DNA of 54,495 nt. It comes from a virus. Its lineage: Duplodnaviria; Caudoviricetes. Each line of letters begins with the position of its first letter. Position 1 is the first letter of the stretch. The stretch spans positions 1 through 54,495 of IMG/VR virus record IMGVR_UViG_3300021375_000035; one strand, 5' to 3'. The notes under the pieces are model-generated. The model made no database searches. It saw only the letters and a list, made by a program, of their open reading frames with translations, and had not been told where the DNA came from. A program made the translations under genes and the position numbers. Below, piece after piece: positions 1-54,495 of the stretch.

Positions 1-3000
1 TTTATATAGATCTAATTCATCTTTAGCTCTTTGTAAAGGACTCTCTACAACTTCTGTTGCTTCTGCCAAACTATTTCTACCTCCTTGATTTAAAACTAAT
101 AGCTCTATCTTAGACTCTAAAGCTTTAAACACAGCTTCCTCTCTAGTATTTAAATCTATGCCTCTTAGTAGTTTGTTAACTACAGGTTGTAAAAATTCAT
201 TATTAACACTTTCAAAATCTTCAGATACTAATTCTTCAAACTCCTCATCTGTTAACCCTTCTAAACCTGCATCTCCTAGTTCTTCATTAGTAGGATTTGG
301 TTGAGGTTTAACATCTTCTGGTTTTGTAGGATTAATAAAAGCAATTTGTTTTGAAGCTTCTATAGCTACCGCATCAGCAGTTACTCTTAATTTTTGTTGT
401 TCAATAACTTTAGGTAAAACAGAAGTGCTGGTTTTTGCTAGTATTTCTTCTACTGGTGCACCATCTGCAAATGATTGTCTTAAATTACCTGCTGAAATTT
501 TTACTGCTTCTCCTCTTACCGCTTCATCATTATTAAAGTCATTAATAAGAGACTGAATCTTTTGATCTGAAGATAACTCTTTATCTCTTACTTTATCTTT
601 ATCTAACTCAACTCTAGCAATCTCTTCAATATTATCTTTGCCTAATTTCTTTTTTAGTACAAACTGTGGTTTACCATAAGGGCTTACCTCTAAGTCAATA
701 ATATAACCTGGCTTATTACTTATAAATAATCTATTGCCTAAGTCTTCATTCCATTTATCATTAAATAAAACATCTTCTCCTTTAGCATTATCTTTTAAAG
801 TTAATTGAGCTCTCTCAATAACCTCATTATATAATTCACTTATCTCAAGAGTAGTAAGTCTATTAGATTTAACATTTACAGGTGCATAAGTACCATTAGG
901 TAGTTTGATAATTACATAATATCTATCAGTACCATTTAACATTTGATTGTATAACCCTTGCTCTAAAAGGCCCTGTTTTACATCTGCTCTTAATCTAGCT
1001 TGTGCATCACCTTCTAAATTAGTTACAGTTTGAACAGTTCTTTTTCCAGTGTTCTCATCATACTTCATATCATATATAAGAACACCACCATTTAAATCTG
1101 AGTCAGTAAACATTAAATCATTTACACTTCTTGCAGCTTGTGCTCCTTTTGGATAAGCTACTCTACCACCTTGTACTTTAAGTCCAAACTTACCAAAGCC
1201 TTTTTCAAATACATATGGCTCACTTTCAACTGTCAAGTTTAATGAGTCTAATTCATTTACTATTAAAGCATTTAATGCAAAGTTATTATGAACTAGATCT
1301 AACAACTCTTTATTAGACATGTTTTGTACACCGCCTGGATATATAGTATTAAGCATTTGCTCTTCAGTCATACTACGTGGATCTACAGGGTTACCCTGCA
1401 TGTCTTCCATTACAACATACTGATTATTTAAGAATGCAAAAAAACCTCCTGGATTAGTGTTAGGAGCTAGATTAGCTTTTGTTAATGCTTGATATATTTT
1501 TTCTTGTGCAGCTGGATCTTTAACTCTTATCCCTATTTGATACTTACTTGTTGCAAGTCTTATAAGTGGGTTAGGTGACAAATATGTTTGACCATCTTTA
1601 CCTACCATACTAAATTGTCTAGTACTTACTTCTCCACTATTCTCAGGTACAGTGATAACGTACTCTAAGTTTGCTAAATCATCTTTTGATAATGCTGATA
1701 TAATAACATTGTATCTTGCTTCTGCAGTTCCATTTGATCCAGAACCTTCTCCTTCATTAACTGCTTTATATGGTGTTACAGGTTCATTAACATCTATCCT
1801 TGCTACATTAGCATTTAATCTTGTAGTGTCTAATTTTTGTGGAGCATATACACCTTTAAACTCTCCTTCTTTTAAAGTAATAGTATTGCTCTTTAATTCT
1901 TTTTTGTTTGGTGTATTTAATGCAGCCGGTATAACTTTTAAATATCCTCTTGCTGCCTCACCAGGATTACTTAAAATGATATATGGTTCATTGTCTTTAT
2001 AAACTATCATCCCTTGACTCAAACCTTCTACATTATCAAAAGGAAAAACTGTTGTGTCTGGTGCAGTAGCTTCTATAATCTTAAATGCATCTTTAGCAGC
2101 ACCTAATGTTCTAAAAGATCCAAAACTGTGAGTCTTGTTTTTTGCTGTTAAAAAGTCTAACAACTGTTTAGAAAGATTGTTTCCTTGCAAGTCAGTAACC
2201 TTATAATATGTAACTGCTTCTCCTGTATTTATATCTACTGTATCAATTTGAATAATAGCAGCTGTTGATCCTTTTAATTTTACTTTTTTCTTTTGGTCAC
2301 CTAATACTGCAGATCCTTCATCACCTACTGCATCCGGCTGTATAAATATATCAGCTAGCGTAAGATTTAATTGATCTAATACTCTTTTTACATCAGGACT
2401 TTCTATTGTTTCTCTGCTTTGTGACCATTCTTGAAATCCATTTTCTGATAGTATTTGCTCCCTACTTAAAGGACTCACATACTCTGGTTGTTGAGTATCA
2501 GGATTATTGGTCATTCCACCAGCAGCCCAGATTTTCTTAACTGCATTAAAACCATTCTGCAAATTAATTCCTTCTTCTGTGTTTCTCCATTTCTCAAAAG
2601 ATAATACTGGGTCACCCATTATAGCAGCACTTGCAGCATACTTTCTATATTTTCTTTCTAGTAAAGCATTAAGCATGGGAGTATTATTAGTCTGTGGTAA
2701 TTCCACTTCTATACCCATATTATTAAGAGTATCTTCTACGTCTGCTGCTGCTTCATTTACAACTTGATCTTCTGTCTTTTCTTTTGGTTGAGTTTGCTCA
2801 GTAGTATCTTGCTCTTTAATTCCATTATAATTAATAAGCTTACTCTTTATTTGCTCATATACTTTTTTATTAAGTACTTCCATAGCACCGTCTGCATTAA
2901 GCATAGTAACCGGTCCATCTGCAGTGTAAAAAGTTTTTAAATGTTTACTATCTCCAGTCTTTAAGAACATTGCTGTTTCAAGTGGATCAGCAAACACAGA

Positions 3001-6000
3001 AGGAGAAATAGATGTTAGTTGATTTATAAGCTCATTTGCTTCAATTATACCCACATACTTTTCTACTACTTCTTCAAAATTTTCTTTTATTCTTGCATAA
3101 TATTGCTTTTCAAATGCATATTGTCTATCAACTATTTCAGTAAATCTATCTGGGTTTCCTAAATATTCAATAGTCTTATCATACACTCTTGCTCTTCCTC
3201 TTAAAGCAATATGATCCACTATATCTATTAAAGCCTTATCAATATTATCTTCACTAACAAAAGAGTCTTGAGTTCTTGCTAAGTACTGTACATAAGCTTT
3301 AAATGCAGGTCTTAATTTTTTGATGTTTCTTCTATCAAACTGACCTTTTCTTTTTCCTTTAGGATTAGTAGCATATTTAGGATCTTGAAGAATATCTTTA
3401 ATAGCTTGTAATCTACTAATACGTTCTTCTTTATCAGCTATATCTTTTGTTCTTGATTTTTGTTCTGAATCAGCAAAAACTTTCATTTCAGCCTTAAGCA
3501 TTTCTAATTCCTTATCTATACTTTCCATATTAAGAAGTACAGTAAGATCTTTAGCAGCCATCTTTTCAAAAATAGGCTCATTTTCTAACTTACTATATAT
3601 AGCATTAGATCTTTCTAAAGCTTTTTCAAAACCATCCTGAGTAAACATATATATAAACCTAGCATGATTCCAAGCATTTTCTTTTAATACTTCTTGTACA
3701 TATTCATTAGTATTCTTTTTGAACTTGGTTGAGTCAAATGGGTTAGGAAATTTAGCTTTGTTAGCTCTATAGCTTTTTTCTTGTTTGTCAATGGCTTCTA
3801 CCATCTTACCTAAACGTTCTCTAATCTTTCCGTTCTTTATATCTTGAGGGCTTACTCCTGCTGCATCTTTATAAGCTTCATATAACTCTTCATCACTTAG
3901 CGTCATCATATCAGTAAGCTGACTTCTAAAAACTTGTGAAGTACCATTACTAAATATAGTATACATTTGTTGGAACTTGGCTGCATCTTGAGCATCCTTA
4001 AAACCAAACATGTCATTATTATTAACAGCTGCTTTCATCTCTGCAGAAAGCTGCTTCTGCATCATAAAATTAAATTGATTCTCATCAAACAATGAGTTAG
4101 GATCATCTATTTGATTATTCCATGCAGTGTTGTGTGTATCTACAACAGTTTTAATAAAGTCATCTCTTTGGGTTTTGTATTCTTGCCAAGCTTCAGTTTG
4201 TTTTTTAGTACCAAAACTTCCTTTATCAAAACCTAAACCAGAAGCTGCTTCATTTAAACCATACTTATAGATAGAAGGAACTCCTTGGAAAAATAATTTT
4301 TGTGGTCCTTGTACAACACCACCCATTAAGAAACCAGACATAAATACACTAAACCCTTCTGAAGATAACTGTGATCCCATTCCTGAAGCAATAGAAGCAT
4401 TCCTTAATTGTATACCACCAGCCAATGGATCCTTCATAACCTCTGTAAAGTATCCTTCAGTTGCTGCTGCTACAGCTTCTTGTGATACTTCTTGTATACC
4501 TTCTGCAAAATTAGAAGCACTATATCTTAACATAGCAGCTCCACCTTTTCCAGCTAAACCTTTCCATCCTGCAGCTCTAACTTTTTTAATAGTACCTGCT
4601 AAATTAGAACCTACGTCTTCAAAGACATCTTTCATTAATTTACCACCCGCACCTCTTGTTGCTCCAGTCTTTACTACAGTTTTAAAGCCTGTTTCAAATG
4701 CATCATTAAAAACTCTACCTAAAGTTCTATTAAACCCTCCCATTGCATTTCCTAATACAAACCAGTTACTGGCATATATAATAGGAGCATTAGCCATTGT
4801 AGTATAAAAGGCTGCTTTACTTGCTTTAGAAGTAATCTTAGCCATTTCTTCAGGAGTAACAGCTCTTCCTGATTTAGCTTCATATATGTCTATACCTTCT
4901 CTTACAATGTTATTATAAACCATACCCCCTTCAAGCTTGCTCTCTGCTAATGCTAGATTAACTGCTCTTACATCTCTATAAAAACCACCAAATGTATTTG
5001 CTGCTTTGGCTATGTTAATACCATTCTGTGCTGCATTTTGAGCAGTCTTAAAATTCTTAAGTGCATATAACGTATTAGGTGCAAATGCATTTCCTAAAAC
5101 TTGACCACCAGTTTTAGCAGCAGACCAAAAATCTTTTGCTGCGTCAGCACTCTTTAAAGTTCTATAAATGTCTCTACCGGCTTCCATACCTCTAAACACA
5201 TTAAATACTCTTGCTCCTTCAACTGCTAGTCTTTTTAGGTTTGCTCCAGTTCTGGCTAATAACACTGCATCTGAAGCAGGATTTAAAAAACCTTGTACTC
5301 CTGCAGCAGCAAATAGTGCTAACTCTTCTACAGCAATAGAACCTATAATACCCATTGTATATGCAGAGTTTAGTAATAGGTTGTTAGTCCAAGCCATACC
5401 CCCATCTCTAGAGGAGTTACCAATTCTCATTGCATCCTCAAACTCTAATGCAGTAGTTGTATCAGGTTGATAAAAATAATCATCACCATCAAATAAATCT
5501 CCTATAGATCTATATACACTACTAAATCCTGAGCCAGCCAAACTAGTCCATTGACCCCACATTCTAGACATGTCATCATACACATCACTATTTACATTGT
5601 AATACTCTTCCATATTACTGTAAGGTGCAAAACCTAAATCATTAAAACTTGAATGATTAAAGTATCTGTCAAACTGAGCACTTCTCATATTGACAAATCG
5701 TGGTGCTTCTATATCATTAGAAGGTCCAGCAGAAACATTATCATTTAAAATTCTTTGAATCTTACTAAAATCATTATCAGGTGGGTTTTGTTGAGCAACA
5801 GGATCAAAAGTACCAGTAGCTAAAGATGGACGTGCTACACCTAAGTTAGCTAAAGCAGGTATACCATACTGATCTAACTCATTCTTAAATCTATTAACAC
5901 CTGATATAATGCTTGGATCAACAGCATTTATATCTGCTATCTGCGTATAAGCATTATCAAACATTTCTGTAACAGGAATAAATCTCTCATCTGCTGGATT

Positions 6001-6087
6001 AACTACACTAGAATAAGGTCTTTGTGTTTCTTGTATAGTAGTAGCTAGAGAGTCATTCTGAAAGCTCTTGTCATTTTGGTTCTCCAT
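1..6087 (-). CDS. Giant virion cargo/ejection protein, >2029 aa, truncated at left edge (not in ORF track)
   Basis: Manual translation from ATG at 6087 (MENQNDKSFQNDSLATTIQETQRP...) stays open to position 1 (...LQRAKDELDLYK). Starts 6 nt after the stop of the 1081-aa gene. Has Gly/Ala-rich hydrophobic segments (MGIIGSIAVEELALFAAAGVQGFL; FSVFMSGFLMGGVVQG) and an AEGIQEVSQE motif typical of phage internal virion proteins. Position matches the crAss-like cargo/virion-RNAP block. Confidence 0.85.
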   Translation of the reverse strand, partial: MENQNDKSFQNDSLATTIQETQRPYSSVVNPADERFIPVTEMFDNAYTQIADINAVDPSIISGVNRFKNELDQYGIPALANLGVARPSLATGTFDPVAQQNPPDNDFSKIQRILNDNVSAGPSNDIEAPRFVNMRSAQFDRYFNHSSFNDLGFAPYSNMEEYYNVNSDVYDDMSRMWGQWTSLAGSGFSSVYRSIGDLFDGDDYFYQPDTTTALEFEDAMRIGNSSRDGGMAWTNNLLLNSAYTMGIIGSIAVEELALFAAAGVQGFLNPASDAVLLARTGANLKRLAVEGARVFNVFRGMEAGRDIYRTLKSADAAKDFWSAAKTGGQVLGNAFAPNTLYALKNFKTAQNAAQNGINIAKAANTFGGFYRDVRAVNLALAESKLEGGMVYNNIVREGIDIYEAKSGRAVTPEEMAKITSKASKAAFYTTMANAPIIYASNWFVLGNAMGGFNRTLGRVFNDAFETGFKTVVKTGATRGAGGKLMKDVFEDVGSNLAGTIKKVRAAGWKGLAGKGGAAMLRYSASNFAEGIQEVSQEAVAAATEGYFTEVMKDPLAGGIQLRNASIASGMGSQLSSEGFSVFMSGFLMGGVVQGPQKLFFQGVPSIYKYGLNEAASGLGFDKGSFGTKKQTEAWQEYKTQRDDFIKTVVDTHNTAWNNQIDDPNSLFDENQFNFMMQKQLSAEMKAAVNNNDMFGFKDAQDAAKFQQMYTIFSNGTSQVFRSQLTDMMTLSDEELYEAYKDAAGVSPQDIKNGKIRERLGKMVEAIDKQEKSYRANKAKFPNPFDSTKFKKNTNEYVQEVLKENAWNHARFIYMFTQDGFEKALERSNAIYSKLENEPIFEKMAAKDLTVLLNMESIDKELEMLKAEMKVFADSEQKSRTKDIADKEERISRLQAIKDILQDPKYATNPKGKRKGQFDRRNIKKLRPAFKAYVQYLARTQDSFVSEDNIDKALIDIVDHIALRGRARVYDKTIEYLGNPDRFTEIVDRQYAFEKQYYARIKENFEEVVEKYVGIIEANELINQLTSISPSVFADPLETAMFLKTGDSKHLKTFYTADGPVTMLNADGAMEVLNKKVYEQIKSKLINYNGIKEQDTTEQTQPKEKTEDQVVNEAAADVEDTLNNMGIEVELPQTNNTPMLNALLERKYRKYAASAAIMGDPVLSFEKWRNTEEGINLQNGFNAVKKIWAAGGMTNNPDTQQPEYVSPLSREQILSENGFQEWSQSRETIESPDVKRVLDQLNLTLADIFIQPDAVGDEGSAVLGDQKKKVKLKGSTAAIIQIDTVDINTGEAVTYYKVTDLQGNNLSKQLLDFLTAKNKTHSFGSFRTLGAAKDAFKIIEATAPDTTVFPFDNVEGLSQGMIVYKDNEPYIILSNPGEAARGYLKVIPAALNTPNKKELKSNTITLKEGEFKGVYAPQKLDTTRLNANVARIDVNEPVTPYKAVNEGEGSGSNGTAEARYNVIISALSKDDLANLEYVITVPENSGEVSTRQFSMVGKDGQTYLSPNPLIRLATSKYQIGIRVKDPAAQEKIYQALTKANLAPNTNPGGFFAFLNNQYVVMEDMQGNPVDPRSMTEEQMLNTIYPGGVQNMSNKELLDLVHNNFALNALIVNELDSLNLTVESEPYVFEKGFGKFGLKVQGGRVAYPKGAQAARSVNDLMFTDSDLNGGVLIYDMKYDENTGKRTVQTVTNLEGDAQARLRADVKQGLLEQGLYNQMLNGTDRYYVIIKLPNGTYAPVNVKSNRLTTLEISELYNEVIERAQLTLKDNAKGEDVLFNDKWNEDLGNRLFISNKPGYIIDLEVSPYGKPQFVLKKKLGKDNIEEIARVELDKDKVRDKELSSDQKIQSLINDFNNDEAVRGEAVKISAGNLRQSFADGAPVEEILAKTSTSVLPKVIEQQKLRVTADAVAIEASKQIAFINPTKPEDVKPQPNPTNEELGDAGLEGLTDEEFEELVSEDFESVNNEFLQPVVNKLLRGIDLNTREEAVFKALESKIELLVLNQGGRNSLAEATEVVESPLQRAKDELDLYK

Positions 6088-6093
6088 CTATTT

Positions 6094-9000
6094 TTATCTT
6101 TGTCCGTTTTCAGCATTATCTTTTTCCCTAGCCAATCTATTTTCTTCTCTTTTATTTCTTAAAAATTTATCAAAATTAGCTATATGTATATCAAGTCCTC
6201 TTAATCCATTTTGCATATTAATAGGTTGTGTCTCTGTTCTAGTTGTGTAAGTACCACCCGGCACATATGTATTAATAGAATAATGTAGATTATATTGATT
6301 TGTACCTGTTTTAATTACTCTGTAAGTTCCAGTTGGTGATAATCCTTCAGGCATCTCAAACTCTGCATATCCATTATTACCAGCAAGTATAGCTGTTTCT
6401 ACATTTGAATAATATAAGTTATCTATACTCTTAGTGTTACCATCAAACTCTTGTGGTATAATAAAACTAATACCTGCAGTTCCTTGAACACCATCTTCTA
6501 CTGAGCTAGCTCCAGTTAAACTGTTTATTTCATCAGTAGTTAATGCACCAAATTCTGAGCCAGTTCCACTTGCAGTATTACTTCCTTGTTTCTTACTTGC
6601 TAACCACTCAGGATTAAATATTACTCTATATCCTGCATTGGTTTTAGTAGGATCATCTGACTTACCATATGATGGCATATACTGTATAGTAGCTCTAGGA
6701 GCTATTTTAGCAGTATTTGATCTCTTAGGATTGTTATACCATGTATTTAAATCTTGTTTATATAAGTTCCATGCTTTTATAGCTGTTGCATCTTGTTGCA
6801 TCATACTTTGTACATCATCATAACCAAAGAAGTTTGCTGCATCTATATCTCCTTGTATAATACCATATCCTGTACCAGCATTGTCTAATGTATTTAATTG
6901 GTTTATTAGCTGAACCATTTCTGCTTCTGCTTGAGGATTTGGAGATAGTGGATCTAAAGTATACTCATAAGTAGGTGCCATAACAACATCCACCCCTTTT
7001 GCATCACTACGTCCATAAGCCGTAGAATATAAATCTCCACTAGCAACTTTACCTGAAGTTAAAGTCATGTTTAATACATCTCTGTTTTTCTGATAAAATC
7101 TTTGAGCTTCATCTTTAACTGCTCTTTCATCAATCATCCTTGCTCTAGAACCATCCTTATTATATATTGGTTTAGCTCTCTCTACATAGTTTCCATAAAT
7201 AGGATCATATTCTCTTACCATTTCATAAGCAGGAATCATGTAGTCTTCATTGTTAGTACCTGTATCCCATTTCCAGTCTAAATTAGGGTTGGTTATATTA
7301 CCTTCTTTAACTCCTTTAAGTACTAATTCTTCATACTCTTCATAGGACATTAGAGTACCATTATCATTCATTATAGGAGGGAATCCTGCTTCATCCATTT
7401 GAGCATATATATTATCTCCATCATCCTCTTTTAATACTGCAGCAGCAGATAAATCATATGCCGCTTTATGATTATCTAAAGCAGTAGTCATAAATTGATC
7501 TAACCCATCTCTTTTATTTATTGTACCATTAAGACCCCAAACCTTATTATATAATGCATCATATTGATTTCTTTTATCTGTACCCATTGTTAATGATGGA
7601 TCATCTAGAGTTCTTTGTCTAGTATCTTTAAACTCTGTAGATAACTGGCCAAATAGATTTTCTACTGCCACTCTTTGATCATATACTGGTAAGGCATTTT
7701 CATCTTCAGGATCTATTTCAGCTGAAGTACTTAGCTTTTTTCTTATCTCTTCTATAGTACCTCTATATTCTGAACCATCAGATAAAGTAACACCATATGT
7801 TTGATCTTGGCTAGCATTATCTCCTGTTGGATTTAATAGCTGCATCATAGCTAAACTATCTTCTAACTGATCATTAAATATTTTACCATCTTCTTTTAGG
7901 AATTGTTCATTAGTTCTCTGAATTAAATCAGTATTTGGATCTAACTGACCATCATCATCAACTGCTCCAGTAATAGTAGTACCATCACCAAAGTTTACTC
8001 TAGTATCTGTAAGTGCATTTCCTAATGGATTACCTTGACTTCCTATAAGCTCACCTTTCTTAGCTGCTAAATCTTCTTCTCTATCAGCTTTATACTTTGC
8101 TAAGTTCATATCATTTTCTGCATTAGCTCTAATCTTAGCCATGTCATATCTAAACCTATCATCCATCATCTTTCTTTCATTGACTCTGATAGTGTGCTCT
8201 TGATCTCTTGCACCATAAGATATAGCAGCATTTACTAAATCAGTTTCAATATTGGCACCCATAAGCATTCTATATGCTTTGTTTAAATTGCCATCTACAC
8301 TGTTAGTAGGTAATTGCCCTTCTCTTTTAATATTCATACGTGCATCCAATGCTGCTTGAGTTGCCTCAGCAACAGACATGTTTTCCTCTAATGCTTGTGA
8401 CATATCAGAACCTGGAATTATACCATTTTGTTTTTGGTAGTTTTCCCAATTAGCATTTACATTAATTTGTTTTGCTTGATCTTCTAACCCTGCTTGTATA
8501 GCCAGATCATTTCTTTGATTAATTCTATTAATGGTTTCAGCAGCCCATGCGTTTTGTCCTTCTTCTACTGTTTGAAAAGCTCCTGCTTGCATACCATTAG
8601 CTGCAAAATCTCTACTAGCTACAAACGCATCATCTGCATAAGCTGCTTGTACTCTTGGATCTTTCATTAAAGTCTGCTGTAATATTTGTAATGCAGCACC
8701 AGTAACAAGTGAACCATTTTGATTAGTAATAATGTAATTGCCATCTTCACTAAACTGATCCATTTTCATTTTTAATGGAGGGTCCATTTCACCTAATATC
8801 TTTTCAGACATTTTATATAGGTTAACATTCTGCACATAATTAGGCAATTTCATATTTAATGCTTTACTTGCATCAGCATTTATAAAATCATCTAATTGAT
8901 ATTGCAAGCTTCTTTTACCACGCTCAGAATATCTATCAGCAGCAACTTCAGTTCCTTGATCTAGTAACCGTTGTGCATGTGCCATTTCTTTTCTATATGC

Positions 9001-9339
9001 AGATGTATATACTATGTCTTTTACAATTAAATCATCCTCATAAAAAGGTGCAAAAACACTTCTAGCATTATCTGCATTTTGTTGTAATGACAAATCCATA
9101 CCAGAAATTTTTTCAATAGCTGGTGCTATAGTTTCTGCATATTGATCTCTCTTTGTTTTGTTATCTTCTCTAGATAAGTCAGCATATACTACCTTGTTGT
9201 ATAGATCATTAGTTGCTTTAAAATTGGCATCATACTTATCAGTTCTTGTTTCTAAAACTGCAGACAAGAATTTATAATCCGGTGTAAACGGTTTAATATC
9301 TGGTAAGTAAGTATCTGCTCCTTTAATGTATGTTGCCAT
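6094..9339 (-). CDS. Large virion cargo protein (1081 aa), function unknown
   Basis: Long acidic Cys-free ORF in the cargo block downstream of the muzzle; N-terminus with PFTPDYKFL followed by predicted helices. Confidence 0.7.
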   Translation of the reverse strand: MATYIKGADTYLPDIKPFTPDYKFLSAVLETRTDKYDANFKATNDLYNKVVYADLSREDNKTKRDQYAETIAPAIEKISGMDLSLQQNADNARSVFAPFYEDDLIVKDIVYTSAYRKEMAHAQRLLDQGTEVAADRYSERGKRSLQYQLDDFINADASKALNMKLPNYVQNVNLYKMSEKILGEMDPPLKMKMDQFSEDGNYIITNQNGSLVTGAALQILQQTLMKDPRVQAAYADDAFVASRDFAANGMQAGAFQTVEEGQNAWAAETINRINQRNDLAIQAGLEDQAKQINVNANWENYQKQNGIIPGSDMSQALEENMSVAEATQAALDARMNIKREGQLPTNSVDGNLNKAYRMLMGANIETDLVNAAISYGARDQEHTIRVNERKMMDDRFRYDMAKIRANAENDMNLAKYKADREEDLAAKKGELIGSQGNPLGNALTDTRVNFGDGTTITGAVDDDGQLDPNTDLIQRTNEQFLKEDGKIFNDQLEDSLAMMQLLNPTGDNASQDQTYGVTLSDGSEYRGTIEEIRKKLSTSAEIDPEDENALPVYDQRVAVENLFGQLSTEFKDTRQRTLDDPSLTMGTDKRNQYDALYNKVWGLNGTINKRDGLDQFMTTALDNHKAAYDLSAAAVLKEDDGDNIYAQMDEAGFPPIMNDNGTLMSYEEYEELVLKGVKEGNITNPNLDWKWDTGTNNEDYMIPAYEMVREYDPIYGNYVERAKPIYNKDGSRARMIDERAVKDEAQRFYQKNRDVLNMTLTSGKVASGDLYSTAYGRSDAKGVDVVMAPTYEYTLDPLSPNPQAEAEMVQLINQLNTLDNAGTGYGIIQGDIDAANFFGYDDVQSMMQQDATAIKAWNLYKQDLNTWYNNPKRSNTAKIAPRATIQYMPSYGKSDDPTKTNAGYRVIFNPEWLASKKQGSNTASGTGSEFGALTTDEINSLTGASSVEDGVQGTAGISFIIPQEFDGNTKSIDNLYYSNVETAILAGNNGYAEFEMPEGLSPTGTYRVIKTGTNQYNLHYSINTYVPGGTYTTRTETQPINMQNGLRGLDIHIANFDKFLRNKREENRLAREKDNAENGQR

Positions 9340-9343
9340 AATT

Positions 9344-9374
9344 CAAAATTAATATAATTTAATAAGTTTACAAA
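9344..9374 (-). promoter_or_regulatory. Bacteroidota-type promoter TTTG-N19-TAATTTTG overlapping a TATATTA motif
   Basis: Minus strand reads TTTG taaacttattaaattatat TAATTTTG aatt ATG, matching the -33/-7 consensus TTTG-N19-21-TAnnTTTG. The TTTG lies in an AAAGAGT/ACTCTTT hairpin arm (9372-9394). Confidence 0.5.
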
Positions 9375-9398
9375 GAGTATTAAATAAACTCTTTAAGT

Positions 9399-12227
9399 TT
9401 ATACACCCATCTTTCCACTGTAAAATGGTACTGCATATTTCTTTAGTCCTCCACCTTTCTTACGTGTTATTTGCACATTAGAACCTGGATAACCTGGTAA
9501 ACCATTTGTCATTGCTTCATTTCTTCCAACAGTCAAATCAGAATTTAATGTTTGACCTGCACCAAGACTACCCCAAACTTTAAGAGCTTCTGTCATATCA
9601 AGTTCTTGATCAGGAAAATCTGCTTTTAGGTCTGTATAAAAATCTTTAAAATCATCTATTTTAGGTTTTTGTGAATCTTTATATAACTGTCTACCATTAT
9701 CTCCCCACTCTACTCTACCAGCTCTTTGTGGATTTATATCATAATAACTGTATAAATCATTTAAATTTGCTGTGTTAGCGGCATTAGTAATACCTGCATT
9801 ATATAATTCATTTGCTTTTGCTGTTTTCCAATTAGAAAAGTTTTGTGCATTTTGCAAACTTGTTATAGTATCATCGTATAGTTTAGTATCTTTAGCTGCA
9901 TTTCTAACATCAACTTGTAAATCTAATTGAGGTTGTAATGTAGCTACTTGATTCATAGTCCTAACATTATTAGTATTGACTTGATTAATAGCTTTAGCAT
10001 TTTGATCCATTGTTTTTCCAAATACATTGCTCCCTGCTAAAGCTTGTGGTCCATATGATGCTAATGAATCAGCCATAGTAGCTAATGATGCATTGTTAGC
10101 ATTAACTCTTCCTGTGTAATCATCTAATACATAATCAACCTTTTGCTCTTCTAAAGTAGGTGCCCAAGGTAAAAATAACTCATCTTCAATACCCATTAAT
10201 GTATTTAGGTTATTCTCATCTTGTTTCCACCATTCTGCTTTTGCTGGTTGTTCTTCCGGAATAGTTATCTCCAACTCTTCTTTTGGTTCTTCAGGAAGAT
10301 CCATAAACTGTTCATCTTGTGATGTAAAGTCTACATCTAACCTAGGTGTGTTAAAAGTATGAAATCCTAATGCTCCATCATATCCTTCTCCTTGTACATA
10401 ACCTTCATCTCCTGGTTTCTTAAAATGTGGTACATATGGTATACCTAACTGTTCAGCTTCTTTCTTTCTAGTTTCTTCTGCTAATACCTGGAACTCTTTC
10501 CATTGTGGGTCATTTGCAGGTTTGCTATAATCAAAACCTTCAATCTGTTCAGTAACATCTCCCCATCTATTCATAAAGTCTGCTTTCCCTTCTTCAGACT
10601 TAAGCTGTGAACTACCATATGCATATATACCTGAAGATGGATCTGCTGCTATACTAGGATCATATGTGCCATCAACTACTTGATTGCTATATATAGTACC
10701 TTGTTTTGTAGGTCTATTACCACCTGAATAAATCCCAGGTCTATATGATCCAATAGGAGAGTTTTCTAGTACTTCACCTTGTGCTTGGTTATCTGCTGAT
10801 ATAACAGATGTCTCACCTGTACCAACTCCTTCAATATCTTGCACAACTACTTTTTCTGCATCTTTAAATCTTGATTGGAAAGGTTTATACGCTCTAATTT
10901 GTTTTTTACCATTTACTTCAACTACAGTTAGTTCATATCCATCTTTTCTATATTGCTCAAGTTTATTATAGTTATCTGTACCTTCTTTATATGGATTTTT
11001 AGCTTCAGATAATTTACCTGAGTTTAAGTTTACATCTTCTTTAAGATCTTCATTTACATCTGTTACAGTTCCATTGTTAACCATCTCATCAGTTACTGTT
11101 ACTGTTTCTTCTGAGTTGCTTGGTGCTTCATATCCTACTCTATACTCTTCTGGAATGTCTCCTCCGTTATTAACTTTGTTTGCCATTCTTAAAGCTTCCA
11201 TCATACTTAACGTTCTGCCATCTTCAAATACCCATTCCTTACCATCCCACGTAGGATCTTGTGCATTTTCAGGCCATTGTTGACCTTTTCCTTTTGCAAA
11301 ATCAGATGCTTTTTCACCAGCCTTTTGATAGTTTGGTAAGTTACCTCCATATTTTGCAGTTGCCATCATAGCATTGTTTGCATCAGCTAATTCCATTTGT
11401 TCAAATGATCCTGGTGCTGGAGCTTGTTGTGGTGCTTGTTGTGGTTGTTCTTGAGCTTGTGCCATAAACTGTTGCAACATCATTAGTTGCTGTTGTTGTT
11501 CTGGCGGCAATGCTGCTATAGCTTCACGTTGTGCTTGTTGTTCTGTAATCTGTTCTACTTGTGATGTAAATTGTATAGGATCTTCACCTATAGAAATTAA
11601 ATAAGGATGTGCTGCTAATGGAACACCATCAGAAAAATTCTTTTTAGATTCTTGCATATAAGCTAACTTAGATAAATCATTCATGTTTTTCTTTAACATG
11701 AGCTCTGCACTTAATGAAGATATATTATCTGCATACTGTGAATCTAATTCACCATAATAATCATTTAATCCAAATCTTTTAGACAATTTAGCAGGTGTCT
11801 TTCTATCTCCTGCTATATCTAATTCAGCCATTTCTTCTTTACCAAACTTTAATTTTGGTGTATCTGAATAGATAAATGATTGTTCTGGTAAAAACATTGG
11901 TACTCCTCCTTTACTATGTCTAGGACCCGTAATATCATAAAGACCAAATGTCCCATCATTATTTAAATCTGTTAATACAGTTTCTCCACCTTCTGCTTCT
12001 ACATTAGCATTTTCTCTAGGTACACTTGAAAGACTATATCTTACATTTTCATCTTTAGTGTTATTAAAGTTTGTGTTTCCGTAATATTGTTGTGGAGTTG
12101 TAACCAAACCATAATCAGCTTGATCACCGGTTATCATGCCACCATCTTGCATAGCCTGAACTTCTTGAACTTTGCCGTCAACTAATTCAAAACCCTTTGG
12201 TAATTTATTTATCTTAATTCTTGCCAT
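9399..12227 (-). CDS. Virion cargo protein (942 aa) with EAEGGE...GPRHSKGGV domain
   Basis: NVEAEGGETV...ITGPRHSKGGVPMFLPEQSFIYSD resembles the E-x-E-GGE/H-x-x-GG domain recurrent in crAss-like cargo proteins. Q-rich linker, no Cys, GG-motif copies. Confidence 0.7.
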   Translation of the reverse strand: MARIKINKLPKGFELVDGKVQEVQAMQDGGMITGDQADYGLVTTPQQYYGNTNFNNTKDENVRYSLSSVPRENANVEAEGGETVLTDLNNDGTFGLYDITGPRHSKGGVPMFLPEQSFIYSDTPKLKFGKEEMAELDIAGDRKTPAKLSKRFGLNDYYGELDSQYADNISSLSAELMLKKNMNDLSKLAYMQESKKNFSDGVPLAAHPYLISIGEDPIQFTSQVEQITEQQAQREAIAALPPEQQQQLMMLQQFMAQAQEQPQQAPQQAPAPGSFEQMELADANNAMMATAKYGGNLPNYQKAGEKASDFAKGKGQQWPENAQDPTWDGKEWVFEDGRTLSMMEALRMANKVNNGGDIPEEYRVGYEAPSNSEETVTVTDEMVNNGTVTDVNEDLKEDVNLNSGKLSEAKNPYKEGTDNYNKLEQYRKDGYELTVVEVNGKKQIRAYKPFQSRFKDAEKVVVQDIEGVGTGETSVISADNQAQGEVLENSPIGSYRPGIYSGGNRPTKQGTIYSNQVVDGTYDPSIAADPSSGIYAYGSSQLKSEEGKADFMNRWGDVTEQIEGFDYSKPANDPQWKEFQVLAEETRKKEAEQLGIPYVPHFKKPGDEGYVQGEGYDGALGFHTFNTPRLDVDFTSQDEQFMDLPEEPKEELEITIPEEQPAKAEWWKQDENNLNTLMGIEDELFLPWAPTLEEQKVDYVLDDYTGRVNANNASLATMADSLASYGPQALAGSNVFGKTMDQNAKAINQVNTNNVRTMNQVATLQPQLDLQVDVRNAAKDTKLYDDTITSLQNAQNFSNWKTAKANELYNAGITNAANTANLNDLYSYYDINPQRAGRVEWGDNGRQLYKDSQKPKIDDFKDFYTDLKADFPDQELDMTEALKVWGSLGAGQTLNSDLTVGRNEAMTNGLPGYPGSNVQITRKKGGGLKKYAVPFYSGKMGV

Positions 12228-12229
12228 AG

Positions 12230-15085
12230 TTATAATAATTCAATATCAGCTCCCGCTGCAATTAGTTTAGCTAACATTGTTGAATCAACATTAACTGTCA
12301 TTTCTCCTCCTTGTTGTTTTAAACCAAATAATTCCATTAAACTTGCATCATTATTTGGTTGTTTAGATTTAAGTACCTCTACAACATTATCTCCTTTACC
12401 TTTGTAAAAATTTCTTAAAAAGTCATAGCTCTGACCATTACTAGCTGGGGGAGTAGAAAAGTATGGCATTTTATTTTTCATATTAACTATCCCACTATAA
12501 TTACCTGAACCATCATTATATAAATCATCAGCAATAAATGTAACTACATCTGCGTTGTTCATCATTCTAGCTCCCATTTTGTTATTTGATTGATTAACAA
12601 AAGCTGTATCTCTTGGAGTTATATTCATTTCTTCTAAGATCTTAAGTGCACGTTTGTTTCCAACACCTTTACTTTTAAACTCTTCTAAGTACTCTTCATA
12701 ATAAGGATGATTCTTACCTGTTTCTTGGCCATCTTGTGCTTTAGCCATTTCTCTTTTAATAACTCTATCTCTATTTGCAAGATATGCTTCTGCACCTTTA
12801 GCACCTCCATAAGCCATATTACTAAGTATATTATGCTGTGCTTCAGGAGGTAAAGCTTTAAATCCAGGATTGTTAACTCCTCCACCTTCTTTGCTTAAAT
12901 ATAAACCTGTAGTTCTATCACCTTCACTACCCATTATTCCAGAGTTTACATCAAACGTTCCTCTTTTATTAAAGGCATCTGTTTTGGTTCCATAGATATT
13001 ATCTGCCACTAAATTACCTCTTAGTTCATTTTTAGCATCTCTAATATTTTTATCTTCATACCAGTCATTTATTGAATCAGCTGCTTCAAATGCAAAATTA
13101 CTTAAACTACCAAATCCTCTTGCTACATTACTATTTATTAATCTATCTGTAAAACCATCCAGACCACCATAATCTTTAGTAACTTCTGGTCCTTGTATAT
13201 CTCCATATAAATCTGCAGCAGTACGTTGTTGTGCTGGTCCTACACCTGCATCTTCAGTAGCATCTGGAGTAACATCTGGTGCAGCATCAGAATTAAAACC
13301 ATCAACATAAGCTTGATATTGTTGTGGTGCATCAGCTGTGCCTCTAGTAACAGGATCTTGTTGTACCCATTCTTGAAAACTTAATGGGCCATCATCAGCA
13401 ACAACATCACTATCCATTGGATCTGCAAAAGGAGCTCCTGTTTCTGGTGCACTAAATTGTGCTTTATATAAATCACCACCTTGTTGCATAAAAGCTGTTG
13501 CAGCTGTAACATCTCCTGCCATTAATCTTGCAAATGACATAGGGTCATCTTTAATTTTTTGTTTAGCTTTTTTAGCTCTTTTTCCAAAACCAAACAATGC
13601 TTTAGGTATTTCTGATCCATAAGCTTGAACAGTTATTTGTTCATCAATCACTTCTTGATCATCATTTCCACTTCTCATCTTTTCTCTTATGGCATCATAT
13701 GTAGCTTTTGCTGCATCACTTAAACCATCCATATTAGAATTAAACCAATTACTAAAATCTTCTTCTGCTTGTTGAATTGGTGTATTAGTAATTTCTATAG
13801 TATTATTTCTATCTGGATCATCACCTGCATTTTCCTGTACTACTGGATTACCTAATGCATCTACTTCTGGATTCTCAATATCATATTGTTTTTTCCATGC
13901 TTGTATTGCTGCTTGATTTTCATCAGATAAATCTAACTTAACATTATAGTTAGCATTAAGCTCTTTATTTATTTTATTATTAATAGTTTTATTTTTCCAA
14001 TCACGGAATGAACCATCTTTTAAACCATCTCCATCTGTATCACCAGCAAACATATCTTGATATGCATTATTTAATACATTAGCTACTTTACCTAAACTAA
14101 AATTGTTTCCTGTTTTAAAAGCATTAGGATTAAAATAATTTTTAGTAGTTAAAATTCCTTCATCTGATGTCTCAGGTTTCTTACCTCCTATGTACTGATT
14201 ATCTTGATTTGTAAGTGTAACGTTTGCTGCATCAAAAAACTGCATCAGTTGATCTTGTTGGTTCTTCTGTTCTTCTGTTAATCCAACTTCTTCTTCACCA
14301 CCACCTTGCATGTATCCCATTGAAGGATATGCATTTGACCCATAAGCCATAGTACGTGGCATATCTATTTCAGAACCACTTTGAGCTTTTGGTGGTTCAT
14401 GACCATAACCTGCATCTTTAAGTCTTAAGTGAGTAGCTACATCATTAGCTTTTATTTTTCTATCCCCTTTATACATAAAGTGTGGTTTGAACTCTTCTTG
14501 TTCACCACCTTCTTCTTTTTTCCAACCAGCTGCATTCTTTGCAAAATTAGCCATCTTAACTACAGATGGTGGGTAAGCATCAGTATTAGCCATAACCTTG
14601 TTATATGCTTCCTTAACACTCATACCACGTGCTTTAGCCCATCTAGTAAACTTACCTTTGTTTTTTGGATCTATTTCAATTCCTGACTTAGCCATTTCCA
14701 TAGGTTGTGTAGCTACTGGACCTTGTTGATTTTGTGCAAGTTCTTCATTTCTAGCTAGTTCTTGTGGATTAGCATTAACCTGTGCTGCAGTTGCAGGCTT
14801 AGGTTGTTTCATTAATCTTACATTTTCAAACAACACAGTTATATCTTCTTCTTGATAACCTCCTGTCATTAAGGCTTCAGCAATAGTTCCTTGATCTATT
14901 TGCTGTTCCATTAGGCTCATAACAATCTCTTCTGGCTTACCTCCTTGTTCAAGTGAAGTAGAAAAGTATGTAAGAATCTCTTGCACAGCAGGATCCACCT
15001 GTTGTTGTTGAGGTTGAACCATCTGCTGCATCATTGCACCACCTTGTTGTTTTACACTTTTTTTGTTTAAATTCACTTTGCTCAT
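12230..15085 (-). CDS. Low-complexity modular virion cargo protein (951 aa)
   Basis: Q/E/D-rich, no Cys, about 12 GG/AQxG motifs separating mini-domains (IEIDPKNKGKFTRWAKARGMSV...NFAKNAAGWKK; FKPHFMY...HLRLKDAGYGHE; NPGFKALPPEAQ). Confidence 0.7.
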   Translation of the reverse strand: MSKVNLNKKSVKQQGGAMMQQMVQPQQQQVDPAVQEILTYFSTSLEQGGKPEEIVMSLMEQQIDQGTIAEALMTGGYQEEDITVLFENVRLMKQPKPATAAQVNANPQELARNEELAQNQQGPVATQPMEMAKSGIEIDPKNKGKFTRWAKARGMSVKEAYNKVMANTDAYPPSVVKMANFAKNAAGWKKEEGGEQEEFKPHFMYKGDRKIKANDVATHLRLKDAGYGHEPPKAQSGSEIDMPRTMAYGSNAYPSMGYMQGGGEEEVGLTEEQKNQQDQLMQFFDAANVTLTNQDNQYIGGKKPETSDEGILTTKNYFNPNAFKTGNNFSLGKVANVLNNAYQDMFAGDTDGDGLKDGSFRDWKNKTINNKINKELNANYNVKLDLSDENQAAIQAWKKQYDIENPEVDALGNPVVQENAGDDPDRNNTIEITNTPIQQAEEDFSNWFNSNMDGLSDAAKATYDAIREKMRSGNDDQEVIDEQITVQAYGSEIPKALFGFGKRAKKAKQKIKDDPMSFARLMAGDVTAATAFMQQGGDLYKAQFSAPETGAPFADPMDSDVVADDGPLSFQEWVQQDPVTRGTADAPQQYQAYVDGFNSDAAPDVTPDATEDAGVGPAQQRTAADLYGDIQGPEVTKDYGGLDGFTDRLINSNVARGFGSLSNFAFEAADSINDWYEDKNIRDAKNELRGNLVADNIYGTKTDAFNKRGTFDVNSGIMGSEGDRTTGLYLSKEGGGVNNPGFKALPPEAQHNILSNMAYGGAKGAEAYLANRDRVIKREMAKAQDGQETGKNHPYYEEYLEEFKSKGVGNKRALKILEEMNITPRDTAFVNQSNNKMGARMMNNADVVTFIADDLYNDGSGNYSGIVNMKNKMPYFSTPPASNGQSYDFLRNFYKGKGDNVVEVLKSKQPNNDASLMELFGLKQQGGEMTVNVDSTMLAKLIAAGADIELL

Positions 15086-15095
15086 ATTATATTAT

Positions 15096-15106
15096 TAATA
15101 TACAAA
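15096..15106 (-). promoter_or_regulatory. Putative phage late promoter TTTGTATATTA
   Basis: Identical 11-mer also at 33088-33098 and 40959-40969; all intergenic and upstream of minus-strand genes. Confidence 0.6.
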
Positions 15107-15136
15107 TAATTAAGGAGATTCACTAATCTTTATGGT

Positions 15137-18100
15137 TTAAGAATTATCAATAATCTTAGTCATGATATAATTAGCAGGAGACATACCAGCAGATTTAGCT
15201 TGCTTATAATGCTTTCTGTTAAGCCTATCATGTAAATTTTTTGCAAATACTTCTCTATTAGTTCCATCATAATCTCCCATTATATAATTTTTAAATACTC
15301 CATATTCACCACCCCTTGCCATAGTTGTTACTTGAAATGGATCACTCTCATTTAAATAAGCATAACTTACAGGGAATACATCCTCTATATAGTTATTTAC
15401 TTTTGATATATACTTTTCTCCTGGTTGTTCAAGACCTGTATTTAATGCTAGTGAATATGCTACATCTCCAACCGGCCCTAAATACTTATATTTTGTAGAA
15501 CTTATATCTGCCATAGATCCTTCATACAAATCTCTAAGTGCTGCTACTTCTTCTTCAGGTGTACGGTCATCATCTACTCTACCAGTATTTATAAGTCTAT
15601 TACTACCTTGATTATATGCTAATATTGACATGTTCCTAATGTCTTGTTCTGTTAAACCTAAAGAAGGATACTGTTGAGCGTAATCTTTAAATAACTCATA
15701 GTTCTTTGTAAGTATATAAGATATTGCATCAACAGATTTATTATCATCAGATAAATCTTCTGGGCCAGTAATATTAAAATATTCTCTGGCAAAATTATCT
15801 AATGCATCATATTTTGTTTTTCCAATACCTAAAGAAATTGAACTATCTTCTCTACCTTTTAAGTCATATGCAATACCTTGAAGTCCAAAATTTTCTCCTC
15901 TTGCTTCATCAACTGTACGTGGTGCTTGTGCTCCAACTCCTGACTCAACACCAGTAATACCAAAGGTTGCAGTCTTTAACCATTCAGGATCTACAGATGA
16001 ATTTAGTATTTCAGGTATTTTAGTTGAATTATATGTTGCTCTTTTTAAAATATTATTAACTATTTCTTTTCTTTCAGGACTCAATTGTGTTCCCCATTTT
16101 CTTTCTAAGTTTGGAATAGCCATTGGGTCTATACTAACATCTTCATCACTTACCTCATATGTAGATTTTATTTCTACATCTTCATTAGGTCTTCTAATCC
16201 ATGCAGTAGTTAATTCATTATAAGGTTGTTGTATAACCTTACCGTTTACATTATGTGTTATAATAGGTATACCATCTTCATTTATATCTGATACAAAACC
16301 ACTATGTGTATTAAACGTTTTAGATCCTAATGTTTCTGCATGATGACTAGAACCTTGCCAATATATACCAACTATATCACCTACTTGATAATCACTAGCT
16401 TTAGTTTGATTCTTCTTATTCTTTTTTACTTTATTAGTAATTAGTTTAAGTTCTTCAATTGGAGTATTTTCATCTATATTTTTAAATGCTACATCATCAT
16501 ATATATTAAATATTCTTTCACTATTTTCTGCACCTTCCATAGATTCATATAAATCCCAAGCATCTTTATATTTTACACCAATAGCTTCTGTAAGAATATC
16601 ATTTCTTTCTAGAATAGTACACATACCTGCAGCACATCTTGGCTCATCTAATCTGTTAGGAATATTATTAAATACTGTTGTATTAATATCTTCATCAAAA
16701 TTATCTGTATTATATGCATCTATTGCAGCTCTAGTTTGATCACCAAACTTACCGTCAACACTAGAACCTCTCCCATTTAATAATGTAGGGCTCATGTATC
16801 CTTCTTTTATTAATCTTTCTTGTATAGATTTTACTTCATCATATGTATCTTTAGAATACTTTTTATAATATCTTGATATAGCAGTAGGATCAAGGTTACT
16901 ATCATCTACCATTGCTCTATGAGCTGCATATGTTCTATTGCCATAAATACCATCTGCACCTGTTCTGCCTATATCATATCCTTTAGCTACTAATATGTTT
17001 TGTAAATCTTGTATTTGATATTCATCTGCTTCAGCCATATCTTTCCATCCTTCTGCATAGTAATTAGATTTTTTAATAAAATCTGCTATTAATACTGGAT
17101 CTTGATATTCTACTGATAATTCTTGCATTATGTCTTGATCTTGTTGTGATGCCAATAAAATGTTTTCTATTTGTTCCTCAGTTAAATTTGGATTTTCACT
17201 AATTGCATCTAAAACATATTTAGGTATTCCTCTTTTAGTTGAATCTACATAAGTGTTATCTTGTTGTACTATAAAGTTTGTAGGATCATAATCTTCATAG
17301 TTTCCAAAAGGATTTTGAAATATAGCTGTTGCGTCTCTTGGATCATCTTCTAAAATAGGTAAAGTCTGTAAAGGCAACCTTGGTGCCCTAGGTAATGCTA
17401 CTCTAGTATTATCTTGTTGAACTACATTCACTTCTCTATTACCATTCTGACCTTTTGGTAATGAGCCACCAGCTTTATAAAACTTTCTACTTGTCTCTAA
17501 ATATTGTACTGGTGTTTTATTTTCTAAAGGTTTACCATCTTTACCTTTTGTTCTTTGATCTCCAAACAAATGTGGGTAAACTTCCTCTAAACCTTTACCA
17601 TCTCTAATTACTTCTCCAAAGTATTTTCTAGCTCCTTGTCTACCTAAAAAATTAGATAGGTTAATAATATCTTCATATGAGTAATCCCAGTTATCTCCTA
17701 GTTGGTCTTTATACTCTATAGTAAGATCATATGCATCTTTTACTAATGGTGTTACAATTGTTTGACCATTCTCATCTACAAAACCTTCATACAATCTTTT
17801 TGTAAATATATCATCTTGAGCTTTTAAATCTTTTATAAACTCATCTCTAGTTCCGTCATATAAACCTAACTTATCTAATTCAGAAAATCTTTGACCATAT
17901 AACCCAGAAGCAGTTGATTGTTTATTTTTCATTAATTTACCACCTAAGCTTTCTGCTTGAGCTACAGATTTTTTTACACCATCTAAATTTATTTCAATAT
18001 CTCTCCAACTGCCACCATCTTGAAAACTACCTCCAAGTCTTTTATAGAAGTCAGTTAGATTTTGCATAATACTTTCTGAATTGCCTATCATAGTATTATA

Positions 18101-20290
18101 TCCTCTTCCCACTTCATTAGCTCTCATTTTTCCAACTATTGAAGGAGGTAACACATATTCAGTGTTAATTGGCATATTACCCATACCACCACTCATATTT
18201 GCTGCACGCTCAGTTGCTACTCCTTTAGATACATTAAATGCTTTAGCATCTGCTGGATCAAGATATACAGAAAATAATCTTTTAGGATCTTTAGGATTTA
18301 GCAAGCCTGGCTTTAAACTATTTTTTGCTGCATTTAAATAAAATGGAGTAATCTCATCACTAAACCAATTACCATCCTCATAATTTACAAACGTTTGATT
18401 ATTTACATTAGCATCTTCAATTCTATTTAATCTTATTGCATCTGCTTTTTTCATTAATTTCTTAGAACCATCTGTAGTAAATACTTCTACCATATCATCA
18501 GCTGGTTTTATTACGTCTTTTACTTTTTTAACTGCTTGTTTAATTGGCCCTTTAAAATTTTTACCTTTAGCTAACCATGCAGGTATAACAGGTATAGCAC
18601 CTAATGCATCAAAAGTTCCATCTATATATTCTCCTTCTTCAAAATTTCTATCAGCATTTTCTGCATATTGATACCAAGCAAAAGGATTAACTATGTCTAT
18701 TATAGAATCATAAATATTTCTGTTAGGATTAGCTACATTTACATTATCAGGAATATCTTGATTACGTACACTATAACCAAATGATGTCAAAGGATTAGCT
18801 AATACATCAGCAGCTTTTTCAAAGAATCCTGGTGGATTATATTGCCTTATCTCACCAGCCTTTTGTTTAATAGGAATAGCTTTTATAAGTTTACCCATTA
18901 CATCTCCTTCTTCACCAATAAATTGTGGAAAGTTTCCATCAAATACATTTACACCTTCTGTTCTTATTGGAAGATCAGGCCCAAATGCTCTTGCATTTCC
19001 TGCGTCATAAAAAGTTTTATAACTAAAATCTTTAGATCCAGTATTGTTCCAAACTTCTTTATATAACTTTTTATTCTGTTCAGCAGATATAGTACGCAAT
19101 CCAGGATTAGGTTTTACTTTTAAAACATACTTTTGACCATTAATAAAATCATCTGTATTACCCAATGTATAAATTGAATTTGGGTTAGTAAATTTTCTAA
19201 CATGATCTGCTGCCATATCAAAATCTCTACCAAAATTCATAGTTTGATTCCATTGTCTTTTTCTAATAGTACCTGTAGAGCCGGGTATTTGTGTACCCAT
19301 AATCTCTAAAATCTCATCATCTGTTTTACCTAAAAACTTTTCTAAGTTTCTTATTTCATCATTTAAATATACACCTCTATATATTGCATCAGCATCCGTA
19401 GTTTGAAAAAGATCTTGTAAATACTTAACTCCTTTCTTTGCATATGGTCTTAACCAACCCAAGCCCTTTTGTGCTTTTGGTAAACTACCACCTAATTCTT
19501 TATATCTTTTTAATTCACTTATAATACTTTTATCTAGAGGGATTATTTGATATGCATCTCTTATATCTGACTTACCATAATTATTAGTTATAATAGCATC
19601 ATGCCCATCATCTATCATTTTTTGTACATCTTCTATTGAATATGTTCTTGCTTTATTTTCTATAAAAGGATTATTAGGTCTAATTTTTGCTCCCCATTTT
19701 TGAGCACCATAATCTCTAAATGCTGAATTACTTGGTGTAAAAAAACTTAAATTTTGAGGAGCTTTCCAACTTGAATACACTCTAGGATTTGCAAAATCAA
19801 GAGGTTTCATTATACTTTCTGGATTACTTGTGTTTCTGTAAAAAATATAATCTTCAGCTGGTGGTCTATTTAATCTTTTAGGAGTATCAGAAAAAAATGA
19901 CATTGCATTTGGAGTTTCTTCAACTACGTCATCAGTAACACGTACACCATCATCAAAATAATTTTTTATAAGTTGTATTCCTTTCTTTACATAAGGTTTA
20001 GCTAATTTACCAAGTTTTCCTAATTGAGCTTGTGGTATTTCTACAACCATATCACCTGGAAATTGGTATTCATTCTCAGGCAACATCATTTGTTCATTGC
20101 CAAGATTATCTACACCATAAACAGGAAAATCTACATCTTTCATTGTTATACTTCCTGACTCAATAATATTAACTGGATTGTTTATATCAGAGCTAGTACG
20201 TTTATAACCTTCTACAGATATATACTGTGTTATATCTTGTAAGAACTCATTTGGTCCTCCAGGTAATCCTATGCTTTTTTTCTTTCCCAT
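15137..20290 (-). CDS. Polyvalent virion protein (1717 aa): 3 ART-like modules, 2 lysozyme/SLT-like domains, 2 peptidoglycan-binding repeats, CHAP/NlpC-P60-like amidase
   Basis: SLT-like motifs AQAESLGG...STASGLYG and GITGVESG...ILAYNQG. PG-binding repeats LQNILVAKGYDIGRTGADGIYGNRT and IQERLIKEGY...VDGKFGDQTRAAI. Cys-His amidase RCAAGM...DAW...GDIV...HSGFV...THN. ART-like patterns FYRNTS..FFTP..YG..NP..GHDAII, IYRG, and LNR..GNWFSD..EYVLP. Confidence 0.75.
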   Translation of the reverse strand: MGKKKSIGLPGGPNEFLQDITQYISVEGYKRTSSDINNPVNIIESGSITMKDVDFPVYGVDNLGNEQMMLPENEYQFPGDMVVEIPQAQLGKLGKLAKPYVKKGIQLIKNYFDDGVRVTDDVVEETPNAMSFFSDTPKRLNRPPAEDYIFYRNTSNPESIMKPLDFANPRVYSSWKAPQNLSFFTPSNSAFRDYGAQKWGAKIRPNNPFIENKARTYSIEDVQKMIDDGHDAIITNNYGKSDIRDAYQIIPLDKSIISELKRYKELGGSLPKAQKGLGWLRPYAKKGVKYLQDLFQTTDADAIYRGVYLNDEIRNLEKFLGKTDDEILEIMGTQIPGSTGTIRKRQWNQTMNFGRDFDMAADHVRKFTNPNSIYTLGNTDDFINGQKYVLKVKPNPGLRTISAEQNKKLYKEVWNNTGSKDFSYKTFYDAGNARAFGPDLPIRTEGVNVFDGNFPQFIGEEGDVMGKLIKAIPIKQKAGEIRQYNPPGFFEKAADVLANPLTSFGYSVRNQDIPDNVNVANPNRNIYDSIIDIVNPFAWYQYAENADRNFEEGEYIDGTFDALGAIPVIPAWLAKGKNFKGPIKQAVKKVKDVIKPADDMVEVFTTDGSKKLMKKADAIRLNRIEDANVNNQTFVNYEDGNWFSDEITPFYLNAAKNSLKPGLLNPKDPKRLFSVYLDPADAKAFNVSKGVATERAANMSGGMGNMPINTEYVLPPSIVGKMRANEVGRGYNTMIGNSESIMQNLTDFYKRLGGSFQDGGSWRDIEINLDGVKKSVAQAESLGGKLMKNKQSTASGLYGQRFSELDKLGLYDGTRDEFIKDLKAQDDIFTKRLYEGFVDENGQTIVTPLVKDAYDLTIEYKDQLGDNWDYSYEDIINLSNFLGRQGARKYFGEVIRDGKGLEEVYPHLFGDQRTKGKDGKPLENKTPVQYLETSRKFYKAGGSLPKGQNGNREVNVVQQDNTRVALPRAPRLPLQTLPILEDDPRDATAIFQNPFGNYEDYDPTNFIVQQDNTYVDSTKRGIPKYVLDAISENPNLTEEQIENILLASQQDQDIMQELSVEYQDPVLIADFIKKSNYYAEGWKDMAEADEYQIQDLQNILVAKGYDIGRTGADGIYGNRTYAAHRAMVDDSNLDPTAISRYYKKYSKDTYDEVKSIQERLIKEGYMSPTLLNGRGSSVDGKFGDQTRAAIDAYNTDNFDEDINTTVFNNIPNRLDEPRCAAGMCTILERNDILTEAIGVKYKDAWDLYESMEGAENSERIFNIYDDVAFKNIDENTPIEELKLITNKVKKNKKNQTKASDYQVGDIVGIYWQGSSHHAETLGSKTFNTHSGFVSDINEDGIPIITHNVNGKVIQQPYNELTTAWIRRPNEDVEIKSTYEVSDEDVSIDPMAIPNLERKWGTQLSPERKEIVNNILKRATYNSTKIPEILNSSVDPEWLKTATFGITGVESGVGAQAPRTVDEARGENFGLQGIAYDLKGREDSSISLGIGKTKYDALDNFAREYFNITGPEDLSDDNKSVDAISYILTKNYELFKDYAQQYPSLGLTEQDIRNMSILAYNQGSNRLINTGRVDDDRTPEEEVAALRDLYEGSMADISSTKYKYLGPVGDVAYSLALNTGLEQPGEKYISKVNNYIEDVFPVSYAYLNESDPFQVTTMARGGEYGVFKNYIMGDYDGTNREVFAKNLHDRLNRKHYKQAKSAGMSPANYIMTKIIDNS

Positions 20291-20291
20291 T

Positions 20292-23200
20292 TTATCTCAT
20301 TGATAATTGTAACTTAGTATTATATAATCTTAATAACATCTTTCTATTACCTGATACATTTCTTCTAAGAATAACTTGATTAGAATAATGTCTAAACTTC
20401 TTACGTTGTGTTTGAGGTTTGTTGTAATTAAGGTTAGTTGCATTTAATGTTCTTACATACCCGTTACAAGATGTATTAAATATTGGTTGTTCTGCATTTG
20501 TAAATTCTCCTCTATCATTAGTAATATCCCAGAATTGATTAAATCTAAATTTATGTTCTTCTTTAGATACAAGAATCTCCATGTTGTTTGGTGTTATTAT
20601 TGGGTAATCTAAATTTGCCCAAGGCCTATTGAATGGTTGAGGAGTTAGAACTAATAATCCTGAAACTTGATCATTGTTATACACAATAGATGCATCAAAA
20701 TTATAATCTAAATCTTCCCATTTGTCTCCACCACACATGTTGTATTGTGGATCTCCTTTATATACATATGTTTCTAATTGGTATTGGAAACTTCTGACAG
20801 TATTAACAGCTTGACCAGTATTGGAAATTAAATCTATCTCCCAAGGATAATCTACATTATAAAAATTAACAAATGAATCACATCTTACATTGTGTCTCCA
20901 AAACCCTCCTACATTATAATTTGCAGGTGTGCTATCATAATAAAAATAATTACACAATCTTGGGTCAGGATTAATATATCCTGGATCACCTATATCAAAT
21001 ATACCAGGTGCACTATCAGGACATGTTCCACTTATTGTTGTTGTAGCACCTGTTACTGTAGAAGGTGGACAAGAACAAGTTACTTTTCTACATATAGGAG
21101 GTGTTATGTCATCACATGTTCCACTAGCATCTGTATATGTTGATGATGTAGCATTCAAATATACTGGTGTATATCCCGCTGGACATTCACATACATAAGG
21201 TATTTGACACACAGCTCCTGCAATAGCTGCAGCAGATGCATCTAAAGATGCTTGATTTTGTGAATCCATAACAAATTGATTTTGCCCAGGACCACCGGAA
21301 TATACAGTGTTAGAAAGACTATTAAGTATTCCTGCATTTGGAGGAGCACCTGGACCAATATTACAAAATACCCCATAAAGTTCTTGTGCAGTATTACTGC
21401 CTAAATTAGCAAGAGCCCAAGCTCCTGTATTTGTTGCTTGACCTCCTCCTGATATAACATTTGGTGATTGAAGAACTGCCATTTGTCCACTGTTTGCTGG
21501 GGTACCATTTGTACCATCTGTAACAGTAATCATTATTTGTCTAAAAAATGGGTTTCCTGATCTATCTCCTAAATCAGAATCAGCCTTATTATTTAGTAAA
21601 GTAAAAGCTCCACCTGTTGTACTAGTTGTAGGGTTATTAGGTTGTAAAGCTTGTTGTGCATTTGTTCCACCACCATTAGTAAGGTTAAAGCCTTCAGTAG
21701 ACATCCACCCACATGCAAAAGCACCAGTCAAATCACTTGCCATACTTGGGTTAGTATATCCACCAGCTGGATCTGTCCACCATGCTGCGTCTGCTGCCCA
21801 AGCTTGTAAACCTATCTGCATATTTCCTGCTGCTAATTCATCAGCTATTGCTGGATTATTTAGAAATACATCTAACCAACGCATTTGTGCTGTAGCTCTA
21901 TCTGTATTGTTCATTACACCTGTACCTGGAATTACATTTCCTGCAGAATCAAATTGCATAGGTGTATAATTAGGAGTACCTGTACTACCTGAACAATCCA
22001 TTGCAATAACTATATCTAGTAAACAATCTTGTGGTCCCCCTGATACAGATGCATTAACTTCTTCTACATCTATAATTGCATTTACTGTTTCATTTACACC
22101 TATTTCACATAAGCCATTAGCAGGATTAAAATTATATCCTGGTGGACATTGTGGTATAGTACCAGTTATTGTCTTTGTAGTAAAGAAATGATTAATGCTT
22201 GGTAATGCTAATTCAGGATGCCAATCATGGAAAGAGATCCATGCTTTTACTTTTGGATCATATGATACAGTCCATGAACAATCATCAAAATATATTGGAT
22301 CACCAATATCAACATTAATTGATCCCCAAACTCCAGATGTTATAGTCACAGGTTTTGAAGCTGTATCACTAAAAGTTGCATCAGCAACATAAGCAGGTTT
22401 TAATTGATAATCTTTTTTCATGAAATAAACCAAATCATCTACTGAGTCATACATTACTTGACATCCTACACCAGCTACTGGATTATCTGTCCATGCTGTG
22501 TTTTCTGATTCAGGAAACTGCTTTATAAATCTTGATGGTAAATATTTAGCAAACCACCATTTCATACCATTGTTAGATATAGGATCTAATCCTTTACCAG
22601 CATACTGAAATATTTTTCCTTGTTGTTGTGATATAAAAAATAAACCTGCTGAGGTATTTATTACACCTCTTAAACTTTCACATGATCCATATTCATTAGA
22701 TATGTCTGCATTAGCAACGTTTTGGAATGGTTGACTAAATAGTTTACCATCTCCAATAGTTACATTATTATTTGAACCTAATTTTAATGTATCTACTCCA
22801 TTAAATAATTGAGGAGATAAATATGGGAAAAACACCAATGCTCCATTCTTACTAATAGGTTTAATAACACTTACTTCATTTTTAAAGTCTTTATAATTAA
22901 AGTTTAAGAATACTCTCCAATAATCTCTTTTTGATTCTTCTTGTGCTTGTAAAGAATATATTAATCTTTTAGGATAATTTACATAACAATTTGCTGCAAC
23001 GTAAGGATCATAATCACGGGGTTGTATTTGACCAAAAGAAGATATTTGAGTAACAAATTTAGATGCAGATAAAGAATCATCATATTTATAAAAATTATCT
23101 TTCTTTTCTATACTTGCATTAAACAGTGCATCTATATCATTATACTCATATATATCATAAAATCTTTTAGCAGGCATATCTTCCCAATCTCTATATGCAA

Positions 23201-26200
23201 GATTAATTTCTGACTCAACAAAAAATTCATTTATCCCATTAACATGAGTATACATATATGCGTATCTCATATTATATGCTGGGTTTGGATCACCACCTGT
23301 ATCAAAAGACCCAAATATAGAACCAAATAAACTAGTTGATTGACAATTATCATTACCTCTATCTAAATAATATCTGTCTGTTGGTACTTTATCTTGCCAA
23401 GGTCCACTAGCAAAACCTATTGATGCAACTTCACCGGCTAAACCACTTATATCAAACTTAGAAGAATCTAACCAAAATCTAGGGTATGGAATATTTACAT
23501 ATAATGAATAGTCAAATGAATACTCATTAGGTTGGCCTACTAAATAATCTGTAAAAATAGGCATAATACATTTCTCAGTATATCTATTAATATATACATC
23601 TCCATTAAACATTGGCTTTGAAGTATATAATCCAGCATATTCAGGATCTAATAATTCAACACACCCTCTCATTTGTACTTGTTTTATTCCATCTAACTGA
23701 CCATATTGATTATCAAAATTAAATTTAAGAGCTCCATATAATGAAGAAATAGTTTTTCTAAAAGGTCTTTGGAAATTAATTAAATTACTATCTCCATAAT
23801 CTTGTGTAGCACTACCACCTAAAGTAAATCTTGAATCATCTCTTGTAAAAGGATCAGCTAAAGGTAGTTCAGTTGAAACAGCAACTGTGCTAGGTCTAAA
23901 TAAATTATTTATTTTATACTTAGTTCCGTCAAAACTTTGAAAAGATGAACCTATATAATTGGAATCACTGTTTTTTACACGGAAGGTATTATTAATATTT
24001 GCTGGTATAAAATTATTATAAAATCCATTAGAGTTATATTTTAAAACATAATCTGCTGGATCAATTAAGTTATACATTAAGTCAATTACTTCTTGACCTC
24101 CTATTGCAATATTTTTTTGTGCTAATGATATACCTGCCATAAATCTAAGTACTGATGGCATAGCACTTTCTGGAGTATCATATGTAGCTCCAAGTTCTGA
24201 ACCACCACCATACATTCCAGGAATTGCAGCTTTTAAAGCTCTTGATTCTGCTATAGCATTTAATTCTGTTGAGGATGTTGCACCTCCTGTATATAAATCT
24301 GCTGCATCTATAGCAGTATCAATAAGTGCATCTACTACTAAATTCCATAATGCACTTATCCCTGCTTGGACACCAATAGAAGTACCATAGATAAGTTGAG
24401 TTCCTGATGATACTAAAGGTGGAACTACACCCACAAAAGGAGCATTACCATCAGCATTACTTCCTGATAATGGTACAGCTGTTTTATGAGTTGTACCTTG
24501 TACTGCATGTAATGCATATCCAATTCCTATTAAACATGCTAATGAAGATGCTACCGGTCTAAGTAATTTAAATTGTGGATGATCTTCTGATGCTTTAAAA
24601 TAACCAGTGCTATGACCATGTTGTTCACCGTATATTTTAGTTTCATACGCATTTAAAAATGGTTTAGTAAACATTAAATCTGGAGAAGAAAATGTAAATA
24701 CATCATCCGTGTATCCTGATAAAGGTGGATAACAGTCTAAACTATCGGTAAAACTAGTAGAACACTGTGGTGAAGGACCAGCTGGGTTACCACAATATGA
24801 AGCATCTGTTGACCCTGACCTTTGATCTCTTGAAGATCCTGCTTTTCCTTTATGAAAATACACATCATCCTGTAAACAATTGTAAGGATAGTTAGGATAC
24901 AAACCTTGTGTGGCAGTTCCTAATAAATTAGCTTGACCAGGTATATCATACTTACGCATATTTTTAAACATACCTTTTGCTAAAATTGATTTAGCTCCTT
25001 GTCTAGATCCTCTTAGTATTTCATATCCAACTATATTTTCTATAGGTGTACCATCATTGTACAATGGTATAGCAATATCAGAAAACTCTACCCCTAAAAG
25101 ATTTATTAGATCCCCTTCTGTTGTACTTATTCTTAAATCTGAACCTAATGATTCATCAGGCATTTTATGATGCCTAATTTTTTTACCACATAAATCCCCC
25201 CATATATCTGGTCTATTAGTTGGGTATCTTTCTGTGGATTCCCAAAATGCCATTTCCCCTCTTCCTATAATTACAGAACCGTCTGGTTGTACTTCATTCA
25301 CAGGTGATGGTGCACCTGCTGTATTATATACTTTAAAAACCGGTTCACCATCTATTTGATTTAATACATTTTGTCCACCAATTATAGCATTTTCCATTTC
25401 TGGTCCGGATGGTGTATTATACATCACTGGAGCTCTACCAGGTATATGATATGATGAAGATCTTTCTCCAGTATTATATATCCACCTAATAAAAAATGCA
25501 TATTGCTCATCACGCATAAAACCTACTTTAGGTCCGGCTAAATGATAATAAGTAGAAGGTTGTTGATTTATTACATAGTTAACTTTAATGTTATTTGCTA
25601 AAGGTTGATAATTAAAATCAAATTGCTCTGTAGGCCCTTGTCTTAACAACCAATCATTTACAACAAACATAGACTCAGACTTTTCATATGCAGGACTACG
25701 CAATGGAATTGTAACTAAATCTACAGCTGGTAAACTTTCATCAACATTATCTATATTAATAAAATCTTGTTCAGTACTATATATACCTATTTTTTTTGCT
25801 GATGTTTGACCTTGATTTCTTCTTAATAATACTACTTCATAATAAAAAAAATCTTGATCTAAATTAGATAATGAAATATCTAAAGAACTACTTGTACCTT
25901 CATGACTCCACAATCCTATTACATTTGAAATACCAATATAATCTGTTACCTTTTGTTCATTTTCTACATAAGCTATAAAAACTTGATAGGATCCATTTTG
26001 TAACATTCCTCCATCAGTTGCTTTAGTTATTTCAACACAAGGAGTATCTACCAATGGAGCTAATCTTATTTTTTCACAATTTAATTTTTTTGGTTCTAAG
26101 TCTACAAACTCTGAACATGGTTCACCATTAACATCTATACCGGCTACCTGAACTTGTTTATATGGTATATTATCTATATTTAAAGATCTAGATGGATTAT

Positions 26201-26648
26201 TACCATCATCCCAATATACTTGCCATGAACAATCAAAATTTTCTTTTGCTGCTCCTGTAATTAAATGTTTAGTTGAAAAATTTAAACATGTGTCGTTAAC
26301 TAGTGTTGTATATTTACATTCACTATCATCAAATGTACCTATTTCAGAATTTATATCATCTGTAGAATATACTATCCATTCATCACCATATCTATGTATA
26401 GCACCAATAACTGTATAAGGTATAACACCACAAGATAAGTTTGATGGTTCATTACCTATTATTCCTAAATCTCCATCCTCTGAATTATTTACTACATTAC
26501 GTGCATGCCACCAAGCTTGGTTGTTTTCCAAAGATGGAGTAATGTCTTTGTTCATCCCCTTAATAAAGGAATTTGTTTGTACTGATGAACTCCCCTTTGA
26601 TGGAACCTTACTTCTACTACCAGAATTAGTTGTACGTTTTTTTGCCAT
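20292..26648 (-). CDS. Tail muzzle/stabilisation protein (crAss-like) with inserted VWA domain, 2118 aa
   Basis: N-terminal NSFIKGMNKD, VYWDDGNNPSRSLNID, GFMRDEQYAFFIRW...SSSYHIPGR and C-terminal WTVSYDP..WISFHDW..FWRHN..FY fit crAss-like muzzle proteins. Follows two ring genes. MIDAS-like DIVIAMDCSGS. Confidence 0.8.
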   Translation of the reverse strand: MAKKRTTNSGSRSKVPSKGSSSVQTNSFIKGMNKDITPSLENNQAWWHARNVVNNSEDGDLGIIGNEPSNLSCGVIPYTVIGAIHRYGDEWIVYSTDDINSEIGTFDDSECKYTTLVNDTCLNFSTKHLITGAAKENFDCSWQVYWDDGNNPSRSLNIDNIPYKQVQVAGIDVNGEPCSEFVDLEPKKLNCEKIRLAPLVDTPCVEITKATDGGMLQNGSYQVFIAYVENEQKVTDYIGISNVIGLWSHEGTSSSLDISLSNLDQDFFYYEVVLLRRNQGQTSAKKIGIYSTEQDFINIDNVDESLPAVDLVTIPLRSPAYEKSESMFVVNDWLLRQGPTEQFDFNYQPLANNIKVNYVINQQPSTYYHLAGPKVGFMRDEQYAFFIRWIYNTGERSSSYHIPGRAPVMYNTPSGPEMENAIIGGQNVLNQIDGEPVFKVYNTAGAPSPVNEVQPDGSVIIGRGEMAFWESTERYPTNRPDIWGDLCGKKIRHHKMPDESLGSDLRISTTEGDLINLLGVEFSDIAIPLYNDGTPIENIVGYEILRGSRQGAKSILAKGMFKNMRKYDIPGQANLLGTATQGLYPNYPYNCLQDDVYFHKGKAGSSRDQRSGSTDASYCGNPAGPSPQCSTSFTDSLDCYPPLSGYTDDVFTFSSPDLMFTKPFLNAYETKIYGEQHGHSTGYFKASEDHPQFKLLRPVASSLACLIGIGYALHAVQGTTHKTAVPLSGSNADGNAPFVGVVPPLVSSGTQLIYGTSIGVQAGISALWNLVVDALIDTAIDAADLYTGGATSSTELNAIAESRALKAAIPGMYGGGSELGATYDTPESAMPSVLRFMAGISLAQKNIAIGGQEVIDLMYNLIDPADYVLKYNSNGFYNNFIPANINNTFRVKNSDSNYIGSSFQSFDGTKYKINNLFRPSTVAVSTELPLADPFTRDDSRFTLGGSATQDYGDSNLINFQRPFRKTISSLYGALKFNFDNQYGQLDGIKQVQMRGCVELLDPEYAGLYTSKPMFNGDVYINRYTEKCIMPIFTDYLVGQPNEYSFDYSLYVNIPYPRFWLDSSKFDISGLAGEVASIGFASGPWQDKVPTDRYYLDRGNDNCQSTSLFGSIFGSFDTGGDPNPAYNMRYAYMYTHVNGINEFFVESEINLAYRDWEDMPAKRFYDIYEYNDIDALFNASIEKKDNFYKYDDSLSASKFVTQISSFGQIQPRDYDPYVAANCYVNYPKRLIYSLQAQEESKRDYWRVFLNFNYKDFKNEVSVIKPISKNGALVFFPYLSPQLFNGVDTLKLGSNNNVTIGDGKLFSQPFQNVANADISNEYGSCESLRGVINTSAGLFFISQQQGKIFQYAGKGLDPISNNGMKWWFAKYLPSRFIKQFPESENTAWTDNPVAGVGCQVMYDSVDDLVYFMKKDYQLKPAYVADATFSDTASKPVTITSGVWGSINVDIGDPIYFDDCSWTVSYDPKVKAWISFHDWHPELALPSINHFFTTKTITGTIPQCPPGYNFNPANGLCEIGVNETVNAIIDVEEVNASVSGGPQDCLLDIVIAMDCSGSTGTPNYTPMQFDSAGNVIPGTGVMNNTDRATAQMRWLDVFLNNPAIADELAAGNMQIGLQAWAADAAWWTDPAGGYTNPSMASDLTGAFACGWMSTEGFNLTNGGGTNAQQALQPNNPTTSTTGGAFTLLNNKADSDLGDRSGNPFFRQIMITVTDGTNGTPANSGQMAVLQSPNVISGGGQATNTGAWALANLGSNTAQELYGVFCNIGPGAPPNAGILNSLSNTVYSGGPGQNQFVMDSQNQASLDASAAAIAGAVCQIPYVCECPAGYTPVYLNATSSTYTDASGTCDDITPPICRKVTCSCPPSTVTGATTTISGTCPDSAPGIFDIGDPGYINPDPRLCNYFYYDSTPANYNVGGFWRHNVRCDSFVNFYNVDYPWEIDLISNTGQAVNTVRSFQYQLETYVYKGDPQYNMCGGDKWEDLDYNFDASIVYNNDQVSGLLVLTPQPFNRPWANLDYPIITPNNMEILVSKEEHKFRFNQFWDITNDRGEFTNAEQPIFNTSCNGYVRTLNATNLNYNKPQTQRKKFRHYSNQVILRRNVSGNRKMLLRLYNTKLQLSMR

Positions 26649-26662
26649 AATTTCTTAACTCT

Positions 26663-27589
26663 TTATTTAACTGTACTAGTAGTTCTAGGTCCTGATACTA
26701 TTCTAGGATTAATTGGTGCATAACTTAAAAACATATTATAATAATTATGATACTGTGCTCTTCTGTTTACTTCCCACATCTTTTTCATCTCAGCAAAGTT
26801 TGGAGTATTAACAAAACTTAATGCATTATTTCTAGATGCACGCAATCTTGTTTCTACAAGCTGTAATTGATTAGAAACATTTTCTCCATTAAATACCATA
26901 TTTTCAAGTATTCTTTGCTTTATAGCATATTCATAGTATTCATTGCAATATGGTTGATCTAATACTAGTAATTCACCAGCAGCATTTTCCATAGCTCCTT
27001 GATAACTTATATATACTTTTCCTGTTTTAAATGTTGTTAATAAAAATCCATCTTTTAATTCTGCTATATCTGGTGCTTGAGCTCCCAGTTCAGGACAATA
27101 ACAAACTTTATCATTTACCCCTTGTATTCTTAATTCAGTCCAATCTGTAAATGTTCTAAAATTACTTGGTCCAACTCTTTGAATTAATTGATAACTATTC
27201 TTATCATCACATGTTTTAATTACACATACATCTCTACATTCAGGGTCCTCACATGGTCCTGATTCTCCTGGAGCTGGTACATAAGGAACATCATTAAATG
27301 TTTCTATATGTGTTCCAGAAGGCATTGTATTATTTATTGAATAAGAGCCACATCTAAATGCATAATTTAAATATTGAAAGTCCATTGGCATTTGAGCTTT
27401 ACCATGCTCTATATCTAAAATAACTTCTTTTGTTCTATGTATTTTTAAACCTAGATCATAGTTAACTCTAGTAGCTACTTTAATAAGTTGAGCTGGTTCT
27501 ATCATTCCTTCTAATGCATAATTAGAAAAGTCAATAGAAACATCTTCCATTAATTGACTGAACGTTCTATATTTTTGTGATACTCCCAT
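26663..27589 (-). CDS. Tail ring/tubular protein (308 aa)
   Basis: LLTTFKTGKVYISYQG..NAAGELLV..YYEYAIK pattern and position immediately before the muzzle, as in crAss-like phages. Confidence 0.7.
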   Translation of the reverse strand: MGVSQKYRTFSQLMEDVSIDFSNYALEGMIEPAQLIKVATRVNYDLGLKIHRTKEVILDIEHGKAQMPMDFQYLNYAFRCGSYSINNTMPSGTHIETFNDVPYVPAPGESGPCEDPECRDVCVIKTCDDKNSYQLIQRVGPSNFRTFTDWTELRIQGVNDKVCYCPELGAQAPDIAELKDGFLLTTFKTGKVYISYQGAMENAAGELLVLDQPYCNEYYEYAIKQRILENMVFNGENVSNQLQLVETRLRASRNNALSFVNTPNFAEMKKMWEVNRRAQYHNYYNMFLSYAPINPRIVSGPRTTSTVK

Positions 27590-27600
27590 GATTTTTTATT

Positions 27601-28275
27601 TTAATTTCTCATTAAGTTACGTTTATTATCAGAATCTTCAGAAGGAACTTTTAATGTATTCATCATAGTAGATACTACCTGTTGTTCTATCTCTGCAAAT
27701 AATGCTTCAGGTATATATATTTCTTGTTTATATCTTGGAGTACAATCATTTGTTGTATCACAATCCCAAGCAGTAATATCAGAATCAAAAACTCCTTCTA
27801 CTTTAATAGCATCCCATGCTATATTAGGACAATAAATATATCCGTCTAACCACCAAAAATATAATGTGTTGTTATATTTAAAGCTAGTTGATTTAGTCAT
27901 TGAAGTATACGTGCCCGGTTGTGTTGCTTGTAATTCCTGTGAACCATCTATTGAACTAATAGTACGGATCAGTGGTCCCCAATATCCTTCAAACATAGAA
28001 GGCAACTTATGTTTTGTACGTTTGATTGTACAGCCACTTGTAATCCCTGCACAATGTGCTTCTATTTTATCTACCTCAATAAGTTCTACATATGGTAAAG
28101 TTTTCCATACTGAATTAAACTTTAATAGTTTATTTGCATAGTCTTGTCTTCTCATTAAAAACTGTGCATGCTTTTCTATTAGACTGTATATATATCTATC
28201 TGTAATAAAAGCATCTTGAACTTCTGCTTTTACTTGTCCTCTGACTCTAGATATTGTTTCTCCAATTGTTGCCAT
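27601..28275 (-). CDS. Tail ring protein (224 aa)
   Basis: MATIGETISRV..ITDRYI..C..KRTKHKLP..DGYIY..VEGVF pattern; synteny IHF-ring-ring-muzzle. Confidence 0.7.
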   Translation of the reverse strand: MATIGETISRVRGQVKAEVQDAFITDRYIYSLIEKHAQFLMRRQDYANKLLKFNSVWKTLPYVELIEVDKIEAHCAGITSGCTIKRTKHKLPSMFEGYWGPLIRTISSIDGSQELQATQPGTYTSMTKSTSFKYNNTLYFWWLDGYIYCPNIAWDAIKVEGVFDSDITAWDCDTTNDCTPRYKQEIYIPEALFAEIEQQVVSTMMNTLKVPSEDSDNKRNLMRN

Positions 28276-28280
28276 GTTTT

Positions 28281-28847
28281 TTATTTTTCAAATTCATTAT
28301 AATAATTTAAAGCTTTGTTGGTTTCTTCAAAGTTTTCATCATATAAATGAGCTACCTTATATTTGTTCTTCATAACTACATACTTAGTCCAACTTTTAGG
28401 ATACTCTTTGGCAACTGTCCTTTTAAAATCCCTGCAAGCTACAAACCTCCATAACTCTCTATTTTTAAATCTGTATTTAGTAGAATAATTTGTATAAAAT
28501 ATTTTTCCTAAATTACCATCAGTTTCCCAGTTTTTGTTCTGTAATACTTTACCATACTCTTTTGATAAGGCATAGTTTGTATTTACTGTCTTTGCTGCTT
28601 TACATGTTCCTATAAATAAATAACCCAATGAATCTGGTAATTCTACTCCATTTCTGTTTTTAACTACTGCTTCCCAAAGTCTTCTATTATATAGTTTTAT
28701 TATCTTTTTTAGTTTAACATTATCTATATGAGAGTATAAAGGTTTCTTATCTTTAAACTCCCTTATTGTTTCTTCATTTAATAACCCTAACCTTTTCTCT
28801 CTATATCTAGGAGCATTTAGATTGGGTTTTTTAAAATTGTTGATCAT
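28281..28847 (-). CDS. IHF/HU-like basic DNA-binding protein (crAss-like conserved gene)
   Basis: Very basic; helices followed by GVELPDSLGYLFI and YRFK..WRFVACRDFKR strands as in the HU/IHF fold; conserved crAss-like position before the ring genes. Confidence 0.6.
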   Translation of the reverse strand: MINNFKKPNLNAPRYREKRLGLLNEETIREFKDKKPLYSHIDNVKLKKIIKLYNRRLWEAVVKNRNGVELPDSLGYLFIGTCKAAKTVNTNYALSKEYGKVLQNKNWETDGNLGKIFYTNYSTKYRFKNRELWRFVACRDFKRTVAKEYPKSWTKYVVMKNKYKVAHLYDENFEETNKALNYYNEFEK

Positions 28848-28860
28848 ATAGTTATATTTA

Positions 28861-28904
28861 TAATTTACAAAAAAAACCTCACTTTATGAAATTAAAAGTA
28901 AGGT
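28861..28904 (-). terminator. Imperfect intrinsic terminator whose U-tract runs into promoter variant TTTGTAAATTA
   Basis: Stem ACCTCACTTT (28876-85)/AAAGTAAGGT (28895-904) with one mismatch, then 8 T on the minus strand, then GTAAATTA. Confidence 0.5.
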
Positions 28905-28906
28905 CT

Positions 28907-30124
28907 TTACAGTGCTTGATAGGTTAACTCACATATATTACCCATTGTAGGGTGTTGAATTTCTAATTTACCAGATCTTCTATTACCTACATACTTATTG
29001 CTATAATGATAATAATCTGCCTTACCTAGGCTAGGTAATGTCTTTTCTACAAAGCCAGCTGTTTCATTAGATGTCATATATTCAACTTTTCTATCTGTAT
29101 GAATATGACCTTTAAATAATGTTCTATTTGTAGTTGCACCCCATTCTTTTGGATACTCAGTAGCAAATATTAAAGGGTTATTTTTACTACGTTTATCACC
29201 ATGTTCAAATGCATTAAAGTTATTATGCCATACATGAACTTTTCTTTCTTCATATTTTATATCCCAAGTAATTTGATTACACTCTATAGATTTAGATAAA
29301 GCATGTACTAAATGAAAAGAAGATAATCTATCATGATTACCTGGAACATAGACTATAACAAGCTCAGTACAAAATGCTTTTAAATAATTTATAGCCCAAT
29401 GCATTGCATCAAATGCTTGCATATAAGCATCTGTAGCAGTCATACAGTTATCTAATCCAGTTCCACTAGTAGTTGTACCCTCAAAAGTATCCATGTTAAT
29501 TAGATCCCCTCCTACAACAAAATACATTTTCTCAATGTAATTAACTGGTGCAGCTCTACTCATAAGATTTATAATTGTGTCTTCAAAATCTTTATCAATA
29601 GTATCATTACCTTGCTTACCAAAATGTATATCTTGTAAAGACATTACAGCACACACAGGATCTTTAGATTTAGCAGGTTTTAACTTAGGTATTTTATATG
29701 TTTTAGGTTTCCAATTTGCAAGAAGCTCCTCAAATAATTGTTGTTCAGGATTTTTTATTTGAGTAACTAAAGCTGATACTCTCCAATGATCTCCCATTTG
29801 TTTGTTCCAATATTGAGATAATCTCCATTTGTTAGTATCTATTTTTAAAAGTTTTATTATTTCTTCAGAAGACTTAGGCTCATGATCAAATGTTCCTGAT
29901 AGTTTGCCTTGTCCTTTTTCTAAATCTACTGCTTCAGTAATTTGACATTGACCATCATCATTTGTAAAAAACTTACTTCTTTTTCTTTCTTCTTTTCTTT
30001 CCTGTAATATTTCTTTTTTAATTTTTATATATTGTTTCTCAGTAATATTTAGTTTATTTGCACAATAACTTGGGTGCTTTTTCCATTTTAAAGATTCAAT
30101 AATTCTCTGTTTTAAATTTCCCAT
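28907..30124 (-). CDS. Calcineurin-like metallophosphoesterase with N-terminal HTH-like extension (405 aa)
   Basis: All five motifs present: DIH, GGDLINMD, GNHD, EHGD, GHIH. N-terminal YCANKLNITEKQY is HTH-like. Confidence 0.85.
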   Translation of the reverse strand: MGNLKQRIIESLKWKKHPSYCANKLNITEKQYIKIKKEILQERKEERKRSKFFTNDDGQCQITEAVDLEKGQGKLSGTFDHEPKSSEEIIKLLKIDTNKWRLSQYWNKQMGDHWRVSALVTQIKNPEQQLFEELLANWKPKTYKIPKLKPAKSKDPVCAVMSLQDIHFGKQGNDTIDKDFEDTIINLMSRAAPVNYIEKMYFVVGGDLINMDTFEGTTTSGTGLDNCMTATDAYMQAFDAMHWAINYLKAFCTELVIVYVPGNHDRLSSFHLVHALSKSIECNQITWDIKYEERKVHVWHNNFNAFEHGDKRSKNNPLIFATEYPKEWGATTNRTLFKGHIHTDRKVEYMTSNETAGFVEKTLPSLGKADYYHYSNKYVGNRRSGKLEIQHPTMGNICELTYQAL

Positions 30125-30142
30125 GTGTTTTTTTATTTTTGG

Positions 30143-30187
30143 CTAAAGATACAAAAAAAAAAGAGACCGGATTTAAACCCAGTCTCT
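30143..30187 (-). terminator. Intrinsic terminator fused to a near-consensus Bacteroidota -7 element (TATCTTTA)
   Basis: Minus strand GAGACTGG gtttaaat CCGGTCTC + T10 then GTATCTTTAG. Confidence 0.75.
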
Positions 30188-30237
30188 CCCAACGTTTGCA
30201 GTAGAAAACCAACAAACCACTACTTGCTGTTGTTGTA
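30153..30237 (-). ncRNA. Candidate 3'-UTR-derived antisense sRNA (hairpin with UGGUUUGUUGGUUUU loop plus terminator)
   Basis: Stem GC(A)AGTAG/CTACTGC (30198-30227) encloses a 15-nt loop complementary to AAAACCAACAAA upstream of the starts at 47883 and 40341, and to AAAACCAA upstream of 53222, 44458 and 33446. Confidence 0.45.
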
Positions 30238-30804
30238 TTATGATGCTAAGGTAGTAAACAGAATTTCTATAGGCTTACATGCCGCAGAATTACCATTATC
30301 TACTACTTTAACTTTATAAGCTGTACTAGCTAATAAGTTGGTTATTGTATAATTACTTATTGTAGTTACAATTGGAGTACCTCCATTTACAGGAGTTCCC
30401 CATCCGCTTGGTGCTATTACTGTGTCTATGTATACATTAAATCCTGTACTAGAACTATATATTCCATTCCATATTACATTAACAGAATCTTTTGTAATAA
30501 CCCCTGCGTATACATTAAATGGATCATGTTGAACATCACTTGAAGTACAAGCACCTAATCCGTTTGCTAAAATCATTGCATATTTCTGAATAATAGAATC
30601 AAGTCTTTCTCCAGATTGAATTGTAATTCTAGCATTTGCATCTCCAATTTGAAATGAAGTACCACAATAGCTTACACATTCAGCACATTGAATATCTGAA
30701 CATCTTTCACTACCTACACTACAATCCGTATAAGTACATGGATTAGTTAATGCTGTGTCTTTACATCCACATTTTTGATCACATTTTGTACAATTACATG
30801 CCAT
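30238..30804 (-). CDS. Cys-rich virion protein with C-terminal FN3 domain (188 aa)
   Basis: 11 Cys in the first 47 aa; FN3 signature VNVIW..GFNVY..YTITNLLASTAYKVKV. Confidence 0.7.
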   Translation of the reverse strand: MACNCTKCDQKCGCKDTALTNPCTYTDCSVGSERCSDIQCAECVSYCGTSFQIGDANARITIQSGERLDSIIQKYAMILANGLGACTSSDVQHDPFNVYAGVITKDSVNVIWNGIYSSSTGFNVYIDTVIAPSGWGTPVNGGTPIVTTISNYTITNLLASTAYKVKVVDNGNSAACKPIEILFTTLAS

Positions 30805-30821
30805 TTTATTTCTTTTTTATT

Positions 30822-33038
30822 TTATGAACAACCTGCTATTATTTGATTAGATATAGTTGTTGGATCTGATGACTGGTTCCATGCTCCACCTGTTTGATCT
30901 GCTAATTCTCTCCATGGATAAATCTGTGAACCACCTATTACACTAGATTGTTGTACACCTGGTCCACATATAAAGTATTTAATACCATTAGTATTAGCGT
31001 CTAAAATCATTGATTGAATACCTGCCCATGTAGTTGCATTAAATTGATCTTGAGTACCACTTGGTAAAGCATCAGTTATTATTATAACATATTTAGCTAC
31101 ATTAGATCTAAATGCTCCTGTAAAGTTTGCAGAACCAGTTACAAGTTGTGCAGCATAATCTGTAGGTTCAGCCATACCAACCCCATCTCCTAAATTAATA
31201 CATGTTCCGTCTACCCCTTTATTTAATTTATTTAATTGAGTTGTAAATGATGCACCATTATTAACCTGGAACATTTCCCAAGCTGTAATAATTTGATATT
31301 TTCCTGTTGATCCTAAATTTGCTACTTTTTGTGCTGCAGGTAAACTTGTATAATCTGTACAAGTAGCATATGTAGGTGCAGCTTGTTGCTCTTCATCAGC
31401 TCCTACTAAGGATACTCTATAATTATTTGCTCCTGAAGCATTGTCTATTGTAGTTACAAGTGAAGCTACACCTGCTTTAACAGAATCAATACGTGATCCC
31501 ATTGAACTACTATAATCTATTATAAATGCTACATCCATACCATTTGCACAAGGTGCTGATGCAGTTGTTGTTGCAATTGCTGATACTGGGCATACTCTTG
31601 TATTACCTCCATATGATACAGTAACTCTACCTTGATAAGCTGTATCTGGTGTTAAACCTGTAAATTGATGAGTAACAGTTCCTCCAGGATTGTTTTTAGT
31701 AACTGTATCAACAACTATATTATTAGCATCTAATATTTCTATTACATATTGTGCTGTATTACCTAAACTATTTGTCAAAGATACATCTGCTGTTGTTTGT
31801 GCCATAGTCCATGTTGTTGAAGGGCATGGTAATTGAACTGTCACTACACTACTTTGGTTTGCTTCACAAGTTTGACTACCATCTGTTACACTAAACTGTA
31901 CTGCTACATTTAAATCTGATCCTACATTTAAGGAACTTACATTTACATTTTGTCCAGCAGGATTATTTTGTAAAAGTGCAACACTCATTGTAGAACTCGT
32001 TGATGCACCTAAACTATCTGTTACTGTTACAATAGTAAAACCTGCACTATCATTAAAGCTTGAAGGAATAGTAGAATTCATAAAATTCATATTTATGTCT
32101 GTAACTAAACCTGAACTTGGTCCTATAACTGATGTACTAGTATATGCAAAAGTTATTCCATCACATCCTGATGGACAACAGTTAGTTTGTATGTCTGTTA
32201 TTGCTGCATACATATCATCTATTACTACCCATGCATTCTGAACACTTTGAGCTAGTGTATTAGCTGTATTAGACCAACCACTTATACTACTATATGTAGC
32301 AGAAGAATTAGAAAGTAACTGGCTTGCTCCAGTTAATGTTGTTTGATTGATAGCAGTATTTATATTTGCAGGAGTACCTGTTGCATTTCTTAAAGCACAA
32401 AAAGCACTTTCAAGTGCTAATACTACTACTGATACGTTGGTTAGTTGACCTATTGTACTTGTTACACAAGTTGGTACAATTTGAACTTCTGTAATTGCAC
32501 CTGAGCATGGTAAAACACATGCTTCTAACACATCTAGTCTATTACTATAACTAGTTAAAGTAGAGTTTATAGTTTGTATGCTAGCTAAATTAGTACATAC
32601 TTGATTTGCTATAAGTTCAGCAAATAAATCTAAACGTAGTTGTGTTACTGGGTTCCCACTTGCATCATTATACTGCAAACATGCAGGTAATGTCATAATA
32701 GGCAGATCATCTTGTACTTGTGTAGATTTAGGTAAAGCAGTAGAAGTGCTATTCAAGCATATCTGATTTACCATTGCTTGTAATACTGGTACAAGCTCAG
32801 TTGGTGTTGTACCTCTAACATTTAAACATGTAATATCTAATCCTGTTAAACTTGGATTAGCTGAAACACCGTTTGTAATTATGTCACATACCTTTGTAGC
32901 AATCTTAGCTGTAACCTCACTAATTGTATCTCCACTGCATAAATCTATACACGCAATATCAGGACCTTGCCATACTACACAATTAGATGATATATTATCA
33001 CACCCATTTGTGGTGCCGCTTGAATTTGTTGGAATCAT
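30822..33038 (-). CDS. Cys-rich fibre/spike-like protein with FN3 and VWA domains (738 aa)
   Basis: N-terminal CDNISSNCVVWQG and Cys-capped helical repeats; FN3 HQFTGLTPDTAYQGRV; VWA MDVAFIIDYSSSM...FRSNVAKYVIIITDA. Confidence 0.75.
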   Translation of the reverse strand: MIPTNSSGTTNGCDNISSNCVVWQGPDIACIDLCSGDTISEVTAKIATKVCDIITNGVSANPSLTGLDITCLNVRGTTPTELVPVLQAMVNQICLNSTSTALPKSTQVQDDLPIMTLPACLQYNDASGNPVTQLRLDLFAELIANQVCTNLASIQTINSTLTSYSNRLDVLEACVLPCSGAITEVQIVPTCVTSTIGQLTNVSVVVLALESAFCALRNATGTPANINTAINQTTLTGASQLLSNSSATYSSISGWSNTANTLAQSVQNAWVVIDDMYAAITDIQTNCCPSGCDGITFAYTSTSVIGPSSGLVTDINMNFMNSTIPSSFNDSAGFTIVTVTDSLGASTSSTMSVALLQNNPAGQNVNVSSLNVGSDLNVAVQFSVTDGSQTCEANQSSVVTVQLPCPSTTWTMAQTTADVSLTNSLGNTAQYVIEILDANNIVVDTVTKNNPGGTVTHQFTGLTPDTAYQGRVTVSYGGNTRVCPVSAIATTTASAPCANGMDVAFIIDYSSSMGSRIDSVKAGVASLVTTIDNASGANNYRVSLVGADEEQQAAPTYATCTDYTSLPAAQKVANLGSTGKYQIITAWEMFQVNNGASFTTQLNKLNKGVDGTCINLGDGVGMAEPTDYAAQLVTGSANFTGAFRSNVAKYVIIITDALPSGTQDQFNATTWAGIQSMILDANTNGIKYFICGPGVQQSSVIGGSQIYPWRELADQTGGAWNQSSDPTTISNQIIAGCS

Positions 33039-33087
33039 AAATGTTCTTTTTACTATAAAGTACTACTCTGTTGTAACTATACAGTAA

Positions 33088-33098
33088 TAATATACAAA
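33088..33098 (-). promoter_or_regulatory. Putative phage late promoter TTTGTATATTA
   Basis: Exact copy of the recurring intergenic 11-mer, 49 nt upstream of the ATG at 33038. Confidence 0.6.
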
Positions 33099-33142
33099 AT
33101 TTTTTAAAACCAAACAAGTTAATGCTGGTTTTAAAAAATTTT
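33096..33142. repeat. Perfect 17-bp inverted repeat (probable terminator)
   Basis: AAAATTTTTTAAAACCA (33096-33112) and TGGTTTTAAAAAATTTT (33126-33142), 13-nt loop, downstream of the 92-aa gene. Confidence 0.8.
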
Positions 33143-33167
33143 ATACAAACAAATATGAGGGGAGTAA

Positions 33168-33446
33168 TTATGCTTTTACAGCAGGAACTTCTTCCTTTTC
33201 TTCTAATGGACTAATTGCACCATCTTCTAGACTGATGTTTACATTTCCATATTTCTTTTCTAGTTTAGCTGTTTCAGCTTTCCATTCAGCTTGCAACTCT
33301 GAATGATTATTAACTAGTTGATTCTTAACTAACGCTGCATTACCAATGTTCATGATAACCGTGTTAATTCTACTTTGCAGATCTTTAACTGCTTCAAGTT
33401 CCTTTGCAGTAACTTTCTTTGCTTTAGATGTTTTTGACTTTGCCAT
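33168..33446 (-). CDS. Small coiled-coil protein, possible tail-fibre assembly factor (92 aa)
   Basis: Heptad-rich body ending LEKKYGNVNISLEDGAI; located after the fibre genes. Confidence 0.55.
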   Translation of the reverse strand: MAKSKTSKAKKVTAKELEAVKDLQSRINTVIMNIGNAALVKNQLVNNHSELQAEWKAETAKLEKKYGNVNISLEDGAISPLEEKEEVPAVKA

Positions 33447-33477
33447 TTTACGTATTGGTTTTAATAATTATTAGTTA

Positions 33478-33507
33478 CAAAGATAATTAAATATTTAAGA
33501 TTTCCAA
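33478..33507 (-). promoter_or_regulatory. Bacteroidota/Flavobacterium-type promoter TTG-N19-TATCTTTG
   Basis: Perfect TAnnTTTG at 33485-33478 with TTG 19 nt upstream. Confidence 0.55.
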
Positions 33508-34016
33508 GGAAGATCTTTAATAATTTTAAATTCTGGCATTAATTCTTTTTCAATTATTTCTTTCATACCATCAATATGACCTTTTCTAATATTGTTTTTT
33601 AATAAAGTTATAATACTACTTCTAGATACTTTACTAAAGTCTTTGGTACTTCCATCCCATTCAAGATTACTTGGTATAATAAATATACCAGTAACATATG
33701 TTGTACCTGCTTTATAGTTATCTTTCTGTGATTTAGGAATAACCATAGTTCCTTTATAGTTATATGTTATTTCTTCTAATATGTTTTGTGAATCTACTTT
33801 TATAGAATCAATATGAAAAGAATATCTGATAAAAGGTTTTTCTTTTTTTCTAAGATCTTTAAGTTTTTGCTCAGCAGCTTGTTTTAATTTAAAAATAACA
33901 GCTTTACTAGGCTTTCTTTTCCTTGTACTTTTTTTTATTGCAGGCTTCTTTTCTACAGCTTTTTTAATAACTGGTTTTTTAGCAGCAACTTTCTTTTTTA
34001 TTTTTTTCTTTGCCAT
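33495..34016 (-). CDS. Fibre-associated protein with Lys-rich histone-H1-like N-terminus (173 aa)
   Basis: MAKKKIKKKVAAKKPVIKKAVEKKPAIKKSTRKRK followed by a globular domain ending DLPW. Confidence 0.55.
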   Translation of the reverse strand: MAKKKIKKKVAAKKPVIKKAVEKKPAIKKSTRKRKPSKAVIFKLKQAAEQKLKDLRKKEKPFIRYSFHIDSIKVDSQNILEEITYNYKGTMVIPKSQKDNYKAGTTYVTGIFIIPSNLEWDGSTKDFSKVSRSSIITLLKNNIRKGHIDGMKEIIEKELMPEFKIIKDLPWKS

Positions 34017-34023
34017 AATTTAT

Positions 34024-34449
34024 TTATTTACCACATGGTCCATAAGCTTGAACTCTACCACTATTTACTTGTATATAAGTATTATTTGATAATTTATACC
34101 ATCCATTAGATAAAGCCGTACTACATCCGCTGTTACTATATACATAATCACCAGTTGTTGGTAATGTTCCACTACCATCATGATAATATTCAACAGTTAC
34201 CTCCCTCTTACATGCCGCACCTGCAGATTCAGTATTTACTACACTACTATCATATTTAGTACATGATGATGCAGACTTTCCATAAAAATCATCCATGCTT
34301 ATAGCACCTGATGCAACACCGGCTAATGTTCTAAAATTAGTTTGACCTAATCCTGAATTAGCATTCTGTGCTAAACCAAGCTCTAAGTTAATAGACCTAT
34401 TAGTAGATGTACCACCTATAGACATTGTTCCACTACTTGCTAAGGCCAT
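34024..34449 (-). CDS. Fibre-tip adhesin-like protein (141 aa)
   Basis: MALASSG..SINLELG..SGAISMDDFYGKS N-terminal motif, which commonly follows S74-chaperoned fibres. Overlaps the fibre gene by 17 nt. 4-Cys C-terminal domain. Confidence 0.6.
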   Translation of the reverse strand: MALASSGTMSIGGTSTNRSINLELGLAQNANSGLGQTNFRTLAGVASGAISMDDFYGKSASSCTKYDSSVVNTESAGAACKREVTVEYYHDGSGTLPTTGDYVYSNSGCSTALSNGWYKLSNNTYIQVNSGRVQAYGPCGK

Positions 34450-37189
34450 CTAATTGTGCTTTAAGGTCATTAATTTGTTTTTGTTGATCTTTAACTGCTT
34501 CAATTAAATATCCAACTAAATTACCATATGCTACAGCTTTTGTACCATCTTCATCTTCCATAGTATGTACTAACTCAGGAGCTACTTTTTCTAGTTCTTG
34601 TGCAATAACACCAGATCCTTTTTCTCCTTCTTTAGTATATGATACACCTCTCATCTCTAAAACTTTAGAGCCGTCTAGTGTTTCAATATTATCTTTTAGT
34701 CTTACGTCTGAAAACGCAGTGACATTTCCTGTAGCTGTAAAATTACCGTTATCATCAAATGTATAACGGGTAGTAGTACCATCTCTTATATAAAAGTTTC
34801 CTATACCAGAGTTAAGATCCATATACATATGAGATCCATTAGTAAAGAATTCACAGTCATCACCTGTTCCAAAACGTAATATATCATTATCTGCTAGATC
34901 AATTGCTCCTCTAACACTTAATGTATTAGTAATCTGTAAATTAGTAAAACTACTAATATTACTTGTTACAAAACTTGACAATGTACCTAAATCAGTATAA
35001 TGAACTTTATTACTACTACTAAAATCTGCATATAAAAAGAAGTCTTTTGCTTCAAGACTATTTACATTTGGTGCATCCATTATAAGATTACTTGAACCAC
35101 CACCATACTGAACATCTACAGTAACAGATCCTGTAGTACCACCGCCAGTTAAACCATCACCGGCTGTTACAGCTGTTATATCACCTTGATTATTAGTAAA
35201 TGGTAAATCAACAATTGAAAATTTTCTTGCTTCACCTTGACCTGCAGAATCTAATCCAACCATTATACTGTCATCCTCTTCAGGTGATCCAGTTCCAGCA
35301 GGACAATCATTCATTATTCCATTAATACCATAATCTACACTTATGGTACCAGAACCAGTTATTGTTCCTCCTGTCAAACCATCTCCTGTAGCAACACTTG
35401 TTACAGTTCCTGCACCTGAAACTGCACTGTCTACATAGGCTTTATTAGCAGCATCAGTACTTGCAGATACAGTATCTACACCTGTTATTCTACCTGTTCC
35501 ATTTAAAACTATATCACCCCCAGTAACAGTTAAATCTCCTGTTACAGTTACACCAGCACTAGATGTATTTAATCTTTCAGATCCATCATAATATAATCTT
35601 ACTTCACTATTTTCTATCCATTGTAAAAGCCACTCACCTTGTTGATCATCATAAATACCACCTGTAGAGCCATCACCCATCAACGAGAAAATAAACTCAT
35701 TAGATGTATTGCCTATTTGTAAACCTCCCCAACCAGATGTTTCACTATTAATATATAGTAAGTCAGATCTGTCTGTTGATTCAGACAATCTAACGCCAGC
35801 ACCTAAACGTAAATAACTTGAAATTTCAGCTGTACCATTTACATTTAATTGATAACTATATGAACTAGATGGAGTTTTATTGATTCCTATATTTCTATCT
35901 GCATCCCAAGTTATAGGTAATTCATATTCTCTACCTTGACCTTGATCACCTGCTCTTAATGTCATCAATCTAATTTGAGACATTCTCACAGAATTTGAAC
36001 TAGATGTTCCTTTCTGTATAGTTACTCTGATATAGTTATCTCCTCCATAACTTGTCAGGTTACAAGTTTTAGTTGATGTACCTGCACTGGCTGTACCAGA
36101 AAATCTAGTAGTCCATGTACTATTATTTGTTGATGATTCAACAGTTATTTCTTTTGTAATATCATTAGCACTATATGTAAAGGCAGCATTTAAAAATAAT
36201 GCACTACCCCATGCTGTACCAGTAAATGTCCATCTAACAGCTGTATTACTGCTACTAATAACTTCTACTGATTGATCTTCTTTCTGAGCAAATAATGCAT
36301 TTTGTACTGTAGCACTAGACCATGTACTACCATTATAAGTTTCTTGTGTTACTGTGTAATTATATTCAAATGCAAATAAATCATGCCATAAATATGCATT
36401 AGGTGGATTGGCCATTGTTTGTGTAGAAGATCCAAATGAATATATATCATTTGTCTTAGTTGTATACAAAAAGTGATCTAAACCATCTACTCTAACATTA
36501 CCACTAACATCTACATGTGTAGATGGTGTTTTATTTACACCCAAATAATTACTACTACTATTCCATACTAATGCAGAATCACTTGATATAGAATTAGTAC
36601 CTGTCCAAAATGCTACTCTAGTATTTGCACCAGTACCTTCAGCATATCTACCATCTAAATCTACAGTTAAAGATGATAGTCCTCCATTTCTACTTGCTGT
36701 TAAAATACCATTACTAGTATTAAAACTTAATCCTGTAACATAATAGTTGTCATTATTATCTGAAGAAGTAATTGTAATAGTATCACCACTTCTTGATGTG
36801 GTGGTGCCTCCTGCTCCAGTAATAGTTAATGTATCATTATTACTATTTGCTGTAGCAGTACCACTTTGTGTAGCAATATTTTTATATATAGCTTGAGAAG
36901 ATCCTCTATCAGAATTAGTAAGAGTTATTGTACCACTAGATGTAACAGTACCAGAACCAGATAAGCCTGTTGTTCCTTGAACAGTAACAGAAGTTACAGT
37001 ACCTAAATTACCAGTAGCACCAATATCTGCTAGGACTTGTGCTTTAGTTCTATATTTTAGAACTCCACCGTCCCATACCATAATACCTGTGTATGTAGAA
37101 TTATCATTAGAAATACTACTAACAGAAAAAGTTCCTGTTACAGTACTATTTCCATCTACACTTACACCGGTTAAAAAATCTATTGCCAT
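34433..37189 (-). CDS. Tail fibre with C-terminal peptidase-S74 intramolecular chaperone (918 aa)
   Basis: GTVTSV..G.GLTGG repeats; FTATGNVTAFSDVRLKDNI...GVIAQELE..PELV..VAYGNLVGYLIEAVKDQQKQI. Confidence 0.88.
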   Translation of the reverse strand: MAIDFLTGVSVDGNSTVTGTFSVSSISNDNSTYTGIMVWDGGVLKYRTKAQVLADIGATGNLGTVTSVTVQGTTGLSGSGTVTSSGTITLTNSDRGSSQAIYKNIATQSGTATANSNNDTLTITGAGGTTTSRSGDTITITSSDNNDNYYVTGLSFNTSNGILTASRNGGLSSLTVDLDGRYAEGTGANTRVAFWTGTNSISSDSALVWNSSSNYLGVNKTPSTHVDVSGNVRVDGLDHFLYTTKTNDIYSFGSSTQTMANPPNAYLWHDLFAFEYNYTVTQETYNGSTWSSATVQNALFAQKEDQSVEVISSSNTAVRWTFTGTAWGSALFLNAAFTYSANDITKEITVESSTNNSTWTTRFSGTASAGTSTKTCNLTSYGGDNYIRVTIQKGTSSSNSVRMSQIRLMTLRAGDQGQGREYELPITWDADRNIGINKTPSSSYSYQLNVNGTAEISSYLRLGAGVRLSESTDRSDLLYINSETSGWGGLQIGNTSNEFIFSLMGDGSTGGIYDDQQGEWLLQWIENSEVRLYYDGSERLNTSSAGVTVTGDLTVTGGDIVLNGTGRITGVDTVSASTDAANKAYVDSAVSGAGTVTSVATGDGLTGGTITGSGTISVDYGINGIMNDCPAGTGSPEEDDSIMVGLDSAGQGEARKFSIVDLPFTNNQGDITAVTAGDGLTGGGTTGSVTVDVQYGGGSSNLIMDAPNVNSLEAKDFFLYADFSSSNKVHYTDLGTLSSFVTSNISSFTNLQITNTLSVRGAIDLADNDILRFGTGDDCEFFTNGSHMYMDLNSGIGNFYIRDGTTTRYTFDDNGNFTATGNVTAFSDVRLKDNIETLDGSKVLEMRGVSYTKEGEKGSGVIAQELEKVAPELVHTMEDEDGTKAVAYGNLVGYLIEAVKDQQKQINDLKAQLDGLSK

Positions 37190-37204
37190 TTAATCTTTTG
37201 TTTG

Positions 37205-37212
37205 CTAAGATA
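37205..37212 (-). promoter_or_regulatory. Possible -7 promoter element TATCTTAG
   Basis: One mismatch to TAnnTTTG; lies between a terminator and the 918-aa fibre start. Confidence 0.35.
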
Positions 37213-37223
37213 ATAAATTTATA

Positions 37224-37266
37224 ATAAAGGGAGTTGGTCATCATCAATTAACACAACTCCCTTTAT
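37224..37266 (-). terminator. Intrinsic terminator-like hairpin
   Basis: 13-bp stem ATAAAGGGAGTTG/CAACTCCCTTTAT just after the 765-aa gene stop. Confidence 0.7.
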
Positions 37267-37280
37267 ATTGATTAACAAAA

Positions 37281-39578
37281 TTATCTTACTTTATGAGCAG
37301 CTAATTCAAATTCATTTGCATTTACAGCTGTACTCCATGATAATTCTATATCTCCACTAGTAGGATCAACAGTAGTATCCATAAATACTTGATTACCACC
37401 CTTTCCATATACTTGAACAACTAATGGATCAGTACCTAATTTATGTGTACCTGCTGCAACAGTAAATGATGTTTGTGAATTAGATGATGGAAAACTAGTT
37501 GTATATCCTTCTCTTTGTAAAGCATCTCTCAAAGTTGAAGGAGATATAGCTAAAGTTGTAGATGAACCAGCAGTAACTTCAGTAGTATTTGCCATTTCTA
37601 CTACACCTAGATTTGTTTGAGATGTAGTTGGTAATGATCTTGTACTATGTGATTGAATAACACCATCAGTCATATTTAACTGATCAATTACAACAATACC
37701 TGAAGTATTAATATCTGAATCAGTACCAATAATCTTATTGAATGTACTTGCTAATTGAGCATCACTAACACCACCTGTTTTAATTGTAACCTGTCCAGCT
37801 GCACTAACTGCAAAGCTTGCACTACTAAATGATGCAATACCTGGAGTTGAAGTTGAAGCTAAATCAATATTACTCTGAACAGTTGTCCATTCATCTAAAG
37901 CAGTTGGAGCATCTACATTAGCAATTAAGAAATCACCTGCTCTTACTTGCTCTGTAAAGAATGAACCGTCAGCTGTAACAACATATGACCAACCTTTCTT
38001 AATACTTGCACTTGGTGAAGAATCAAGATCTGGTGAGTTGGTTGCTGCATTATATCCTCCTTGGAAGATTAACACCCCTGAACCAGCTAGCTGTGTATCT
38101 ACATAATTTTTAGATGCAGCATTTGTTGATATAGAAGGAACACTTGGTACTACTATATTACTACTAAATGTCTTTGTACCTCCTATAGTTTGATTACCTG
38201 ATGTTCTAACAACTGTACTATCTACTTCTATATCATTAGCATTAGCTGTAATACCATCTCCACCAATTACATTTAATGTTGGATTAACAGTTGAGGTACC
38301 ACTTTGTGTCATACCAGTTCCTGCTGTTACACTTGTAACTGTTCCTTGATATTGATCTGTAGAGTTAATTGTTACTGTAGTACCACTTACAGATGTAGTA
38401 ACATTTGTACCACCATCAAATGTAAATGTACCTGATGTTGTTAGTGCTGAACCAATTCCTGAGTCTGCAGCTAATGTAATACTAGTTACAGTACCACCTG
38501 AATTTGAATCAGCTGCCCATACTGGTACACCACCTGAAACTTTTAATACTTGTCCAGCTGAACCAATACCTAATTTTGTAAAAGCAGTACCTGATCTATA
38601 GAATACCATATCACCAGAAGTGTAACTATTTACTCCTGTACCACCATTTGTAGTAATAAGAGTACCACTCATTGTCATAGTACCACTACTAGTAATTGGT
38701 GAATTACTAAAAGATAATCCAGTTGAAGCTCCACTTACACCTACAGAAGTTACAGAACCTGCACCTGCATTAATATAAGTTGCTAACTGAGTTAAGTTTG
38801 CATATTTAGCATTATTATCAGATGCATCAGAGAATAAAAAGTCATCTCCATCTGCCAATGTAACACCTGTTCCATCTCCTGCAGCTAATACAACGTTATC
38901 TGTTCCTGCATAATCTACAGCTAATGAACCTGAGCCTGTAATTGTTCCACCTGTTAAACCTGCTCCAGATCCTACAGAAGTTACTGTACCATCTTTACCA
39001 AATCCAGGCATTGATGAAATTAAAGCTTTTTTAATTGTATTATCACCTGCATCAGAAAACCATAATGTATCAGCACCAACAGGTGTTGCAGCTGTAGCAG
39101 CTAAGATTGCATTGTCAGTTCCTGCATAGTCAATAGCTACTGTTGGATTTACTGATGTATTCCCTGATATTGAAATACCAGTACCTGCTGATACAGAAGT
39201 TACTGTACCTGAAGCACTATCACTAGAAGTTATTGTAATTGTGGTACCTGATCTGGTTACACTTGTAGTACCTGCTCCAGTAAATAAAATACTGTCTGTA
39301 CTAGATGGGTTACTAGCTACAAGATTAACTGTAGCTGTTCCATTACTAGAACCTGTTGCTGTTAAGTCATAGGTAGTGTTTCCATCTGTACCTGTTGTTA
39401 TATCAACCCAAGACCCATTATAAAGTCTTAGCTTGCTTGAAGTAGTGTCATAATAGATTCTTCCTAGGGATCCAGACGGAGCTGAACTCTCATTATCTAT
39501 CCTAACCTCTTTTAATTGATTAGAGTTTAAATCAATGTTTCCATCTATATTTAACCCCGTTAGAAATTGAATTGCCAT
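37281..39578 (-). CDS. Tail fibre protein (765 aa)
   Basis: S/T/G-rich, multiple GTVTSV.AG.G repeats, VVRTSGNQTIGGTKTF, AASKNYVD, C-terminal HKLG..VVQVY domain. Confidence 0.82.
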   Translation of the reverse strand: MAIQFLTGLNIDGNIDLNSNQLKEVRIDNESSAPSGSLGRIYYDTTSSKLRLYNGSWVDITTGTDGNTTYDLTATGSSNGTATVNLVASNPSSTDSILFTGAGTTSVTRSGTTITITSSDSASGTVTSVSAGTGISISGNTSVNPTVAIDYAGTDNAILAATAATPVGADTLWFSDAGDNTIKKALISSMPGFGKDGTVTSVGSGAGLTGGTITGSGSLAVDYAGTDNVVLAAGDGTGVTLADGDDFLFSDASDNNAKYANLTQLATYINAGAGSVTSVGVSGASTGLSFSNSPITSSGTMTMSGTLITTNGGTGVNSYTSGDMVFYRSGTAFTKLGIGSAGQVLKVSGGVPVWAADSNSGGTVTSITLAADSGIGSALTTSGTFTFDGGTNVTTSVSGTTVTINSTDQYQGTVTSVTAGTGMTQSGTSTVNPTLNVIGGDGITANANDIEVDSTVVRTSGNQTIGGTKTFSSNIVVPSVPSISTNAASKNYVDTQLAGSGVLIFQGGYNAATNSPDLDSSPSASIKKGWSYVVTADGSFFTEQVRAGDFLIANVDAPTALDEWTTVQSNIDLASTSTPGIASFSSASFAVSAAGQVTIKTGGVSDAQLASTFNKIIGTDSDINTSGIVVIDQLNMTDGVIQSHSTRSLPTTSQTNLGVVEMANTTEVTAGSSTTLAISPSTLRDALQREGYTTSFPSSNSQTSFTVAAGTHKLGTDPLVVQVYGKGGNQVFMDTTVDPTSGDIELSWSTAVNANEFELAAHKVR

Positions 39579-39616
39579 TGTTCTTGTTTTTGTTTATTAA
39601 TTAATTATTTTAGTCT

Positions 39617-40159
39617 TTAGTTTAAAAATGCACAACCTGTAAAAGCTGCATCAAATGTTATTGTAACTGTATTAGTATTATCATATTTAATATCACCTAC
39701 AACAACTTTATTATCATTATCTACAACTGTTACAGAAGGATACCTTCCTAAATTATGTGTAATAACCCATTTATCTGAAGCTATTTCAAAACATTCAGAG
39801 TATGTACCTGCTTTAGCAATAATACTAGCTAAATCAACTACAGTACATACATTAGATGGAATAGTAGGACATGTCTTGCTAGACATTATATTAACAGTTG
39901 CTAATGGTTCTACAAAAACTCCTGGAGTTTCTGTTGCTACCACAATTTTGCTACTGCTAGAGTTCTTCCAATCACATAATTCTTTATTAATAGTTGCACT
40001 TTCTAAATCTTCATAACAGCAAGCTTGTATACCAAACTTTAATGATTTAAACTGAGCATAAAATTGCCTAGCAAATCTTTGCTCTATTTGAATACGCTTC
40101 AATTTAGCTAACTCTTTTTCTTGAGCTTCATTTGATGTTCCAGTCAATGCTGTTGCCAT
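39617..40159 (-). CDS. Tail hub/fibre-docking protein (180 aa)
   Basis: Helical Cys-containing N-half plus C-terminal WVITHNLGRYPSVTVVD..FTGCAFLN fibre-associated domain. Confidence 0.55.
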   Translation of the reverse strand: MATALTGTSNEAQEKELAKLKRIQIEQRFARQFYAQFKSLKFGIQACCYEDLESATINKELCDWKNSSSSKIVVATETPGVFVEPLATVNIMSSKTCPTIPSNVCTVVDLASIIAKAGTYSECFEIASDKWVITHNLGRYPSVTVVDNDNKVVVGDIKYDNTNTVTITFDAAFTGCAFLN

Positions 40160-40161
40160 AT

Positions 40162-40341
40162 TTATTTACTTCTTAAATCTTGTATCTGTTGTCTAGCTAA
40201 TTCTAAATTTAAGTCTCTTGATGTTTCAACATTTGCTTCAGCTGCTGCTTTACATTGTTTACAAACTACCACTCCATTTCCTAAACTAGCCTTCTGACAT
40301 CCACAAGTAAATTTTTTATTACAGTGTGCACAATTTGCCAT
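40162..40341 (-). CDS. Small Cys-rich (putative Zn-binding) protein, 59 aa (not in ORF track)
   Basis: Manual translation MANCAHCNKKFTCGCQKASLGNGVVVCKQCKAAAEANVETSRDLNLELARQQIQDLRSK*. Exactly fills the gap between two genes; CxxC..CGC..CxxC. Confidence 0.8.
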   Translation of the reverse strand: MANCAHCNKKFTCGCQKASLGNGVVVCKQCKAAAEANVETSRDLNLELARQQIQDLRSK

Positions 40342-40352
40342 TTTGTTGGTTT

Positions 40353-40928
40353 TTAAATTAAATATTTAGAACTTGAACCACAGTCACCTGAAGGACAAGC
40401 TATTTTGTTTAATCTTTCTTTTGCATAATTATACAACTGCATACCTTGTGCTGAAGACTGACAGTATTCAACATTTGATACAGCTGCATCAATCATGGTT
40501 CTAATATAACTCATCTCTGCAAGAAGATCTTGCTTTGTTGAATTAGGTTGACAAGCTTGCACATCTAAATCACATAATACTTCATAATAAGTATTAAGCA
40601 ATCTAGTTACTCTTAAGTGATTATATTCTACATAAACTTTAGAGTTAGGTGATACACTATATTTTACAATGTATATTCCGTCAGGTATTTTTTCCTGAGT
40701 TACCCCACAATTTGTTGTTTGTAATGCTAAGGTGCAAGCAGTTAAACACATATCAAAGTCTTTATCTACTTTAATAAGTACTGGTACAGTATATCCTGGT
40801 AACGTAATTAAAAGCTCTTCACAATCTACAGCTAACTCCTTATTGTATTGACTTGTATCTTTTATACACAACAATTCACAATTAGATACTGCAGGTATTT
40901 CTAAACTTAATATATGTTGTTTTGCCAT
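40353..40928 (-). CDS. Tail hub-like structural protein (191 aa, 11 Cys)
   Basis: IPDGIYIVKYSVSP beta domain plus helical C-terminus; follows the auxiliary capsid gene as hub genes do in crAss-like phages. Confidence 0.55.
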   Translation of the reverse strand: MAKQHILSLEIPAVSNCELLCIKDTSQYNKELAVDCEELLITLPGYTVPVLIKVDKDFDMCLTACTLALQTTNCGVTQEKIPDGIYIVKYSVSPNSKVYVEYNHLRVTRLLNTYYEVLCDLDVQACQPNSTKQDLLAEMSYIRTMIDAAVSNVEYCQSSAQGMQLYNYAKERLNKIACPSGDCGSSSKYLI

Positions 40929-40958
40929 TTTATGTCTTACTTTATTATACTATATAGA

Positions 40959-40969
40959 TAATATACAAA
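40959..40969 (-). promoter_or_regulatory. Putative phage late promoter TTTGTATATTA
   Basis: Exact copy of the recurring 11-mer, 30 nt upstream of the ATG at 40928. Confidence 0.6.
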
Positions 40970-40985
40970 AAATTACAGACAATTT

Positions 40986-41020
40986 AAAATAAAAAGAGCA
41001 GGAGATTTCTCCCCTGCTCT
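40986..41020 (-). terminator. Intrinsic terminator
   Basis: Minus strand AGAGCAGG ggagaaatct CCTGCTCT TTTTATTTT. Confidence 0.8.
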
Positions 41021-41044
41021 AATTAAATTAAACATTGTTGTTTA

Positions 41045-42592
41045 TTACATGTAAAGATTAGTATCTTCAAAAACAACTTTGTTACCATTTGCTCCAGCCC
41101 ATGCTTCTAAACTTTCCATAACTTTCTTGATTGCAGCTTGGTCAGCAGCATCAGAACATTTTGCATAAATTTTGTAAACATACTGGTCATTATCAAATAC
41201 ACCAGTTGGGTTATTGAATCTTGGTACAGAGTGTTGGATATAGTAAGCTCTATAAGTAGCTGTTCTATCAACCGCAGCTAAAAGCTCATCAGACATTTCA
41301 ATCTCTCTGATTCTTGCACTGCTAGCATTTCCTTGGTTATAAGGAGACTGACGGTATCTTTCAGACATGATTAATTCTCTAATTACTTCTTCACCTTGAG
41401 TTTGTTGCATTGAACCAGGAGTTCTTGAAGCAACACCACAGTCATTACATGGGTTACCAGTTTCATCTAAAGAAGATAAAATGATTTCCACAGGCTCTGC
41501 ATTATAGTGATCTCTTGTGTCAAATGAACAGTTACCAAATGTAGTGTCTACATAAGCACCTACAACATTAACACATGCTGAAACTTTAACAGCTCCATTA
41601 GGATCAGTTGAAGGAACATATGCTCCAGCACCATCACCTTTAGCTTGTGCAATAGTATATACTTCAGTAGTTACTACTCCAGCAGCAGTTGTTTTAGTTA
41701 CAACAACACCACCAGAAGTTAGTCCACCTGCACCAACAGTTAATGTAGCATCAGCAGATGCACCAGCATCTACAATAGTTATAACATCACCATCTTTGTA
41801 ACCAGCACCTGCTTGAGCAACATCATAAGTTGCAATAGGGCCTGTAGCAGCACCACCAGATACAGTTAATACTTCTATCTTAGCTGGTTCATAACCTGGA
41901 CGGCTTGAAGCTGTAATAGCAGCACCATTACCATCAACTGCAGTAGTACTATGTACAGCAACGCTGTAACCAGCACCAGCACCTAAAGTTAATCCAGCTT
42001 CTAAAAGACCATTTACATCACCTTCAGCAGCAAACGGCTTGATTAATGGATCAGAAAGAGCCATGTCAGCCATTACTCCTAAGATAAGAGCAGGGTCAAT
42101 ATATTCTTGTCCATCAATACAACATACATTTGCTGAGTCAGCAATTGCATATGCATTGTGATTTAAGAATCTTAGTGCAGGAGATCCCTTCACGTCAATT
42201 CTCATAAATTGTGTTTTACCACATGGAGCACAATCTGATGCTAAACATAATTTAGCAGTAGCTTGACTTGCATCAAAGCAGTTTGCAGCCCATAGTCTTG
42301 TAATATATCTTGGGTTGATACCCTTAGATTTTACAGACTCTTTGTACCCACCGTGACCAGGATTGTTACCAATTGTGTCTTTAGAATAGAAAGAACCTTC
42401 AACTACATAAGCAAGTTGACCAGCAGTAATTGGAGCCGCAACTCCACCACCAGCAACTAATACAGTTTCCCAGTTAGCTCCATCTACTAAACCTAATTGT
42501 CCTGCGGCAAGTGCACCTGAAGCAGTCCCTGCAGCTAATTGCACAGAATCTACAACAAATGTCTTGTTAAACGCATTATTAAAATAAGCCAT
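41045..42592 (-). CDS. Auxiliary capsid/decoration protein (515 aa) with Gly/Ala-rich insertion
   Basis: Position after MCP, conserved gene and ring gene; own promoter motif and terminator; SKGINPRYI and YYIQHSVPRFNNP motifs; many Cys. Confidence 0.6.
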   Translation of the reverse strand: MAYFNNAFNKTFVVDSVQLAAGTASGALAAGQLGLVDGANWETVLVAGGGVAAPITAGQLAYVVEGSFYSKDTIGNNPGHGGYKESVKSKGINPRYITRLWAANCFDASQATAKLCLASDCAPCGKTQFMRIDVKGSPALRFLNHNAYAIADSANVCCIDGQEYIDPALILGVMADMALSDPLIKPFAAEGDVNGLLEAGLTLGAGAGYSVAVHSTTAVDGNGAAITASSRPGYEPAKIEVLTVSGGAATGPIATYDVAQAGAGYKDGDVITIVDAGASADATLTVGAGGLTSGGVVVTKTTAAGVVTTEVYTIAQAKGDGAGAYVPSTDPNGAVKVSACVNVVGAYVDTTFGNCSFDTRDHYNAEPVEIILSSLDETGNPCNDCGVASRTPGSMQQTQGEEVIRELIMSERYRQSPYNQGNASSARIREIEMSDELLAAVDRTATYRAYYIQHSVPRFNNPTGVFDNDQYVYKIYAKCSDAADQAAIKKVMESLEAWAGANGNKVVFEDTNLYM

Positions 42593-42686
42593 AATAAATA
42601 AATTTGTGTGAGGACCATTACCCCCACTAGTTAATAAATAAAGATTTTACCAGTTTACTCTGTTCGTAACTTTAGTGTTACTATAA

Positions 42687-42694
42687 TAATATAC
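42687..42694 (-). promoter_or_regulatory. Late-promoter variant GTATATTA
   Basis: Core of the recurring motif, 94 nt upstream of the ATG at 42592. Confidence 0.5.
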
Positions 42695-42720
42695 TACTTT
42701 TCTACTAGATAAGCAATTTA

Positions 42721-43428
42721 TTAGTTATTTCTTTCAGCAGCCTGAGTTCCTCTTTGTTGTTGATATGAATTCTCAATATCACCAGCTATAATAGCTGCGG
42801 TGTCATCAAGTATAACCTCAACTAAGTCATCTTTGAACTCACAATTTACATTGATAGCACTTGGGAAACCCGTATAAGGATCCACACATCCAATCATTTG
42901 TATATTTGTAGGCTTCTCATAATAAGTTAATACAGGATTTACAATATTAAAATCTGTATTTCTGTATATTCTTATTGTATTATTTAACATTGTGCAAAAC
43001 GTTTCACCCCATTCAAAACTAGGGTTCTTAAGTGGGTCCCTTAAGATCAATGGTACATTAGCTTCTTCAGCCAAATATACAGTCATTGATCTTGGTTCAG
43101 GACAACACTCTTGGTTTGCATCAGTGGTAACAGTTTTAAATTCTAAATAAGTATCAACTGGAAAATTAGTAGATTCAAAATACTCCGGTGTAACTGTACC
43201 TGCTAAAGATAACTCTCTTAACAAAGGTTGTAAATCATCTATTCTCTTCTTAGATAATTCATCTCCTTCTTTATACATATTACCACCATGTAAATTTCTT
43301 CTACACCATTCTATTTGAGCTTTATTAAAAGCCTCAATAAATTGCCAACACTCAATATTATCATAATCTTGACTATCTAATTTATTTAGTCTTTGTTTGA
43401 GTTTTAAGAATGCCGTGTTATTTTCCAT
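42721..43428 (-). CDS. Head-tail ring/adaptor protein (235 aa)
   Basis: LNKLDSQDYDNI..FNKAQ..KRIDDLQPLL..LRDPLKNPSF..YYEKP..CEF pattern of crAss-like ring proteins. Confidence 0.7.
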   Translation of the reverse strand: MENNTAFLKLKQRLNKLDSQDYDNIECWQFIEAFNKAQIEWCRRNLHGGNMYKEGDELSKKRIDDLQPLLRELSLAGTVTPEYFESTNFPVDTYLEFKTVTTDANQECCPEPRSMTVYLAEEANVPLILRDPLKNPSFEWGETFCTMLNNTIRIYRNTDFNIVNPVLTYYEKPTNIQMIGCVDPYTGFPSAINVNCEFKDDLVEVILDDTAAIIAGDIENSYQQQRGTQAAERNN

Positions 43429-43438
43429 TTTTTAATAT

Positions 43439-44458
43439 TTATGAATTCCAATATGGGTCAACTTTATCTAATAAAGATAATAGTGTTTCTTCATTCTTTG
43501 GATCTTTTAAAAACTCTAAACATTCAGCTGGTCTTTTACCTAGTCTAATACCACTATCAATTGGTTCAATCCACCCACCTGCTTTTGTAGTTAAAAATCT
43601 ATAATATAAACAATCTTTAATTAGTGCTCTAATTTTTAATTCTTCCATATCTAATTTAGATACATCTAAGAATTGTTTAGCAGCTCTTTTCTTATTGTTC
43701 TCTGCACCTCTTCCGTTAACGTATTCATCCATGTTTTCATACATTACATCATTAGGTGTTGATTTAGTATATTGAACACTGTCAGCATCACATACTTTAG
43801 ATACATACATTAATTTTGTAGTATCTGAATCATATAAGTTTTGTAAAGATGTCAATGCTCTATTCTTTAATTTAGTTAATTCAGTTCTAGTTGTAAGTGT
43901 TTCTTCAACTGTATCTAAATAAAACTTATGGTTATCATTACCTGCTTTTGCTTCTTTTAAAGACTTAGCTACAATAGAAAAACCACCAGCTCTAATTGCA
44001 TGTAATTTAATTCTATCATATGGATCTAAATGACCATCTAAATACACTGGATCATTACCACATCTTAAAGAAATCTTATCCCAAAACTTAGAATTATCAG
44101 GCTTCATTACAGTTAGTTTGTTCCAAAAGTCTTTATCTTCTGGATCAACTTGGTTTGCTGCTAATTCAGCTTCTAATTCAGAAACAACCTTTCTGATTTC
44201 TGCAATCTTTGCCTTCTTTTCTTTAGGAGGTAACATCTTTACTTCAGGAGCAAACTCATTTAATCCTGTTACATATCTCTTAACTCCATTCATTTCTAAA
44301 CATGCTAATGACTCTTCATGATATACTCCATCATGCATAGCCATACCATATTGTTCTAACCCCATATTTTCTTTTGAGGGATTAAAATAAGGACGTATAG
44401 CAATAGTGCTAGTCTTCTTTTTGTGTTGATACTTTTCAACAATAGTGTAATCTTCCAT
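43439..44458 (-). CDS. Conserved crAss-like protein downstream of MCP (339 aa)
   Basis: RYVTGL..FW..I.L..YLD..DPYD.IK pattern and synteny; charged, helical. Confidence 0.6.
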   Translation of the reverse strand: MEDYTIVEKYQHKKKTSTIAIRPYFNPSKENMGLEQYGMAMHDGVYHEESLACLEMNGVKRYVTGLNEFAPEVKMLPPKEKKAKIAEIRKVVSELEAELAANQVDPEDKDFWNKLTVMKPDNSKFWDKISLRCGNDPVYLDGHLDPYDRIKLHAIRAGGFSIVAKSLKEAKAGNDNHKFYLDTVEETLTTRTELTKLKNRALTSLQNLYDSDTTKLMYVSKVCDADSVQYTKSTPNDVMYENMDEYVNGRGAENNKKRAAKQFLDVSKLDMEELKIRALIKDCLYYRFLTTKAGGWIEPIDSGIRLGKRPAECLEFLKDPKNEETLLSLLDKVDPYWNS

Positions 44459-44542
44459 TCTTTGGTTTTTTTTAAAAATTAATAATTGTTACTCACGTCA
44501 AATAATGCAACTTAATGCACATTTTATTATTACTAATATTTC

Positions 44543-44565
44543 TAAAGCAAGGTTTTACCCTTGCT
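44543..44565 (-). terminator. Weak terminator-like hairpin
   Basis: AGCAAGG gtaaaa CCTTGCT TT after the 79-aa gene. Confidence 0.5.
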
Positions 44566-44579
44566 AAAGTTTTTGACTT

Positions 44580-44819
44580 TTAGCCTATAACAATTTTTAA
44601 AGCTCCTGCTGTATGATATATATCACCCTTTTTTAAACCGGCTGCAATAGCTGCCGCTTCATTTGCATATGAATCAGAACTGGCTACATCACGTATCCAA
44701 CTAATTACTTCATTAACATGTAGTAATCTAGCATTTCCTGTTTCTGCTCTTGATACACCTTCATAAGCTGGGCTTTCAAATTGTTGCTTCAGCTTAGTTA
44801 ATTGTTTTGGTGCTCCCAT
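44580..44819 (-). CDS. Small head-decoration/fibre-like protein (79 aa)
   Basis: C-terminal YANEAAAIAAGLKKGDIYHTAGALKIV motif seen in phage fibre/decoration proteins; directly after MCP. Confidence 0.5.
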   Translation of the reverse strand: MGAPKQLTKLKQQFESPAYEGVSRAETGNARLLHVNEVISWIRDVASSDSYANEAAAIAAGLKKGDIYHTAGALKIVIG

Positions 44820-44845
44820 GATTATTATATTTAAAGGTTAAAAAT

Positions 44846-44878
44846 AAAAAGGGAGGAGGCATAAACCACCTCCCCTTT
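44846..44878 (-). terminator. Intrinsic terminator after MCP
   Basis: Minus strand GGGGAGGTGG tttatg CCTCCTCCC TTTTT. Confidence 0.8.
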
Positions 44879-44891
44879 AATGTTATAGTTC

Positions 44892-46511
44892 TTAGAATGA
44901 TCCTCCTGTAACAGGGTTTCTCATTACAATTTTAAGAACTTTAGTTGGATCCTTAACCCATATAGCTGGCATGGTTTGAGTCATATATACTCTGTATCCA
45001 TTGAACTGACCAGTAGATGCAAATCCTTGAGTTCTTCCCATGTAGTCCATAGTACCATTTTGGTAGAACCACTTAAGTTGATTATCCCAAGAAAGTTTCA
45101 ACAAGTGAATGTTGTCATTTCCTTCATCAGTTACATCAAAGATAATAAAGCTAAATGAACTTAGAGGTCTTCCATCAATTAATGGATTCTCAATGTCATT
45201 AGTATTTAAGTTATCAAATGCTGGATTCAATACAAACTTAACGTTAGCTAAGAAAGGAATAGTAAAGCTTGTGTAAGCAAAACCATAATCTAGATCCATT
45301 CCTGAACCAGATACTGCTCCAATCTCAGAAGCGTTTTGTACTAATCCTGAACCATACACTTCATCAGCAATTGCTTTGTTGATTAATTGCATACCACCAA
45401 TACCTGTTTGTACAACAAGTGATCTTTGTGGGTCTGGTCCTTTGAACTCAACTTTACCTTGATAGAAGTTATAAAGTTCAGATTTAAACATGTCAAGTGT
45501 AAATGAAGACTTGTTGTATACTCTCTTGAAAGAGTTATCTAACTGTGCCCATAAACCTACAGATAATCTAATGTCATCCGGTCCATCTTGCTTAATTCTA
45601 CCACCTTTACCCCACATTAGGTAAGTTTCAATATCCGTTGCAATTTTAGATAAGTGAGCTGCTTCCATATTTGTAATGAAAGTTCTTGTTAGAGTTCCAT
45701 TCTCAAATGCTTCTCTAGCACCCGCTTTACCCATGTTTGCTACTAGTCCTTCAATACTTGGTACTGATGGATTGTTTGGATCTGTATTAAAGTTTCTCCA
45801 GATTTCAGTAACAGGTACAGTACCATCAGCGTTTAATCCGCCTTTGATCATTAAATCTGCTCTTGAAGAAATTGAATAGTGTACGTGTGCTTCAGCTCCT
45901 CCTACAAAGTTGTAGAATTCACGGAAACCAGAACCTGTTTCAATGTCAGAGAATCTTTCTCCGTACTCACCTCTTGCAGAACCTTTTCTGAAGAATTTAG
46001 TACCTTTAGCTAAATACTTGTTATCCAAGAAAGCTGTGTTATTGTTGTTAACTAATTGAACAGTGTAAACAAAACCGTCACCAGCTGGGATAATATCATC
46101 CGCAGTAATGTACAATTCTAATCCATTATACTTATCATAAGTAATAATGTCACCATGTCCAAAAGTTCTCTTGTTGATCTTGATCTTAAATAGAGTTCCA
46201 TCTACACCTTTGCTAGCATTAGCTGGTTCAATGTCTGCTACAATATAAGGAAGATCCTGTGCAATAGGAGTTTGCCACTTGTACTCACCTCTAGCGTTAT
46301 CCACCATGATAGTATTCTTTCCACCAAAAGAAGCCATTTGATATAAAGGCATTTCTACCTTTTGGGTCATAGCCCATAAATCAATTGGTCCCATATCCAT
46401 AGGCTCAGGGTTACCAAGCATTTGGGTAAGGTGATAAGAATCAACATGTGAACTTGCTTTATAGCTTGTATCACGTAGGAAAATCCCATTATTTAAAACT
46501 GGAGTTGCCAT
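44892..46511 (-). CDS. Major capsid protein (539 aa)
   Basis: Order terminase-portal-scaffold-MCP; EYKW, YLMWGKG..GLWAQL, VQTGIGGM, IWVKDPTK motifs of crAss-like MCPs; biased codon usage (many AAC/TTC); strong terminator downstream. Confidence 0.85.
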   Translation of the reverse strand: MATPVLNNGIFLRDTSYKASSHVDSYHLTQMLGNPEPMDMGPIDLWAMTQKVEMPLYQMASFGGKNTIMVDNARGEYKWQTPIAQDLPYIVADIEPANASKGVDGTLFKIKINKRTFGHGDIITYDKYNGLELYITADDIIPAGDGFVYTVQLVNNNNTAFLDNKYLAKGTKFFRKGSARGEYGERFSDIETGSGFREFYNFVGGAEAHVHYSISSRADLMIKGGLNADGTVPVTEIWRNFNTDPNNPSVPSIEGLVANMGKAGAREAFENGTLTRTFITNMEAAHLSKIATDIETYLMWGKGGRIKQDGPDDIRLSVGLWAQLDNSFKRVYNKSSFTLDMFKSELYNFYQGKVEFKGPDPQRSLVVQTGIGGMQLINKAIADEVYGSGLVQNASEIGAVSGSGMDLDYGFAYTSFTIPFLANVKFVLNPAFDNLNTNDIENPLIDGRPLSSFSFIIFDVTDEGNDNIHLLKLSWDNQLKWFYQNGTMDYMGRTQGFASTGQFNGYRVYMTQTMPAIWVKDPTKVLKIVMRNPVTGGSF

Positions 46512-46566
46512 AATTTTGATTGTTTTTAGTTAATAATTAATTTCAGTTTATATATTTAATGTTAAA

Positions 46567-47883
46567 TTAAATTCTTTTAAATATGTTGGTAGGTCTTTGA
46601 ATCTTTCTTTTAGAAGTTCTTTTAACTTCTTCATCTCTTGCTTGAACTCCCAATGATGCACCACCTGCATTTGTTTGCTCACTCTTCAATTTTCTAACCG
46701 TTTTCTCAACACTCTTTTGTGCACCCTTATCCATAATCTTTGCTTTGTAAGCTACTGGGTCTTGTAATAACCATAGTGCTTCAGAGATTAATGCATAATT
46801 AGGCTCCACAAATTGATACTTTTCTAATAAGTGACCTAATAGATTTGTATTAGTTCCACTTACTGAAGGATAGTTAGGTTGTACTAAACCATTATATAAC
46901 ATAGCTTGAGTCTTTCTATCAACTTTAATATCTCCTAATTTACCTTCTTTTAATGTCTCATAGACATTTTTCATATATTGTTGTGATGCATGCTCTTGTT
47001 GTTTTTTCTTCAACTCTTGTTCTTTGAGTTTTTGTGCAACAACTTTTTCTTGCATCTTATCTAATTTTGGTTTAAACTTAGAAGCTTGTGTTTCAAGTTT
47101 ACCTAAGTCTTTCCAAATTTCAATTTCTTCTTGTATATCCTCAGCAGTACCATAACCAGTTGCACTTAAATATTCAGTAATGATCTTTTCTTGATCAGAT
47201 GCTTTTTTAATGTTTAACTCTTTATGTTGCTCTACTTGAGATAATGTAGAAAATAAACCTTTTAAATCTTTACCACCATCAGCTACATACTTTGCAGCTA
47301 TTTGTAATTCTTGTGGTAAGCTCTGGAAAAATTGTTTTGGAGTTTCACTTCTTACTTGTCTAGCTTTTTCTTCTAGATTAGCTTCAATTAACTCTTCCCA
47401 GTCTTTAGCAGTATATTCTTCTAATGATTTATCATCATCAAATGGTACAATCTTATCATCTTTAATAAGTTTACCAAATACATCTGAGATACCACTAATT
47501 GATTTTCTACCTCTTTTTTCTTTTGGTTTGTTTTCTTCTTCTTCTTCTCCTACATCTAAAGAATCTAATATATCTTCTACATCAGCTTCTACTTTAGTTT
47601 CTGTTTTAGTTTCAGCTTTAACTTCTTCAGTAGCTTCTGCTTCAACAGTTTCTTCTTTTTTGTTTTCTTCTACTTTTGCATCTAAGTCATCAGCATCAGA
47701 AATATCTGGATCAGCAAAAGACATGTCAGCTTTATCATTTAAACCAGAAAAAATGTTTTTTGGTTTAGCCTTAGTATCTTGAATCATATCAGCACCACTT
47801 GGAGCTGCATTAAAGATTTCATCTAAGTTAATATCTACTTGTTCTACTTTACTATTCACAGTTTGTGTTTGCGTTGCACTCAT
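46567..47883 (-). CDS. Scaffold-like protein (438 aa)
   Basis: Acidic disordered N-half, coiled-coil middle, basic tail; between portal and MCP. Confidence 0.65.
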   Translation of the reverse strand: MSATQTQTVNSKVEQVDINLDEIFNAAPSGADMIQDTKAKPKNIFSGLNDKADMSFADPDISDADDLDAKVEENKKEETVEAEATEEVKAETKTETKVEADVEDILDSLDVGEEEEENKPKEKRGRKSISGISDVFGKLIKDDKIVPFDDDKSLEEYTAKDWEELIEANLEEKARQVRSETPKQFFQSLPQELQIAAKYVADGGKDLKGLFSTLSQVEQHKELNIKKASDQEKIITEYLSATGYGTAEDIQEEIEIWKDLGKLETQASKFKPKLDKMQEKVVAQKLKEQELKKKQQEHASQQYMKNVYETLKEGKLGDIKVDRKTQAMLYNGLVQPNYPSVSGTNTNLLGHLLEKYQFVEPNYALISEALWLLQDPVAYKAKIMDKGAQKSVEKTVRKLKSEQTNAGGASLGVQARDEEVKRTSKRKIQRPTNIFKRI

Positions 47884-47923
47884 AATATTTGTTGGTTTTA
47901 ATATTAATAACTTCTTACATACA

Positions 47924-47934
47924 TAATATAAGAA
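47924..47934 (-). promoter_or_regulatory. Late-promoter variant TTCTTATATTA
   Basis: TATATTA core 40 nt upstream of the scaffold ATG. Confidence 0.5.
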
Positions 47935-48013
47935 TTCTTTTATTATAAATTGCTATGTTAAACTTAAAAAATTTTCTTAAAAATGAAAATAAAATGCAGT
48001 ATATAGCTAACGC

Positions 48014-50764
48014 TTATTTTTTATCTTCCTTTTTTGGTGAATCATACTTGTTTTTATTCTCTCTTGCAATTTGTAGTTTTGTATCAGCAATCTGTTTATC
48101 AGCAGCAATTTTTTCTCTTTCAACAGATAATCTGCTATTCTCCATAGCTTGTTTAGAACTGTTTTCTTCACGTTTCATATTCATTTGCTCTCTATATTGA
48201 GTAGTCTCTCTAATCTCTTTCATAGCATCCTGATAATCAGATACTTGATTTTGATTTATATCTACCATAGAACCATACCCTGCTGATCTGATTTCTGCTA
48301 ATGTAATATCATTTTGTCTGTCTTTTTCATTTTCAGACATTTCTACTTGAAGTTTTTGTTGTTCTTCTTGCTGCTTAGCTTTTAATTGTTGCTCTTGCAT
48401 TTGACGTTGCTGCTGCATATCCTGTTCTCTTTGCTTCTGTATTCTAGTTTCAGAGTCTTTAAGTATGTCTGATACTTCTGCAATTGAGTCAGCTTTAACA
48501 ATATTACCTAATTCATAAATACTTGCTCCTGTTGTATTATTTGTAAGAGCCATTTGTTTTAGGTTTTCTAATATAGCTCTATGATTAGTTTTAGTAGTTG
48601 CAAATACATTAAAATCTCTAAGTAATAGATCAGTACCATTTATAGTAAAATTAACCTTCTCAGCCTCTGTAGAGATATATTGCAATCTTAGGCTTGGATT
48701 ATTACTGTAATAGTATTGTGCTAAGTCAGTTCTCATTTGATGCACTCTTGGCATTAAATGATCTGAATGCTGTACAAAATACATTTCTGTTTGTGCATAA
48801 GATTGCTGCATAGCTTGAACTACACCTGTAGCTGTTTGAGCTGATACAGCACCACCTAAACGCTGTGGGTTAATACCTATAGCATCAAAACATTGTTGCT
48901 TAAAATAGTTTGCTAGTTGTATTCTAGACATCAATCTATTTGTTTGCTCCATGTTTAGAGTCTGGTAATGATTGAAGTTGGTGGCATTCTCAGTATTAGT
49001 AATTGAAGTATCTAATGGTAACATTTGAAAATCTTTCATTGCTACCCATGCTTTTGAATAATTATTTTTACCCCAGTCTTCTCCCATTGAGTGACGTGGT
49101 AAAGCATTCTGATCAAACATGATTACTGTTCCTAATTCATCTATTAGAATGTCTGCAATCTGGTTATTAACCATATTGTACCCAACTTGATATGCTTTCA
49201 TTAGATCAACTAATGATGTAGATCTAGTGTTTCTATCTGAAAATACTCTTCCTTCTACTGGAAGTTTACATCCATAAAGTGTATTGTTTCCTTTAAATTG
49301 AAATGGTAATCTACCAGGTTTAGTTCTATTAATACCTATATAAATTGGATTAATATTATCACCCATAGTAGATCTCCACATAGCAGGTAAATTAGGACCT
49401 ATCTTAACACCACCCCATACTTCATTAATCCATATCCAGTCAATATGTTCTCCTGCTAATAAATTTTCTTTAGTTTTTTGTTTAAATATTGATGTATCAT
49501 AAATAGCCTTTTTAGTTATCTTAAATGTTTCATCAATAATTTCTTGTGTAACTTCACCATCATCTTCAATCTTAGTTAAGTGTCCAACTTTTCTTTGAGT
49601 CTTCCAATAAATTGTAGCAACTCTAAGTAAGTTTCCTTCACCCCATGATGATACATCTTCATTCTCATCAAGTATCTCACTAAGTATATCTCCACCATTA
49701 GCAGGATCATTCCAGTAATTAGATGTAAATTGTCTATAAGCTAAACCTGGTGCATTAGTATTCCATTCATGTGATCTTTGAGGATCATAATAAGCACCAT
49801 CATTTTGATAACCATTTACTTGATATTGTGCAGATCTAGCAGGATAGATTCTTTGTAATGACTTTAGTTGTTTTTCATCCATCAAATAACCATATCTATC
49901 TATTGCATCTGATACAGTCATTAAATCTATTTTACCAGCATAATTAGAATCAGCAATATATCTTTGATCTGGAGACTTTTGATAAAATGTTAGTACAGGA
50001 TTCCAGAGTTCTATATCATAGTCATCTTCTAGCATACGGAAATGCCAGAATTCTCTGTCCGCAATAAGCATATCTCTAAAGGCTCTTTCTTCAAGTTCTT
50101 GCATTTTGAATCTTTCATCATCTACTGCAAGTTGGTGAGATGCCCACTCTTCTACCATACTTCTATATGACTTACTAAAAAAGTCTTCTATTTCTGGTAA
50201 TGATTTTATTGCTTCTGGTGATAATTGTTGTTGAGCTTCTTCAGATGCAGGGTCCATACCCATCTCTACCATTCTACGTACTAAGTTTGCTTCAGCATCT
50301 GATAACAGTGCTTCTTCTATTTGCATTCTTTTCTGCTCTAACATCTCATTATAAGACGCATCATCTACTGCTCTAAATTGTACTTTAGAATATCTTTTAG
50401 CAAATTCCCCCGTAAGTACATTTATTACATTTGGAACTATTGGATAAAACTTTAACTCTAACGCAGAATCATTTTCTCTTGTTAAAGTATCCATTAAATC
50501 TTTATATTCATTGTCAGGTTCAACAATGTAATCTGATTTATCTATAATACCTTTTGCAAGTTTATAGTTCTTTAATAATCTTCTTGAATTGATACGTAAG
50601 AATTCTATTCCTTGTAGCTCTAGCCAATCTAAATTCCATGCTGCCCAATCATCATCTTTTTTCTTATATGGTAAAAATTGTACTGGCTGTGTTAAACTAG
50701 AAAATGTAGGCCCGCTTTCAGCTTTGGCACCATTCTTAAGTTGCATTGCATTTAATACTCTCAT
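48014..50764 (-). CDS. Portal protein (916 aa)
   Basis: FYPIVPNVINVLTGEFAKR, WIWINEVWGGVKIG, SLVDLMKAYQ, IGINPQRLG; abuts the terminase stop (TAA-ATG); long coiled-coil C-terminus. Confidence 0.88.
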   Translation of the reverse strand: MRVLNAMQLKNGAKAESGPTFSSLTQPVQFLPYKKKDDDWAAWNLDWLELQGIEFLRINSRRLLKNYKLAKGIIDKSDYIVEPDNEYKDLMDTLTRENDSALELKFYPIVPNVINVLTGEFAKRYSKVQFRAVDDASYNEMLEQKRMQIEEALLSDAEANLVRRMVEMGMDPASEEAQQQLSPEAIKSLPEIEDFFSKSYRSMVEEWASHQLAVDDERFKMQELEERAFRDMLIADREFWHFRMLEDDYDIELWNPVLTFYQKSPDQRYIADSNYAGKIDLMTVSDAIDRYGYLMDEKQLKSLQRIYPARSAQYQVNGYQNDGAYYDPQRSHEWNTNAPGLAYRQFTSNYWNDPANGGDILSEILDENEDVSSWGEGNLLRVATIYWKTQRKVGHLTKIEDDGEVTQEIIDETFKITKKAIYDTSIFKQKTKENLLAGEHIDWIWINEVWGGVKIGPNLPAMWRSTMGDNINPIYIGINRTKPGRLPFQFKGNNTLYGCKLPVEGRVFSDRNTRSTSLVDLMKAYQVGYNMVNNQIADILIDELGTVIMFDQNALPRHSMGEDWGKNNYSKAWVAMKDFQMLPLDTSITNTENATNFNHYQTLNMEQTNRLMSRIQLANYFKQQCFDAIGINPQRLGGAVSAQTATGVVQAMQQSYAQTEMYFVQHSDHLMPRVHQMRTDLAQYYYSNNPSLRLQYISTEAEKVNFTINGTDLLLRDFNVFATTKTNHRAILENLKQMALTNNTTGASIYELGNIVKADSIAEVSDILKDSETRIQKQREQDMQQQRQMQEQQLKAKQQEEQQKLQVEMSENEKDRQNDITLAEIRSAGYGSMVDINQNQVSDYQDAMKEIRETTQYREQMNMKREENSSKQAMENSRLSVEREKIAADKQIADTKLQIARENKNKYDSPKKEDKK

Positions 50765-52951
50765 TTATCTATAATTTTTAAAGCCAGATCTTTTAATTCT
50801 AGTACTATTATCTCTTCTATTACGTCCAAGATTCTTAAACGGACTATACTTTAATTTACTTATTTTTTCTGAATTTACCAAGGAATTATCCTCTGATTCA
50901 CGTCTTTTAGTATATCCTCTGTTAGACTGTTGAATTTTGACAAATGCAATTAATGCACCAAATGCAACTAATCTATCCACGTTAAGTCCAGGATAATAAG
51001 CCTGCATTTCTTTTAAAAGCATAGGATCTGGTATTCTTTCTACACCAAAAGTTTGAGACATTACATTACCTTCTTCATCTGTTTCTTCATCAATAACTTC
51101 TCTTAAAAATTCAATAGCATATGATATTAAATGACTTTTAAACAAAGTCCCTGTATTCTTCCAACCGTATTCCTGATATACTGTTTTGTTAGATCCTAAA
51201 TCTTTTAAAAATAATATCTGTTGCTTTGGAACTAAATATCTTTGTTTCTTTCTAGCAATCATATGTTGGATAAATAAACTTATATTGTTTTCTACAATAG
51301 TCCATGCATTATACCATTCTATAAGCATCTCAAGTCTTTCATGTGTTTTGTTTATATCATCAAACCTACCACACCATGCTGCTACAATCTTATCCTTTTC
51401 TATAAATTGTTCTACATCTCCACTAGCTAATTGTCTAGTTACCTCAATTGCATTCTTATAAATAAAAATACTACATAATGAATCTGATGTAGTTGTCTTA
51501 CCTTCTGATACAGGGTCAATAGAAGCATAATAAGCACCAAAGTCTGGTCTTTTCTTAGCTGGTCTTTCCCATACTACAATTGATCCCGTCTTATCTGTTT
51601 GTTTTTTATTTACTGGAAATTGTGAAATAGGTAACTTACTTGTTCTTGATGCAATAATTCCTGTCTCATCTCTATCAAGTTTAATTAACTCATATGAGTA
51701 TTCTTTTTCTTCAATCCTTTTTAATTGCTTACTAACTACACCTTGTGGAAAAACAGATTCTTTTCTATATGCAAATGCTTCAGCAATGTTTAATGGTTTC
51801 TGAGATATTCTTAATTGAAATTGTTCACCACTTAATTCATTCTTCCATCTTTCTCTTTCTATTCTAATTGCTTGTATAGCTTCTTCTATTTGAGAATTAC
51901 CATAATCATCAATGTATGGTGGCATTGACCATTGCTCTGGTATGAATAGACCTGCCATTGCTATAGTGCCATCAGCGTCCATTAAATTAGTTTCTACAGC
52001 ATATATATCATTTGCACCAGGATTGAGAATCATATCCTTTAATGGTCCACATTGTTCTAAATCACCCACAGATCCTGCAGCAATAAATTGCCCAGTTGTC
52101 ATCATACCGGAAGACATTGCTGGACGTAAGTACTCATAAGTCTGCATCATGTTTTTAGCAATACCTGCTTCCTCATGAAAAAAGTAAGTACATGGTCCAC
52201 CAACTCCAGTTGTTGCATTCTTCTCAAAAGATGCACCTTGAATTTTAGATTTTAAACCTCTTGAAGTTTTTCTGTTATTTACTTTAACTTCAATCTGTTG
52301 TTGCCATAAAAGAACTTTCTCTGGATTACTAGGTCTATACCATGCAGTATGTTCATTTAAAAATGTCTTATACTCTTCTAAAAACTTCCATGAACCTTTA
52401 TCATTAATGTAATCTTTAAGTGAAGCACCTACTTTACATATTGATCCTTCTTCAAACCAATACTGATTGATAATCTTACCCATATGAAAATATGAAGAAG
52501 CAATCTGTCTTTTCTTTAAAATAGCTACGTGTTGATTATTTAATTCAGCAATAATCTCATAGAGTGCCATATGATATTGTGCATCTCTTACTTTAGCAAA
52601 TCCGTAGTGCTTTTCTTCTTTATCAAATATAGGTAAGAAGTTGAGCCACATGTAGTAATCTCTGGTTAAATACCATTCAGCGTCTCCATCTTTAAATATT
52701 ACACCACTCCTACACTTATTCTTTTGATCTTCCCAATATGCTGTAAAGTCTTTTGATCTAAAGGGAGCACTACAATACACACCTTCTTTATTGAATATGC
52801 GTGCTTGCTCATTAAATTTAAAAGACATTTCAGTAAATTCATACTCTCCTGGCTCTTTAAAAATAAGCTCTAGATACTCTCTAAATTCTAAGTCTGTTTT
52901 AAACTCTCTAGTACCCCATTCTCCATCATATATAGGAATGATTCTACTCAT
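50765..52951 (-). CDS. terL: Terminase large subunit (728 aa)
   Basis: Walker A-like LKKRQIASSY, Walker B FFHEEAG, nuclease motifs ASIDPVSEG, IVENN, NVDRLVA. Confidence 0.92.
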   Translation of the reverse strand: MSRIIPIYDGEWGTREFKTDLEFREYLELIFKEPGEYEFTEMSFKFNEQARIFNKEGVYCSAPFRSKDFTAYWEDQKNKCRSGVIFKDGDAEWYLTRDYYMWLNFLPIFDKEEKHYGFAKVRDAQYHMALYEIIAELNNQHVAILKKRQIASSYFHMGKIINQYWFEEGSICKVGASLKDYINDKGSWKFLEEYKTFLNEHTAWYRPSNPEKVLLWQQQIEVKVNNRKTSRGLKSKIQGASFEKNATTGVGGPCTYFFHEEAGIAKNMMQTYEYLRPAMSSGMMTTGQFIAAGSVGDLEQCGPLKDMILNPGANDIYAVETNLMDADGTIAMAGLFIPEQWSMPPYIDDYGNSQIEEAIQAIRIERERWKNELSGEQFQLRISQKPLNIAEAFAYRKESVFPQGVVSKQLKRIEEKEYSYELIKLDRDETGIIASRTSKLPISQFPVNKKQTDKTGSIVVWERPAKKRPDFGAYYASIDPVSEGKTTTSDSLCSIFIYKNAIEVTRQLASGDVEQFIEKDKIVAAWCGRFDDINKTHERLEMLIEWYNAWTIVENNISLFIQHMIARKKQRYLVPKQQILFLKDLGSNKTVYQEYGWKNTGTLFKSHLISYAIEFLREVIDEETDEEGNVMSQTFGVERIPDPMLLKEMQAYYPGLNVDRLVAFGALIAFVKIQQSNRGYTKRRESEDNSLVNSEKISKLKYSPFKNLGRNRRDNSTRIKRSGFKNYR

Positions 52952-53222
52952 CTCTTATGATAGCATATACATCTCCAAACTGTAATAATAAATGCTGCTC
53001 ACCATTGTGTGTCATTGGTGTAGGCATTGCATGATCTGCATAATGTACCACATCTCCTATTTGTATTTCTTTAACTTCATCTCCTTTACCAACTACTTCA
53101 CCTTGAAAGGTTTTTTTCTGTGCCATTTCTGGTAAATATAATCCTGATGCAGTTTTAGTTTCAGGCTTAATTTCCTTTATTAATAACTTCATTCCTACTG
53201 GCACTACTACTTTTTTCTTCAT
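52944..53222 (-). CDS. groES: Co-chaperonin GroES (Cpn10)
   Basis: PVGMKLLIK..ETKTASGLYLPE..GEVVGKG..GDVV..DVYAII. Confidence 0.9.
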   Translation of the reverse strand: MKKKVVVPVGMKLLIKEIKPETKTASGLYLPEMAQKKTFQGEVVGKGDEVKEIQIGDVVHYADHAMPTPMTHNGEQHLLLQFGDVYAIIRDE

Positions 53223-53241
53223 TTTATTTGGTTTTAATTAT

Positions 53242-53763
53242 TTACATTTGATCATATGCAAGCCCTGCTCCTCCACGTACAGAACTTTCTTGTTCATTCC
53301 TCATATCAGTAAAAGCACCCTTATATGATTGTCTTATCTGCTCAAATTTAGCAGCTGCATTAATCATTGAGTTCATATTACCATCTCTTCCATGCTCTAT
53401 AGCTGTAACTTCCATATACTTAGCTAATCTATCTAACATAGATTTAATACCTACATATGCTCTATATGTGGGAGTTTCATATAACTTCTTACACATATCC
53501 ATACCATATCTAATTTTTGAATCTTCTGGTGATTCTTCAAGTCCTATTTCTTCTATAATAATATCTTCTTTTTCATGCTCAGGCAAATTAAAAAAAGGAT
53601 TCATATCAGGATTAGGGCAAGTCATATAAAACAAATATTGATACACTTGCATGTGTGTATCAGGATATTCATCCATAATGCTTTTCAAAAATGGTAATGC
53701 ATAACAATGCTCTGTTACCACTAGTTTGCTGTTTTGTATATCAAATAATTTTACTAACATCAT
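53242..53763 (-). CDS. Conserved helical protein upstream of terL, possible terminase small subunit (173 aa)
   Basis: Position, size, YLFYM..NPF motif and C-terminal SSVRGG; function inferred from synteny only. Confidence 0.45.
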   Translation of the reverse strand: MMLVKLFDIQNSKLVVTEHCYALPFLKSIMDEYPDTHMQVYQYLFYMTCPNPDMNPFFNLPEHEKEDIIIEEIGLEESPEDSKIRYGMDMCKKLYETPTYRAYVGIKSMLDRLAKYMEVTAIEHGRDGNMNSMINAAAKFEQIRQSYKGAFTDMRNEQESSVRGGAGLAYDQM

Positions 53764-54041
53764 TCATTACATAAGTCACCACAATCAATTGCAGTCATGA
53801 AACCTTTGATCTCTTGATAGCTTTCTTTAAGTAAAAAAACATTAGGACCAACATAAGATACTTGTGTTAAATTTTGATTTGGAACTTTACCTACAGCTAA
53901 AATTTTTGCTTTATCTATGTATAAAGGTTCTGTATCCCTATAGGATATTTCAGGTACCAAAGTAACTGGATTTGTAACTTGTTTGGGTATTACTTGTGTA
54001 ACCTCAACATATCTGGGTATTAAAAAAGGTATTTTTGCCAT
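53760..54041 (-). CDS. Hypothetical protein (93 aa)
   Basis: ATGA overlap with the next gene; LYIDKAKI..TQV..LLKESYQEI loosely resembles FlbD-like small beta domains. Confidence 0.55.
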   Translation of the reverse strand: MAKIPFLIPRYVEVTQVIPKQVTNPVTLVPEISYRDTEPLYIDKAKILAVGKVPNQNLTQVSYVGPNVFLLKESYQEIKGFMTAIDCGDLCNE

Positions 54042-54044
54042 AGT

Positions 54045-54494
54045 TTATTGTTTTAAGTTATCTTTTAACCACATCACTAATGAGTTCACTTCATCTTTTA
54101 AATATGGTAATTCATATATTTTTATATCTTCTAATACTGGTTCTCCATTAATATGTTCATTAATTGGATAACCATTTTTATCTTCTCCAACTTGTTTAAA
54201 TTTAACATGTTGAATAGTAAGTTTTCCTATCTTTAATTTAGGATTGTGCTTTTTAATAATATACGCATAAATACTGAGCTGTAGGTTATAATGATTCAAA
54301 TTACAGTCATCTAAATGATTAACAGGTCTAAACATTTTATTTGTTATACCCTCCCAATTAGTAAAACCCTTACTCTTAATTTCTTTATTTGTCTTATAAT
54401 CATTAATATTTATATAACCATTTACTACTTCTACAACATCTGCTTGGCCACATATACCTAATGATTTTAAATACACTAAGTGTTCTGGATATAC
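54045..54494 (-). CDS. PD-(D/E)xK exonuclease, truncated at right edge
   Basis: Frame stays open to the window end (VYPEHLVYLKS...); E..GQAD..INDYKT..YNLQLSIYA motifs. Confidence 0.85.
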   Translation of the reverse strand, partial: VYPEHLVYLKSLGICGQADVVEVVNGYININDYKTNKEIKSKGFTNWEGITNKMFRPVNHLDDCNLNHYNLQLSIYAYIIKKHNPKLKIGKLTIQHVKFKQVGEDKNGYPINEHINGEPVLEDIKIYELPYLKDEVNSLVMWLKDNLKQ

Positions 54495-54495
54495 T

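What the first reader, a model, noticed from the sequence alone, without database searches (positions are those of the whole stretch)
30153..30237. Candidate 3'-UTR sRNA whose loop is antisense to a shared translation-initiation motif of five assembly-factor genes
Seen: between the stop of the 188-aa gene and a strong terminator, the minus-strand RNA can fold GC(A)AGUAG-[UGGUUUGUUGGUUUU]-CUACUGC. The loop's last 12 nt are the exact complement of AAAACCAACAAA, found 4 nt before the scaffold ATG (47888-47899) and directly before the 59-aa Zn-finger ATG (40342-40353). Its last 8 nt complement AAAACCAA before groES (53228-35), the 339-aa post-MCP gene (44462-69) and the 92-aa coiled-coil gene (33455-62). 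Established: Bacteroidota largely ignore Shine-Dalgarno pairing, and loop-exposed seeds next to terminators are typical of 3'-UTR sRNAs. Inference: a phage RNA that co-ordinately represses (or activates) translation of scaffold/chaperone-type genes, linking tail-operon expression to head-assembly factors.
Basis: partly seen in the sequence, partly recalled or inferred. Interest (0 to 1): 0.85.

Follow-up and report, generated by a model that had tools for sequence, protein, structure and literature searches.

The report
Conserved anti-leader RNA hairpin in marine phages
An uncultured group of marine crAss-like phages carries a strictly conserved small RNA hairpin at the end of a tail operon whose loop is the mirror image of a short signal placed just before the start of the scaffold and a few other head-assembly genes, so it probably tunes their translation, although no RNA has yet been seen.

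Summary
Between the 188-aa gene and an intrinsic terminator lies a hairpin: a 7-bp stem at 30223-30217/30204-30198 and a 12-nt loop, UUUGUUGGUUUU, at 30216-30205.

- **Conservation:** one copy is present in every related phage record that covers the region. The stem covaries, with many G·U pairs, so it is an RNA on the gene strand. The loop is almost invariant.
- **Known families:** it matches no Rfam family.
- **Target motif:** its complement, (A)AAACCAA(C), is the most enriched 7-mer before start codons. It is the only 7-mer conserved in the leaders of three or more gene groups (scaffold, 339-aa, 59-aa).
- **Cautions:** the exact 12-mer targets are lineage-specific. Raw match counts do not beat shuffled U-rich loops. 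Loop/target co-variation is mixed: scaffold-leader position 9 tracks the loop G in 15 of 15 records, other positions do not. No transcript evidence could be obtained.

Best reading (about 0.55): a 3'-end antisense RNA that pairs with these translation-initiation regions, scaffold first. Main rival: a protein-binding or stability element whose complementarity is incidental.

The parts
30217..30223 (-). 5' arm of the hairpin (GUAGUGG)
   Evidence: It pairs with 30198-30204. Pairing is 99.0% of cells in alignment A1, with 4 of 7 pairs changed on both sides. In A2 it is 99.5%, with 6 of 7 pairs changed on both sides.
30205..30216 (-). 12-nt apical loop UUUGUUGGUUUU, the candidate seed
   Evidence: The loop columns are invariant in A1. 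The core TTGTTGGTTTT is present in 79 of 80 loci and 77 of 80. The exact 12-mer is present in 72 of 78. It is unpaired in the folds.
30198..30204 (-). 3' arm of the hairpin (CUACUGC)
30229..30232 (-). Possible outer helix, 5' side (CAAC), inside a conserved AACAACA tract
   Evidence: It is predicted to pair with 30190-30193. It is mostly invariant in relatives, so it is neither supported nor refuted by covariation.
30189..30197 (-). Conserved linker AAACGUUGG, which holds a second GUUGG
   Evidence: G48, T50 invariant; T49, G51 nearly so. GUUG may form the outer helix.
30153..30190 (-). Intrinsic terminator (stem-loop plus U-tract)
   Evidence: One search finds 14 pairs and a T-run. RNAalifold predicts it. 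Its helix is 96.7% paired, with 11 of 12 pairs changed on both sides.
30144..30151 (-). TATCTTTA box after the terminator, a candidate promoter element for the exonuclease gene
   Evidence: Read directly. Relatives carry TATCTTTA, TATATTTG or TACATTTA at the same place. The likeness to the Bacteroidota TAnnTTTG -7 box is recalled, not tested.
30238..30804 (-). 188-aa gene (fn3-like, weak 'major tail protein' match) whose 3' untranslated end carries the hairpin
47888..47899 (-). Leader motif AAAACCAACAAA, 4 nt before the ATG of the 438-aa putative scaffold gene; candidate primary target
   Evidence: Among 37 distinct leaders, AAACCAA is present in 37, AAACCAAC in 36 and AAAACCAACA in 31. It is present in all 15 genomes or records read.
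44462..44469 (-). Leader motif AAAACCAA, 3 nt before the ATG of the 339-aa gene
   Evidence: AAACCAA is present in 11 of 11 orthologous leaders.
40342..40353 (-). Leader motif AAAACCAACAAA that fills the 11-nt gap before the 59-aa Cys-rich gene (the first A belongs to the upstream stop codon)
   Evidence: AAACCAA is present in 7 of 8 orthologous leaders.
53228..53235 (-). Leader motif AAAACCAA, 5 nt before the GroES-like gene
   Evidence: In the window and its relatives the leader reads AAAACCAA (window, G001, G002), AAACCAA (G003, G006) or AAACCA (G004). It is absent in G005, G007, G009 and G010.
33455..33462 (-). Leader motif AAAACCAA, 8 nt before the 92-aa gene; weakly conserved
   Evidence: It is kept in only 2 of 6 genomes.

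Best explanation
The hairpin and the terminator together form the 3' end of the late 738-aa/188-aa transcript. They act as an antisense 'anti-leader' RNA, either as a processed 3'-UTR-derived small RNA of about 75-85 nt or while still attached to the mRNA.

The single-stranded 12-nt loop, with its core GUUGGUUU(U), pairs with the (A)AAACCAA(C)(A) motif that lies 0-8 nt upstream of the AUG of a small set of head-module genes. The scaffold gene comes first (10-12 nt of pairing), followed by the 339-aa, 59-aa and GroES genes (7-8 nt).

The motif lies inside the ribosome footprint of leaders that have no Shine-Dalgarno sequence. Pairing is therefore expected to block initiation and lower synthesis of these proteins once the tail operon is strongly expressed.

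**Shown:** the structure, its conservation, its strand, its single copy per genome, the complementarity, and the enrichment and orthologous conservation of the leader motif.

**Inferred:** that the two RNAs meet, that a short RNA accumulates, the direction of the effect, and its timing.
For: **The hairpin is a conserved RNA**
- The loop core is found in 79 of 80 loci; the remaining locus does not reach the region. It is found in 77 of 80 loci, and the exact 12-mer in 72 of 78 usable loci. These sets share many contigs.
- Stem pairing is 99.0% of cells, with 4 of 7 pairs changed on both sides and 0 of 500 shuffles as high for percentage paired. RNAalifold finds the same hairpin on its own. In the wider, model-fitted alignment pairing is 99.5%, with 6 of 7 pairs changed on both sides.
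- G·U pairs are abundant on the gene strand. For example, pair 25-41 is GU in 51 of 59 rows. These would be C·A on the other strand.
- The covariance model finds one clear copy per genome, in 14 of 15 records at 31 bits or more.

**The leader motif is specific and conserved**
- AAACCAA precedes 34 of 580 called starts, 10.5-fold over genome background. This is the highest enrichment among 7-mers with a count of at least 10. The 18 non-overlapping A5C2 7-mers: 1-11; overlapping AAAACCA 29, AACCAAA 15.
- It is the only 7-mer kept in at least 70% of orthologous leaders in three or more gene groups.

**Pairing with the scaffold leader**
- The scaffold leader has at least 7 contiguous complementary bases in all 15 records read. 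It has at least 10 (AAAACCAACA) in 31 of 37 distinct close relatives.
- Position-specific co-variation, read by eye: scaffold leader position 9 is C in 13 of 13 records whose loop keeps the G. In the two records where it is A, the loop base is U (G006, giving an A-U pair) or C (G013).
- The one leader variant with U at that position (the L161 group) keeps the G, giving a G·U pair. A-to-G changes at position 10 face a U, which also stays paired.

**Context**
- The motif fills tight intercistronic gaps (11 and 19 nt). It is therefore a translation-level signal and not a promoter.
Against: - No transcript evidence exists. The four marine RNA runs are contigs and none covers the hairpin.
- The count of complementary start regions is not above that of shuffled U9G3 loops. 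Given the loop's base composition, the chance that it contains TTGGTTT is roughly 0.09 by my own estimate.
- The exact 12-mer targets are absent from 5 complete relatives.
- Among six records with variant loops, the change is compensatory or consistent in two (G006, G014) and roughly neutral in three (G007, G012, G013). In G011 it lowers pairing, while the leaders there stay standard.
- The G011 hairpin does not fold as the minimum-energy structure, yet its leaders keep AAAAACCAAC. The leader motif may therefore be kept for a reason of its own.
- Hairpin energies are not better than shuffles for single sequences (z from -0.3 to -2.4).
- No promoter for a separate small RNA was seen upstream by eye.
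Confidence: 0.55

Rival explanations
1. The hairpin is a sequence-specific protein-binding, processing or stability element at the 3' end of the tail-operon mRNA, for example a site for a phage or host RNA-binding protein or a nuclease barrier. Its complementarity to the leader motif is incidental, arising from a U/G-rich loop facing A/C-rich leaders.
For: - All 12 loop bases are invariant, even though most targets can pair with only 7-10 of them.
- The conserved linear motifs AACAACA and AAACGUUGG flank the hairpin.
- The shuffle control is not significant.
- G011 keeps the leader motifs although its hairpin has decayed.
Against: - The complement of the loop core is exactly the most enriched and most widely conserved leader 7-mer.
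- Leader position 9 tracks the loop G in 15 of 15 records, and the transitions seen at paired positions preserve pairing.
- No candidate binding protein is known.
Confidence: 0.25
2. The hairpin is a nut/put-like signal that controls read-through of the adjacent terminator into the exonuclease and virion-polymerase gene block.
For: The conserved hairpin lies 9 nt upstream of a strong terminator, and a long same-strand gene block follows.
Against: - A conserved promoter-like box (TATCTTTA, TATATTTG or TACATTTA) follows the terminator in the window and its relatives, so the downstream genes probably have their own promoter (the consensus is recalled).
- The other strong terminators of the module, at 44853-44875 and 40995-41020, have no such hairpin.
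- This reading gives no account of the complementarity.
Confidence: 0.07
3. The same pairing operates only in cis. Long transcripts that start at the scaffold promoter end at this terminator, and their 5' leader pairs with their own 3' hairpin, as in icaR-type 5'-3' UTR pairing.
For: All genes lie on one strand, and the scaffold leader and the hairpin are complementary over 10-12 nt.
Against: Two strong intrinsic terminators lie between the scaffold gene and the hairpin, after the major capsid gene at 44853-44875 and at 40995-41020. A promoter-like box precedes the 738-aa gene. The same transcript is therefore unlikely.
Confidence: 0.05
4. The element acts at the DNA level, as a cruciform or a protein-binding site for replication, packaging or recombination.
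For: It is an inverted repeat with an invariant centre, present once per genome.
Against: The stem is rich in G·U pairs that would be C·A mismatches on the other strand. It lies directly at a transcript end, fused to a terminator.
Confidence: 0.03

Closest known systems
3'-UTR-derived base-pairing small RNAs that share the mRNA's terminator (for example CpxQ, DapZ and SroC of enterobacteria; recalled, no paper read)
   Same: The element sits between a stop codon and the operon's intrinsic terminator. It has a short conserved single-stranded seed and is complementary to translation-initiation regions of several genes.
   Different: It is phage-encoded and aimed at the phage's own genes. The seed lies in a 12-nt apical loop. 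The target is a non-Shine-Dalgarno leader motif. No processing site, chaperone or RNA species is known. It matches no Rfam family.
icaR mRNA of Staphylococcus aureus: a 3'-UTR motif that pairs with the ribosome-binding site (recalled, no paper read)
   Same: A 3'-UTR element is complementary to the ribosome-binding region and is expected to block initiation.
   Different: In icaR the pairing is within one mRNA and targets the Shine-Dalgarno sequence. Here the hairpin and the leaders lie in different transcription units separated by terminators, and the leaders have no Shine-Dalgarno sequence.
Phage- or satellite-encoded small RNAs that regulate phage genes (for example the small RNA of the ICP1/PLE interactome, Dunham et al. 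2023, seen only as a reference in PMC10884466; phage-encoded sRNA preprint 10.1101/2024.10.31.621285, seen in a search listing)
   Same: An RNA encoded by a mobile element acts post-transcriptionally during lytic growth.
   Different: Those act in Hfq-containing proteobacteria and were found by experiment. None is from crAss-like or marine uncultured phages, and searches found no such report.
Loop-first antisense control (CopA/CopT, RNA I/RNA II, RNA-OUT; recalled)
   Same: A large U-rich apical loop is presented on a short stem as the first contact surface.
   Different: Those regulators are cis-encoded and fully complementary. Here the RNA is trans-encoded with a 7-12 nt match. A target hairpin is only weakly supported.
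Lambda nut boxB and HK022 put antitermination RNAs (recalled)
   Same: A conserved hairpin lies just upstream of a terminator in a phage operon.
   Different: A promoter-like box follows the terminator. No boxA-like partner or N-like protein was identified. The loop is 12 nt, not a GNRA-like pentaloop.

Membership tests
Any Rfam 15 family | Score at or above the family's gathering threshold | tested here: not met
   There are 0 matches at gathering thresholds over the whole window. The best sub-threshold match is L20_leader at 19.7 bits against 58.7 needed.
Intrinsic (Rho-independent) terminator | G+C-rich stem-loop followed directly by a U-tract, at the end of a gene | tested here: met
   The site at 30190-30153 has 14 pairs and a T-run. 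The helix covaries, with 11 of 12 pairs changed on both sides.
3'-UTR-derived trans-acting small RNA | Lies between a stop codon and the mRNA's own terminator | tested here: met
   The stop codon is at 30238-30240, the hairpin at 30198-30223 and the terminator runs to 30153.
3'-UTR-derived trans-acting small RNA | Conserved, structurally exposed seed | tested here: met
   The 12-nt loop is invariant and unpaired.
3'-UTR-derived trans-acting small RNA | Seed-target complementarity conserved or co-varying across relatives | tested here: inconclusive
   The core is kept in all 15 records, and leader position 9 tracks the loop G in 15 of 15. Of 6 variant-loop records, 2 are consistent, 3 are neutral and 1 is against. 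The shuffle control is not significant.
3'-UTR-derived trans-acting small RNA | A discrete short RNA accumulates (by processing or from an internal promoter) | not testable with these tools
   Only contigs of four RNA runs were available, and none covers the hairpin.
3'-UTR-derived trans-acting small RNA | Changes target translation or stability | not testable with these tools
   This needs reporters or infection experiments.
nut/put-type antitermination element | Downstream genes depend on read-through (no promoter of their own) | tested here: inconclusive
   A conserved TATCTTTA/TATATTTG box follows the terminator. Its promoter function is inferred from a recalled consensus.
icaR-like cis 5'-3' UTR pairing | Leader and 3' element lie on the same transcript | tested here: not met
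   Strong terminators at 44853-44875 and 40995-41020 lie between them. This is an inference from sequence, not from RNA data.

The most novel reading that the evidence does not exclude
In a large clade of SD-less marine crAss-like phages, AAACCAA(C) acts as a dedicated translational operator for a head-assembly regulon: scaffold, two unknown head-module proteins and the phage GroES. A single phage RNA loop acts as a trans 'anti-RBS' that sets the scaffold-to-capsid balance once tail genes are on. This would be an RNA solution to the scaffold autoregulation problem and the first post-transcriptional regulon described for this kind of phage.
Probability: 0.35. Interest if true: 0.8.

Novelty: new member of a known kind. 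Interest (0 to 1): 0.62.

Why it matters
Nothing is known about RNA-based regulation in crAss-like phages or in phages whose hosts do not use Shine-Dalgarno pairing. My two literature searches found no report.

This element is short and present once per genome. It is conserved in well over a hundred environmental contigs, with textbook stem covariation, and it points at a defined, testable set of start regions.

If the pairing is real, it would show how a phage coordinates head-assembly factors with tail expression without protein regulators. It would also give a handle on what replaces the ribosome-binding site in such systems. Finally, it would provide a compact loop/operator pair that could be reused as a translational switch in Bacteroidota-type hosts.

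If the pairing is not real, the hairpin is still a new, well-supported structured RNA motif that needs an explanation.

Tried and rejected
**Searches that found nothing useful**
- Nucleotide search of cultured phages found no match. The major capsid protein finds only relatives below 30% identity, so no cultured model or published transcriptome applies.
- tRNA and tmRNA scan: none. Rfam: none.
- RNA runs X1-X4 are contigs only. They cover pieces of neighbouring coding sequence of this phage or relatives and nothing over the hairpin. This says nothing about expression either way.

**Ideas tested and dropped**
- Conserved 12-mer targets: rejected. In 5 complete relatives the exact 12-mer is only the loop itself.
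- 'More targets than chance': rejected as a raw count.
- Kissing-loop idea: 19 of 30 distinct scaffold leaders put the motif in the loop of an all-A·U hairpin. The energies are only -0.5 to -2.2 kcal/mol, and most distant genomes (G002-G004, G006, G008-G010) lack it. It is kept only as a note.
- Second copies of the element: the extra weak model hits are plain terminators followed by a promoter-like box. Three were inspected, plus the window's own equivalent.
- Wider distribution: 17 of 80 listed pattern hits in viral contigs do not match the model. The four I inspected are chance matches in unrelated sequence.
- AAAACCAA as a promoter or transcription start: rejected, because it fills 11-nt and 19-nt intercistronic gaps.
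- DNA cruciform: rejected because of the G·U-rich stem.
- An internal promoter for a separate small RNA in the 3' end of the 188-aa gene: looked for by eye only, and none was evident.
- A planned script for the four most distant records failed when the script machine was lost. Those leaders were then read by hand. No formal R-scape, IntaRNA or phylogenetic test was run.
- Supplements of papers were not consulted.

Full report
**Setting**

The window is a 54.5-kb virus record, estimated at 47% complete. All long genes lie on the minus strand. The 539-aa protein matches the crAss-virus major capsid family.

The gene order is as follows:
- a GroES-like gene, the large terminase, the portal, a 438-aa acidic protein and the major capsid protein;
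- several unknown genes and a tail-fibre protein;
- a 738-aa VWA/fn3 protein and a 188-aa fn3 protein;
- then the finding itself;
- then a 405-aa exonuclease and very large proteins.

Calling the 438-aa protein a scaffold rests on its place between portal and capsid genes, not on any match. No cultured phage is close: there is no nucleotide match, and capsid identity is below 30%. The leaders show no Shine-Dalgarno sequence (by eye).

**The observation**

The 121-nt intergenic RNA folds into the hairpin plus a strong terminator at -28.7 kcal/mol, with z = -2.77 and 2 of 200 shuffles as good.

The register supported by folding and by comparison is a 7-bp stem GUAGUGG/CUACUGC with a 12-nt loop UUUGUUGGUUUU. 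The 12-mer and 8-mer matches and their distances to the five ATGs are exact.

**Conservation of the hairpin**

The exonuclease gene gave 80 related loci at 63-99% protein identity.
- The loop core TTGTTGGTTTT is present in 79 of them. The remaining one holds only 63 nt upstream.
- In an alignment of 60 rows (59 distinct), the loop columns are invariant while the stem changes, for example GUGAUAG/CUAUCAC, GUGGCGG/CUGUCAC and GCAAUAA/UUAUUGC.
- For the named hairpin, 99.0% of cells pair and 4 of 7 pairs show changes on both sides. No shuffle out of 500 reaches the observed pairing, and slid controls pair at 29-82%.
- RNAalifold independently predicts the same hairpin and the terminator.

A covariance model built from this alignment finds one clear copy per record in 14 of 15 genomes or records and a weak copy in the fifteenth, G011, at 24 bits. 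Other weak hits are ordinary terminators.

A capped pattern scan of viral contigs listed 80 loci, of which 63 match the model. Four of the 17 non-matching loci were inspected and are chance matches.

On the wider model-fitted alignment of 62 distinct rows, the hairpin is 99.5% paired with 6 of 7 pairs changed on both sides. The terminator has 11 of 12 such pairs. That alignment leans towards the model's structure.

The many G·U pairs place the structure on the gene-sense RNA. Single-sequence energies are unremarkable, so the case rests on covariation. No Rfam family matches.

**The leader motif**

In six genomes with 580 called starts, AAACCAA lies within 30 nt upstream of 34 starts. That is 10.5-fold over background and the highest enrichment among 7-mers seen at least 10 times. 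The 18 non-overlapping A5C2 7-mers: 1-11; overlapping AAAACCA 29, AACCAAA 15.

Across orthologous leaders of 11 genomes, it is the only 7-mer kept in at least 70% of members in three or more gene groups: scaffold 11/11, 339-aa 11/11 and 59-aa 7/8.

In 80 further scaffold loci with 37 distinct leaders, AAACCAA is in 37, AAACCAAC in 36, AAAACCAACA in 31 and the full 12-mer in 15.

The GroES leader keeps AAAACCAA, AAACCAA or AAACCA in 6 of the 10 leaders read. The 92-aa gene keeps the motif in only 2 of 6.

Before the 59-aa and GroES genes the motif sits in gaps of 11 and 19 nt. It therefore acts on the RNA and is not a promoter.

**Is the complementarity meaningful?**

Against:
- In five complete relatives the exact 12-mer occurs only as the loop itself.
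- The number of start regions with at least 7 or at least 8 complementary bases does not exceed that of shuffled U9G3 loops.
- Given its base composition, a loop would contain the core by chance with a probability of roughly 0.09 (my estimate).

For:
- The loop core is the exact complement of the single most distinctive leader motif.
- The scaffold leader offers 10-12 nt of pairing in most relatives.

Walking outwards with more distant exonucleases as queries gave six records with variant loops. I read their scaffold leaders.

| Record | Loop | Scaffold leader | Pairing with variant loop vs standard loop | Verdict |
|---|---|---|---|---|
| G006 | UUUUGUUUGGUUUU | AAAAACCAAAUAUU | 9 nt (10 with the closing U) vs 8 | compensatory |
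| G014 | UUGUUGGUUU plus closing C | GAAACCAACA | 9-10 nt | consistent |
| G007 | variant | not listed here | 10 vs 11 | about neutral |
| G012 | variant | not listed here | 8 plus one G·U vs 9 plus one G·U | about neutral |
| G013 | UUUCUUGGUUU | AAACCAAAAAA | mismatch at that position with either loop | neutral |
| G011 | UUUGUUGGUAUAU | standard AAAAACCAAC | 7-9 nt | against |

The G011 hairpin no longer folds as the minimum-energy structure, while its leaders stay standard.

One position is telling. Leader position 9 is C in all 13 records whose loop keeps the facing G. In the two records where it is A, the loop base has changed, once to the pairing U. The one leader variant with U there keeps the G, giving a G·U pair. 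A-to-G changes at position 10 face a U. These readings are by eye, cover few independent events, and are not corrected for phylogeny.

**Mechanism and rivals**

The most likely reading is an antisense anti-leader RNA at the 3' end of the 738-aa/188-aa transcript that pairs with these start regions, scaffold first, and blocks ribosome binding. Whether it is cut out as a small RNA is open.

- **Protein-binding or stability element.** This explains the full invariance of the loop and the flanking conserved AACAACA and AAACGUUGG motifs. It also fits the persistence of the leader motif in G011. It leaves the complementarity and the position-9 pattern to chance.
- **Antitermination signal.** This is less likely, because a conserved TATCTTTA/TATATTTG box follows the terminator (the consensus it resembles is recalled). 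The module's other terminators also lack such a hairpin.
- **Pure cis 5'-3' pairing.** This is unlikely, given the two strong terminators in between.
- **DNA-level role.** This is unlikely, given the G·U-rich stem.

**What is known**

Searches of the paper library for crAss-like phages with small RNAs, and for phage-encoded small RNAs, gave no report of such an element. I saw the listings and abstracts, and passages of PMC10884466.

The nearest known kinds are 3'-UTR-derived small RNAs and the icaR 3'-UTR anti-ribosome-binding-site interaction, both recalled. Phage or satellite small RNAs that regulate phage genes are also close; I saw these only as a reference and a listing.

I file the element as a new member of the known kind 'base-pairing 3'-end regulatory RNA', with membership only partly testable here.

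**Limits**

- There are no RNA data over the hairpin.
- The script machine was lost. The last records were therefore read by hand, and no formal covariation statistic (R-scape) or interaction-energy scan was run.
- The locus sets overlap in contigs and were not de-duplicated against each other.

Noticed in passing
window 40950-40972, 33077-33098 and 47914-47934 (minus strand); also L280:2750-2775, L105:3783-3800, L291:13450-13475: A conserved box of about 22 nt, TTTTTTGTATATTAT(C/A)TATATAG (TTCTTATATTATGTATGTAAG before the scaffold gene), sits right after terminators and 25-50 nt upstream of the 191-aa, 738-aa and scaffold genes. It is kept in distant relatives. It is likely a phage (late?) promoter class.
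   Followed up: partly
window 30144-30151 (minus strand) and the same place in L004-L083: A TATCTTTA, TATATTTG or TACATTTA box lies just downstream of the terminator and upstream of the exonuclease gene. It resembles the Bacteroidota -7 promoter element TAnnTTTG (recalled). Together with the SD-less leaders, this hints at a Bacteroidota host.
   Followed up: partly
L383:240-480 (genome collection): The only hit of the hairpin pattern in 185,579 species genomes is a 62-kb contig of a MAG labelled Gammaproteobacteria. It carries the same 188-aa gene end, hairpin, terminator and exonuclease start. It is probably a phage contig binned into the MAG, and the label conflicts with the Bacteroidota-like signals.
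   Followed up: partly
window 47884-47912 (minus strand) and L114-L193 at about 970-1000: The scaffold leader can form a weak all-A·U hairpin that displays AAAACCAACA in its loop. The two main leader variants (AATATT..AATATT and AATTAT..ATAATT) differ in a compensatory way. Energies are only -0.5 to -2.2 kcal/mol, and most distant genomes (G002-G004, G006, G008-G010) lack it.
   Followed up: partly
window 46512-46541 (minus strand): The major capsid gene has its own conserved leader, ..AAAACAATCAA(A)TT ATG. ACAATCA is kept in 8 of 11 genomes. It is different from the AAACCAA class and not complementary to the hairpin loop.
   Followed up: no
window 52944-53222 (minus strand): A phage-encoded GroES-like co-chaperonin (Cpn10, E = 2.8e-12) lies just upstream of the large terminase gene.
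   Followed up: no
window 29600-31000: Contigs of four marine metatranscriptome runs carry short pieces, 88-100% identical, of the exonuclease, 188-aa and 738-aa coding regions. The phage group is therefore present in RNA libraries, but transcription is not shown.
   Followed up: partly
L373:16909-17000 (G011): In one distant relative the element has decayed: the loop is UUUGUUGGUAUAU, the AAACGUUGG linker is missing, the U-tract is weak and the hairpin is absent from the minimum-energy fold. Its scaffold and neighbouring leaders nevertheless keep AAAAACCAAC. This is a natural test case for whether the leader motif depends on the hairpin.
   Followed up: partly
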